A stretch of DNA of 63,565 nt, filler included, from Choristocarpus tenellus KU-1152 (Eukaryota > Protista > Phaeophyceae), in the NCBI GenBank assembly GCA_964200185.2. It is 13 parts of 13 records of this genome, joined end to end, with 100 filler letters (N's around TTAATTAATTAA, not from the genome) between each part and the next. Parts side by side here need not be neighbours in the genome. Positions count along the whole stretch, not along the records: positions 14,586 to 25,683 come from CAXNAD020002510.1; 12 more parts are not named here. One strand, written 5' to 3'. The notes under the pieces were generated by a model. The model made no database searches, was not told the origin of the DNA, and worked only from the letters and a program-made list of their open reading frames with translations. Below are positions 1 to 63,565 of this stretch, one piece after another; the first letter of the stretch is position 1, and each line of letters begins with the position of its first letter. Made by a program: the position numbers and the translations under genes.

Positions 1-68
1 CTCGTGTCCTGGTCGTGGGTCTAGAGCCTCTTGGGAGGCAGGTGGTGGGTGGGGGTGGTGGTGGGGGT

Positions 69-105
<37 letters not shown>

Positions 106-767
106 ATTGCTTTTATCTTCCTGAACAGTTTAATATCACTGTTGCTATTTTTTTTTCCATGTAATGTACTGTGTTGTATGTTATTTTTTCTGGTGTATGT
201 AGAATAGTGAATGTAGAGATTTGCTTTGCAAAACAAGAAAATTTGTTGAATGTAATTTGTTTTTATTTTGAGCTGGCTCTATTTTAGTGTTCGTGAGTTG
301 TTTTTGAGTGTGTGTTGTGTGTGAATGGTACCAGTGATATTTGATATTTGATATTTGACGAAAAGAAAGTTTTATTTATTTGAGGCGAACAAAGTGATGG
401 AAATGGACATGATTAACAGGTACTGTGGTTATTGCCTAGTGTATCTTTTGTCTAGTTATTACCTAGTACAACTGGGTACCCACTTGTTATGTTGGATTGT
501 ATCCTAACCATATGCCTAGAGTAGAGTATGTTATTATTATTATTATTATTGTTGTTGTTCCAAATCTTCCTCCATGTATGTATTTGTGTTTAGAGTGTGT
601 GATTACAGGACCTTAAACCGATTGGTAAGAGAACAGCAATTACTTGAAATGGTGTGTACCTGAATGACATGGTCAATGTGATCGTAAAGGGGGTGGAGTG
701 GGTTCATAGAGTGCTCATAGTACAGGTCTAACCCTATCCCTAGACCTTGACCTTTTGTGTTTTTGCA

Positions 768-865
768 GTTGATTATATGATATACTTGTTGATAACAATA
801 CACTTGATGATATGATACACTTATTGATGATACGATATACCTGTTGATGATATGATACACTTGTT
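768..865. repeat. Intronic minisatellite, ~20-bp unit (TGTTGATGATATGATACACT-like), about 5 degenerate copies
   Basis: Visible repetition of (tgt)tgatgatatgatacact. Confidence 0.75.
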
Positions 866-901
866 CTGGTCTTATCACTGCACAATGATTGTATCATGCA
901 G

Positions 902-1097
902 ATTCGTGATGCAAGGGATAAACGTGCAGTGGTGGTGACTACCCCTACCTCAGTCAAGTCTTTCATGCTCAAACTGGTGGAACTGCTACACAAGCTTGAT
1001 GTCAGTCGACTCAAGAAGGTTGAGGAGGCAGAAGGCGATCCCCTGGGAACAAAGAACATGGCAAAGGGCATAAAGTATGTACATAAATATGTTATCA

Positions 1098-1132
<35 letters not shown>

Positions 1133-1491
1133 TTTATAGTTGTGTGTGGTTTTTCTTTCCCTCCAAGCCCTAACCCTAGCGCTACTCCTTGAGACTACTA
1201 GTTGGTGGTACACCCCCGACTGTGATAATAATAACAATAATAATAGTGATAGTGATTAGTATATCCTTGAGTTGTTTTCTTTCCTTTCTCTTTTTTATTA
1301 TTTGATGGTTCTTTTTCTTTGTTTTTCTGGTTATGTGTAATAGGAGAGTGCTAGGCACAGATCACCATCGTCAGCCCTGGAGTCAGAGAGGTGGAGAGGT
1401 CACAGAGTCCGTGGATGACCTCAAGAAGCAGGCTGAAATCGCTGTCAGGTTGCTTGGCATCTTCCATAAGTCAGCACTGCTGCTGGACGAG
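902..1491 (+). CDS. Two internal exons (902-1074, 1344-1491) of a large DUF3638-like protein (partial gene)
   Basis: AG/GT-bounded exons join in phase (AA|G = Lys), giving IRDARDKRAVVVTTPTSVKSFMLKLVELLH...KKQAEIAVRLLGIFHKSALLLDE. The 'PTSVKSFxLK' and 'LLDE' motifs recall DUF3638/DUF3645 proteins of stramenopiles (recognition, not a search). Confidence 0.55.
1097..1131. repeat. (TTA)n microsatellite
   Basis: Direct. A similar tract lies at ~531-550. Confidence 0.9.
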
Positions 1492-2726
1492 GTAACTCTA
1501 TATTCTTTCCACTTTTGTTTTTCAATATATGTTTTTTTGTAAATACATAAACTTTTTTTAAATATATATACTTTTTTTAAGTAAATTTTTTTAGTAAATA
1601 TGTACAATTTTTGTTGTTTGCAAAAATTTCTGTTGCTATTGTTGGTGCAAGACAGATTTTTTTTTATCATTTCTTACGCCACTTTTTTTTTTTAGGAGGA
1701 TTGCATTTTTTTGTGCGTTTGTTTTAGACGCACGATTCAGTGCACCCCATTATAATAATAATAATTATATTTGTTGTGCATTTGCATGCTGAAAGGTTTA
1801 TTGATTTTTAATATTATTAATAAAAAAAAAAAAAAAAAAAAGTTCGTAATAAAAAATTATGAATACGTAGGTTAGGGTTAGGATTAGGGTTAGTTGACAA
1901 TGGACAAGAGTCATTTTATTGTTGGTGTAAGTATTTTTTAAAAAAAGCTTTTCCTCGCCGTGACGATCTCATGTTACATACTATTAACAATTTGTTGGAA
2001 GGGGAGGGGGTCAGGGAGGGGCAAGGGTGGCTGGTGCTAGTTTTGTAAGGACTGGTGTTATTTTTCGAGGGGCTCAGAAAAAAAAAACCTTTTTGTTGTG
2101 GAGTGTTTTTTGTTGCAGGAGGGTACAATTAGCTGGCTCTATTGTTCGGGTATATGGCGGTGGATTTTACTATTTTTTTCAATCATGAATTCAGTTTTGA
2201 GTCAATTATTTTATTGTTATGTTCAACCTTTTTGAACATGTCTATCTATGGTTCTTGAACAAGTGTTGTTCTTGTTTCATTATAGTTGAGATGGTTATTG
2301 TACTGATTTGAAGTAGCAGTGGTAAGATGTATGTATGTATATGTAGCAGGGATTTGGATATGGTTAGGGCTATGGCTAAGTTGGAGGTATGGAATGACTG
2401 CATTAGAAATTGTCAGCAGATTTCTGAGTCAGCCCACCCAATCAGAGGTATACCTTAAACTGCTTGCCACACCAACTCTGTTAAACCTCCCTTTATATCG
2501 CTGTGTAGTACAAGTGCATGAGAGCATAATAGTATACAAGCTGTTTTTTATGACAATACCATTACTCTTTGTCCTCATGAAGACCACGTAGATATTGATA
2601 CTGAATTGAAACTCTGATTTGATGCTACATGTTATTATTTAGTAGGTAATTGTAATAACTAATTGTGGGTATATTTATGAGCCGTAGGATTTTCCATAGG
2701 GTTAGGTTTAGGGTTACATCTATACT

Positions 2727-2904
2727 GGCTCAAAGTATCTGGGGGGGTGACGGCTGTCCATTTGGGGCCAATTTTTTCGATGTCGTGATTTTTGTGTGAC
2801 TTGGTTACATACGTTGGATGGATAATGTAAATGCACTTTTCCTGATTTTGGACCAAATGGACACCCTTAATGTAGATCCCCCCCCCCGTCAGATACTTTG
2901 GGTC
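2727..2904 (+). mobile_element. MITE family A (~177 bp), complete copy
   Basis: TIRs GGCTCAAAGTATCTG(G)n ... (C)nGTCAGATACTTTGGGTC. The 4-bp TSD TACT is at 2723-2726 and 2905-2908. Confidence 0.85.
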
Positions 2905-2916
2905 TACTACTAATAT

Positions 2917-3016
2917 NNNNNNNNNNNNNNNNNNNNNNNNNNNNNNNNNNNNNNNNNNNNTTAATTAATTAANNNNNNNNNNNNNNNNNNNNNNNNNNNN
3001 NNNNNNNNNNNNNNNN
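2917..3016. other. Artificial contig linker (N44-TTAATTAATTAA-N44). Also at 7006, 10234, 14486, 25684, 30299, 38085, 43416, 48537, 52600, 56135 and 60789
   Basis: Twelve identical 100-bp spacers containing a six-frame stop cassette. Confidence 0.97.
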
Positions 3017-5549
3017 GGGTGGGGCTCTCGAGCCAGAGGGGGGGGTGGGGGCGAATTGGACGGTCATAGGGTTTTGAAACAAAAGGGTTCATGCCTCAAT
3101 TGTACACTATTGTTGTGTTAGAGTTGCGTCACGAAACGGTTGTGAGGGAGTTGATTGGACGATTGACTATTAATACAAATGTGTTGAATGTCTTAAGATT
3201 ACAACTACCAATAAACTATACATACCTAAAAATCTGTAATATGTGAAACAGATGGAAACGAGCAGACCTGTTCTTCGTAATGAAAGGGAACAGGAAGACC
3301 CACAGGAAGGCAAGAAAAAGGAGAGAGACAAGTCGAGAGGGAGAGCAATTCCTCAGAAGAACGCTAAGGAATGGAGTAAACAAGTGGTAAGTGAATGAGG
3401 GGGGTTTGCAAGGTCCCCTCAAACCACTCGCTATTTACTTCAAGCAGATGCTACCTTCAACATGCAAAAACAAATGTCGTATGAATTTCATATTCTTCGA
3501 GATACGTTACCTTCAAGGTATATCTTCTTTGGAAGATGGCTCTCAGAATAGGGATATATATATATATATGATCAAACTTCATTTATTGTGTAACATAATT
3601 ATGGTGTAAAATAGCGAATTGAAAGAGAATTTTTTTGTCTACCAAGTGCGAGAGATGTCTGGAGGAGGAATGACAACAATGACAATTGTTGTGGGGAAAA
3701 GTGAAATGATCACGTAGGGTTTATCGTATGAAATTGAGATTTTGCACTAGTGACACGTTAATTCCTACTTTAAACTACATCTTACATATTTTTGAAAATA
3801 TCTTTTTTCACTTTTTTGTATTGTGGAACGAATATGATCCAGAACTCGACCCCACAACTTCACGTACACATGTTCATAGTTTTCGGGTTGATCAACAAAT
3901 ATTGCCCAGAAAGGCAGGCATAGACGCCCCCTTCAGTCATTCCTCCTCCTACTATCTCTGTTTGCTCGGTGGTGGAGGACCTTCCATCCTCCTTTTCCAT
4001 AATAGACGTGGACCACGCCACCCACCCTTGTGCCCTTCCTCCTGTTGTTGCTGATTTAGCACTGTCACTGTGGCTCCTAATAGTGGTGGATGTTTTGCTT
4101 CCCATATTTTCCCCAAGCACAGTCCCCACGGCTTACCCAGGCCCAATCCCCCCCCTGTTTTGTCCTCCTCGTGCTGATTAAGCATGGTGGGTATTAGCTG
4201 GAAGAGTTTCCCCTCTTTTTCCGCCACCACATGCTCCCCCTGTTTCCCAATCACAGCATCGCACCCTGCAGGACTCCATTCTGGCCTTCAAACGTCAGCG
4301 GCAGTAGCACTCCATTATTTTGGTTGTTGCAAGTGTGAGACACAGGAGTTCTAAAATAAATAGGATCGATTATCACTTGACAGCATGCATTGTCACAACA
4401 GGTAGATCTGAGTGCGTGTAATTATTGAGATGGGTTGGGTAATTCTGTTGACAATCCATAAAGAAGTTAGTGCAACGTAAGGTGCAGGGACCAAGCACAC
4501 AACAAGAAGAGGATCTTATAATGTGAAACACTCAAGGAGGTAGAAAAGTCATCTTTGCCACGAGTAAGTCTAAGGCATAGATACGAACACCGCAAAAATA
4601 ATGGAGCGCAGGCCACACTCTAATTTCTGTTGCTTGGATCCCACAGCTCCAACCACCTATCTACTTCACGCATTTGGGAGGTCTCATAAAGGGAAGTCTT
4701 TACGCCCATAGACCCACACAATACATATCTTGAACGACACCCTCATCTTGTCCACATTGAGCAGCAGTAAGTAGATTGCAAAAGTAGCTTTCCTTGGTAC
4801 AATTCCTCAAAAAACCACTTTGTGGGACATTATTGGGAGAGACCTCATCGCACTGGGAACAGCAAGTTTCAACGGAGGTGGAAACAGTGCCAGACTGACG
4901 AAAAAAAATTGCTCACCACAGTTACGAAGTGCAAACCAAATCAATTATCCCTTCAGGACTCTAGTCTGGTCCGTGTGTGGTGTCTTGTGCAAGCAAAAGA
5001 CAAGCAGTCCTGAAATATGTCTCTAGTAGCATTGTGGGAAAGTGAACAAACCGCGCAGCTCACCAATACGTGATTGAGGGCACAACAATGACCGTAACCT
5101 TTCTCTTTCCTGGCATGACAGGCAGCCAGTTAGCTGGGTTCCTACCCACGCCAATCTCGTTTGGGGATCCTTCCACAATCGCACGTCTATCAACACGGCA
5201 TGATCCATCTCACCTCCAAAAAATCACCCATGTGCGATAAAATAGCTTCACTCCACTCAGCAATAAAATATGTGTGTACAAATAGTACATTATTAAGTGA
5301 AGGTGGAATGGTGGTTGCAGGCTTGATCAGTTGTAAACTGAGGGGGTGAAAGGCTCAGGAATCTTCCATATTCTACATAGACAATTTCGATTATACTCTC
5401 TGGAAGTGCTGTATACTTACTGCATACCTTAATCTCTTTCTGGTTGGAATCCTATACTCCCGTTTCCCCTACAATCTTAAAAAGCAAACAATGATGCAAG
5501 CGTGCCACCACCAATACCACTACAGCAACTTGTTTTTAGCAGAAATACA

Positions 5550-5551
<2 letters not shown>

Positions 5552-5583
<32 letters not shown>
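5552..5583. repeat. (GA)n microsatellite
   Basis: Direct. Confidence 0.9.
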
Positions 5584-5585
<2 letters not shown>

Positions 5586-5795
5586 ATGCCGCACAAGTGC
5601 AGCACCAAATGAAAACTAGTGAAGGGGAAAGAAAATATATACACAATATTGCTCCATCAATAGTGGAACTCAATGCAGCCATAGTACTAAGTACCCGACC
5701 TAAGTTTTTGTCAACACTGTGCTCTAGCTTCACATTGCATGCAGCCCACAACTAAGCACTTCAGTGGGTTGGCATTGAGTTAAAATCTGAGCCTA

Positions 5796-6094
5796 CTATA
5801 CCATGCTACCATTCTCTCCTTCACGGGGTCTGCTTCCCCCCCCCCCTCCCTTAGTTCCCCTCCAAGCTGAAGACCCTTGTTCTAGCTCTGCACTATCCCC
5901 AAACAAAGCCTTCGTCAGCTCTACAAACTCCAATGGTTTCAGCTGTTCCGGCCGGCGGGTTGCAAACTCTTCGGGCAGGGTCTGCCCCGCCCGCAGCAGT
6001 GGCTTGAGACTTTGGCGAAGCATTTTTCGACGTTGCTGAAACGATGCTGATAGGACAGACTTGAGTGCCGCTTGATTAACCCCAGGACCCTTGC
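5796..6094 (-). CDS. Terminal exon of a KsgA/RsmA/Dim1-family SSU rRNA adenine dimethyltransferase
   Basis: After an AAG acceptor the exon reads KGPGVNQAALKSVLSASFQQRRKMLRQSLKPLL...RRPEQLKPLEFVELTKALFG. FxQRRKMLRxSL and RPEQL are hallmarks of the KsgA C-terminal domain. It ends in TAG. Confidence 0.85.
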
Positions 6095-6823
6095 CTTTGC
6101 ATCATGAGGGGTAAAGGGGTGAGAGCAAAAACCATGCGGGGGATAAAGGGGGGAGGAAGTGGGGCATGTCTGAGTGGGAAAGGTCTCCGAGGGTCCCTGA
6201 TCTGCAGTGGAATTGCTACCGTACGAATTATGTGCCTTGAAGCATCGTATCGCTTGCCTGCTGTACCATACTATTACTTTCGGCTAGAGCTACTTGTACC
6301 CTCACAAGATTTCTTGGAATAAAGCTCACGTGCAATAGGTAGTACAAATAGATAAAGGAGGGAGAACTCCCGGGGCACTGTAGAGCTCTGCTACAATCCA
6401 CATGACATCAGTGTGCTGGTCAGAAAAAAAAGTAACTTAGTACAACGCATTGCTTACTACTAACGTACATACAATGGAGTAGAATGCAGCAATACTAACA
6501 TGCCACTACCATACTTGAAAAGTACTTTTCACTATGTTAAATACATTAATACATAATCCTCATTGAAATAGGTGGAGTGATGTATTACTACCACTGATGT
6601 CCCATCTCATCACAATCGTCACTACTAAATACCAATCTTGGTTAAATTACAGAGAGAAGGGTAGAATATAACCCTAGTCATAGCAGGCAATAGTACAGAC
6701 AGGTTAGGAAATGCCCCAAAGAACACCTTACACTCAGAGTGACTCACATCGTATGTATACCACACAAAGGCTGCACAGTGAACCAATCTAACCTTCAAAC
6801 ATGACTAACCAAACCACAAGCGA

Positions 6824-6997
6824 GGCTGAAAGTATCTGAGGGGGAGGGTAACGGCTGTCCATTTGGGTCCCATTTTTCCATATCGCGATTTTTGTGTGAT
6901 TTGGTTGCATGCGTCAGATGGATAATGTAGGTGTACTTCTGCTGGTCAGGGCCTGAATGGATAACCTGGTATAGACCACCCCCCCCCCCCCCCCCCC
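6824..6997 (+). mobile_element. MITE family A copy, truncated at a C-tract near the contig end
   Basis: Begins GGCTGAAAGTATCTGAGGGGG; the internal body matches 2727-2904. A right-end fragment starts the next contig (7106-7140). Confidence 0.8.
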
Positions 6998-7426
6998 ATC
7001 ATGTGNNNNNNNNNNNNNNNNNNNNNNNNNNNNNNNNNNNNNNNNNNNNTTAATTAATTAANNNNNNNNNNNNNNNNNNNNNNNNNNNNNNNNNNNNNNN
7101 NNNNNTGTAGACCCCCCCCCTCCCTCAGATACTTTGGGTCTTATGGTACTGACGCTTCAAGTACATTGACCTGGGGATGATTCATTCTGGGGTTTGGACT
7201 AAGGCAAAATTGTTAGGACTACGGTGATTGTCCATGTATATGGACCACTCTAGTATTTGAGGTAATACTGAGTATGGCTTGAAGGCTATGTTTCTCTCGA
7301 GATTTGAGGCCTGGCACAGAATCATAACCTGCTTTAAGTTTCACCAGTCCTTGCAGTCCCCCTCGTCTCCTCACACATCGCTGAATGTCACCCTTCTTTT
7401 GTACTGACTGACTTGAGACGAGCTAG

Positions 7427-7558
7427 GAGTGCCTAACCAAAATGAGGAATGTGGAGCAGGGCTTGGTGAAAGCTGAGTTGCGGAATGCCACAGTAGCTGA
7501 AATTTTGAACTCACAACGACGGGAAAACATTCTTCGAAACGAACGAGAGCTTCACCAG
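7427..7558 (+). CDS. Isolated internal exon, coiled-coil-like, unknown gene
   Basis: A TAG acceptor and CAG|GT donor bound 132 nt open in phase 0: ECLTKMRNVEQGLVKAELRNATVAEILNSQRRENILRNERELHQ. Confidence 0.5.
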
Positions 7559-7863
7559 GTTTGGCATTTTTGACTTACCAGTTTCACCCCTTTTCCCTAA
7601 GGAAGCGCTCCTTTTTGCAGTTTGTGAAGCAGGACCCTGACAACATCTTCTCATTGTCGAATTCTTAAGCGGGGATAGTTATTTCTTGGTTGTGACTATA
7701 AAAAAAATGAACTCACGTGAACAAGAGGTAACCGTGGTTGTATTTTAATTATAAGATGAAAAATGTGCAAATTTTGGCTTTTTGTACAAACGCGTGAAGG
7801 GACTTTCTGAATTCTATCAAAAATGTTAAAACAACAGAAAAACGAACACTCTCAAGTGAATCT

Positions 7864-8072
7864 GAGCCAAAGTATCTTAGATGGTAGAGCAGTGTCTATT
7901 TGGGGGTCAAAATCCAATGTTGTGATTTTGATGTAATTTTGGCTATGGTGTTTGTTAGGAAGCGTCAATATCTATGTTTCCGACACACCTTTCTTAACGT
8001 ACACATTTTACCTACTCCTAAACATTTAGGAGTAGGAAAAAGTCATAAAAAAAAAAGGTGGGAAGCCAAGCA
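7864..8072 (-). mobile_element. MITE family B copy, truncated
   Basis: GAGCCAAAGTATCTTAGA terminus; the body is the reverse complement of 50579-50836. Confidence 0.8.
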
Positions 8073-9706
8073 CTACACAGTGACTCAGAGAAATAATCTT
8101 AGATATAAAAAAACAAACAAACTAGTAGGATTTGAATTCATAGAAATGTGATTGAATTATATATTATTTTAAAATAAAATAAATTAAAATAAGTGGCTTT
8201 GCATGTAAAACGCCCAAAACCTAGGTACCTCTCATTTACCTTGACTCAGTGAGCCAAGCAATCCTCACTGCCTCTCAGTGATAATCCAGGAGATAACCCA
8301 ACCAACCACCTCGCCCGATTTGCCTGCTTTCCTTGTGCCTCAATCGGTTGTCGGGGGATCAACACCTACAACCTTAGGTTAACACCCAGCCCCCAGTGGT
8401 GAAATGCCAAGATGTCCGCAGGATGCTGGCATGCCAAGAGCAAGACATGCACATGTTCAGTAATCCCTTGACCTACCGTAGCCGCCTCTTCTTTACCCGT
8501 TTCGCCTTCAACTTCAAGGAGGCAGAGCAACAAATACAGGTGAAGGAATTTCAATTTCGTGGAGCTTTTTGTTGGAAGATAAAAAAAAAAAACACCAACA
8601 CACCGTAGTTCTAGACTGAGAAGTAAAGAACGTCAAGAAATAAATAGGGGCACATGTGTGTTACAGAGAGAAAGTGGAGGTGCATTACGCTTTCATAAGA
8701 AGGACATGTACCGTATCGAACTACAGGAAATTGTTGCTCACATCTTTCGTAGGAGAGGTGTATCGATTGACAGACACCACCCATTGCCAACTCTTGAAGT
8801 ATGAAGGAGTACAAACAAATATCAGTACAGGACCATGGTCTTCGTTCATATAGCGTCATTCTTCCCTTGGGAAGAAGGATTATTTTCTGAGAAAAAGAGG
8901 GAGGAGAGAGGGGGGGCAGCAGTTGTACCTCAGCAAGAAAGTGAACCGAAACGTAACTCTCACTTGCCCCAATCCCGGCGCTACCCTCTTCCCATCAGGA
9001 CACCATTTCATTGGACATGAAGAGAGAGTCCCATGGCAAAATGAAAGGAACATGTGGAAGTCTGCAAAATTCCTCTGCCATTGCTCTCAGATTAGATACA
9101 TCTATCCCCACGAGAAATGCTGATAAGCATACCACCAACATTGTCTCAATTGAAGGAGATTCTATCAATTCTCCCTTAAGGAGCAGCGGTATCCTGAAGG
9201 CAAATACCTTCGATAAATCTGTGATCACCAGTGGTTCTTCCATTGCCCCTAGAAAAGGCACTGCAGGAGTGAGAGGAGTTAGGTTGAAGGAAAGCAGGGA
9301 GTCGAGGGTGGGGCTGGGACTAGGGGTAGAGGTAGGGATATGGGTAGGGGTAGGGGTAGGGAGCCTCAGACAGAAAAGGAGAGGCAGGAATACAAGAGCA
9401 TCTCCCCTCTCAAAAGGGAATAGACGTATGCCATTGCGTGAGGCTGCTGTTGTTGGACATGATGCATTGAACTTGCGTCGTTTTGGGGGGCAAGATTGTC
9501 AGGGTTGAATCTGAAGTAGCATTATCAGTGGATAATGATGCGGCTAATGTTATGAGGTCTGTCTTCTGTTGCTGTGTAATTTCATTGCTGCACGTTCGTG
9601 TTTTTTCTGTATTCCTTAGGACTTGACTTGTATCTCGGTAGGTCATAAAATCTTCTTGTTGTACATCCTCATTCACTCCCTTGAGGATGAGTAGAGGCAA
9701 ACCAAG

Positions 9707-9883
9707 GACTCAAAGTATCTGGGGGGGGTGGTGGCTGTCCAATTGGGTCCCATTTTTCCATGTCGCAATCTTTGGGTGATTTGGTAATGTGTGTCAGATG
9801 GATAATGTAAGTACACTTTTCCTGGTCAGGGTCTGAATGGACACCCTGGTGTATATCCCCCCCCCCCAAACATACTTTGAGCC
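9707..9883 (+). mobile_element. MITE family A, complete copy
   Basis: GACTCAAAGTATCTG(G)n ... (C)n..ATACTTTGAGCC, with TSD CAAG on both sides. Confidence 0.85.
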
Positions 9884-10531
9884 CAAGCTGACACTCGGAG
9901 ATGAGTAGGACCTCCAGAGGATGGGAGTAGGAGCAACTGGTCGTGGTTGACCTGGAAAGCATGCAGTAGCGTTCAACCACAACAGACAGCTCTATTCTTG
10001 TCGAACACTGGGCGTCAATCACAACTACAAGGGGGGAATCCCCCAACAAATTTCCGCTTAGTTCTGTTTTTGGTCTAAACATGAAGCATCTTGTCTGTTA
10101 TATTTTCTATCATGGAGGAGACTTGTGCCAGATGTTAACTTGCCGATTATTTTTGCCTGTCTATATATATATATATGTATCATGCACATACCGGGGGGAC
10201 CGGTAACGGTTTTGGTATTCTTATAATAATACGNNNNNNNNNNNNNNNNNNNNNNNNNNNNNNNNNNNNNNNNNNNNTTAATTAATTAANNNNNNNNNNN
10301 NNNNNNNNNNNNNNNNNNNNNNNNNNNNNNNNNACACTTCACTATTGTCTTATTTTGCACAATTACGTCTAATCCGTTTTAGTGCAGCCCTGCTCTTTGG
10401 GGGGGTGGCAACGGTTTACCAAATCTCAACATAGCAGGCAAAGGTACGTTACATGCAGCAGCAAACCCCAGAGGGTACCATATTCCACCAATGCAGGTAT
10501 GGGGGTCATGCAAACTTCCAATAGCGTTTCT

Positions 10532-10741
10532 GAGTGAAAGTATCTTGGAGGGTACGAGTTTTGCTCTGTTTGTCCAAAATGTGTTGGAGTAGGGAAAGTG
10601 TATACGTTATGAAAAGTTGCGTTCAGAACATGGATATTGACACTTCCTAACAAACACAATAGCCAAAATTACATCAATATCGCTACATTGGATTTTGGCC
10701 CCCAAATGGACGCGGCTCTGTCCTCTAAGATACTTTGGCTC
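10532..10741 (+). mobile_element. MITE family B, internally deleted copy
   Basis: GAGTGAAAGTATCTTGGAGGGTAC ... CTCTAAGATACTTTGGCTC. Flanks TTCT/TTCC (1 mismatch). Confidence 0.8.
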
Positions 10742-13109
10742 TTCCCTAAGAGGATAAAGTGCTAAATGTGGCATTTAGGATATTGGTGGGGCTGCCATAC
10801 GAAGTGATCTTAGGAGCAGCATTTTGTAGACAACAGCAGAGCATATTATCATTTAGAGGAGGTCAAGGCTTCCAATCATCCTGAACAGTCACCATGGGTA
10901 CATTTTGTCAGAGTTCCAATTCCCAGATCCTGCAGTAGCAGTGTATCCTTATCAGCCCTTAGCAAATGGCATTGTAGTACAAAGGAAAATTCTTAAATTG
11001 ATAGTTGTCAGACTGGATAAAAAAACAGAAGCAATGAACAGCTTTATCTCACTACAGTTGGATGTTTATCATGCCTACTGGGACCTTTACAAACCTAACA
11101 CAAGACCACGCCCAGCAATGTTCCCATCCAAGAAAAACTCTTGTGCCGAGAGGATGTGTTATGCCTCTTCCCTATAGGTAACATTTTTTTTTAAGTCGTG
11201 GAAGGGTGAAAGAGGAAGAGACAGGTGGTGCACAGGTACAGTTTCTGACTGGCTTCTTCAGGAGACCTCCTAGCAGGTAACAACTATATACCAGAAAGAC
11301 AAGGTGAGGATTAGCTGGTGCATACCAGAACAAGAGAATAAGGCATCGATAGTCAAAGACATTGAAAGGAACGTACAATAGCAGAAGTTGGAACCAAGAA
11401 GTCGCCCACATCAGATCATACAGTAATATATATGGGTGAGCATAGCTTGTAGTCTATCGGAAAAAAACAAATGACATTAAGTTTTGCTTTGTCTGTTTTG
11501 CAACTGATTTCTGTGATGTTACATTTTTTGTTTATTTTAAAGAGTATCACACACTTCTGTTCTTTTTTTTTCTTTTCTTGGTTCTGATCCTACAATTCAA
11601 TTTAATTTTTTATGCTAGATATTATTCTATTTTCTCCCATTTTTTTTTCTCATTATCTATTCTCTTCTTTCTTTTCTTTTTCTTCTTTCATTTTTTTCTG
11701 TCATTGCCTGTTTTGCGCACTAGTCGCCTTGAGTGTGCTTTGTGGTTTGGGGGCGTAAGACAGGCAACCAGCAGATACTCAGTAGGTCATGAATAGTACA
11801 CGGGTTGTGAGTCTATTCCTTGATAGCACTTACGATGCAGACCCAGAATATAACTTTGCAGCCTTTGGAACAGAGGATCAATAAATTGTAGGTCTAGTCA
11901 GAGCTGTATACTTGTAACTTTTGAAGGTCTAGTTCAGAAATAACATGTCTATACTCGAATTAGGTCAGATACAATTTGATGAGATTATATCCTGTGACCT
12001 TGTGGACAGAAACTTTCAAAGAGAACATGGATATAAACAAATCACATTCTGAATTAGAGAGATCGGAACTGAGATAATTTAAGGCCATGTCAGAGATGTA
12101 TACTTTGTACCTTTTGAAGGTGTGCTTCAGAAGGAACAAGTGTATACTCACGGGCTAGACCAGACGCAAGCTGACTCTGATGGTATTCTCTGACCCTTGG
12201 GTCAGATTCTCGCGAGGAAAACAAGGATATCTGTTGATCTATTTTGGGCCTAGTCGGAGTTAAATATACATTTTTATGAAAATATATACTCTGATTGGTC
12301 AGATATTTATTGATACTGACTGTGCCTTATGACGTTTGGGGGTTCATTCCCAAAATAAATTAGGAGATATGTCGATCATTGTTGGAAACAATCGGTTAAA
12401 TTCGAACTGGAATCCCTGTGTTGGAAACAACTAGCAAATTTGGATCTGGAGCCCCTCTGTCACTCATTAAACAGCAACCAATATATGCTGCTGGAGCATG
12501 GTCTGAGGTGATGAATGATATTTATTATCTGCCACCCGTCATAATCGCCTGCGGTAAGCGTGAAACATGTATACCTAGTCCACGCTGGGGGGCATGTTAC
12601 AGGCGAATAGCGCAAGTATTTTTTCCCGTGCTCTATCCAGCGTGAGCAGTGTACGCGCGTGTGGAACCCCAAAAGGAAACCCCGATTTGCTAAAGTTGCA
12701 GAGTAAGATTTGTCACTTGGGAATGTATGAAACGGTTTTCAGATGTATTTCAACGTCTGTAAACCGGAATAAATAAACAGTAAATGATGATCAAGAGATC
12801 ACCCACATCTTACTTTTCTGATACCAATTTTTTTGCATATGTGGAAAGCATGTTTGTCTGTTGTTATATCGTTACTGCTGTATGCCATATATATTTTGTA
12901 CCGATTGAGGTTTCCTTGTCAGGAATCTGTGGATATCTCTACAACCAGAGATGTCACACATCAAAGATTCAGTCTTGCACTTGTCCAACCTTAACCTCGT
13001 CCTCTCGGTTACGGTTTGTCTTGGTACGTCTGGTCCGTCTTGCCCGATGATTCTCTTCGCCACCCTTACCTGAGTGAATCACACCGCCACAGAATCACGC
13101 GATTCATAT

Positions 13110-13162
13110 TGGTGACACCAGTGAGGTTTGAACTCACACGTGCCAAGCACACAACTTAGCAA
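13110..13162 (-). pseudogene. 3' half of a tRNA-Ser(GCT)-like sequence including CCA; reads as an extended LTR primer-binding site on the + strand
   Basis: The reverse complement TTGCTAA-GTT-GTGTGCTTGGCAC-GTGTGAGTTCAAACCTCAC-TGGTGTCA-CCA shows an anticodon loop, long variable arm, T-arm, acceptor strand and CCA. It is preceded on + by ...TTCA-TAT, like an LTR end. Confidence 0.6.
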
Positions 13163-13379
13163 TACATATGTGCTTATTGACTCAGAAGAGTACCTTCATC
13201 TCTGCTGACCCGATATTCATCATCCTCATTGGACCTATTGACTGTTGGAGTAACCCGGGAGTCTTGTCCAAGCATCAGCGCCATCTACAGGCCTGTGGAT
13301 TGGAGCTATACATTCTATGGAGGTAAGCTATGGAGTGTGCTGTAACATGAGTCCACGTGATGTAACTAATGAGATAGTA

Positions 13380-13610
13380 CATCTGGATTATGTATGGGGT
13401 TTGGTATTACAATTAAAATTCCCTGACATAACAGTTGACTTACATCTGAGGCACAAACAATAATATAAAAGCAATAAGAAGACACCCCACAAGGGCACTC
13501 TTCTTCTCAACCATGTAAACATATTTAGCAATGGGGAATCTTATGAGGCTCCACACCTTCTTGTCTTCACTACTGATCAAATAGCAATACCTTCCAAGGT
13601 TAATTGCACA
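13380..13610 (-). mobile_element. Highly degenerate Copia-like RNase H remnant (second copy ~20045-20322)
   Basis: Two homologous copies in the window. The minus-strand translation has vestiges resembling GG.AI.W...T..AE.+Y and TK..HI. Confidence 0.3.
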
Positions 13611-13820
13611 GAGTGAAAGTATCTTAGAGGGTACGGGTTTTGTTCTGTTTGTCCATTGGAGCTAGGCTTATCTTGGTTTTTTTTATGGCATCTTCCTACT
13701 CCAAAATGTGTCGTAGTAGGGAAAGTGTGTACGTTATGAAAAGGTGTGTCCAGAACTTGGATATTGACACTTCCTAACAAACACGATAGCCAAAATTACA
13801 TCAAAATCGCAACATTGGAT
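13611..13820 (+). mobile_element. MITE family B copy, 3'-truncated
   Basis: GAGTGAAAGTATCTTAGAGGGTAC terminus and the family B body. Confidence 0.8.
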
Positions 13821-14585
13821 TGGAGCAGTCATCACCACACTTGTTCCTGAGGGAGCATGCCCATCGATTGGAGACCCCAAGATTCCTGTTTACAGATCGA
13901 GAAAAGCAATTGCTGTATCTGCCACAAAGGGAACAGGATATCACCAGGAGTAGTACCTAAGCCTACTACCTACTCCAGAACATCAAGAATAGCTTCCTTA
14001 TCAGAGGTACCCAGGCGAGGCAGGTTGTCGGAAAAGGGCTGCCTGCACAAGACTTGTAAGTCTGGGGAGTACAATCTATCTATCTACTCTAGGCCATCAA
14101 AAAACATCTTCTATATCAGAGGCACCCTGGCGAGGTAGGTGTTGAACTATTCCACACGGACCCGCGGCTTTTATGGTGCTTTAATGAAGGACAAAGAACA
14201 GCTTGATATAGATGAACAATGTTAGTAATACAAGGGCCTTTCTTGTCTCGATTCCGCTGACTGAGCTCGTGGGTGAGACTCTAGCCTTAACTACCATCAT
14301 TACTCTATAGTGTGGGGTTTGTAATCGTCCACACTAATTTACTATGAATTACTTATATACTTATCTTAACTATAGGAAGTGTATCTTGAACATGATATAA
14401 CCTATCAACACTATGAGTCAGTACATATAATATATCTGTCACTGGCTCTCTATCATACCACATAATCCACCAGTGGTGTCTATAGNNNNNNNNNNNNNNN
14501 NNNNNNNNNNNNNNNNNNNNNNNNNNNNNTTAATTAATTAANNNNNNNNNNNNNNNNNNNNNNNNNNNNNNNNNNNNNNNNNNNN

Positions 14586-16379
14586 CTCTTGAGCTGGTAG
14601 GGTGGTGCATCTTGGATACAAGGCGGGTGGCCGATGAAGAGGTCGTGCGGAGGGTTATTGGGGTCGATAGCAAGGTCTCCGCCTATCCCACTCCATTCTG
14701 TGCTGTGCATGTATTGCTTTACGCTAACCTTCACCCGCCCATCACCGCCTTTTTCAACTCGAAAAGCCCTGTAGCTCGTGATATTGGGGACACGGTTGAC
14801 GCGACCTTCAAGGAGTCCCTTGAAGTTGCCCTTGTTCCGTAGGGTCTTGCAGTATACTGGAACCTCTGTGTAAGAGGCCTGCAGCTGTTCACCCAGCTGT
14901 GTTCTTGTGAATACGTTCTTGCCTTTTATACCACATGAGAACCTGAAGGTGAAATGCAAGCAAGTTAATTTTGAGGCGGGGGCGAAAGAAACGAAGCGGA
15001 GGAGCAATGTATATATGCAGGCACATGCTCCGATGCATGTATATGGAAGTATAAATATAAAAAGGGGTGATGCGTACATTTTTGTTTTGTTTTGTTTCGA
15101 GAGTAGGTTACGAAACAGTTTTGGCAGCTGATAGTACCATGCTTACTTACGCATTGTTTAATTGGAGCTAAAAAGAGGGGTAACAGAATTTGTTTTTGCA
15201 ATTTAGAGCAAATATAATTATCTTCGTAAATCCACCAGGAGCGTCATTCTGTTCGGGCCTCACCGCCGTTAGCAGAAGCGGCAAAGGAGGCGAATCTACC
15301 ATCTTCATCATCATCATCGCGAAGCGCTTTAGACATACGAAGTTCAAACTTTTGCTACCAATATCAGACCGGGCCCGGGGCTGCAGAGTAGGTGCACACA
15401 ACGTTTCAATAACAGTTATTGTGTCTTCCTTCGTAAAAGCGACGAAGAGTGTCATCATCGACATTGTAGTCTCGACATAGCAAACGAAAAAATAGCCCTC
15501 GGTACGAATCTTCACATGTTCTTTTAACCATAACATCAGACCGGTTAAAGTAATAAACATCCACCACTCGAAATACTACTTCGATCCATTTCTTCTACGT
15601 ACTGCTGGGTCACACGGTTTGCATCTAACTCCAACACAGGGTGCGGCCAACATCTCCACAACCAAGGGCAAAACCTACCTCTTTGTTCGCGGCGTAGATT
15701 TCAATTGTGGACTTGTGAGGCATGAGCTGCCCGTATGTATCTCTAACTTTGAATATCAGACATCTAGGCATGGTAACTGTAAAGTGAACCGGGTGAGTAC
15801 GGTCAGATGACATTGTTCTGAGATAGGACTACTGTTCAATCATCAAGCTGGGGGGAGAATATACCGGGTACAAATAACACTGTGTACATACGTCAAACCC
15901 ACCTCTCCACTCCGGTGGATGTTCTTGCGTTAGGTGTGCCATTGCAAGCGTCGATGACATGATTGGATATTCCAAACGATGCCTTGAAAAACTGCATACA
16001 GACGGGAATGCCAGCCGCGAGCATAGATCCACCTCCAGGTCCCAACTTAATCACAGGTACACGGTCGCCAATGAAGTTTCTTGCAATCGCGGCGGTTCTC
16101 ACACGCCCGGATGATGTCCTGCTCTTTGGCCAACGTGCGTGCAAGGAAGGGAACGCTATCTGCCGCGAACTTCTTCACACAGGCTTAGCGCTTGCAGCAG
16201 TCACCCTGTTTGTTGACCGGGATGGGTTCAGCCCATCCTCGGCGAAGCTTGGCACCAGTCACTGAAGCGTCATTGGTAGAAAGCTCCAGCGCATCATTGT
16301 TGACGGACTGGTGAGGGGGCAACACAGGGGGAGAGGCAGGCGATAAAAGCCACCCCCTTGCTGTGGAAGCAACTGTCAT
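14586..16379 (-). pseudogene. Sola3/DUF7869-like transposase, copy 1 (internally deleted)
   Basis: The N-terminal exon from ATG 16379 has CCKR*AC and GIPVCMQFFKASFGISNH (Sola-type VCxxFFxxxxGIS). The C-terminal exon 14942-14586 reads RFSCGIKGKNVFT...NITSYRAFRVEK..GRVKVSVKQY. It is clearly homologous to 45628-46570. Confidence 0.6.
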
Positions 16380-16449
16380 GGTGTTTTCGGGCAACAGGCG
16401 ATCTTGGGCAGTGAGAAGGTCTAGGAGTGATTAGATTCGAAGGCGGGCG

Positions 16450-17735
16450 TATGAACTTTGTTTGAGCTCCGGGCTATCCGCGGGACCACCCTGAGATCCA
16501 TGATCCTGAAAATCCATGTATAACGTTTTTAGGAAGTTGTAAATCCGATTATATCCGTACTTACAAATTGTTTAAAATACAAATCACATACTTCATTGAT
16601 CTTGTACGTTTCCAATGTTCCAAAACCAACTTTGTTTGAGCTCTGGGCTATCCGTGGGATCACCCTGAGATCCATGATCCTGAAAATCTGTGTATAACGT
16701 TTTTAGGAAGTTGTAAATCCGATTATATCCGTACTTACAATTTTTTTTTAATGCAAAGCACATACTTCATTCATCGTGTATGTTTCCAGTGTTCGGTAGC
16801 CAAAACATCAAAAAACAACTAGCACCCTCTGCATTTTTGAAGTACAAAATCTTACCAAATTGGACATTTGGATTCTTGTAAATTGTAGAAGCGACACAAA
16901 GTGGTTCGTTGAGTAAAACTGATCCGGTCGGATCAGTTTTACTCGTGAACGCCCTAAACACGTGCGTTAGTATTTTTAGAAATAGTAAATCCAGTAATAA
17001 CCGTTCTTACAGTTTTTGAAAATACCAAGAACGCACTTCATGGGTCTCACACGTTTCCAATTTTCAGAAACTAAAAGGACACTTCCAACTGGTACCCACA
17101 ATTTATTTAAATACTAAATCCGCTTCTTGGCGTCTTTAGTATTTAAATAAACACTAGAGACCACAAATAAGCGGATCTATGGTATTAAAGATCCGTCCGG
17201 ATCGCGTTTACCGTTTTGAACACCCAAAACACGTGTGTTAGGGTTTTTACGAAATTAGAATGATATTATAATCTTTACATCAACAAATACAGATAAAAAA
17301 CACATCCTTCATTGATCCGGTACGTTTGAAAGGTACGAAACGAAAAGGTCAAAAAAACTGTTACGCTCTGTCTCTTTCCAATATAAAATCGTATGCTGTT
17401 CGATATTCGTATTTTTTATAACGCAATTGTCAAGGGAAAGACAAATCTGAGTTTTGAGGACCGAACGACCAGATGAAATAAAGCAGCACTGAAATAATAA
17501 TAATATTCTAATCTTTACATCAACAAATACAATTACAAACCACATCCTTGATTGATCCAATACGTTTGAAACGTACGAAACAAAAAGGTCACAAAAAACT
17601 GTTACTCTCTGTCTCTTTCCAATATGAAATCGTATGCTGTTCGATATTCGTATTTTTTATAACACAATTGTCAAGGGAAATACAAATCTGATTTTTGAGG
17701 AACCAATGACCAGATGAAAAAAAGCAGCACCTCCC
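16450..17735. repeat. Degenerate tandem array between the divergent transposase and ParB-like genes (a ~174-bp duplication plus ~240-270-bp units)
   Basis: Near-identical pairs at 16455/16629 and 17265/17505. The motif CTTCATTGATC..TACGTTT recurs at ~16591, 16766, 17036, 17307 and 17546. Confidence 0.75.
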
Positions 17736-17828
17736 ATCCCTCAGTCCTCATTTCAATTCGTTCCCTTCAGTACATACCACGCGCACCTGTTATTTACTGA
17801 TCCCCGTCACACCCTCCCAACCTTCGCC

Positions 17829-18267
17829 ATGTCCAGCATTCGCTCAACAACAACCCACCCGCCCGCCGATGGCACTGCCCAAGGATCGAGAACGTGGGAC
17901 AGCGATCTGAAGGGCATTTCCTCGCTCCTAGAACATCACTACCTCGGCACGTACGGGATGAAACTCGGCAAAATCACATGCATGGAGATGGTGCGTCCAC
18001 TGAGCGAGCGTGGCCTTGCGCGCGTCAGCAAGTCTATCCACGAGAAAGGCTGGCTAGAGCAGTTTGCTCCATCTGTGGTAATCCAGCGAGACTCTTTAGG
18101 TAATGGAGACCAGCTCACCGCCGAAACCGCGCTTGCCATTCAAGGACGAACACTGGACGGAAACCATAGAATAACGGTGCTGAAGAGAGAGTTTGATCCC
18201 GAACACGCTTTCATGATGCGGGTCTACATGGAGTTCAACCAAGCAGAAGAGAGACTAGTTGCCAACG
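17829..18267 (+). CDS. ParB/Sulfiredoxin-fold (ParBc-like) protein, exon 1, uninterrupted in this copy
   Basis: 146 open codons with VRPLSERGLARVSKSIHEKGW..FAPSVV...LDGNHRITVLK, matching the ParBc pattern (R....L..L..SI...G...P...DGxHR). GT donor at 18268. Exon 2 is missing here because homology breaks at ~18507. Confidence 0.7.
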
Positions 18268-18949
18268 GTGGGTGATGGAGTGTTGTCGTTATTCCATGAT
18301 CGCCTGATGACTCTTCGGATCTACCAAGTTGTTACTGAGTTTCCTTTGTTTGGTTCATCGTCAGTCAGCCAATTGTTGATCTTTTCGCTGTTGATCTTTT
18401 TTATCCCACGTGGTCTTTCTGTCGATAGCAACATGTTGCTCACTACTGCCTACCGCGTGTGTCCCACGACCGCTTCCCACCTACCCCTTGCCCCGTTCGC
18501 CCACTGCGATGTGTTACAAGTCCAACAACTTTCCCGAAAAAATAGATAAATGCAGATTGGCGTATCTGACAGGGTGTGGGGGGAGGGCAGATCGCAACAA
18601 ACGATATCTCGGGCACGACTGAGATATTCGTACAAAGAGGTCGATCATCATATAATTTCAATACTTATATGCACTCAGTGGTAGCTTCTGTCAGAATAGT
18701 ATCATCATCATCATCCCAACAAAGTGGACCTGCACCTTCGACACAAATGGAAGCTAGAGGCTAAGGAGACATGAAATATGGTACGATCGATAACAAGCAA
18801 GAACTGGAGGTCAAGAAGATACTTTGGGTACCTGGTATGCCATGCCGAACATTGAGCAGTGGGACCCAGGGACAAGATGACGGAGTTAATCGAGGCAATG
18901 CAGCCGGAGCTGCAATCCTGAGCCTGAACCTGAGTCTGAGCCACAAGAA

Positions 18950-19600
18950 TTTACCTATGGACCTAGAGCAGTCTTCACAACACTTGTCCCTGAAGGGGGC
19001 ACGCCCATCGATTGGAGACCCCAAGATTCTTACTTACGGAATGAGAAAAGCAATCGCTGTATCCGCCACTAGGGTAGCAGGACACTAGCAAGAGCAGTAA
19101 CTAAGCCTCCACCAGAAAGGAAAGGATGACCTAGCCGTGGGGAGCCTGGGAGCACTCTAGCCGCTGGGACCATGAACTCATGGAAGAGAACACAGAAGGT
19201 CGGTGGAAGAGGCGGCCAAGGTACAACTGGTCAACGTACGGACCATATTACAACAAGATCCCCTACCAGAGACGAGATCAGGACCAACAGAAGACGTTTA
19301 AACTGTGGACTGATCAAGCATATTGGTCCTTATTCTTTTGAAGGAATATGCTACAACAGTGGAGGTAAAGGAAACCTTCAGATCGTTTGTTGGGCGAGGA
19401 GAGCGACACCGTCTTAACAGGCGGAGGAATTAGCTGGACCAGGGTTGGAGCCAGAAAAGAAAACCAGAGGAAGATTGTCTGCAAAGGGATGCCTGTACAA
19501 GACTTGTAAGTCCGGGAAGTAAATAAGATCTACTCCAGACCATCAAGAACCATCTTCCATATCAGAGGCATCCTGGTGAGGAAGATTGTTAGCAAAGGAC
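18950..19600 (-). mobile_element. Degenerate non-LTR retrotransposon RT remnant (homologous segment at ~13850-14150)
   Basis: The segment is repeated in the window. Minus-strand vestiges include FPDLQVLYRHP and RILGSPIDG (ILGxPIG-like). Confidence 0.3.
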
Positions 19601-22469
19601 TTCACTCAACAAGAGGATGTACAAGACATTCAATTATGATAGGCTTCAAGCCTGGGGGAGTGAGTGCTACGTCCAACAAGAGAAACAGCAAAAGGGGGCT
19701 GGTTCAAATTTTTAACCATAAACTAAGCGAGGGGTCATCATGGGACACGATTGTACGTCACTGTGTTGACTAGATGAATGACGTATGTTTGAGTTCAAGC
19801 AATCAGTGTTCTTCTATTGCGTTGACAAGATAAATGTGATGTGTGTGAGAATTGAACCAATCTGACGTCTTTTAATTCCATTTTTCATGGGGAAGTGTGC
19901 AGAATGGGAGTGTGCACAATAAGATGTTTTAGGTTTGAGAGTTCCAGCAACTCTTTCATTGCCTGCACTCTCATGGGGGAGTGTGCAAAATAGGACAATA
20001 GTGAGGTGTACCTTATTTTGTGTATGAGAGATAGTCATTTTGATTAAGTCCATGTGATGTAACTAATGAGAAAGTACATACAAATTATGAATGGAATATG
20101 TGTAGGTTTTGTTGATTTGAATTCAACTACTTTGATTTAATTGTTGACTTCTGCAGGAAGCACATGTAATAATATAACAAGCAATGAGAAGAGACCCCAC
20201 AAAGGTCACTCTTCTAACTTTAACCATGTAATCACGTTCAGCAAAGGGGGTCGTGTGAGGCTTCACACCTTCTTATCTTAACTACTAACAAATAGCATTG
20301 CCTCCCAAGGTAATTTGCACAAGGAGGTACGACTTCACATATACTCACCAGCTCAAGTAGTGTTGTTTTTTAGTTTCAGGTCGAAGTTGAAGTAATGGTG
20401 GTGTGTTTGTCACAGACTTTCGCATTTTTGTTCCTTCAACACTGTGTCTGGCAACCAAGTTTACATGGTCTGGACCAAATTTTGTAGACTCTGGAATTGG
20501 AACTGTCAGTCAGCGCCTAATTAAAATAATAATTTGTAGAAACGTTTTCCCTGCTGTGAACTATTTGACTTGGTCAAGTCAAATGTCCTTCTCTGAAAAA
20601 AACCCAGCTTTGGTTCAATATTTAGGTTCGCATTTGTGTTAAGTATATTTACCATGGCTTACAACAGCACGCACCTACTGACAAATACAACGCTAATATC
20701 CTGTGGGATAACGCCTTGTCACCCCCAAATCCATTCTTCTTCTGATGCGAAGCGAGATCGATAGCCATAAACACTCTGCAGTATCTCACACAGCATATCG
20801 TCCTCATTGCACCATGTTGGGGAACATCAGAATCCTTGTCATGTATTTATTCCCTTCGTTGTTATGGGGTGCTTTGGTGATCACAGGGTAACACCGTTTG
20901 GGAAGCCATGCTTCACAAACACTATATCTTCTAATCCTCCGTCAAACACAAACACATTCGAAACTTGACCTAACCTTTCGACTGAAGGAGGGTACATTTT
21001 CGCCTTGGTTTTAATGATCGAAGACTGTTCCGCTTGTTTCATGCTAATATTCCTGATAAATGTCCACATTTTGAGCAAGCTTATATGGACGTCCCTTTGC
21101 AGCTCTGGAAAACCTCTCGTTTACGTCAAACTGTCACAGCATTCGATGCCTGCAAGTTATGTACATCCCAAATTAAGCATGCGTCTGTTAACGGGTCATT
21201 TCCATAATGGATTTCACCATTTTCCATAATGGGTTTCACCATAGTGTTATCGGTCAAGGAATTGATCACATTATTCCAAAATCAAAGTAATTAACAACAC
21301 TAAACATCGATGAATCTCTGTTTTCCATACTTCCTCAGCCCACAGACGCGTATATGCAACCAGGCACATAAAATACATTGTTCATGCTACTATTGTAACC
21401 AAATATAACGAAATCCGTAACATGGCCACCCCTCACCCACATGGACAGCCGTCACCCCAACCCACAAACCAAAGATATGTATGTGTTGATGAATAATATG
21501 ATAGTGTGTATTTTCACCCAGTCAGATCCTTGTCGTCCTTCTGCTCTGATATTTTCTTCTATAGCAGGCAACATGATTGCAAGTCTTCCATTAGATATCA
21601 ACTGGTTTGTATCTTTATTGATGTCTTTGTTTATTAATTTACATATTATTTTTTCCTTTCAAGAAGGTTCAATTATATTTGTTTAATATTTCTTCTTTCA
21701 AACAGTCTCTAAGCTCTTGCTGAGACTGACACACCCATATGCTATGCTGTTGAATTCAATATACGCAAGAATATAGTTTTTTTTGGTGCTGCAGCTCAAT
21801 GGCCGTGATTCGATCACGGTTTCTGCGTTCCCATTCAATATTGGGAGCTTCCCATGCTCTTTTTTCCCTTCCTTTTTAGAGAAGATGGTCTGTGCTTTTG
21901 CACCTGCACCTCCTTGATGGAGTTATACAGAATTTCAAACTAAGACTAGCTAGTCCTTGCCTGCCATGCCCTTTTGTGTTGAGGCTTGACCAGATGTATT
22001 CATATCTGATACATCGAAGCTGTGATCTTTCCATGTGCCCAGATATGTCTTATTATCTCACCCCTGATCAAGGTGAAGTGGCACAGATTTGGTTCCCACC
22101 AAATATTAGTTACAAGTGCTAAGTTGTGAGGCGCCCTCACTCGAAAATCTTTTTTCTATGCATCTTTCATACCATGCAGATATATTTATGTGCAGCTGTC
22201 ATGCCTGGCAGTATTCCCTGATTAAGATACTACATTTCTGTCTATCCTATCTTCATGTCAGTTTCTTTCTGCACACATATTTCCTCCATTTCCTATATAC
22301 ACCTATCTGTGTTGTCGTGATAGGCACACGAGGCCACACGAGGGAATGATGTGATACCCACCTTCCGTCCAAAGTACACCTTTTTAATGCCCTTCCCTTA
22401 GGAGATACACCTCAAGGTCTATTTCCTCATATGATATCCGTATTTGCGTCCTTACGATGCCAACATCGA

Positions 22470-22690
22470 TTTGTTTGAGTGGAGCTTACTAACCCCCCTC
22501 GTTCACTTTCCTTGTTCGCTCCTTCTTTCCCTGAGTGACCTTCTGGGGGTTGATCACCCTCCTACCTTGTATCTCTTCGTTCTGTTCCTCCTGTGGGTGT
22601 TCCCGCTCTCCTTCAATCAGAAGAGCCAGTCGGCTGTTTTCGAACTGTTTCACACCACCAGATTTTCTAACGTCAACACTACCTCAAAAG
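22470..22690. repeat. Dispersed repeat, inverse homolog of ~3200-3420
   Basis: The minus-strand translation at 3216-3422 (LFLAFLWVFLFPF..RSARFHLFH) parallels 22444-22869 (LFVLFLLWVFPLSF..QSAVFELFH). Confidence 0.55.
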
Positions 22691-24589
22691 GCGGAAACCT
22701 TTTGGGGTGCAAAGACACACTCACAGATCAATTCCTTGATTACACTGGGACTCATTCTGTAGGTGGTAGGAACACAGTGAGTGTTGGTCGGAAGGGGAGG
22801 AGTGAAGCCACGCCTGTGGCAATTTTTGGTAGTAGTAGCATGAAGATTTTCCCTGAAAGAATAATCTGACCTTGACCCCATTTGAGTCCACTCATACCTT
22901 TGACACGACAACTTGGTACACTACCTCTGACTGATCTACAAAGATGATCGTAAGTTGGCCCGTGCAATATATGATTGTAGTACTCTGGGTTCAGTTCTTC
23001 TTGCTGTTTGTGTAGGCTTGTGGCAATGTAGGTGGGTATAATTGGTCGGATAATCCTGGCTTACTCCACAAGTGGAGTCAACAACCTATTGAAACTCCTT
23101 CAGGGGCCAACGCACGGTTGATCACAATTCTGGGCGAGGCTACTGCTCATGATGCAATGGGCCTAGAATCATAGGCACCGATTAAGCTTTTTGCTTTATA
23201 ATCCAAAAAATATTTTACCTACATATTCTTCCAAAAAAACGACACCATCACCGCTGGAGTAGATACCAGACTACCACCCTATAATTGACCTCTACTACTA
23301 CACACAGATGCTTGGGGAACTAATAAGACGAAGAATCCTCGATCTCTAGGTCGGTATAGTAGGTCGACAGAACGCGTGGATAAAAAAAATTGCTTCGTGA
23401 TCTGTCTTTGAAGAAATGGGGAGGAGAAATGTCCTGGGGGGACGCGATTTAATATACCTACATTTCATTTTCGTTTTTTATTGTGGTGGTATATAGTTCT
23501 ATTAGAGGTCTACGATGTAGATATTAGTGGCATATGTATTATTATGTTCTAAGCACATCGTCCTTGAAAAGCGGACCATCATCACCTCGGATTTTGTGCT
23601 CTTTCCTTGAGAGCAAGCAACCACCATCTTACGGACTTCTGACATCATTAGACAAGAATTAGTACTAGCCCCCAAGCTTCCTAAAGTCACAGAAGAGAGC
23701 TAGTACCATATTTGACACACATATTGTTAAGCCTGCTAACCTGAACAAGTTGAATATCTCTTATACTACATTGGAAACTAACACATGGTCAGCACAGAAA
23801 AAGACTTGGAAGGGTGCGATAGATGATTCGTCTTGACATACATGTATGTATGTTGAGTGCACTGCAATAGTCGTATGTTAGTTAACCATATCATTTCCAA
23901 GATAGCATAACAATAATCCATATGGAAGGATACCTTTCTTCTCCAGGGTTCAAGCTTCTTGCCATTACAGGTCAGTTCAAAATTTTGTCTCCGACCACAT
24001 TGCGACAGTGAGTTGAGTGGGGTGCGTAGTAGACGTTGGTAGTTGCGATTGCTTTCTACTATTCATTGAAGCTATGATGGGTCTCTTGGAAGACAAGTTT
24101 GATGATGAACATGCTTGGTGTCATCATCTCTGTAGTAGTTTGGTCAGGAGGGACGATGGGATCTAGTTGTATTCGGCATCTTTTGGCATAATACCTTGAG
24201 CCGCATGATCGATCACAACGTCTGCTAACCTACAATTATCTTCCACATGCCTGATTGTAGTCACTGTGATTAGTTATTGCGAGCGCTTCCATACGCCATG
24301 ATGCCTGGTACCAGGTGCATAGTGAGAAATCTTGCTATTAGCCACACTTCATCCCACTGCTTACATACTGCTCGCTATATAATACTATTGATAATAATAC
24401 AGTCCCAAACACCCAAGGCTCAGGGTGGACATGAGGTGCTGGATGCTTGTGGAGGTTGTTCCTCATCATTGCTCTTGACCACAACTTGGCACATTGGTAG
24501 TATGTTCCCAACAAACTACGAAGGAGTTAGGTGCCATTGATAACCTGTTCCAGGGTATTTTGAGAAATGGCAAAACACAGTTCTGGCAG

Positions 24590-25088
24590 TGTGTCCCACA
24601 GATGATAGGATTTGAAGAGAGTGGAGGGTGCAACCCGAGCTCCTGCTCAGATTGGGTGGATGGTGTGATTTCCGTCCTGCTTACAAGAAACGTGATGGGT
24701 ATTTGGAATAGAATTACGAGGAGTGAGGAGTTAAGGATTGTTAGGACCAAGCAAATACGGACTATGCCCTCAAGGAGGAAAGGGATGAGGATTTGATTGC
24801 GGTCAGGACTTTGTGATGGAGGTGGAAAGAGTAAGGGTGTGTCCCACAGATGATAGGATTTGAAGAGAGTGGAGGGTGCAGCCCGAGTTCCTGCTCAGAT
24901 TGGGTGGATGGTGTGATTTCCGTCCTGCTCACAAGAAAAGCGAAGGGTATTTGGAGTAGAATTACGAGGAGTGAGGAGGTAAGGATTGTTAGGACCAAGC
25001 AAATACGGACTATGCCCTCAAGGAGGAAAGATATGAGGATTTGATTGCGGTCAGGTCTTTGTGATGGAGGTGGAAAGAGAAAGGGTGC
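24590..25088. repeat. Recent tandem duplication, 2 x ~249 bp
   Basis: GTGTCCCACAGATGATAGG...GGAAAGA is repeated with few substitutions. Confidence 0.9.
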
Positions 25089-25582
25089 CATGCGGAGGTG
25101 CTCCGTGTGTGGTAGAAGGGTCAGTTTTTACTGTGCAACTCCCTCTTCTGGGGGTGAGCTGCTGTGGTGTATGGATTGAACACTGGAGGGCAGTCCATAG
25201 CCACGGACTGCACATGTTACCATGGGCAGGGAGTCTTCCGGGATATGTTTGAGTGCCTGTTCAAGGAGCATAGGCTGGGGAGGCCTGCGCATGGATGTTG
25301 ATGTAGTTCTTCTATGGGGGTATGGTGTTTTTCGGATTATTTTAATGTCTGACCAGATATGTTTTGGGGCGGTAAATGGCAGTGTCTATGTAACTATATA
25401 CTTTCCGTGTGTTTTTGTGCGATATATATTTTCAAGGTACCAAAGGATTGCCCATCCCAGCAGTTCATATCACAGGGACATTGAACTGGATTTCTAGACT
25501 GTTTCGAGGGTGAGACTCGCATTTTCACCACAACGGTGTTGTAGACTGTAGACCAAACAGTGAAAGATGGTGCATAGCAAAC

Positions 25583-25583
<1 letters not shown>

Positions 25584-25629
<46 letters not shown>
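25584..25629. repeat. (GT)n microsatellite
   Basis: Direct. Confidence 0.95.
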
Positions 25630-25632
<3 letters not shown>

Positions 25633-25783
25633 AGCAGGGTGTCCATTCCGGCCCTGACCAGGAGGGTCAGAGTATCTGGGGGGNNNNNNNNNNNNNNNNN
25701 NNNNNNNNNNNNNNNNNNNNNNNNNNNTTAATTAATTAANNNNNNNNNNNNNNNNNNNNNNNNNNNNNNNNNNNNNNNNNNNN

Positions 25784-25892
25784 TTTGTTTCCATGCATCG
25801 GATGGATAATTTAATTGCCCTTTTCCTTGGCAGGGCCCGAATGGAGGCCCTGGTGTAGACCCCCCCCCCCCCCCCCAAAGATACTTTCAGCC
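25784..25892 (+). mobile_element. MITE family A, 3' part
   Basis: GGATGGATAAT...TGTAGAC(C)n AAAGATACTTTCAGCC. Confidence 0.75.
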
Positions 25893-27388
25893 ATTCTACA
25901 GTGTTCTCATTAGCTCTGTTGGCAAATTTGTCGCTCCTGCTTGTCGTTGAGGTGTTATTTTGTTGGGAACATGAGAAGTGCTGCTAAAATCATAGTTGGA
26001 GGTGGAGGGGGGGGGATCGCTTTACTGACATGGCTCCTGACGCACACTAAGTGATCAGCCTGCTGAGCATTTGTCTCGGATGAGAGTAGTGCATGGCTGT
26101 TGTTTATATACTGATCGCTGGACTCAGGGTTTGACGTGTTTGGGAGCAACAAATGCTTGCATGGTTGCAAAACCGTTGTTTTAGAGAGGGCTATATGGAG
26201 TCTGGTTTTAGAAATGCTTTGTCTAGTGAAGAGTTCATAGTGGGCATGTTCCATCTCCAAAGTAAGAACCTACTTTTCAATTGTTTTTCTTCAAGAGCTG
26301 TATTATTGAGAGGATAATCATTCACACCCATCTCCCATCCCACAATAGAAATGAGTGATGATGTGAAAAGATCAATTTATTTCCATTCAGTCTCTTCTAC
26401 TTTGGCAAAATTGTTTACCTTTGTTCTTGAGTATGGCTTACTCTCCTGACCCGTTCACAACAAGTACACTGCACTCACGAGAACTTTGCAAGGAGTGTCC
26501 TTCGTCCAGAGCGATCGCTTGTCTTCATATTATTCCCTACTGTCCCGATCTGCTTATGCATCCGGTTAGTTGCATTGCCATCTACTTCTTCTACACTGAT
26601 CATTTCTAATCGGGCAACAAATTGGAGAGGACTTGTGACACACTCACAAACCCCTGTCCCTCATCCGCAAAGCCTGTAGTGCTAATTGCAATATGCACTA
26701 TTTTGTGGTAATGTGCCAGGCAGCATGTCTCTCTTTCTCTGGAAAAATATTTATGGTTGGAACATGAACAGGAAATTGGCACTACCACAACACAGTCAAC
26801 TATTTAAGGCAAATGGCTTACCACCCTACCTCACCTATTCACTCTTCCATAATTCAAAAAATGTTCAGTGTCTCCCTAACCCAGATGCCTTTATGATTGT
26901 GCATGTTCTCCTTGTTAACAATCATAATGTGGCATCCCTCTCTGGGAATTCCAAACCAAACGACTATGATCCAAGGGTGGTCTGCACTTCATGACATTAG
27001 CCACCCCTCACTTGTAGACATGCTAGAGGACACTGCTACTGCAAGAGAGTCAAGGATCTTAGAGGGGTGGGGATTTGAACCGTTTTGATCATAATGCAAG
27101 GAGCTTCTAAGAGTTGCATATGACTCGCCATTTACATGGTTGATAAAATACCCCTAGATTTTTCACACCCAGGGCAACTTAAAGTCAACATTAATGGCGA
27201 TACCCTGCTGCAAAACTTTTGGTCATATTCAGACTGCGACGTCCATTATCCTGGACAACAACATTAGGTGTGATTTGCCCTGCTGCCTGTAACAATGTCC
27301 ATTTCTAAAACATTGAGGGCCCAGTCACTTGGTATAGCATCCATTGTTCATGATCAGACCCCTAGTCGAATAAATTTGGTCCATAACT

Positions 27389-27551
27389 AACAGCCGATTT
27401 CAAAAATTGAGGATGGGCTTGACCCAAAATTGACTGGGATAAAGTGTCGATATATATATTTTTGTGTTGTCATTTTAAAAAAAAACACATCGACTCTTTA
27501 TCCCAGTCAAGTTTGGGTCAAGCCCATCCTCAATTTTTGAAATCGGCTGTT
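27389..27551. mobile_element. Foldback/hairpin element (MITE-like)
   Basis: ~63-bp arms, AACAGCCGATTTCAAAAATTGAGGATGGGCTTGACCCAAA.TTGACTGGGATAAAG.GTCGAT and its reverse complement, flank an AT-rich loop. Confidence 0.8.
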
Positions 27552-30499
27552 TACTATCTCCTTTGTGTAGCTAGTACTTGGGCTTGCACGTAACATTCAT
27601 TGCCAGACCAACCTTGACGCAAAGTAAACGAGAGGTAGCCAGGTTTTGGCTGTTTCATATTTTGAGGCAGATTATTAATACATCAGAATTCACCCATATT
27701 TCTACAGATGAAGTGCTAAATTTGACTTGAGAATATTGATTTCTCAATTTGAAAAGTTTCGACCCAATTCTAAGAAAACCTTCACGAAAAAAAGGAATTT
27801 TTGTACATATTTGTCAACATCATTCGACGTAACTCCATGTACATCTCGTATGCTTCGACTCCCTGTAATGTCGGTTTTCCATCACGCTCGAGGTCACTTG
27901 CTCTGTAATCCACATTTATTTATTTGTTGTACAGGACGACAAACGCTCAGCCTCATTTGCTCCATCTGAAACATCTGTCGTTCAGCAAACAGTCAACCCC
28001 GTTTATTGCTCCATGGTGTCCGCTGTTCAGAAAAATATCTTCTTGTCTTGTACAAAGATAAAATGTTTGAGATTTGTGTCATGCGAGCATTATGTTTGTC
28101 CTAGGTGCGCCTTGATGTATATTGTTGTGGATTGCGACAATGATGGGACTTTGCCAGGAAGGTGTGAAAGTTCATATTTTTGTTGTTATTGTACTCCTTT
28201 CATGTGGCTCAGTCGTTGAGGAGGCTGCTGTTCTCTACACGAATTTTGCTCATTTGAACCCCATCGACGATAGACTTGGTTTGACGGAAATCCGGTCCAT
28301 TTTTTTAATTCCATGTGGCAAGTTCAACAAATTGTACACCTGTATCATCCCGTCTATCGCTATACCACACACAACGCTGGACCAAGATCAAATCAAGGTG
28401 GCAATGTCGAGGCTGGTCCAGGATAAGATTCGAGGGAGGAGTTCTCTCTAAGCAACCAGCAGTGGGATTGCTGACCCCAACGAATGAGAACTAAGCAGAT
28501 CTGCTCTCCATTGTTGTTTCCTTGGCGCTTGAGTATTCACACCAACTGTATACGGACCTCCACCGCATATGATCATACCTTATCATTTCATTCTGCATGG
28601 TCATATTTACTCTTGCTCCATGGATTGGTAGTGACTGTCCCACATACAAACTCAGTACGTCACCATCCATATGACACATACGTGTTGACTGGGACTTAGA
28701 CTTGATGTTTAATTAATAAATTGGACAAGATATCCCTGGTATATTGTTTGGTAGTTTAAAATGTCGCCCCCTTGTGAGAACTCAACCTCACTCTGTGCGG
28801 TAAGTATACATCAGTGCACGCCTGGATGGGATATATTCACAGTTAATTCTTCAACAACCTCCCCAACAAGGTATCGAGCCTCTACTCCGAGTGTGCATTA
28901 TATCCTACATTGCAGCACTAATGAGTGCCCCCATTGTATTGTGAAGGTTCTTCGCAGAGCACACCACTAGACCTATATCGCACTGGATTCTTGATTTCAT
29001 CAGTCGTTTAGTGTACTGGGTCACCTCTTTGAACCTCGAGACTCCGAGAATTTGCACAGAAAATTCAACTGAATCAACACACATCACTGCCTATCTGTAC
29101 TGCTTTTTCTACAGAGTATCTTAGTGCCTCCTTCAATTTAAATAATGCCAACATAAGAATGTAAAATGGGTTTTGGGCAGTTTCCAATGAAGTGTATGGT
29201 GTACATTGGTAGACTTCCATTCTTCTTGTCAGGAGTATTAATGCCCTGCTGATACACTTTTTTTTTCATTTTAGTTTGGCATGAGTATTTCTTCGAGCAA
29301 ATTGTAGTCGCCTCCCCCCTCTGTCCTACATTGTTTTTGGCGGTGAGTGTGTTCTTCAACTCGCTCTCTGTGCTCTAGTTTGAAGTCGTGCACTGTTCAG
29401 GGGGTGGAAACCTGGAGAGACTGATTGACGCTGCCGGTTTTGCTCAAACTGGAACTGCAAGATAGATCTAGCGAGCAATACGCCCTGTTGCAAGTGTCAG
29501 TGCAGGGTCTGCGCGCAATGGATTGGCACATCATGTGTCCTTTTTCGTGATTTATTGTCCACCATACCATCTTATGATTTGGAAGTTTTTGACACAATTC
29601 GGAAAATATCATACAATGCAAAATCCTTCTATATAACCTTGTCCCCCAAGAACGTCAAGATGTAGAGGATTCAAGAATCCAAAAAATGAGAATACAAGAG
29701 TCTAGAATTGATTCATGTGCAGGAACGTGAAATTACCGTGGCTCAAGCTCCTGAACCGGTGTTATTGAGATAAGGAGTGTATGGAAAGAAGGGAATAATG
29801 AGATACAGAATATATATATACATGCGTGGAAGAGTCAAAGGTGCCAAGTTCTCTGTTCAAGGGGGCAATCATAATCACCGGACTGAAACTCCGTCACCTC
29901 AGAGGGTGAGACCGAGTTTCAAAGGTCTTGGCTCAACATTTCAGAACAGATGAGGAAATCCACCACAGACCAAAACCTTAAAACACAACAGATGTTCCCG
30001 AATGACCGAGCAACGTCGCAGCAAAGAAATGGATCGGTCAGAATCGGAATGGTTATTTGTTCTGATAGTCCATTTTGGCTGTTTGATCAAATCCGGATCT
30101 TATGGGCGCGGTTGGTTTATTGGACTGGTCGGTATGGATGAGCTCAAATCAAGTGGTTGGCAAGCGCAATTGTGTATGACTGCTCATCTTATGCACAGTG
30201 TGTGTGTCGGAGATCTCAAAATGGAACCTGTCCCTGACATTGCACCCCCCCCAGTGTGGATACTATCCAACACAAACATAAAAGTGGCTGGCCATCACNN
30301 NNNNNNNNNNNNNNNNNNNNNNNNNNNNNNNNNNNNNNNNNNTTAATTAATTAANNNNNNNNNNNNNNNNNNNNNNNNNNNNNNNNNNNNNNNNNNNNCC
30401 CAAAACTTTCCACTGCAAAGGTGTTGAGATATTATGTATTTAATTAACTCCCCTCGCGTGCTGAATGTTTTATCTCACCGCGTACGAATTCCTGGGTAT

Positions 30500-33400
30500 G
30501 TGGTATGTAGATGATGAACCTTAATGAGCATTAATGTTGATAGTGCTGCGGACATTCCAGCAATATCACTCAGATATATTGAAGCCCACCCAACTCTTTG
30601 CAAGGCACCCATTTGGGAGATTTCAGCAGGTGCTCTGAATTTAAAAGGAGCTGGTGGTAGACCTTTACCTGTAAATGGTTTAATTCAATTTACACTACGA
30701 CTTGGTGACATATCAATGCCCGTCCAAGCAGTTTTCATACCTAATTTGGAAGTAGATAAAATTGTATTGGATAACAGCATCATGTCGGCATTTGGGGCAA
30801 TGCTAGATTGGGATAGAGAGGAAATGTCGTTCAAAGACAGTGATAAATGGATTCCAGCAACTCACAAAATTATTCCCCTTAACATCTGTTCCCCCCCAGA
30901 GATTTTAGCCAGATGGAAAATGCATCACCTCGTATTTCAATTTCAGTGATCACATCTGAATTTATTACACCAGTACATACAGAAGAGTATATATACCTTC
31001 CCCCTGGCACGGAAACGCTTGTTCTAGTTTGTTGTCAAGCACTCTCCGAGGAAGATCTACCGATGCAGTGGTGGAACCTATCAATTTCACTGGCACAAAC
31101 CTTCAGCAAGAGGACGACACACATCCTCACTGCAACACATTATCGTCAATCGAACCCGCACTGGTTAGGACGAAGATGGAGGATGTTTAGTCAAAATTGT
31201 CAATCTATCTCAAGAAGGGGTCAAGTTACCAACGAATTTTGTAGTTGGTCATGTCTCCCCCGTATCAATCACATATTCTTTTTCAGATACCACCATAAGT
31301 GCAGTTGCAACCACACCTCTACTCCCGGAGGACTGAAACAAGGTAGGGATGAACTGAAGAATGTTTTTTCTAAGAAGGCTTTTGCAAATACACAACTGAC
31401 ACTTTCTGAGCAAAAGGAATTACTAGATATTGTGCCTAAGTTCAGACCAGTCTTTTCACCATCTGAAAATGAATTAGGTTGTTGCACCACTACTCCTGTT
31501 GATTTTCCACTACAACCAGGCACTAGACCGGTTAGACGACCACCGTATCGTGAGGCACCAAAAATATACCACACTGTTCGCCAATGTGTAATGGATATGG
31601 GAAAACAGGGCATTATAAAACCCTCATCTAGTCCATGGCCACCCCCTGTTACCATTGTTGCAAAGCCTGATGGATCTCCTCAATTCTGTGGATTTTATAG
31701 GAACCATTAATAAACATTTGATATTTAATTCATGACTTTTACCATCTATCGATGAGAGATCATACACTTTGGGGGGTTCAAAATATTTATCATGTTTAGA
31801 TATCCAATCAACCTATTGGCAACTACCGATATAACTGATGAATGCCAACGACAAAAAACTGCATTCATCATACCAGATGGAAAACATGAGTTTTAGACAT
31901 TACCATTTGGAATACAAAACGCACCGTGGATCTTCCGGCCCTTTATGTCTGTAACTTTTCCCACATCGGTCCGAGCTCTGGGTTATTGGTATGTTTAGAC
32001 GATATTGTTTTGGCCTCTCGATCCATCATGGACACACCATAACAGTTAATAGCTACCGTACTGTTAATGTTACAAACTGTAGGGATTACGTTAAAGTCAT
32101 CCAAGGCTCAATTTGTTTCCAAGAAAATCCATTATTTGGGACATGATGTCAGCCCACAAAGAATCGCTATATCTCAAACTCGTATTGAAGCTATTTGAGA
32201 TATGCATCCCCCTCAAACGGTGAAAGACTTACAATCTTTCTTTAGGTTCAATGAACTTTGTCGGAAAATGTATTCCTCATCTAGCAGCAGGAACAGAACC
32301 GTTTGTTGAATTGATTCGCCATATACAAAAGGGAAACCCAAAAAGAGATCACACCACCTTAAAGAAATCACGGAGAGACCACAATGATATCTCATCTAGA
32401 TGGAATCGACCACAACAAACTGCTTTTGACGAGTGCGCAAACGACTTTTAACAATGGCTCCAGTCCTACACTTTCCTGATTTTTCTAAGGAAGTTTTTAT
32501 TTAAGTAGATGCTAGTAACACGGGGACAGGGGCATTTTTGGCCCATAAAATGATGATGGCAATTTTGATATAATTGCATACCATAGTGCCTTACTTCCCC
32601 CTCCCAACGAAAATATTCTGCCACACAAAAAGAGTGCCTTGCAGTTATTCTGGCAATTCAACACTGGAGATCATATGTTTGGGGTAAACACGTCACAGTT
32701 ATTAGTGATCATTCAGCCTTACGGTGGCTACATACAATGCAAGACACGTCCAATCTATTAACTCGATGGGCTCTAGCTCTGCAAAGTTTTTGTTTTACCG
32801 TCCTTCATAAGCCTGGCAGATTACAATACATCCCAGATATGTTGTCACATCCTCAACTGGAAGAGTTATGTAAACACGAACCTGAACCAGCACCCCTAAC
32901 CCCTATATGTCGAAATGTGGGCATAGAAACGACTGATTCAATTCCTCAAGCAAGTAAGGTATACCCTGCCTATGAATTGTCTGTGGGTTGACAAGGTGAA
33001 TTCACTAGGGTGACTAATGACTCCGACCTCTTTGCTAGCTCCATCAATGTTTTTCCAATAATTGATACTACAGGTCTAGCCAAAGCCCAGCACGATCAGT
33101 TTGGAGCATATTTTCAATACCTGGTAGACCCGAGTAATGCAACATTACCCTATAAGGAAACGGCCTACACCTATGTCATATTTTTTCATTCAGGAAAGAG
33201 AGAATAGAACTTTTACCCTACCGGTCTTACGAACCTGGTCATCTTTGAAAAAATGGAGAATTTAGCGATCAGTTAGTAGCCCCAACGGAGGTGCAGGGTT
33301 GAATTTTACATGCCCTACATGACCAGGTCGTCTTTCTTTCAAACACACGTTTGACCGGGTTCGAGATAGATTTTGGAGACCAACCTTACGTAAAGATGTG

Positions 33401-33540
33401 AGGAAGTGATGTGAAACTTGCCAGTCCTGTCAAAGGCGGAAAGACCACTCACACTCGTACTCCACTAACTACAGGACATATTCCTGTTACACGTCCATTT
33501 CAACGACTTGTTATTTGACCTAGTTAAATATAAGACCCCT
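30500..33540 (+). mobile_element. Ty3/Gypsy LTR retrotransposon pol, pseudogenised (protease-RT-RNase H-integrase start)
   Basis: Motifs seen: protease VDSAADI; PVRRPPYR, IIKPSSSPW..PVTIVAKPDGS; LPFGIQNAP; LDDIV; VDAS; DHSALRWL; LTRWALALQ; integrase zinc finger H..RDRFW...CQ.CQ. Many frameshifts and stops. Confidence 0.9.
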
Positions 33541-35159
33541 TAATTTTCTTTTTTTTGCGTTAATTATTTGATTGGTTCTCCTCTGCACTACGTGTTGATC
33601 ACTTGTGGGGTACCCTTCAAACTAATGCGAAAAATACCAGTCCTTGTGACACAAGTTTTGTTTCTCCCTCACACACACATACATAATGTCAGAGGCCAAA
33701 ATATAAACAATACGTCGAAGTACTAGATTATTTTTAAGTAGGATAAACACAGGAATCTCCGCATGGATCTAGCCTTCCATGCAGGGGCCCTTGCAGACGC
33801 AGGATCAGCCCCCTATCGGGACAAAGGCCTTGTCCTAGATCTTACGTTCATTATTTTGTGCTGAGTCTTGTTCATGATGCATTTTTTTCCTCCTGAGCAG
33901 GTCTCAACCCTAAGATAGCTTAACGTACCACTTAGAAGTGAAAGTCGGAGGCTGGGACACCGAAGTTCACTTCAATGGGTTGTGCGGGCTTTCCCATCCC
34001 TGGCAAGAAAAATGCTGGTTGGATGATTTCGTTGTTTGTGAGGAATCTATAGTTACATCTCCGACAAATAATCTGGAGTACGCATTAGTCTTGTTTATCG
34101 AGTGAAGGGTGATCACATGGTTCTTTTTGGTGCGAGTATGTATTGTGTTGACTAGGCTGCAACCAAAGTGATTGAAGCCTCGGTCCATATTAAGGCACAA
34201 GCTAATCGTCGCAATATAACCCTGATCCTCCCAGAGGTGTTATCCTGTCTTTTGATCCTTCTATTACTTCTGAGGATAAAACGAGGTGCGTATTTTGATG
34301 CAACTACCAATACCGATGTTGTTTAAGGGAAGGTGGAAGGTCCGATTACCTCCCTTATCCCATCATTTGCTTTCACAGTTTTAGCCATCGTCTTTGAAAC
34401 TCAGTGGTGAATTTCTCAATCTCCAAAACAGAGTGCTGCATCTATGCGTTCCCGCCACTGTGACTCCAATCGTAAGGAACAGAAGGTTAAGGGCATGGCA
34501 CAATGGAGGAAAGGAAAAGGGTGAAACTATAAACAAATGGCAAAAAAATGCCCACAAATAGCAAGGGTGATCTAGGGGGGGAGGGGAGAATAATTGTAGC
34601 ATTCATCACCTGGCAAAGAGAGGAATAGAGAATCGAAATGTGATTTGCTGTGGGGTGCGCATATCGTGACCTCTCTCCTTGATCAACGACTCAAAGGATA
34701 AGAAACACACTTGCTAAACAACATTAAATTGCCAGATAGGGTACAGGATACTGAAAAATACTAGTTAGCATTACCTGTAGGTACCTTGCGGTACCACAGA
34801 GACCAAGAGAACATGACCGATGAATCCCCCCAAAACATATTTTCCTCCTGATTCAGCTTACCGCTGATCACAAAAAAATGTATTACCAGCATTATATATT
34901 TCTTCACGGTTCACACTTCCGTGTGTAAGGTTAAAAAGGCCAGGGAGTTAGTAGTGGATATAAAAACATGTCATTTCCCAAGGTGAAGCCATTCCACTCA
35001 ATGAAATCAACAATATAGACGTATGAATGGGATGTGACAGAATTGGCGACAGCATACTTGAGATAATTAAAATTTCTGGTTATCATGGCAGAAACGGTTT
35101 TGCAGCTCATCTAGAATAGCACAACATACCTTGGGGAGGTTTCATTCCCCGGTCTAACA

Positions 35160-35538
35160 ACCTCCCCTGTCCTTGATGACGTAGACCACACCATCGGGCA
35201 TGTAGGAGATGAAGGTGTTATCAGTTGTGATGTTGCATCTGTGCTATTGCCAGAGAATGCGGGTGATGGAGGTGCTAACCCACATACATTCCCATCACCG
35301 CCATCACCTGCAAAGGGATGAGGGCGGGAACCTAGAGAAAGCTCTAGGTTCACCATGGTAGAGTCTAGCTTGATATTAAGACTGTCAGAAGATTGCGCTG
35401 ATGTAGGAGACCTAGTGTCCTCAGGGCTCAGATTGCTCTGATCCGTTTTGGTTTCTGCCTTAGGTGGCGTTGCTCCTGACCTTGCCTTCAAATTGTATTT
35501 AACCCTGGGGTTTTGCTTCAGTGAACTCACTGCAATGC
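35160..35538 (-). CDS. Possible Ser/Pro-rich exon of an unknown host gene
   Basis: A long open frame with a plausible CAG acceptor and GAG|GT donor. No recognisable domain. Confidence 0.3.
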
Positions 35539-36826
35539 CTGTTGTGCTCCATCCTTGGCCCCCTCCGAGGTCATGTCCAAGAGCATGGGAGTGAAGGATG
35601 AAGAAAGGAAAGAGGAAGAGGCCATTCCTTACATGTTCAGTGCTCAGTGCATTTTTGCACTATTTCTCATGGAGTAGCCACTAATCAGAAATTGTTCCTC
35701 ATTGGTTGGTAGGGATCGCAATCGATTTTGATATTGCCTATGAATAACTTCAATACGAAAGGATACAGGCGACTTATTTAAATCTTTTCGTTGCTGCAGA
35801 TACATATTGGTACATTGGGTAGACACATTTTTTCGCACCGTCTACTTGATTGACTACCCCAAACAAGCTATTGATACCAAGCAGTAATCACGCTCACCTC
35901 TGTGGTTGAGATCTGGATTGGAGACACCAAGTTCCTTCCTTCCACTCCAGCGAAAGTTGGGAGAAGGGGGAGAGGTAGGCGAGACAATTCCAGCCCTAAG
36001 AGCATAAGGTACAATTGTAATAAAAAAGTTGAGGATATCCTCTTTCATATATACACTTGTTTGTTCGGGAACCTTCGTATCAAATTAATGTCCAAATTTG
36101 AGGTCAGAAGATCAGTTGCCAACAGCTGGAGGTGTGCTTGGAGGAGGTGTGGATTATGCTATCATTCCAAAATATGGTCAATTAACAAAAGAAACGGACC
36201 ATGCACCAACTCTTGATTGCTGGCAATGAGCTCAGGCCAACGACAAAGGCTATAGCGATTCTATAATGTGCATTTGCACCTTAAAGGAGATGGAGCGTAA
36301 TGGCAAAGTGAAGGAGAGAGGTCACCGCATTGGCAAATGTGTCTGAGCACTATGGTGGCGCTTTCTATTAACAATGTATGCACAACTAATATTTTCTTCT
36401 ACAGTCAAAGCCCCTTCAGGAGGGTTAACTTCTTTTCAGGCATAGGCATGGTATATATCGCACAAAGTTTAGAAGGTTTTGAATCTCACGAGGGGGCAAA
36501 TCAACCCCATTTTAAATTGTTCTTTCCTTGATATTGGAATTGAGTGTTTAGAGCAGCGTAGGCAACAATGACTTGTTCTTGACAGTCCACATCGAAATCC
36601 CAAAGGAACTGCAGGAATGCGGGTGTCTATTCAACGTTGGTTGTCAAGACCATGTTGTTGTTGCCTACAGTTCTCATAATGCTCAATCCTACTATCAAGA
36701 TGTACTTTGCAGTTGAAAGGATTTCGTTTGGTCACTAAGCCTCTCCATGGCCAATATCAGAACATCTGTTGCAACATAAATCAGAACTATTTGCGGATCC
36801 CCCTGTCTGCCCAGTTTTCTGAAACG

Positions 36827-37083
36827 GAGCCAAACCAAGAGGTAGGCAGGGTTGCTTTTTTTAAGGACCCCAAGAAAGGGCAAAAATATGACATATTTTG
36901 TAGTTGCAGAAAGAGCAATTAGTGAATTGCGGTGTGATTTTGTGTATGGAAAGGGGAATGTCGATCATGTGCACACTAATGTGCACACAGTACAATTGAG
37001 ATGGAGTTTATTGCACAAGGTAAGAAAGACGACTTAGAATGCAAAAGGGTCCAAACCTGCCTACCTCTCGATTGGTTTGGCTC
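36827..37083. mobile_element. MITE family C (GAG...CTC termini, ~257 bp)
   Basis: TIR GAGCCAAACCAA-GAGGTAGGCAGG ... CCTGCCTACCTCTCGATTGGTTTGGCTC. Flanks AACG/AATA. Confidence 0.65.
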
Positions 37084-37860
37084 AATAGTGTTTTGAAGTC
37101 TTGCGATAGTGTTCTTCCATCAATGGAGAAATTTCCTTTTTTAAGTGACCAACCTTACCACACCTGTAGCTCTTAACCCCTGCTCTCCCCTGTCTGATAT
37201 ATCTTCCGGTCGCTAGAGCATGGCTCTCTTATGCCACATTCATATCTTGCCCTTCCTGGCTTGAGGGTTCTCACACCTCGACCTGGTCGTTTACTCCGCT
37301 TTCTGCAGTCTTGTTCTTGTTACTGCACTCCAATATCAACCATCACTGAAGAGTAACATTTCTGGGGCTTCCTCAGATTCTTGGTGGTGAGCTCTGAGTC
37401 TGGGATCTTGACCTCAAGAAAAGCCAGCTGTATATACAATGTGTCAATCTGGGTCAAGGGGGTACTAGATCGTCCTCCTCCTAAAGTGTAGTTTTCTCCA
37501 AGTTTAGGTGAACCTTTCCACTCCTGTATGGCCTTCAGAACGTACCTGTTTATCAGGGCTGCCAATGCGCCACTATCTGACCCTACCCTGTTCAGGATCA
37601 ATCCTGGACACGACACAAAAGCATTCTCGTGAGTCACAAAGAAGTTTCCTCAGCAACGTGCTGTTCACTTTGCGTCTCATTCAACTCCGCACCACTGGAT
37701 GCGACAATATCTGCTCCAGCAGGCCCCCGTCACAGAACTCCTGTCACAGTTCGCCTGCATCAGTGACAATAGCAGGACTTTTCTGCAGGAATTTTCTGCA
37801 AGACCTTTTCACTGCAGATAGCCTGCTGGGTGTCCACCTTAAGAAATACAGAGCATTCTG

Positions 37861-38030
37861 GCCTGAAAGTATCTGGGGTGGGGGGTGGCAGCTGTCCATT
37901 TGGGGTCAATTTTTTTCATTCCAAGATTTTTGGGTATTTTGGTTGCGTATGTCGGATAGATAATGTAAATACACTTTTCCTGATTTTGGCCCAAATGGAC
38001 ACCCTGGTGTAGACCCCTCCCCCCCCCCCC
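37861..38030 (+). mobile_element. MITE family A copy
   Basis: Family A left TIR and body; the right end is degraded near the contig end. Confidence 0.8.
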
Positions 38031-40299
38031 AAGCGCCGATTCTCGCTTGTCCGCCCCCCCCCCTTTTCCCTCTTTTTGTGCCCCNNNNNNNNNNNNNNNN
38101 NNNNNNNNNNNNNNNNNNNNNNNNNNNNTTAATTAATTAANNNNNNNNNNNNNNNNNNNNNNNNNNNNNNNNNNNNNNNNNNNNCCCACCCCCCAACCCC
38201 TATCCTGGGGTTAGTCCACATGGACAATAATATCGTTCCACCACAGCCGTACAAGAACTGACACCGGCATTGCCATCTCTCATGGATGGAACCTTGGCCC
38301 TTTCTGATTGGCTTATGGGACTTGTAAACAGTGTAGATTGGCCCACCAATAATTGTCATCTGCACGTGTTGTGCGTGCACTAACTTCATTTTCCGAGGGA
38401 GAAGTAAGCATTTTTTTTTTCTATCACCCTCATGATATCCAATGAGAAAGTTTCGCCCACCTTCCCCCTGCCCCATGCGACCTTAATCACGCCTCCAAGT
38501 ATACTGTCTGGAAAAAAAGAAAATGAACAGCCCATGTCATGGAGTGAAATGATATAATAGGAGGATCGATTTTGGTCATTCTGAGCGCCAAGGCCTTTTT
38601 TGGACCTTGTGAAGTACACGCCATGCCCATACCAAAAATGCACTTAGCCTCCTTGAGGATGATATGACTGCAGAGGGAGGTTAGTCATGAACACATTGTT
38701 AGCTGAAAGTGCCCTTACACAGTGCTCAACACACACAATATATATATATTACAAGGCAGTCATAGGCGTCCTTCAGACTCAACGACATCCCTACTGGAAT
38801 GGTATGGCTCTTACCCTTCATGCATCCTTGTGGAGAGATTGGTAAAACTATGTATGATGTTCTTTTGAGGCTTTGCACCCATGGTACAGCACCCTTCTAT
38901 ACCATTATTATAAAAAATACAGTGACCTCTGTTGCTCATCAGGCCGTTCCCAATTCCCAACACTCGCAAGGCCTGTGTCTTGGAGTAGTGCAAGGACGAA
39001 CAGTAACTTGCTAAGATCGAGGGTGAAGAGAATGTTGCAGGAGGTGTGGATGCATTTGATTGGTTCGATATGACACACAATCCACATACCATTGGTGTAA
39101 AGGTTACCTATGAAACTGTTTTACCCACAAAAAGAAATAAGTCACAATAATTTTCCCGTTTGTAAAATTTATTTTTCTAAAAGCATATATATGTATATAT
39201 ATATAACCAACAACAGGCACCAGCGTGAACGCGTATGAGGCTGAGTGGGATGAGGCCTTAATTCATTGAGGTCGCCACCAGCACCAAACTACAGCATGCA
39301 TGACAAAATTCCGTTTCAGTTCCGTCTCGCAAAACACAACGACAAACAAAAAAAGTCAATTTCTAGGAAATTTCGACCTGGGTTTAAAAAAAAAAGGTTC
39401 AAACTGGGTTTGAAAACTTAGCGTTAGGTGTATGTGTGTGTATATATATATACAAACAATGGAAGTTATAGAGCAACTGTAACTTGAATGTTGTGTGAAT
39501 AAAGGATGCTATAGAGCAAAAGAGGTCATGTTGATGTTGCAATGGATATAGCACTTGTTGTGGGTTGAACATGATCGATTGACTTGGGGTAACACTAGCG
39601 TCGAGCATTGCACTGTCGGAGGTGTGGATTGGAACTTTCTGAATCATCGATAATAATCTTGCACTTATTTACACGATTCTTTTTTGTTGTTGTTGTTCCG
39701 ATTGGCACTCGCCGTTTCCTCGGGGCCACTTCACTGTGGTCGACGCTTGGACTCAATCGAGTACATCATCTCTTTTCTGTCCAGTGTAAGGTATACCTTG
39801 TAAGTCCCTTTGACTCGCAACACTATAGATCCACCTCCTGCTATGGCTTGTTCCTGGTTGGGTACGGCTGGGCATGGCCGTCCAAACTCTAGACTTCCCC
39901 TTGGATTGTGAGAAAAAATATATATCTGCCGAAAAATTATCCGCCTTATTTGTCAAGTGCTGCAAACAGTCATATTTCGCCCACACAATTTTGGGCAATG
40001 CACGGGAGGATGGAAGGAGATAGGGGTGTGGATGAGAGGGTGTTCTGGCGACAGAGCTCTGTATTGACACAACTTAACTTTCTAGGACTCCAGTAATACC
40101 TACTTGTTGGAGAATTATCAATATGTATGCATATGCTACGTGGCATATGGCCCAGAGTATCTTAGAGGGGGGAGGGGGGAGTTTAGCCTAGGTCGTCCAT
40201 TCAGGGCTTGATGGGTTGCTGTAAGATACCCCAGTTTGATGCTCGTTTTGCAGGTGATTTTCCTTCGGATTTGGTTCAGGCAGGGGAATGGAAAAGGAA

Positions 40300-41350
40300 G
40301 GTGCGTTCAGATGGAGGAAATGCCCTTACTTTTGACACTTTCACTCAACTGGCATGAAAATCATAGCAGGATAACACAGGCCTCGAATGGACACTTGGCC
40401 CCCCTCTTTAGGATACTATGGGTCATATGTAGAAGAAGAGCGGTTGCTACAATTTTGACCTGCTTTGAGTTACAAAGCCTCTGACTAAAGCTTCCCCTGT
40501 TGTTCCCCTTGACTATCAATGATGGGCGAGTACCAGGTGAAATCTGAGCACGACTTTGAGGAGAAGTGGGACAGGAGGGGCGAGTGCTGCAACATCTCGT
40601 GACCATGATAATAGTGGTCACTACAACCAGATACAATATATGCCAACAAGGAGTTTACTGTTGATTGAATATTTAGCATGGACTTAGGAATAAGAGTTGC
40701 TGGTCGTAAAGGTTGGATTGAAATCTTTCCCCAGGCACTCCTTTTTGGTCCCTTCTTTGTTCAACATCAAGTACTCTGTGTGCGTAGTTTTTCTAGGGGA
40801 CAATTTCTTCTTAGTAATGTTCTTACTGCACAGGGAACGCTCAGATACTCATTAATACTTAGTATATAGTTGGAGCATGGCTGATTTCATACAAACGCAA
40901 CTTGTCTTGCCACCTTCAACGTAGTAGCAGGTACCGCATGGCAAAAAAAAAAGAAGCTTGGAATCATGTTCACCCATGCCACCAAGTCTTAAGAGATACA
41001 GAAGGACCACAGAGCACATTTATAATACTTTGAACAAGTGAATTCTGTTTCATCATAGTTCTGTCTGAGAATACTAAGTGATGACTGAATAAAAATGTCC
41101 ACATCATTTTGTCCCACCAAATACAACCACCCCGTCGAAATCCATGTAAGTGGATCCCTTTGCGGAATAGTAATAGCCCAAAGAAGACCCAAATATTGTT
41201 CTGGACGGCAAACGTTGTTGAGTAAAATTGTCTTGACGTTTGTTGGTCGACGAACGGACATTCTGCACAGCCCTTCCTTGTGCTAGACGATGGACATTTA
41301 AAGAGCAGAGTAGTAGACAAGGGTGTTGATTGCATCCATTCATTAACCCT
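40300..41350 (-). mobile_element. Very degenerate Gypsy-like RT/RNase H remnant
   Basis: Faint vestiges only, e.g. EGLCRMSVRRPTN resembling GLxExxMPFGLTN. Confidence 0.25.
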
Positions 41351-43791
41351 AAAACTTCATACTACTACAGGAAAATCTTTTGCATACATAAACCAGAGTT
41401 ACAGGATGTATCATGTTTTTAGGTATAATTTAGTGTGTTTGAAAACAAGAAAACACTAAGAATACAATAAATATAGATACTAATCGAAACCACTCCTCCT
41501 AAACTGGTATTATGAAGGTAGTTTATAGAATCAAGGAAAGGATCGATCCCACGAGTCTATCAGGTTCAGTCTTGCCCACCAAACCAACCCAATGTCTCCG
41601 ACATGAATTTCATCACTCACATGTGTTGATACAATAATGAATAGAAATTGCCCCCTGTGTTGTGACTGACACAATCTGTCACAGGAGGAGCCCTTCAGTA
41701 TAAATAGTTCATTCGACCGTAAGGCGTTTAAGTTTTGAATACCATTCAGAACACGTTTTTAGTGATTAGGTGTATTAGTCTGTCTCGGACACAAATTTTC
41801 TAGGCACTGATATTAGAAGTATCAAAAGCATGTTTTAGAGGCGTTATTTCCAAAAGTGGCGAAATGAACCTCACCTTTAAAAAAAAAGAGTAAGTAATGG
41901 AGGGATGAAGTCGTGTCGTATACATAATAGGTGTCAATACGTCATAGGAAGTCGTGTTCGCTAATCAGATTAACTATACCATGGAAGGCCTCTCCATTTT
42001 AACCCGTCCTAGGAGCTGTGCCTGACCGCAGATGGCATGTGCAACAGGGCCTACTCTTTACGAGGAATCAATTGGTGACCACTCGCCACTCTGATTCGAT
42101 GGGAGGATTCGGTGGGAGGATGTGAGTATATGGTTTGTGGAGTGTACACATCGTCACTGTTGTTCTACATGCATGGTGTTGAATCTGTAAACAGAAGAGG
42201 ATGTCGGACGGACGGTCGAGCGAACTATTTGTGATGTCCTGTGTTATATGTATCTACAACTTGTTACCTAATGTGATGCACACCTCGTCCAACCATGGAG
42301 GGAGACTTGGGACGTCTGGGAAATTCTCCAAGGAGATCAAGTCCAGTCAAGATGCTGGCTTTGGCAGGGCTTAGTATTCTCAGGACAAGTGGTGGAACTC
42401 CCCAGCCTGAGCTAGCTTTTGCCCCATCTTGGAGCAAGACTGGACTAGAACCAGCTCGTCTACCCAGACGTCTATACACAGAGAAGACGCATGTACATTG
42501 GAGGTACTTCGAGGATCAACTCTCGATCCTAATGCAAGGGCGATTCCCCTATTAAATATACCAGCCCCACCGCACGTATAAAATGTCGACCTCTATTTCT
42601 TGGCCCTGCGCGTACTCCACTTCAATCAGACTCACAAAACTACAAACGGAGGTGGACTCGAGTAATGGAGGAGAGGGACCGGACGATGTATTCGTTGAAA
42701 AAAATTCAAGTGAATGGCTTCAGGAGAAGCTCTGCAAACTCAGGTGAAATTCACCTTGGTTTGATCAAAGGGATCGATCACTAGGACGAGACACTACTAC
42801 TGTTGAAGTACGAGGCACATTACTTGATATACTGCGGTCTTGAACTCGATCAGGTTTCAGTACGAGGATATGAAACCAGAGGCAAAACCCTTACCGGTCA
42901 GGATGATGGGTGGCACACGCAAGAAAGCTGTGGCATCGCATGTGCTCTACCAAAGGTGAGTGGATGACCTATAGAGCTCTTCTCAGCGGACGCGCGAATG
43001 TGATTTGCACCATTTTTTTGTGTGCCTTTCAAGCGTGTTTACAAGCTCGTATATACCCATTGAATAGAAAATCCTATTGCTTCGTATAACAGACTTCTTG
43101 CTTTGCCATCAATATGAAGTGTAGATAAAAGGCTAGGTGCGCTCTTTGCGTTAGTAGTGTACTTCGATTGTACATGCCAAAGTCAGCTATTGCAAGGTGG
43201 AAGCCCAGAGCTTTTTTGTTTCTCCTCGTGCCTTGAACACATGCTTGGTGACTGTGGACTTGTATGGGAATTTTTTTTATGCGTGTGTGTGTAAAAACAT
43301 GAAAGTTTTTCAAAAAGAGTCCTAAATCTTGTAGATCAGTTGGTTTGTTGGGACAATGTTGGGGGGGGGGGGGGGGGGGGGCGGGCGGGGGCGGGGGGGG
43401 GGGGGGGGGGGGGGGNNNNNNNNNNNNNNNNNNNNNNNNNNNNNNNNNNNNNNNNNNNNTTAATTAATTAANNNNNNNNNNNNNNNNNNNNNNNNNNNNN
43501 NNNNNNNNNNNNNNNACCCGGGGGAGGGGGGGGGGGAGGGGGTATGATACTCAGCGGCCTGGCCTACCTAGTGCTGAAAGAAAAAACTGTTCACTTTGTC
43601 TGTGATTTTGCACACACACATACTACATGGTCACCCGAAATCAAGCATTTGGTTGACAGGGTTGCTAAACACGGGATAACTATATCAAATTAGGTTGAAT
43701 AGGAGGACACAGAGAGCTTTCACAACAGCTGTAACCCAACAAGAGGAGGAGTAGAGCGCCGCCATCCCACCAACGTTGACAGCTCCCTCAC

Positions 43792-44706
43792 CTTTTTGTA
43801 CATTTTGCGGATCTCTGCTAGTGACACTTCTTTTTTCTTCGTCTGTCGCTTGATAGCTTCTTCGAGCTCGTGCTAAAAATATACCTTATCGTACAGCGTG
43901 CGCTCAACCACACTCTTGGTCGCGCCGTTGAATGCTATAAGTGTGGCGGTGCAGTGGGCGAACGGGGCAAGGGGTAGATGGGAAGCGGTTGCGGGACACA
44001 CGTGGCAGGCAGTAGTGAGCAACATGTTGCTGCTGACAGAAAGACGACAAGGGATAAAAAAGATCAACAACGAAAAGATCAACAACGAAAAGATCAACAA
44101 CGGGCTGACTGACGATGAACCAAACAAAGGAAACACGGCAACAACTTGGTAGATCAGAAGAGTCATCAGTCGATCATGGAACAACGACAACACTCAACTT
44201 ACTTAGTTGCTTAGTTGATCAGAAGAGTCTGGCGATCATAGAACAACGACAACACTCCATCACCCATCGTTGGCAATTAGCCTCTCTTCTGCTTGGTTGA
44301 ACTCCATTTAGACCCACATCATGAAAGCGCATTCGTTATCAAACTCTCTCTTCAGCACCGTTATTCTATGGTTTCCGTCCAGTATTCGTCATTGAACGAC
44401 AAGCGCAGTGTCGGCGGTGAGCTGGTCCCCGTTGCCTAAGCAGTCTCATTGGATGATGACGGACAGAGCAAACTGCTTGAGCCAGCCTTTTTCACGGATG
44501 GAGTTGCTGATGCGCGCAAGGTCACGCTCGCTCAGGGGACGCACCATCTCCGTGCATGTGATGTTGCCGAGTTTCATCTTGTACGTGCTGAGGTAGTGAT
44601 GTTCGAGGAGCGAGGACATGCCCTTGGCATTGCTGTACGATGCTCTCGATCCGTGGGCAACACCATCAGCGCGCAGGGGGGTCGTTGTTGAGCAAATGTT
44701 GGACAT
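43792..44706 (-). pseudogene. ParB-like gene, copy 2 (exon 1 44706-44268, exon 2 43934-43792)
   Basis: Homologous to 17829-18267 with the same 439-nt exon 1, but it has in-frame stops and a GT>AT donor mutation. Exon 2 joins in phase: AFNGATKSVVERTLYDKVYF*HELEEAIKRQTKKKEVSLAEIRKMYKK|GT. Confidence 0.7.
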
Positions 44707-44789
44707 GGCGAAGATTGGGAGGGTGTGACGGGGATAGATAAGAAAGAGCTACTGGTGGTATGTGCGGAAGGGAAGGAATGGAAATGAGG

Positions 44790-45620
44790 AGTGAGGGCTG
44801 GGAGGTGCTGCTTTATTTCATGTGATCCGTCGGTCCCCAAAGAACTCAGATTTCTCTTTCCGTTGATAATTGTGTTCTAAAAAATACGAACTTCGAACAG
44901 TATATGATTTCATATTTAAAACAGATAGAGAGAGTATCAGTTTTTTGTGACCTTTTCGTTTCGGAACATTTCGAACGTATTAGATCAACGAAATATGTGG
45001 TTTATATTTATATTTGTTGATATTAAGAATACAATATAATTTTTATTTCATAAAGACCCTAATGCACGTTGTTTGCGGTTCAAGGGTTTCGGGTGGTCCG
45101 ACGGATCGCCCGAAACTCAAAAACCGCTTTTTGTCGACAATTGTATTTATACAAATGTCGAACAATATAAGATTTTGTACTTAAAACAATTAGAGGGTGT
45201 CAGTTTTTTTAGACCTTTTGGTTTCGGATCATTGGAAACGTACAAGATCAATTAAGTATGTGCTTTGTATTTCAAAAAAATTGAAATAACGAATATAATC
45301 GAATTTTTAATTTCTAAAAACCATATTGCACGTATTTTCCGGATCATGGATCTCAGGGTGGTCCGACGGATAGCCCGAGGCTCAAACATTGTTCATACGC
45401 CCAGCTTCGAATTCAATTCTATCGTGCCCAAGACCGACTGTTGCCTGAGACCAGATTAGAATCTAGTTTTTATTTCATCACAGCGAGAATAAATGTGTTT
45501 TCCAGAACACGGATTTTATTTTGGTCTGACGGGTCTCTTCAAACTCAAACATCGTATGCCCGGCTTTGAATTCAATTCACTCCTAGACCTTTTCACTGCC
45601 CAAGACTGCCTGTTGCCCGA
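44790..45620. repeat. Intergenic repeat array, copy 2 (shorter than copy 1)
   Basis: Reverse-complement homology to 16400-17790, with fewer units. Confidence 0.7.
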
Positions 45621-45627
45621 AAACACC

Positions 45628-48445
45628 ATGACAGTTGCTCCCACAGCAAGGGGGTGACTTTTGTCGCCTGCGCCGCCCCCTGTGTTGCCCCTTCATCAGC
45701 CCGCCAACAATGATGCGCTGGAGCATTCTACCAATGATGCTTCAGCGACCGACGCCAAGCTTCACCGAGAATGGGCTCAACCCATCCCAGTCAATGAACA
45801 GGGTGACTGCTGCAAGCGCTTAGCCTGTGTGAAGAAGGTCGCGGCAGATAGCGAGTCCTTCCTTGCCCGCACATTGGCCAAAGAGCAGGACATCATCCGA
45901 GCGTGTGAGAACCGCCGCGATTGCAAGCAACTCGTTGGTGACCATTTACCTGCCATTAAGTTGGGGCCTGGAGGCGGATCTTTGCTCGCGGCCGGCATTC
46001 CCGTTTGTACACAGTTTTTAAGGCATCGTTCGGAATATCCAATCATATCATCGACGCTTGCAAAGGTACACCTAACGCAAGAGCATCCTCCGGCGTGGAG
46101 AGGTGGGTTTGATGCATGTACACACACCCTGCGTTGGAGTTAGTTGCAAACCGTGTGACCCGGCAGTACGTAGAAGAAGTGTATCGAAGGAGCATTTCGA
46201 GCGGTGGGTATTTATTACTTTGACCGGTCTGAGATTATGGTTAAAAAAAGAATGAGAAGTTTCGTACGAAGTACTATATGTTTCTTTGTTATGTCGAGAC
46301 TACAATGATGATTATGATACTCTTCGTCGCTTTTACGGAGGAAGGCACAGTAACTGTTATTTCACCGCTGTGTACATCTACTCTGCGGCCCCGGGCCCGG
46401 TCTGACCTTGGTAGTAAAAGTGTGTACTTCGTATGTCTCAAGCACTTCGCGATGATGATGATGATGGTAGATTCGCCTCCTTTAGTGCTTCTGCAGTCGG
46501 CAGCGAGACCCGAACAGAATGACGCTCTTGGCAGATTTATGAAGATCATTCTATTTGCTCTTTCATTACGCACGATGTAAGCTTGCTTGATCCTGTCTTC
46601 CGTGTTGTCAGTTAAGTTATTGGTCATCCTCCTTCGAGAGATCATGCAGTGGTGTTCTTCGAGTGTTCCTTCTCAACAATTCCTCACTTGCCCACACAAC
46701 CAACATTATTAATTAGGAGCTATGCAAGGATTTTTGCAAAGAGGCAATACTGGTGTATCCTGACGACACTTCCAAGCGGGTAAGCAAGGCGCACTTCCTC
46801 CGATTGCTCAGAGAGGATAGGCCCAACATCAGGGTGAGGGTAGGAGGCGAATTTATGAAATGTGACATATGTGTCACGTTAAAAGAAAAGTGGCACAGTG
46901 CGCCTGGTGTAAAACCCACTAACGACTCCACCGTCCTCGAGTCCATCGACAAGGAGCTGTCAGACCATCGAAAGGTAGGTATCCAGCGTTAATTTGGCAA
47001 CAATCGTACAGTGGCAACATGTCGCCGTCATTGCCCTCCATTGGGAACAACATCTGTTGCCTTTTGCGAATGAAGACTCCGATGCAGGTGCTTATGGCAG
47101 CAGCAGCAGCCTCACTCAGAGCAAAACTGTTGTTATTAGTTGCCCAAACACCTTGTGTGATAGACTGTTTCCTGGTCGTCTACAACGGGCTGTGGGAGGG
47201 ACATGTGATGTTGCGGTCTTCCGGCCATGTACGTACGTACTTGCTCCTGTGCCGATAATACTGTCTTTGCCTTGAATGCAGCAGTAAAAATAGGAGCAAA
47301 GACAAACATTTATTGTTACCTACACTCTAATTTTGTCACGTACCTGGTACGTGTTAACAAGTGGCCATTTTTTTACACCTCTAAGCAGATTTTTTTCATT
47401 TACAGACGTGATGTTGCTCTCCCCCATTCGCCAGATTATCCAAGCGGATCGGCTGGTCATCGCCAACAAAACCAGCAGCACCATGCGGGCCAAAGCCGAC
47501 GGCAAACCTCTCGGCGTCGTGTTCATGTCTGTAGACGCGGTGAACCAGACATCCCACGACCTCCCAGCACATTACCCACCTACCCACGGCTGTGACAGGT
47601 AACCACACGCACGCATAGTCCATTTGTCAACAAGTTTGGAGCCGCACGCAGAACAGAATAGATCACCCTGTTTTATTTTACGAATGAGTGCAAAGTCCCA
47701 AGAAATGACCGACAAAACAGACAGACATAATTCCACTACCTATTCCGTTCATCATGATGATGACGCACCGTAACACCTTTCTTTACACTTTTCTTTGGTT
47801 CATGTCCTTGTCATCAGGGGCTACTTCGAGCGCCAGAAGATCATGGTCGCACACATCGAAGGCCAGTTCGCCGAGGTGTTCACTCCTCTAAATCTTGGAG
47901 AAGGTACGTATTGTTGGTTGTGACTCAACAATCGCACAACCGAATAGATGCTGGTTGCGCACGCACCACTTGATTTACCGTCATCATGGTGAGGGGACCC
48001 GCCGCAGGTTAGATTCCCGAGGACGAGTACATCCTTGCACGATTTTCCTACAGATACCGCAGGCCTGGTGAACAGTCGATTAACTGATGATGTGCCGTGC
48101 TCCCCTCCCCTCGTACGCCTCAGCTTCGGAAGGGCGAGAGGAGCATAAGAGCTAATCAAGGAGGAGGGAAACTGACAGATATGCATATCAGCCAGTGGGG
48201 TGTATGTGCTCTACATCGCAAAAACACATTTCATTACTCCTCTTTTTTGCTCCAAGTAAACAATGCGTAAGTAAGCAGAGTACTATTTGCCAACTAACGA
48301 CAGACATCATTGTTCACGCAGGTTGTAACCTTGTCTGCAAAGCCACCCACCTTGCCCTCACAAGGCTTATCGACAAGTACCACAACAGCCTCGATCACGT
48401 GGGGGGGTTGCACCATCCAGCACCCGCATTGGCAGTTAAGAAAGT
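45628..48445 (+). pseudogene. Intron-containing Sola3/DUF7869-like transposase, copy 2 (5' two-thirds)
   Basis: Exons: ~45628-46250 (CCKRLAC, GIPVCTQF); 46717-46974 (HFLRLLREDRPNIRVR..EFMKCDICVTLK...H); 47435-47598 (FMSVDAVNQTSHDLP, compare IDGMDQxKxxLP); 47818-47902; and 48322 onward (GCNLVC..HLALTRL). The last three junctions are in phase. Exon 1 has frameshifts. Confidence 0.65.
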
Positions 48446-48449
48446 TTCA

Positions 48450-48536
48450 GGGTCAAATTATCTGGGGGGGTGGTGTCGGCGTCCGTGTTTCACCCTTTTT
48501 TCGATTCTCACTTTGTTGGTGTGATTTGGTCGCCCG
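48450..48536 (+). mobile_element. MITE family A, 5' part, interrupting the Sola3-like transposase
   Basis: GGGTCAAATTATCTGGGGGGG followed by the family A body. Confidence 0.65.
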
Positions 48537-48636
48537 NNNNNNNNNNNNNNNNNNNNNNNNNNNNNNNNNNNNNNNNNNNNTTAATTAATTAANNNNNNNN
48601 NNNNNNNNNNNNNNNNNNNNNNNNNNNNNNNNNNNN

Positions 48637-48822
48637 CATCAAAATCAAAACATTGTATTGTGACCCCCAAATGGACGCGGCTCTACCCTCTAAGATACTT
48701 TGGCTCTTTACCTACTCCGAAACATTTTGGAGTAGGAAAATATCATAAAAAGAGACCATGGGAAGCCAAGCCCCAAATGGACAAACAGGGGAAAACTCGT
48801 ACTCTCTAAGATAATTTCACTC
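48637..48822. mobile_element. Two nested or abutting MITE family B copies in opposite orientation
   Basis: The right end ...GATACTTTGGCTC (48706) is followed immediately by the middle of a reverse copy ending ...GATAATTTCACTC (48822). Confidence 0.7.
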
Positions 48823-49395
48823 TTCTAGCCAAAGCTCAGCATGATTAGTTTGGAGTATATTTTCAATACCTGGCAAACCCTAGTAATGCAACATTATTCA
48901 AGTATAAGGAAATGGCCTACACCATGTCATATTTTCAAACAAGAGAGAGAGAATAAACTCTTACTATACCGGTCTTACCAACCTGGTCATCTTCATAAAA
49001 ATGGAGAATTTTATTATCAGTTAGTAGCCCCAACAGAAGTCCAGGGTTTAGTTTTACATGCCCCACATGGACATAAAGTTGCAGCCTATGTTGCTTTCAA
49101 GCACACGTTTGACCATATAAGAGATAGATTTTGGTGGCCAACCTTACATAAAGATGTTAGGAAGTGGTATGAAACTTGCCAGTCATGTCGAAGACAGAAG
49201 ACCACCCACACCCTACTCCACTACCTACAGGGCGTATGCCTGTTACATGTCCGTTTCAAGGGCTTGCTATTGACCTGGTTAAAAATAAGACCACATCAAA
49301 CGGCACAATATAGGTGTTACCCACCGTAGACCATCTTACAAGATTCGAAATCTTCATTGATATTGCAAATAAGCAACAACAAAACCGTGGATAAA

Positions 49396-49575
49396 GGTTC
49401 AAAGTATCTGGGGGGGGATGATGGCTGTCCAATTGGGGTCAATTTTTTGTTGTTGCGATTTTTCGGTGATTTGGTTGCATTTGTCGGATGGATAGTGTAA
49501 ATGCACTTTTCCTGGTCATGGTCCAAATGGGCATCCTGATGTAGACCCCTCCCTCCCCCCCAGATACTTCGGTCC
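49396..49575 (+). mobile_element. MITE family A inserted in the Gypsy integrase
   Basis: Both TIRs are present. Confidence 0.85.
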
Positions 49576-50578
49576 AAAGCTCTTGTCGACCGTCTCTTTT
49601 TTTTTGGTCCTCCTGAAACACTCCAATCTGGCCAGGGCAAATAATTTGAGAAAAAAAAATCCTGGCTGAGTTGCGTAAAGTGTATGGGTATCATAAAGCC
49701 AAGGCCACAGGATATCAACCTCAAGGCAATAGCATATGTGAACAAATTCATTCCAAGATGCATGTTATGCTGACCATGTAATCAAATATAGACCAATCTG
49801 ACTGGGCTGCATTATTGCCCTTTGTACAGCTAGTACACAATACAGCCTGTAATACCACTATTCAGGAAAATCCATTCTTTCTAATGTTTGGAAGGCGCCC
49901 ATTTTTACCAACCAATTGATCTTGTTTTGGGGAACTCTGAGGGCACCCCCATAACTGTACAAGAATATAGTATAAGAACAGTAGAAAATTTAAAGCTAGC
50001 ATATGAACTTGCCTGGAAAAATATGGGTGAGATGGCACTAGAGAACAAATCTAAGAATATGAACCACAAACTCCCACTATACAGACCCGGAGATAATGTG
50101 TGACCTTACTAACCACATACTTCAGGTGATGCACCAAACCCCAATTTATTGTCCCCATTAGAGAGGACCTTATGAAGTGAAGGCATGTTTAACACCCCTT
50201 GTTTATCGCGTAAAACAATTGGAAGACCAACGTGAAGTGACAGTTCATGTGGCCAGACTTAAGCTGTTAAGAATATGCTGTTTATTCGTTTAAAAAATAA
50301 GATTATGTAGAAGAAACAATCTAAGGATGAAGAGACAATGTTTGTGTTCTGAAGGATAGAAAATATTATGGGGTTTCAACAACTAGAACATGTAAGAGTT
50401 CAGGGATAGGAAGTATTGTAAGAAATAATATGTGATTAGTTTGATTAGTCATTCACAGAATATAATTGATTTGGTGGCAAGGACCCCCCCTCTTGGGCTT
50501 GGATTTGCACTCCTCCTTTCACCTTCCTTGCTTCATGTACAGCCTGTTCTCCACAATAAGGAATCAATCGAGTCATTT

Positions 50579-50836
50579 GAGTGAAAGTATCTTAGAGGGT
50601 ACGAGTTTTTCCCTGTTTGTCCATTTAGGGCTTGGCTTCCCACGGGTATTTTATTATATATTACCTACTCCAAAATGGTCCGGAGTAGAAAAAATGTACA
50701 TATTATGAAAAGGAATGTTCCGAACAAAGATATTGATATCTCCTAGCAAACATGATAGTCAAAATTACATCGAAATTGCAACATTGGATTTTGGCCCCCA
50801 AAGGACGCGGCTCTACCCTCTAAGATACTTCGACTC
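50579..50836 (+). mobile_element. MITE family B (258 bp), complete copy
   Basis: TIRs GAGTGAAAGTATCTTAGAGGGTA ... TACCCTCTAAGATACTTCGACTC, with perfect TSD ATTT. Internal hairpin CTACTCC/GGAGTAG. Confidence 0.88.
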
Positions 50837-52699
50837 ATTTACATACACAAGCCCTGGGAACATCAGTTCCTTTAACATAACCCTTTAAGGAAGGAACAGC
50901 CACTGAACCTGACATATGCCCTTTATTCACTCTTTTTAGGCTGGGTATTATCCGAACCAAAAGTTGATCAGGGGTCAAAGACACAGCCAGCTATTGGGTC
51001 TTACAATGTAGAGGGCGGCATTGTTGACCATAAAACGGGGGGAAGGAAGAAAGACCACTCACAATTATTTATACCATCTTCGCCTTGAAGGATATTTACC
51101 AGCCAGTGATGTATGGGGCAAACCCACTGAAATATCTGAATGTGCAGAGTTGATCGCAGCCTATTGGGAAGAGAACAAGTTGGATCTCACTAAAGTAAGA
51201 GGCACTGACCAAGCAACTGGTCATAAAAGAAAGATTCCTGCCACTACAACAGTCGAAGAACTTTAATTACAACCAACCAGATGTCCACCTTACAAGCCAC
51301 AAAAACTCCTCTGATACTTGTGATAACCCTCCTTGTGGAACGGAAAGTGCGATAAATGCCTCTATACTAGTGGGTTGCCGGCCTGGTGAGTTGCCACCAG
51401 ATATTTATTTTTCACTACCAAGAGGGGGGAAGCGACGCCGATGAATTCTTGAAGACCGTACCTTGACTCAGTCCGGGTGGTATTTCGAGCTTAACAGACG
51501 ACTCGGAGCTCAAGGGGTAGGAAGATAACTCTTATCTGGAAACACAAACACGGGTTGGTCCTACTGGGAAGGGGGGGGGGGGGTATGATTGTGCCAGTGG
51601 CTCAGTCTTGTATCCACCAGCCCTCAAGTGTGAGATAGTGTTTGTTTTGTTGGGTTGTATGCGATTTTGCAAATAGCTTGTATCTCTTTTAGACGCCAGA
51701 CAGGGGTTTGCATACTGTTGGATTATGGTCTTGATACTTTCATAGAGAAGAATGCGTACTCAAAGAACATCAACAGGATATGAGCCTTGAAGAGAAGAAG
51801 AAGGTACCCTTTGTCCTGTCAAAAAGGGGGCGATATCAAGTATTTTGTTTGTTTACACCCTCCTACATTGTTACATGGACCATATCCACAATTCCTTTTC
51901 GAACAATCAAGGCCAATTTGTCCGTGTACAAGACTAACGTGCAAATTACATCGTTACCGATTTTGAATGTGAGAAGGTGAGGGATGAGCTGCTTATCAGA
52001 GAGGTGGATAAAGCTGAATCTTGTCCAAATTGTTGAGTCTCCTAGGGTGTCACACTCAGTAAGGAAGTGGATGGCCAAGATAAGCATGCCAGTCCTTCTG
52101 GGTTAAGGTTTCTCCTTACAATAGTCTACCATATTTTACTTATAATTCTTGCTAATTGATGCAAATCTGTTGTGGGTGCAGCAAGTGCAAGGAAATCACA
52201 AACTAGACAGGTGCAGTTTGATGGCTTGCAGGTTTTGATTGAGTAAAGGGCTACATATTTCTCGCTGAAGGTTTCAATGAAGAGAAATGGGATGCAACTT
52301 CCTCATCACCCCGCAACTTCTGATGCACGCTGACCAAGGCCTATCTAAGTCTTAACAGTTGGTGGAACAACAAAAAAGACAAGATTTTGTGTGAAAGACA
52401 TGACGAATGTCTTGCCTACATGTGTCTGGTGACTACAGTCATTTAATGGAGTCAATAAGTTAGTTTGAGGAAGGTGGATTCCTTGTGTATGTGAATGTTT
52501 CATCAATATTCAGGGATGTAGGGTCGTTTTGGTTCAGCAAGGAGGCTCAAATTATCTGGGAGGGGGTGACGGCTGTCCATTTGGGGTCAATTTTTTCATN
52601 NNNNNNNNNNNNNNNNNNNNNNNNNNNNNNNNNNNNNNNNNNNTTAATTAATTAANNNNNNNNNNNNNNNNNNNNNNNNNNNNNNNNNNNNNNNNNNNN

Positions 52700-52776
52700 C
52701 ATACGAACCCCAATGGAAACCAAGCCTCAAATGGACAAACAGGGCAAAATTCGTACCCTCTAAGATACTTCCACTC
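52700..52776 (-). mobile_element. MITE family B end, inserted in the Sola2-like transposase
   Basis: ...GTACCCTCTAAGATACTTCCACTC. Confidence 0.75.
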
Positions 52777-55600
52777 AAGCCTAGAAAACGATTTCGTCTA
52801 GAACGCCGTGGAGATGCTTGTGAAAGACCACCTCATACCTCTAGCCAGTGAATACGGTCAGACCCTAGAGGTCCTCCACATCTGGTCCGACGGCTGCAGG
52901 AGTCAGTTCAAGAACAGATAGCAGATGTGGTGGGTTTCTCAGTCTTTAGCGCGGGTGGGAATTTCTGTAGTACACAACTTCTTTGCCTCCTGTAAGGGCA
53001 AGTCCTTGTCTGATGGAGTCGGGGCTGTGGTGAAGTCTGCTGCCAGTAGACTGGAACTACACGGGGTGCGCAAGCCAGGAACCTCATCCCTAGTGGATAC
53101 AATCAAGGCAACCAAAACCCAGTATACCTTGAGGGATCAGACACCAGAGGAAGAGTAACGCTACCGCAGAGGTCATAAGGTTCCTCCCGGACAGACAATC
53201 GTCACAAAGATAGGCACATTCCACATGATGGCCCCCCCAACTCATAAAGTTCGGCCTCTGTTTTCCACTGACGACAACCCCAACATGTACGCCCCTTGCC
53301 CACCTATGCAACAAACACGCAATATATACCGTTCAAACTTGTGTCACATCCGTCACTCCCTTCATGCCGACACGACATGCAGTGTCAAGATAACACATAC
53401 GCACTTATCAAATGACTGCACAGACAGTCCGTGCACACATACAACTATCGCCGCCTATTTTGTACAAGTCTGCCAATCAGTAAACTTGCGCAAAAACTCC
53501 AAGTTCTCGCTTGCTTTCCAGTGTCAACGTCGACCATCCACCCATCGCTTGTTGCAGGAATAGATAGCACATATACTACATCCATGATTCTCCCCATCCA
53601 CAATAATTTGATCCCTGTTTGCCACTCGCAACAGTCTGCACCCTCCTGCCCCTTGATAACCCATTCACTAAACACGCAATAGATATCGTCGACCCATTAT
53701 GTCACATCCGTGCCTTACCTTCATGTCGACACCCCGAATCACATGATAATCGCACATTCGCATTTCTTGATCGACCGCACACCGTCCGTGCACACTTGCA
53801 ACCATCGCCCTCGATTTAGAATAAGTCCGTCAATCCGTAAACTAACCCAAAACTCCGAGTTATTGTTTTCTTTCACGTAACAACGTCGGCCATGCACCCA
53901 TCGCTTGCTGCAGGAATAGATAGCACATGTACCACATCCATGATTCTCCCCATCCACAATAATTGATCCCTGTTTGCAACTCGTGACAGTCTGCACCCTC
54001 CCGTCTCTTGCTAATCCATACACTAAAAAGGCAATAGATTTCGTTGACCCATTGTGTCACATCCGTACCTTCCCTTCGTGTCGACACCAAGAATCACTGA
54101 TAATCGCATATTCGCACTTCTTAATCGACCACACACAATCCGTGCTCACTTGCAACCATCGCCCTCTAATTTTCAGAAGTCTACCAATCGGTAAACTAAC
54201 CCAAAAGTCCAAGTTTGGGGTTTCATCACATATTGACATCTGTCATTTACCAAACACTTGTTACAGGAATAGGTAGCACGTATCACTCCAAAGAAAATGT
54301 CATCACATCGAATCGGTCACAGCACACTGCCTCAATGCTGACACGGACTCCACGTACCACCCCTCCCCTTATATGCACAATCACCACAACCCTTACGATT
54401 GGACGGACAGGGACGGCAGACAGCACAGTAACACGTATACGAAACTTCTATAAATCGACACGTTCCGCACACAGGAGATAGTCCACCTTCCGTCTTACAA
54501 GATCGACCGTGCGGGACAACACAACCCACGTGTCCCAAGCCTCGGTGGAATCAAGTCCATGCACAGGTTCTTCACTGGTCGGCTCACCACAGAAGACCCC
54601 CGTACATTGATATACGCCGAACTGTCGTGCTACTGCACGAACTGTTCCTTCGGCAACCTGGCCCAATGCAGGTGACAACTAACTCACGTGCCCCTGCTTA
54701 AGGAGATAGACCTCAGATTTTCCACGGAAGCAGGAACGGGTGATATGTATCTGAGAAGTCAGCTGTCGAGGAAGTACAGACAGCTCGCTGAGGGGAACAT
54801 ACGTATTGTGCGGACGCAGCCATCAGAGTACAATGGTATAGAGTTCTAGCCATCCACTGTCCACCGCAAGGACATGATTCAATGGAATGCCAGGCACCAC
54901 TCCAGCTACGGAGGGATGTTCAGTGCTGGAGATGAGGTCGTCTTAGTCACTGAAGACTTCGAGGTGCTGAGTGCTAGCTTTGTTGATGGAGCGCCAACTA
55001 CTCACATGTCATGGACGGACAAGGTGAGAAACGCTTCTCATTGCTTCTAAGAGAACAATGCCCCACACGAATGAATCCACGCTGTCCATGTACAGATGTC
55101 ACATATCCCCTGATATCCCCTCTAACCCAAATAAATTCCTCCCATAATGTCCAACCCTGACATCCAAACCAGTGTCACTTTCTTCTCCTAATCTGCAACC
55201 ACCACTGACACTTTCCACATCATATTCTACAAGTTATGTAGGGCAAATAAGCGTATCCCATTCATTTATTTCGCTGTCTAAGTGTGTCCTCTATCCTACA
55301 TAAAACTATCCGTTTCTCAAAAAGATCAACAAGAACACCCCTATACAACCAAACAAGGCCATCACGCGCAAACACGTGCCAATAGTCCTACACAACAACA
55401 CAGCCCCTGCAACGAACATATCTATGGTGATGCAGGACGCAAAAATGGGTCCCCGCGTCGTGCCCCTTCAGGCTATCATCATCCCAGACTTCACAGACAT
55501 CAACCACAACCACCTGGACAACACATTCACGATCCTGCCTGGTCAATACCAGAGGTTCACCTCGGAATCCAACCGGCAATCCCTCGGTGAGATACCTGCT
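52777..55600 (+). pseudogene. Intron-containing Sola2-like DDD transposase (C-terminal part)
   Basis: LHIWSDGCRSQFKNR*...VHNFFASCKGKSLSDGVGAVVK matches the Sola2 pattern SDGCxxQxKN / FFxxxHGKxxxDGxG. Exon 54420-55023 contains GIKSMHRF...LSCYCTNC.....C. A probable further exon starts at ~55404. Premature stops are present. Confidence 0.7.
53290..54290. repeat. Three tandem ~357-bp units inside the Sola2-like transposase intron
   Basis: TGTCACATCCGT anchors at ~53342, 53700 and 54055; CAGGAATAG..AGCAC anchors at ~53555, 53911 and 54264. Confidence 0.85.
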
Positions 55601-56657
55601 CGCTTCTCTAGGCAACTCAGACTTGGGGACACATCCGATACCAGGTTCGGTCGAGGAACCAGCTTCATCCTACGTGCGAGTGGGGGATCTATCTTACAGG
55701 GGAAGGTCAGCGATGTTCAAGTGGATGGTTCAGGGGCGAATATTTTACTCAGTGTCCTACCTTCCAGAATACGTTTACTCCCATGCCCCAATCCTTTTTC
55801 CTCCCCTCTTTGCGTTGATCGGACCACAGAGCAATTGACAGAAACCTTACTAAAACTATGTTGATGCACAAGCATCTCGTACTCCATACCACCATCTTCA
55901 GCACAAGTCGAGATTTCCACAACAGATGACCTCTCTTCCACACCCAAACCAAGCGGCTGCAACCACCCCGACTCCAAACTTTGAACCCAACAGCAACTTC
56001 CCTGAGCCATAATAACATAGTATATACCCACTCAAGCGCCAAGCGTAGGTCCTAAAGCCATTTTATCCCGAACTACATCATAAGAGGACGGTGACTGGGT
56101 AAAAGTATCTTGGGGGGTGGTGGTTTGTGAGGGGNNNNNNNNNNNNNNNNNNNNNNNNNNNNNNNNNNNNNNNNNNNNTTAATTAATTAANNNNNNNNNN
56201 NNNNNNNNNNNNNNNNNNNNNNNNNNNNNNNNNNCTGTCAACTGTTGTAAATGGGGGGGGGGGGGTCTCCTAGACTCTGAAACTCCACTGTAACTCATCT
56301 CTCTCAGGCAATCAACAACATAGTTACTGCATATACACTTTATACCTACCCTCTGTCATCAATTGATGCAGCACCTGTTGCCAATAATAAGCAGAATTGA
56401 AGCAATGCCTAGTGATGACTAAGTCAAGAACACAGGTACATTGGAAAAAAGAGTACAAAACGGTCCAGTTCCATCTTGTGAAGAATGTGCTCCTGTGCCA
56501 GAACCCAAATAGACACAATACATACAGCAGATACAAGGCAGAAAAAAAAAACTCTGCAGGCAGACACACAAGTTCCCAACTGTCCAAATAAATTGGTCTT
56601 GTTACACACCGCTTTTGCCGATCATATTCTACCCAACATCACTTCAAAGTCATTCAC

Positions 56658-59600
56658 CTCGATGTGGTGTACGCCTTCCATGCATCCGCTGCTTCAGTAT
56701 CAGCGCTCCCTCCCCTAGTGAACACAAACAAGCTTCCGCGGCCACCTCTTCCAAGTCGAACCTAATCATAGCGAGTAAACCAACCGCCGCGAGACAAGAG
56801 GACAAACACTCTTGCTCAGGTACAAACGATCTCAAAGCAGCTCGCACCATCTTCTCGTGGACAACTCATCCAGCCGTGAACACAAGCAGCCGTTGGTTCG
56901 ATGCTTGTTCAAGCGACAGCATACACGAATAGACAGACTAGTGTTGTCTGACAACACTTGATGCTGCCATGCGTAAAAACAAGGGTCGACATATGGTCAA
57001 TGACCTGCCGAAGACACTAATGGCATTAAAGCGCCCCTAACTCTTATCGTGGCTCTCACTCGTTCATCCAAGTACGTAGCAGCCAGGGCAACATTGCTCA
57101 CTGGCCCGATGGAGAACGTAAGGCCGTGTTTTCCAAGGATACTGAACCGTGGTGGGTCAAAAGCCGCATGAACGAAGTTTGGCCTATCTGGGATAGCCTG
57201 AATGAATGAAAGCATGGGGCGGCAGGGTGTTGAAAGAGGGATTAGCAGTCAGATGGGTCTTAAGCCCCCCCCGCCTGGTGGCGTCAATGCAAGCAACATG
57301 TATGCAGAGACCAACCTGCCATGAATTGATTAGGTAATTGGATTGTGAAACCATTGAGTCTTTCCAAGGCAAAGTAAAACATTGGGAAAATTTGCAGAGT
57401 TCACACCCATTACAATCCCTTCGCCATAGAGCATTGATGGATGCATACAGAGAAGTGTTGTGATAAAATTGGCAACTACTGTGTGGTACCTGTGTACCCC
57501 TTAATATCACCTTGAAGTCCCCCTGCAGAGTGACACAGCCTGATAGCAGTCCAAGCGCTCGGAAAGTGACCATGTTAATGGCTGTGTCTGGAGCGACAAG
57601 GTGCTGGAACAGGTCCTCGGTCCTGTAAGTGTATGAGGACAAGAACATGTATTGTCTTGGTGAGGCAGTCAAAGACGAAAGAGAGCTATGGGTAGAAATA
57701 ATTCCTTGGGGTCGGGCACTTAAAGACAGGGCGCTCACAGCGGTCAACTCCCCACCCTGATCAGAGTTTTTGTGCAGGCTTTGCAGTTCACCTATCATGC
57801 TATATCACACACACACACACACACACACCTGCTACTGCACACCAACTGAAATATTGCAGGTCTTTGTTAGGGCATTGACGGGACATATCCACAAGAGAGA
57901 TCAACAGGTGAAATTATTGGGAGTGCATTGCTTACAACGATGACCTTCCTGTGCAACAGTTGGAATATCTCCAGTATCAGGGATTGGATGATGCCTCTGT
58001 ACTTCTAGGCTAGAACTATGACGACAGTCTAGAAATAATTGAGGGAACACGTGTCTATCAGATCACACCCAGTCCACCAGCTTGGTATTTACAGCTTAAA
58101 ATATGACATGCTTTGACAGCACTATTCTTGCCAATACTAACAATAAATGCTGCAGGCGTAGCCTTCAAGCAAAATACCGCCACCCACTTGCCACAGGAAT
58201 GTTGGATCTTCCGTGTGCTATCTCTCTGCCTCGTCTTGATTGGCATTGACACATAAATGAGTACACTGTTTTGTCACCTGGAATCACACAGGATACGATA
58301 TTTTAGCCACTGGTCACTCCTCCACCAAACACCGAATTCCATGCTGCTTGTACTTGAAATTGTTATCCACTGACACTCATTGCTCGCACCATGTATCGCA
58401 CCTGCTGCATCAATAATGCAGCCGCAATTTCTACTACAAATCACATCTATGACTAGCTGTAACCGCACACGTAGAAAGCAACTTTCACGAGAAAAGCATC
58501 ATCGGCACCCGCACATTTCAAATGAGCAACGGAGTCGACATAAGCTGTAATACACAACGCAACTCACCTGAAGATGAATCTTCCCAAGCGACCCCTCCAC
58601 CGCCCGCCCGCTGGGTTCCCTCTCTGAGAGCTGCCGGAGCTAACGTAGGCAACATTGTAGTTGCCGAAAATCTTTGGGTCGGATAGCCAATCCGTACCCT
58701 CGCCGATGGTGTTGAGCTACTAGTGCAATTGGTTGGAGTAGAAAATGTGGACAAAGAGGTGTGGTCACATGAGGTTTTTAGAAAGAGTCTTCAAACCGGA
58801 GAGTCTTTCCTTGTTCGCCAGCATTGCGCATTTCTCCTCAACTTCTACACTTCTTTGCGATTGACATGAAATACATTTGTGGAGTACAATCTATTCTCAG
58901 TGTTTCTTCCGTTGAGACTCTGAATTGTGCTCCAACCGCTCACTCCTGCAAATGCAACACTTTACCTTCTCAATCAAGGCGTCGATTTCTTCCCTCTGCT
59001 CTAGCGTTGCACGGGCACCCCTATCTGTCCCTTGTATTCGTTGCAAAATTTCAGATACAATATCTTCTCCAACTTCTGCACGGGGTAGTTCTCCTTCTCC
59101 AGAGGTGACCGACTTCATATCTGTTCGTCGTGAAACATCACGAGTTCGCCTGCACAAGTTCTTAGACACGATAAGTGGTTGGATGAATGGTATTGAGTTG
59201 TTCGAGTTTGAAATGTGTCAACATCAAAATGAACATACCCTGTCCAACTTGAGAGCTCGGTTTGCGTTTACGTAGTGAGTGTTGACCTGTTGTGCAGCAT
59301 TGAACGATTATACTGTCATAGAGTAGACACTAGCAGTACTGAGACAGAGGAGGTGACGCCCGATCGAGGACTTAAGTGAGATGGCTACTACTGCATCTCA
59401 GTGATACGGATCGCTGAAGGGATGTTTTGTCCCTGGTCCTGTACAACACCACAAATGTTGAAAGTTCAATATCAAGTCAACCATTTATGACGACGGTCAA
59501 CTTGGATAATCTTTGATAACGTGTAATTGTCGTCTTCACAGTCGAACATTGAGTCCAGTATGGTAGTTTTGTTGCAGTTCGAGGGGATTTAGGATAAGGT

Positions 59601-59916
59601 GACGATTTGTGTCATCGAACGTAGGGGCGTACAAAGATATACAACTGTACAATGATAGTCTTATCACAATGTTGTAACACATACGCGGTATTTACTGAAT
59701 TTTACTAGAAATGCATGAGTCTGTGTTGTGGACGCAACCAGAGGTACAAAGTACAGATAGGTTGGATACTTCCTTCCAAAAGGCAAGACAGTTGAAATTT
59801 TGAAATTCGCAGCTTACATTCTGGCGTATGGTATGTGGCGAGAATGCTCGAGGAGAGAACGAGAGAACCGACGAATCCAAAAATATGAGAGCAAGTACAC
59901 ATGCTACGCGCCACAT
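56658..59916 (-). CDS. Plastid lipid-associated PAP/fibrillin protein (FBN10/PAP12-like). Exons 59916-59818, 59312-59272, 59149-58966, 58716-58568, 57622-57511, 57197-57060, 56761-56658; 3' end not located
   Basis: Phase-consistent GT-AG exons give a signal peptide with an SF motif, then GTDRG..ATLEQREEIDALIEKL, KIFGNYNVAYVS..PAGGRWRGRLGRFIFR, TEDLFQHLVAPD..NMVTFRALGLLSG.V.L.G, FDPPR and TYLDERVRLGRGGRGSLFVF. The 41-nt exon 2 is inferred from phase only. Confidence 0.88.
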
Positions 59917-60608
59917 TTTGCTACTAGTCCTCCGCAAGCTCTGTTCAAGGAACATGTGCGAAGTACAAAACGGTTTGCACATTGTGCAGGAGGCGTTTCC
60001 AGTGTAAAACATGTAGAAATATGTTGTGTTATGTACACTCGTATGTGTAACATATATCTTTCGTTTGTACTATACAAGATTTCGACGACCTCCCAAACGA
60101 TATATCGACTCTCTCCTGGTACTCTCTCTCTCTCTTATCTCTGCAAGTCTCTGACAAAGTTACCGTCTGTTGTGCAACTCTATCCAGGAGGACGAGTGTC
60201 CACGTCAGAGGTGGAGGCATCTATCTGGCAAATTAGACTGACTACTAGTTTACTGTTAAAATATTACCGCGTAAGAAAAACACATACATGGACATACTCT
60301 GTGATCATCATATAAAAATATTTAAACCCCATAGTATAATTATCAAAAAATAATACCTAGTAAGAGTTCAGACAAAATCCAGTTTTTTCCAACAACAACA
60401 GCGGTACATCCGTGCATGGATTCCTAGGAGTAGGGGTAGTAGAAGTAGTTCAGATGGAGTTGATTTCTTGTTTTCAAAAGTACTAAGTAATTACTGTTGG
60501 TGTATGATGTATTATTAGAGAACTTCACAACCTCGGAGCAATACATAGTTTGTTGTGTCCTTGTTGTATTCTCCATCTCTCTCTGTGTGCCCCTTTTAGA
60601 ATGTTTGT

Positions 60609-60788
60609 GACCCAAAGTATCTGTGGGGGGTGTGTGTGGCTACACCAGGGTGTCCATTTACACCAAAATCAGAAAAAGTGCGTTTACATCATCCATCCGA
60701 CGTACGCAACCAAATTACCCAAAAATCGCGACATAAAAAAATTGACCCCAATTGGACAGCCGCTACCCCCCCCCCTGATACTACGAGC
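60609..60788 (-). mobile_element. MITE family A, reverse copy (other partial ends at ~52543, ~56097, ~63543)
   Basis: Reverse complement of the family A body with TIRs. Confidence 0.8.
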
Positions 60789-60902
60789 NNNNNNNNNNNN
60801 NNNNNNNNNNNNNNNNNNNNNNNNNNNNNNNNTTAATTAATTAANNNNNNNNNNNNNNNNNNNNNNNNNNNNNNNNNNNNNNNNNNNNTTTTATTATGTT
60901 TT

Positions 60903-60951
<49 letters not shown>

Positions 60952-60965
60952 CTGACTAACTGTAG

Positions 60966-61737
60966 GATGTGGTGATAAAGGTTGTGGATGAGGGAGGCGG
61001 GATACGAAGGTCCTACATGAACCGTATATGGAGTTACCTATTCACCACTGCAGACCCGGCAGTACAAGAGGGCTTCATCAACCTGGGGCAGGGGCAAGCA
61101 GAGAGTGACCACGCCAAAGAGTCACCGCTTGCTGGTCTTGGGTATGAAAAAAAAGTTGGGGGGCAGGGGGGAGGAGGGGGGGGGTGGGCAGACAACCATG
61201 GAGTATGTTTCATGTCCAAGGGCAATGCATTTTTCTGTTATTTTTTATTTTGTAGTTGTGCTTTGGGTTTTGATTCAGAGTTAGGGCTTCTGTTTTTTTC
61301 CCTTTTGCGAGTACTTTTTTGTTTGTTTGTTTTTTTGATGGGCTGCATCCTCTGAGTCCTGTAAGTCCTGTAAGAATTGTTTCAATCGGAACAATCTATG
61401 CCTTGATTGGCAGGGGCAGACCGGAGATGTCAAGAGCTAGTACAAACAACGCCTCTGAGAGAGGGAGGCAAGAGAAGGGTGTTGTGGTTTTTGTTGTGGT
61501 GTGTATCTTAGCCTTCTTTTTGTAAATGTGTGTCAAAATCAATTGTTCATCCTGCCCTGTTTGTGCCCACCTTGCCCCGCGGTTGTGCCTTTGTCTTGAA
61601 GGTATGGCCTCCCCATCAGCCGTAGCTATGCTCGGTACTTTGGCGGAGACTTGAGTCTCATGTCCATGGAGGGATATGGTACTGATGCATTTGTCCACCT
61701 CAGCCGCCTCGGGCACCACTCAGAACCTCTGCCGTGA
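60966..61737 (+). CDS. PDK: Pyruvate dehydrogenase kinase, last two exons (60966-61141, 61602-61737)
   Basis: [26 protein letters not shown]...PLAGLG|[44 protein letters not shown]: canonical PDK/BCKDK ATPase C-terminus with an in-phase splice. Confidence 0.92.
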
Positions 61738-62929
61738 TTTGGTGGGGCACAGGAGGCTATGTACAGAATGCGTTATTGTGCCAGGAGGCATAGTGTGTGT
61801 GTGTGTGTGTGTTATAGGTGTGTATGTAGCACAAGTAATTATTGTAGGGCATGTTCAGGAACGGCTCTTCAACGATGTGAGATGGAGCAAATGATCTTCA
61901 GCTGCCTGGCAAGTTCGTAAAGTGTGACATAATGAACATAATTGTCGTTATAATTTTTGGTATGCTATTTTCCTTTATGCATACGCCTATTGTACAGGGA
62001 GAAGTATTGCACGTAGATGTGGTTGTGTGGCATGACTGACTGACCCACTTGGTGTCAGTCTGGTGTTGGTTGTGTACGTGATACACTCACTCATCGACGT
62101 TCAACTTCTTTCATCTTGTGTGTTGAATAACAAGTCCTGTGTAACCACTGTTACCATTATTGCTAGCATTGGAGAGGTGGGGAACTTGTGTTTGAAAGGT
62201 TCGGAAAGGAGGAGAACCAGCAGTGCAATACTCGGAATACATAACGTAGCAGAGAAGGAAATAAGAACAATAATGAAAGAGAAAGGCAAGAATAAACTCA
62301 ACATTGCTATGTGGGGCAGTCGAGACCCAGGTGCTAGTCGCCAGTGCCCTTGTGACTTGGACTGAATATCATCGATGAAGTCAACATCCCTCCACAACAC
62401 CCACAGGAAAAAAAAAACTCAGGGTCACATCCGGCCCATCCATCCGGACTCTGCCCATCACATCTCATGAGGACATCGTAAGGTTCAAGAGGAGTATTAC
62501 CCGAGAGAAGCAATGCTAAACAGGTAATAGTGAGGTGTTCATGCATATGCCTTGACCTTCCTGAGCTACCCTTGCTGCTTTAGCATGGCGTACTGGAGCT
62601 TAATGCTACTTATTTTGCTTGCTACCTGTCGATAAAGCATTTGCTTGATTCCATCAACCACAAATGCATACCCTCTGTGTCGATTTATCTTCCCTTTTAT
62701 GCAACCTCTTTACCCTCATCCCAAGATTTTCGAGGACATTTTTCAAACGTTTCTACTACAGCAGTTCTTCTCCTGGCTATACTACTTCTATTTCCTATCT
62801 GCAAGTTACCCAACAAACCTACAGTACTGTGTTTGGCAGTTGCTCATCACCCTTGCATACAACCCCAGTCTTAAGGAGGGCAACTTTGTATGACAGATTG
62901 TGATCTGTGCGTTCTACACATTACTGAGC

Positions 62930-63540
62930 GTCACCCTTGACCAACAAGTCATTTGTGTGTTGAAGCAACCATCTAGTGTAAACACAGTGTCACTTGCAAA
63001 ACCGTTGGAAGGATCCAAAGTGGCTATCGCTCTGTCCGTTTCACAACTCGAATCTGTACATGATTTTGACACGTGACTTGTCCAGCAAATTTCGCAGGTA
63101 GGCACGTGGTGAAAGTTTTCTGTCTGCTTCACTTGTTGATCTGTACAAGATATACCAGGTGGTCACTTCAACAGCAACGTTTGTTTGCGATTTGGCGAAG
63201 GTGATGGCAATTAATTTCCAAACCCTTGGAAGGATCCAAAACCGCTTTCTGTGCATTTCACAACTAACTGAAGTGTAAAGAAAACATCAGGTGACATGAC
63301 GAGCAGCGTTCGCAGTTTGGCACTCAGTAGCAGTTACAAAACCTTTGGAAGAATAGAATAGCAGTTCCTTGAAACTGATACCAGAAAGGGTGACTTGAGT
63401 AGTAACAATTTTCGCAATTTGCAGCTAGGCCCACAGTGGCAGTTACAAAACCCTGGGAGGGATCAAAAACGAGCTTTTTTTCTGTTCGTTTCACTTCTCA
63501 AATGCGCACAAGAAGCGAACAGGTGGCTTGAACAGCAGTA
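62930..63540. repeat. Degenerate repeat region with a recurring AAACC(C/G/T)TTGGAAGGATC motif
   Basis: The motif occurs at ~62999, 63221, 63339 and 63448. The minus strand reads DPSxGF repeats broken by stops. Confidence 0.5.
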
Positions 63541-63565
63541 GTGGGTCAAAGTATCTTGGGGGGGG

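Follow-up and report, generated by a model that had tools for sequence, protein, structure and literature searches.

A fragment of about 4 kb in the brown alga Choristocarpus tenellus is very probably a dead, internally deleted member of a high-copy DNA transposon of the Sola1 superfamily, the intact elements of which carry two divergently transcribed, spliced genes: one for a transposase and one for an accessory protein with a ParB-like domain. This copy lies at positions 14586-18529 of the window (the whole stretch of DNA that was analysed, 63,565 nucleotides), within the part that comes from CAXNAD020002510.1, and the searches for absent sequence given below cover that part alone. The initial annotation had described a three-part module here, and all of its parts are real: a minus-strand transposase-like gene at 14586-16394, a repeat array at 16454-17730, and a head-to-head gene with its first exon at 17829-18267. 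The proposal that these form a two-gene DNA transposon module is likewise supported, since a transposase and a ParB-like gene recur together on opposite strands across the brown algae. What had been missed is that both genes are broken in this copy. Neither gene is able to work, and consequently the copy could at most be mobilised in trans. On its left the copy runs past the contig edge at 14586, on its right it breaks off at about 18529, and no TIRs or TSD were found for it; nucleotide identity to C. tenellus contigs is 85-90%. The gene searches were run exon by exon rather than on a joined coding sequence, and no RNA sequencing run carrying the stretch was found.

The transposase gene and its decay

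At the left of the copy, an exon at 14586-14944 (minus strand) extends from RFSCGIKGK to PPYQLK, is cut by the contig edge on its left side, and encodes the C-terminal part of the Pfam domain DUF7869 (PF25273). The Pfam match spans 14588-14944 (26 bits, E 7e-6), and the translation of this interval is 87-89% identical to two annotated DUF7869 proteins of C. tenellus, P0138 and P0139. The exon is also collinear with the blocks R.PNIT..AF and PPY.LK in the transposase of the curated Ectocarpus element Sola1-1_Ec32, and DUF7869 corresponds to the catalytic and C-terminal part of the Sola1 DDE transposase. A literature search for DUF7869 found no papers.

The remainder of the gene is heavily damaged. 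About 720 bp have been lost from its interior, with the deletion junction at 15130-15133 (minus strand). This deletion took two catalytic exons, QVDNCVSENKN and MMVGHTHIKIDQIFS, so that an intact DDE catalytic core, with its QVDN..ENKN and GHTH..IDQ motifs, is absent from the studied copy. When mapped on locus L010, nucleotides 997-1544 of that locus correspond to positions 15130-14586 and nucleotides 196-277 to positions 15214-15133; the intervening nucleotides 278-996, with the exons for residues 21-108 of P0138, have no equivalent. Furthermore, tblastn found no catalytic transposase exon anywhere in the CAXNAD020002510.1 part. Weak tblastn matches (E 0.5) to the QVDNCVSENKN block inside the repeat array were taken as chance. 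The first transposase exon, at 15896-16394 (minus strand), carries the N-terminal CC..C..F cysteine region and is pseudogenised: three-frame translation against the intact 166-aa ORF of L002 revealed a stop codon in frame at 16185-16187 and, near 16076, a frameshift. The identity of this exon is supported by tblastx and by 88% nucleotide identity to nucleotides 147-737 of L008, a Choristocarpus copy.

The element had at first been called Sola3-like, a label that did not survive comparison with curated sequences. The blocks that the Sola1-1_Ec32 transposase shares with the studied copy, L002, and P0138 were identified by reading the published supplement by eye and by motif search, without a computed alignment. 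These blocks are the N-terminal CC..C..F/..EQ..../VP....GSM.A.G.PVC, QVDN..ENKNN, MMVGHTHI.IDQIFS, R.PNIT..AF, and PPY.LK. In addition, each of four motif strings tried occurs once in the transposon protein library of PMC12477816, in every case within the file part that holds the Sola1-1_Ec32 entry. On this block-by-block match at the sequence level, the transposase is assigned to Sola1 rather than to Sola3, the closest curated relative found being a Sola-1 entry in a comparison that held no Sola3 sequence. Sola1-1_Ec32 was itself classed as Sola-1 by its authors through its best blastp match to Repbase Sola1-1_PPa (PMC12477816).

The ParB-like gene

On the plus strand, exon 1 of the accessory gene occupies 17829-18267 (ORF 17829-18269), and its GT donor at 18268-18269 is conserved with L001, L002, and L008. 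The exon encodes the sequence LDGNHR. Among its 132 homologues, the conserved residues are R56, G74, D110, G111, H113, and R114; in a set of 95 relatives, G111 never varies, and each of D110, H113, and R114 is found in at least 90%. With these four residues invariant or nearly so and the domain folding as ParB/Srx, the DGNHR motif picked out in the initial annotation is no chance match.

The fold itself comes from modelling. With the 95-sequence alignment, AF2 produced a model of exon 1 with a pLDDT of 86; an alignment of 10 sequences gave a pLDDT of 36.6, which was unusable. The top 49 Foldseek matches of the exon 1 model in the PDB all belong to the ParB/Srx superfamily, and VIA yielded Z scores of 8.8 (PadC), 8.4 (Srx), and 8.2 (KorB). 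A wide VIA search returned 12 chains with a Z score of at least 2, the top 10 of which are of the ParB/Srx type. Given the agreement of the AF2 model, Foldseek, and VIA, the predicted structure of exon 1 is that of a ParB/sulfiredoxin-superfamily domain, and the ParB partner proposed earlier is genuine as regards its N-terminal fold.

By sequence, the domain is difficult to recognise. Pfam ParB_N (PF02195) matches neither exon 1 nor any of the 95 relatives; the Pfam matches seen in this set are weak ones, to GmrSD_N, DndB, DUF1015, DUF6551, and DUF3723, which we take to be families of the ParB clan. Sequence and profile searches of the PDB with the exon 1 alignments A1 and A2 gave chance-level matches only. 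The modelled domain shares its fold with the N-terminal domain (PF02195) of bacterial and plasmid ParB, KorB, Noc, and PadC (Z 8-9, rmsd 2.2-2.5 over about 90 residues), and its G.HR motif stands at the position of the GERR/GxxR motif of ParB. However, identity to these domains is 13-19% with no Pfam match, and the gene is a spliced eukaryotic one carried by a transposon, with no ParA partner.

Next, at 18268-18529 (plus strand), come intron 1 and a few bases from the start of exon 2, and likeness to intact copies stops at about 18529. The blastn matches to L001, L008, and L009 end at 18507, and the alignment shows a common TCAACAAC up to 18529; L008 and L009 run on collinearly with L001 through exon 2. 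No later exon of the ParB-like gene (exon 2 onward) was found anywhere in the CAXNAD020002510.1 part. The spliceosomal introns of the gene are conserved between copies.

The intergenic repeat array

The two genes are separated by an array of about 1.3 kb (16454-17730), which was delimited by TRF and a repeat search and which is made up of degenerate repeat units, five to seven in number and 174-271 bp long. Its periods are 174, 241, and 271 bp, with 50- and 62-nt cores in common. Palindromes within it, including a perfect 16+16 at 16911-16944, another at 17102-17151, and GTACGTTTGAAACGTAC at about 17561, are candidate binding sites. The array is kept at 76-82% in L008, where the period is 269 bp. 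It is absent from the same intergenic position in the more distant relatives L002, L007, and L005, and a search for the array sequence in L002 returned nothing but chance words of 9-14 nt. Thus, the array is not the fixed part of the module that it had been thought to be, but a lineage- or family-specific trait of the promoter region that lies between the start codons of the two genes and is shared by them.

The C-terminus of the accessory protein

The rest of the accessory product can be followed in relatives, among them the full-length Cladosiphon protein P0096 (843 aa). The ParB/Srx domain is followed by a helical region and, in P0096, by an end domain that resembles an N6/N4 DNA methyltransferase. 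This resemblance is an alignment-free lead, in which 30 of 30 language-model feature neighbours of the P0096 C-terminus are PF01555 clusters (scores 0.90-0.92). Searches of the same C-terminus against Pfam, the PDB, PHROGs, and NCBIfam found no methyltransferase, and a region search with it matched only P0096 itself. As read by eye, the position at which DPPY (motif IV) is expected has NRAPH in P0096 and PGVND in the Ectocarpus locus L006, the exons of which are collinear with P0096 up to residue 777. The part of the gene that would encode this end domain is missing from the studied copy.

In Ectocarpus, Sola1-1_Ec32 carries on its opposite strand a gene for a protein that combines a ParB-like domain with a DNA methyltransferase (Genome Biol 2025, PMC12477816). 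That accessory protein of 1104 aa (PMC12477816), known here by its description, has a recognisable DNA methyltransferase domain, whereas the full-length relatives of the studied gene have no methyltransferase HMM match and lack DPPY. With neither of these features, the accessory family of the studied element may either be distinct from that of Sola1-1_Ec32 or lack catalytic activity. A possible, though tentative, explanation is that the element retains the published Sola1 architecture with a variant accessory protein, in which a ParB/Srx domain and a methyltransferase-derived domain without (D/N)PPY would bind or clamp DNA without catalysis. The failure of PF01555 and every other methyltransferase HMM to match P0096, the altered residues at motif IV, and the language-model features that still indicate N6_N4_Mtase are all consistent with such a protein; however, the methyltransferase-like call combines an alignment-free lead with motifs read by eye.

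Published precedents

The full Sola1-1_Ec32 element is 21.5 kb long and is present in 1989 copies, with transposase copies that are often pseudogenised; it has TIRs of 282 bp (AACCG..CGGTT) and a 4-bp TSD (PMC12477816). It shares with the studied element the brown-alga Sola1 DDE transposase blocks, an opposite-strand ParB-like accessory gene, high copy number, and transposase pseudogenes. The studied element differs in its host lineage and in being a diverged family, represented here by a fragment of about 4 kb rather than a 21.5-kb full element. The statement in the initial annotation that no ParB partner was known to have been reported is superseded by this published element. That a Sola3-like transposon has here recruited a ParB-like partner, as a two-gene system not reported before, is very improbable: both the module of two genes and the ParB fold are genuine, and a ParB domain invisible to Pfam would be missed in routine annotation, but the transposase matches a curated Sola-1 entry, and a Sola1 element with an opposite-strand ParB-like gene is already in print (PMC12477816). 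No new class is opened by the studied copy, since the architecture has been published and the copy is a non-functional fragment. What is new is proof at the level of the predicted fold of a ParB domain in a Pfam-invisible brown-alga family, a transposase/ParB-like pairing that holds over several brown-alga orders, and a possible structural link, between predicted models, to the DUF3723 proteins of Starships.

Two further groups of giant transposons offer comparisons. In the red alga Bostrychia moritziana, Plavaka elements have ParB-like accessory genes beside tandem inverted-repeat arrays (bioRxiv 10.1101/2025.02.11.637652; Curr Biol 2025). Like the gene studied here, Plavaka PAG3 encodes an N-terminal ParB-like domain, belongs to a giant DNA transposon, and is adjoined by tandem inverted-repeat arrays, and its authors have proposed that the protein binds its own element (bioRxiv 10.1101/2025.02.11.637652). 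Unlike it, PAG3 is part of a Plavaka/CACTA-like superfamily, and in place of a methyltransferase-like domain it has a 2OG-dependent oxygenase as its C-terminal partner. The best ESM-Atlas structural neighbour of the exon 1 model (TM 0.71, 129 residues), and a feature neighbour as well (0.91), is DUF3723, which fungal Starship giant transposons carry as a conserved accessory gene (Mol Biol Evol 2022, PMC9156397). In contrast to the brown-alga element, Starships belong to another kingdom and their enzyme is a tyrosine recombinase, and the likeness consists of predicted structures and weak Pfam matches (E 0.03) only.

If the proposal published for Sola1-1_Ec32 applies, the accessory protein of an intact element would use its ParB-like module to bind the DNA of that element and would mark or organise it, with the cutting and pasting left to the Sola1 transposase. 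Loader, regulator, targeting factor, and anti-silencing factor, the functions suggested in the initial annotation, are candidate roles. ParB-type proteins are CTP-switch DNA clamps in bacteria. A broader and rather unlikely extension is that ParB/Srx accessory proteins recur as a module, for the most part unrecognised, in giant eukaryotic DNA transposons (brown-alga Sola1, red-alga Plavaka PAG3, fungal Starship DUF3723) and might be nucleotide-dependent binders on element-specific repeats, the brown-alga methyltransferase-like domain, without its catalytic motif, working without DNA methylation. To our knowledge, ParB-type accessory genes of giant eukaryotic transposons have been recognised only recently, and none has been tried experimentally.

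Linkage and copy number in brown algae

Relatives of the element were found in Sphacelaria, Pylaiella, Ectocarpus, and Cladosiphon. The transposase and ParB-like genes lie on opposite strands in the studied copy, L002, L008, L007 (Sphacelaria), and L005 (Pylaiella), and at every locus that shows transposase exon 1 they are head-to-head. These five loci, which represent at least four genera, retain the pairing at identities of 57-88%; among the seven loci for which upstream sequence exists, L006 and L009 have no transposase beside the ParB-like gene. Because the pairing recurs in Choristocarpus, Sphacelaria, Pylaiella, and one further sequencing run, linkage appears to be a property of the element, and the two-gene linkage suggested in the initial annotation holds across several brown-alga genera.

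The element is also abundant. Contigs of one sequencing run placed on the stretch number 7776, and thousands of short contigs, 90-99% similar, cover 14586-20327; both genes are high-copy at similar depth, a depth that comes from assembled contigs and serves as a repeat indicator only. Scarcely any weight can be given to the idea that the studied copy merely has an unrelated ParB-like gene of host or viral (e.g. phaeovirus) origin beside the transposon. Viral proteins with ParB domains do occur among the structural neighbours, and brown-alga genomes contain many viral insertions, but the pairing recurs in five diverged loci, the two genes are similarly abundant, and the introns are conserved between copies.

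Beyond the break, other high-copy repeat DNA, unclassified, occupies 18530-20320. Pfam gave no match for ORFs downstream of the break (18771-25494), and no CGGTT-type terminus was seen on inspection of the sequence around 20300, where repeat gives way to unique DNA. Unique sequence begins at about 20293-20328; from 20293 the contigs carry no differences, and depth, on the same contig-based measure, is about 200-fold lower.

Architecture and decay of the module

The initial annotation described window positions 14586-18510 as a three-part, head-to-head module. Within the genomic piece analyzed (14586-25683), where spliced genes were searched one exon at a time, transposase exons, a repeat array, and an open reading frame (ORF) with LDGNHR have all been found, and thus the module is truly present. 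The DUF7869 part of the transposase (Pfam PF25273) is encoded on the minus strand at 14588-14944, in an open frame that leaves the piece at its left edge. The match scores 25.9-26.2 bits depending on the query span (E 7e-6), approximately at the gathering cutoff of 26, and the product is 87-89% identical to annotated Choristocarpus tenellus DUF7869 proteins. The N-terminal exon of the transposase, identified through its tblastx match to locus L002 (from a Logan run), where a 166-aa ORF is intact, lies on the same strand at 15896-16394. It is followed at 16454-17730 by a degenerate tandem array, which has periods of 174, 241, and 271 bp, 50- and 62-nt cores in common, and several short palindromes. 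Exon 1 of the ParB-like gene then opens on the plus strand with an ATG at 17829 and runs through LDGNHR to a GT donor at 18268-18269.

Both genes of this copy are broken. Relative to the intact L002 ORF, transposase exon 1 carries an in-frame stop (16185-16187) and a frameshift near 16076. Relative to the Choristocarpus contig L010, ~720 bp have been deleted at 15131/15132, taking out two exons with the catalytic QVDN..ENKN and GHTH..IDQ blocks, and the contig edge cuts the 3' end of the gene. The ParB-like gene resembles three Choristocarpus copies through intron 1 and as far as ~18507-18529, where exon 2 has barely begun; the three copies stay collinear with each other beyond this break, and the later exons known from loci L001, L002, and L006 are all absent from 14586-25683. 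Positions 18530 to ~20320 are other, unclassified repeat DNA.

Classification of the transposase

The supplementary protein library of a 2025 Ectocarpus transposon survey contains Sola1-1_Ec32_tpase, an entry that its authors classed as Sola-1 on the basis of its best blastp match, Repbase Sola1-1_PPa (PMC12477816). By side-by-side reading and motif look-up rather than computed alignment, all conserved blocks of this protein are common to the window, the L002 ORF, and P0138, a Choristocarpus DUF7869 protein: the N-terminal CC..C..F cysteine motif, the ..EQ.. / VP...GSM.A.G.PVC..F stretch, QVDN..ENKNN, MMVGHTHI.IDQIFS, R.PNIT..AF, and PPY.LK. Furthermore, a text search for four motif strings found one occurrence of each in the library, all in the file part with Sola1-1_Ec32_tpase. 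On this evidence, the element is best classed as Sola1 rather than Sola3, and the initial label "Sola3-like" is not sustained. The idea that a ParB partner of Sola was unreported must also be given up, as a Sola1 transposase with an opposite-strand ParB-like gene was published in 2025 for Ectocarpus, a brown alga (PMC12477816). Sola1-1_Ec32 and the window element share this arrangement; however, the window family is diverged and belongs to another brown-alga lineage, and the window copy is a fragment. What the analysis contributes is this diverged family in a further lineage, the confirmation at the level of fold where Pfam is blind, and the evidence for conserved linkage.

Fold of the ParB-like exon

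Pfam gives no match to the ParB-like exon (17829-18269), and ParB_N matches 0 of 95 relatives, so the Pfam check that had been proposed for this gene is blank. Weak Pfam matches among the 95 are to GmrSD_N, DndB, DUF1015, DUF6551, and DUF3723, which we take to be members of the ParB clan. Sequence and profile searches of the PDB returned nothing above chance level. Of the 132 relatives yielded by an exhaustive profile search, 71 have E ≤ 1e-10. Across the alignment of 95 sequences, G111 never varies, and R56, G74, D110, H113, and R114 are kept in at least 90% of sequences.

With this alignment, AlphaFold2 produced a model with pLDDT 86 and pTM 0.75; with a 10-sequence alignment, pLDDT was only 36.6. 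When the model was compared with the PDB by Foldseek, all of the top 49 chains belonged to the ParB/Srx superfamily, the matches including PadC, ParB with CDP or CTPγS, Noc, KorB, sulfiredoxin, SbnI, and a serine kinase. In an independent all-against-representatives structure search, only 12 chains reached Z ≥ 2, the best with Z 8.8 (PadC; 90 residues at rmsd 2.2), 8.4 (sulfiredoxin), and 8.2 (KorB). Viral and ESM-Atlas structure libraries were concordant. Because the AlphaFold2 model and the structure searches agree, the predicted ParB/Srx fold is considered established, upholding the original reading of the second gene as ParB-like.

In the ESM-Atlas, the structure closest to the model is that of an Ascomycota DUF3723 cluster (TM 0.71, 129 residues, rmsd 2.8). 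This cluster also ranks second among the feature neighbours (0.91) of residues 1-330 of P0096, a full-length Cladosiphon accessory protein, and PF12520 weakly matches two relatives (E 0.03). In the fungal Starship giant transposons, DUF3723 is a conserved accessory gene whose function is listed as "Unknown" (PMC9156397). A literature search found no paper with both DUF3723 and ParB.

The remainder of the accessory protein

P0096 (Cladosiphon okamuranus, 843 aa) is the longest relative; L001 and L002 are collinear with it to ~residue 383 and Ectocarpus L006 to residue 777. Its ParB domain is followed by a helical region that, read by eye, may include an HTH-like stretch, by an acidic segment rich in cysteine, and by a C-terminal domain. 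In a protein-language-model search with this last domain, 30 of 30 neighbour clusters carry PF01555 N6_N4_Mtase (scores 0.90-0.92); HMM libraries and a PDB search lend a methyltransferase no support. At the position where (D/N)PPY would be expected in a β-class methyltransferase, Cladosiphon has NRAPH and L006 has PGVND, as judged by eye. The evidence is mixed: the domain may be methyltransferase-like or, equally, a degenerate, non-catalytic variant.

At L006 1973-5814 (Ectocarpus sp. CCAP 1310/34), the annotated protein P0101 (431 aa) joins ~320 unrelated N-terminal residues to ParB-like exon 1 and is probably a mis-merged gene model. The other collinear accessory-gene exons of L006 (to ~10074) are unannotated or split among other gene calls.

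Linkage, copy number, and the repeat array

Transposase remnants lie upstream of the ParB-like gene, on the opposite strand, at five of seven testable loci, this copy included, from at least four genera. L002 has the paired arrangement with ~72% nucleotide identity in coding parts, and Choristocarpus L008 has transposase exon 1, the array, and ParB-like exon 1, intron, and exon 2. Exon 1 of both genes is found in Sphacelaria rigidula (L007), ~860 bp apart, and in Pylaiella littoralis (L005) catalytic transposase fragments lie 5-6 kb upstream on the opposite strand. The linkage initially proposed therefore stands for these five loci, on opposite strands and, where transposase exon 1 is seen, head-to-head, but not for L006 or L009, a truncated copy, where no upstream transposase was found.

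Among public contigs, thousands of short ones from the apparent source organism, 90-99% similar, fully cover 14586-20327; unique sequence starts at ~20293-20328. This region is therefore a high-copy family, which rules out the single segmental duplication that the initial annotation had weighed against its own proposal. Summed contig depth over 19932-20327 is 4-5x that of the remaining repeat region; because of this depth and its end at the unique-sequence boundary (~20293-20328), this segment probably represents a distinct repeat of very high copy number, e.g., a MITE or an element terminus.

The array had been taken as a fixed part of the module. It is kept in L008 (76-82% identity, period 269 bp), but L002, L007, and L005 have no tandem array at the corresponding intergenic site, and consequently it is a trait of a sub-family rather than of the module. 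Its palindromes include 16911-16944, 17102-17151, and GTACGTTTGAAACGTAC. Tandem inverted-repeat arrays adjoin the ParB-like PAG3 genes of Plavaka elements, for which self-binding has been suggested (bioRxiv 10.1101/2025.02.11.637652); by analogy with this proposal for Bostrychia PAG3, the palindromes are possible candidates for self-binding sites. Both 241-bp array units (17646-17744, 17333-17572, minus strand) contain an open stretch reading ..SLDNCVIKNTN..; its faint resemblance to the QVDNCVSENKN block of the transposase, at a tblastn E of 0.5, was judged to be chance.

Farther downstream, at 24589-25087, a 248-bp unit occurs twice (95% identity) with strong GC skew (+0.45) and open frames on both strands that have no Pfam match. 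A perfect (GT)23 microsatellite at 25585-25630 adjoins the right edge of the piece.
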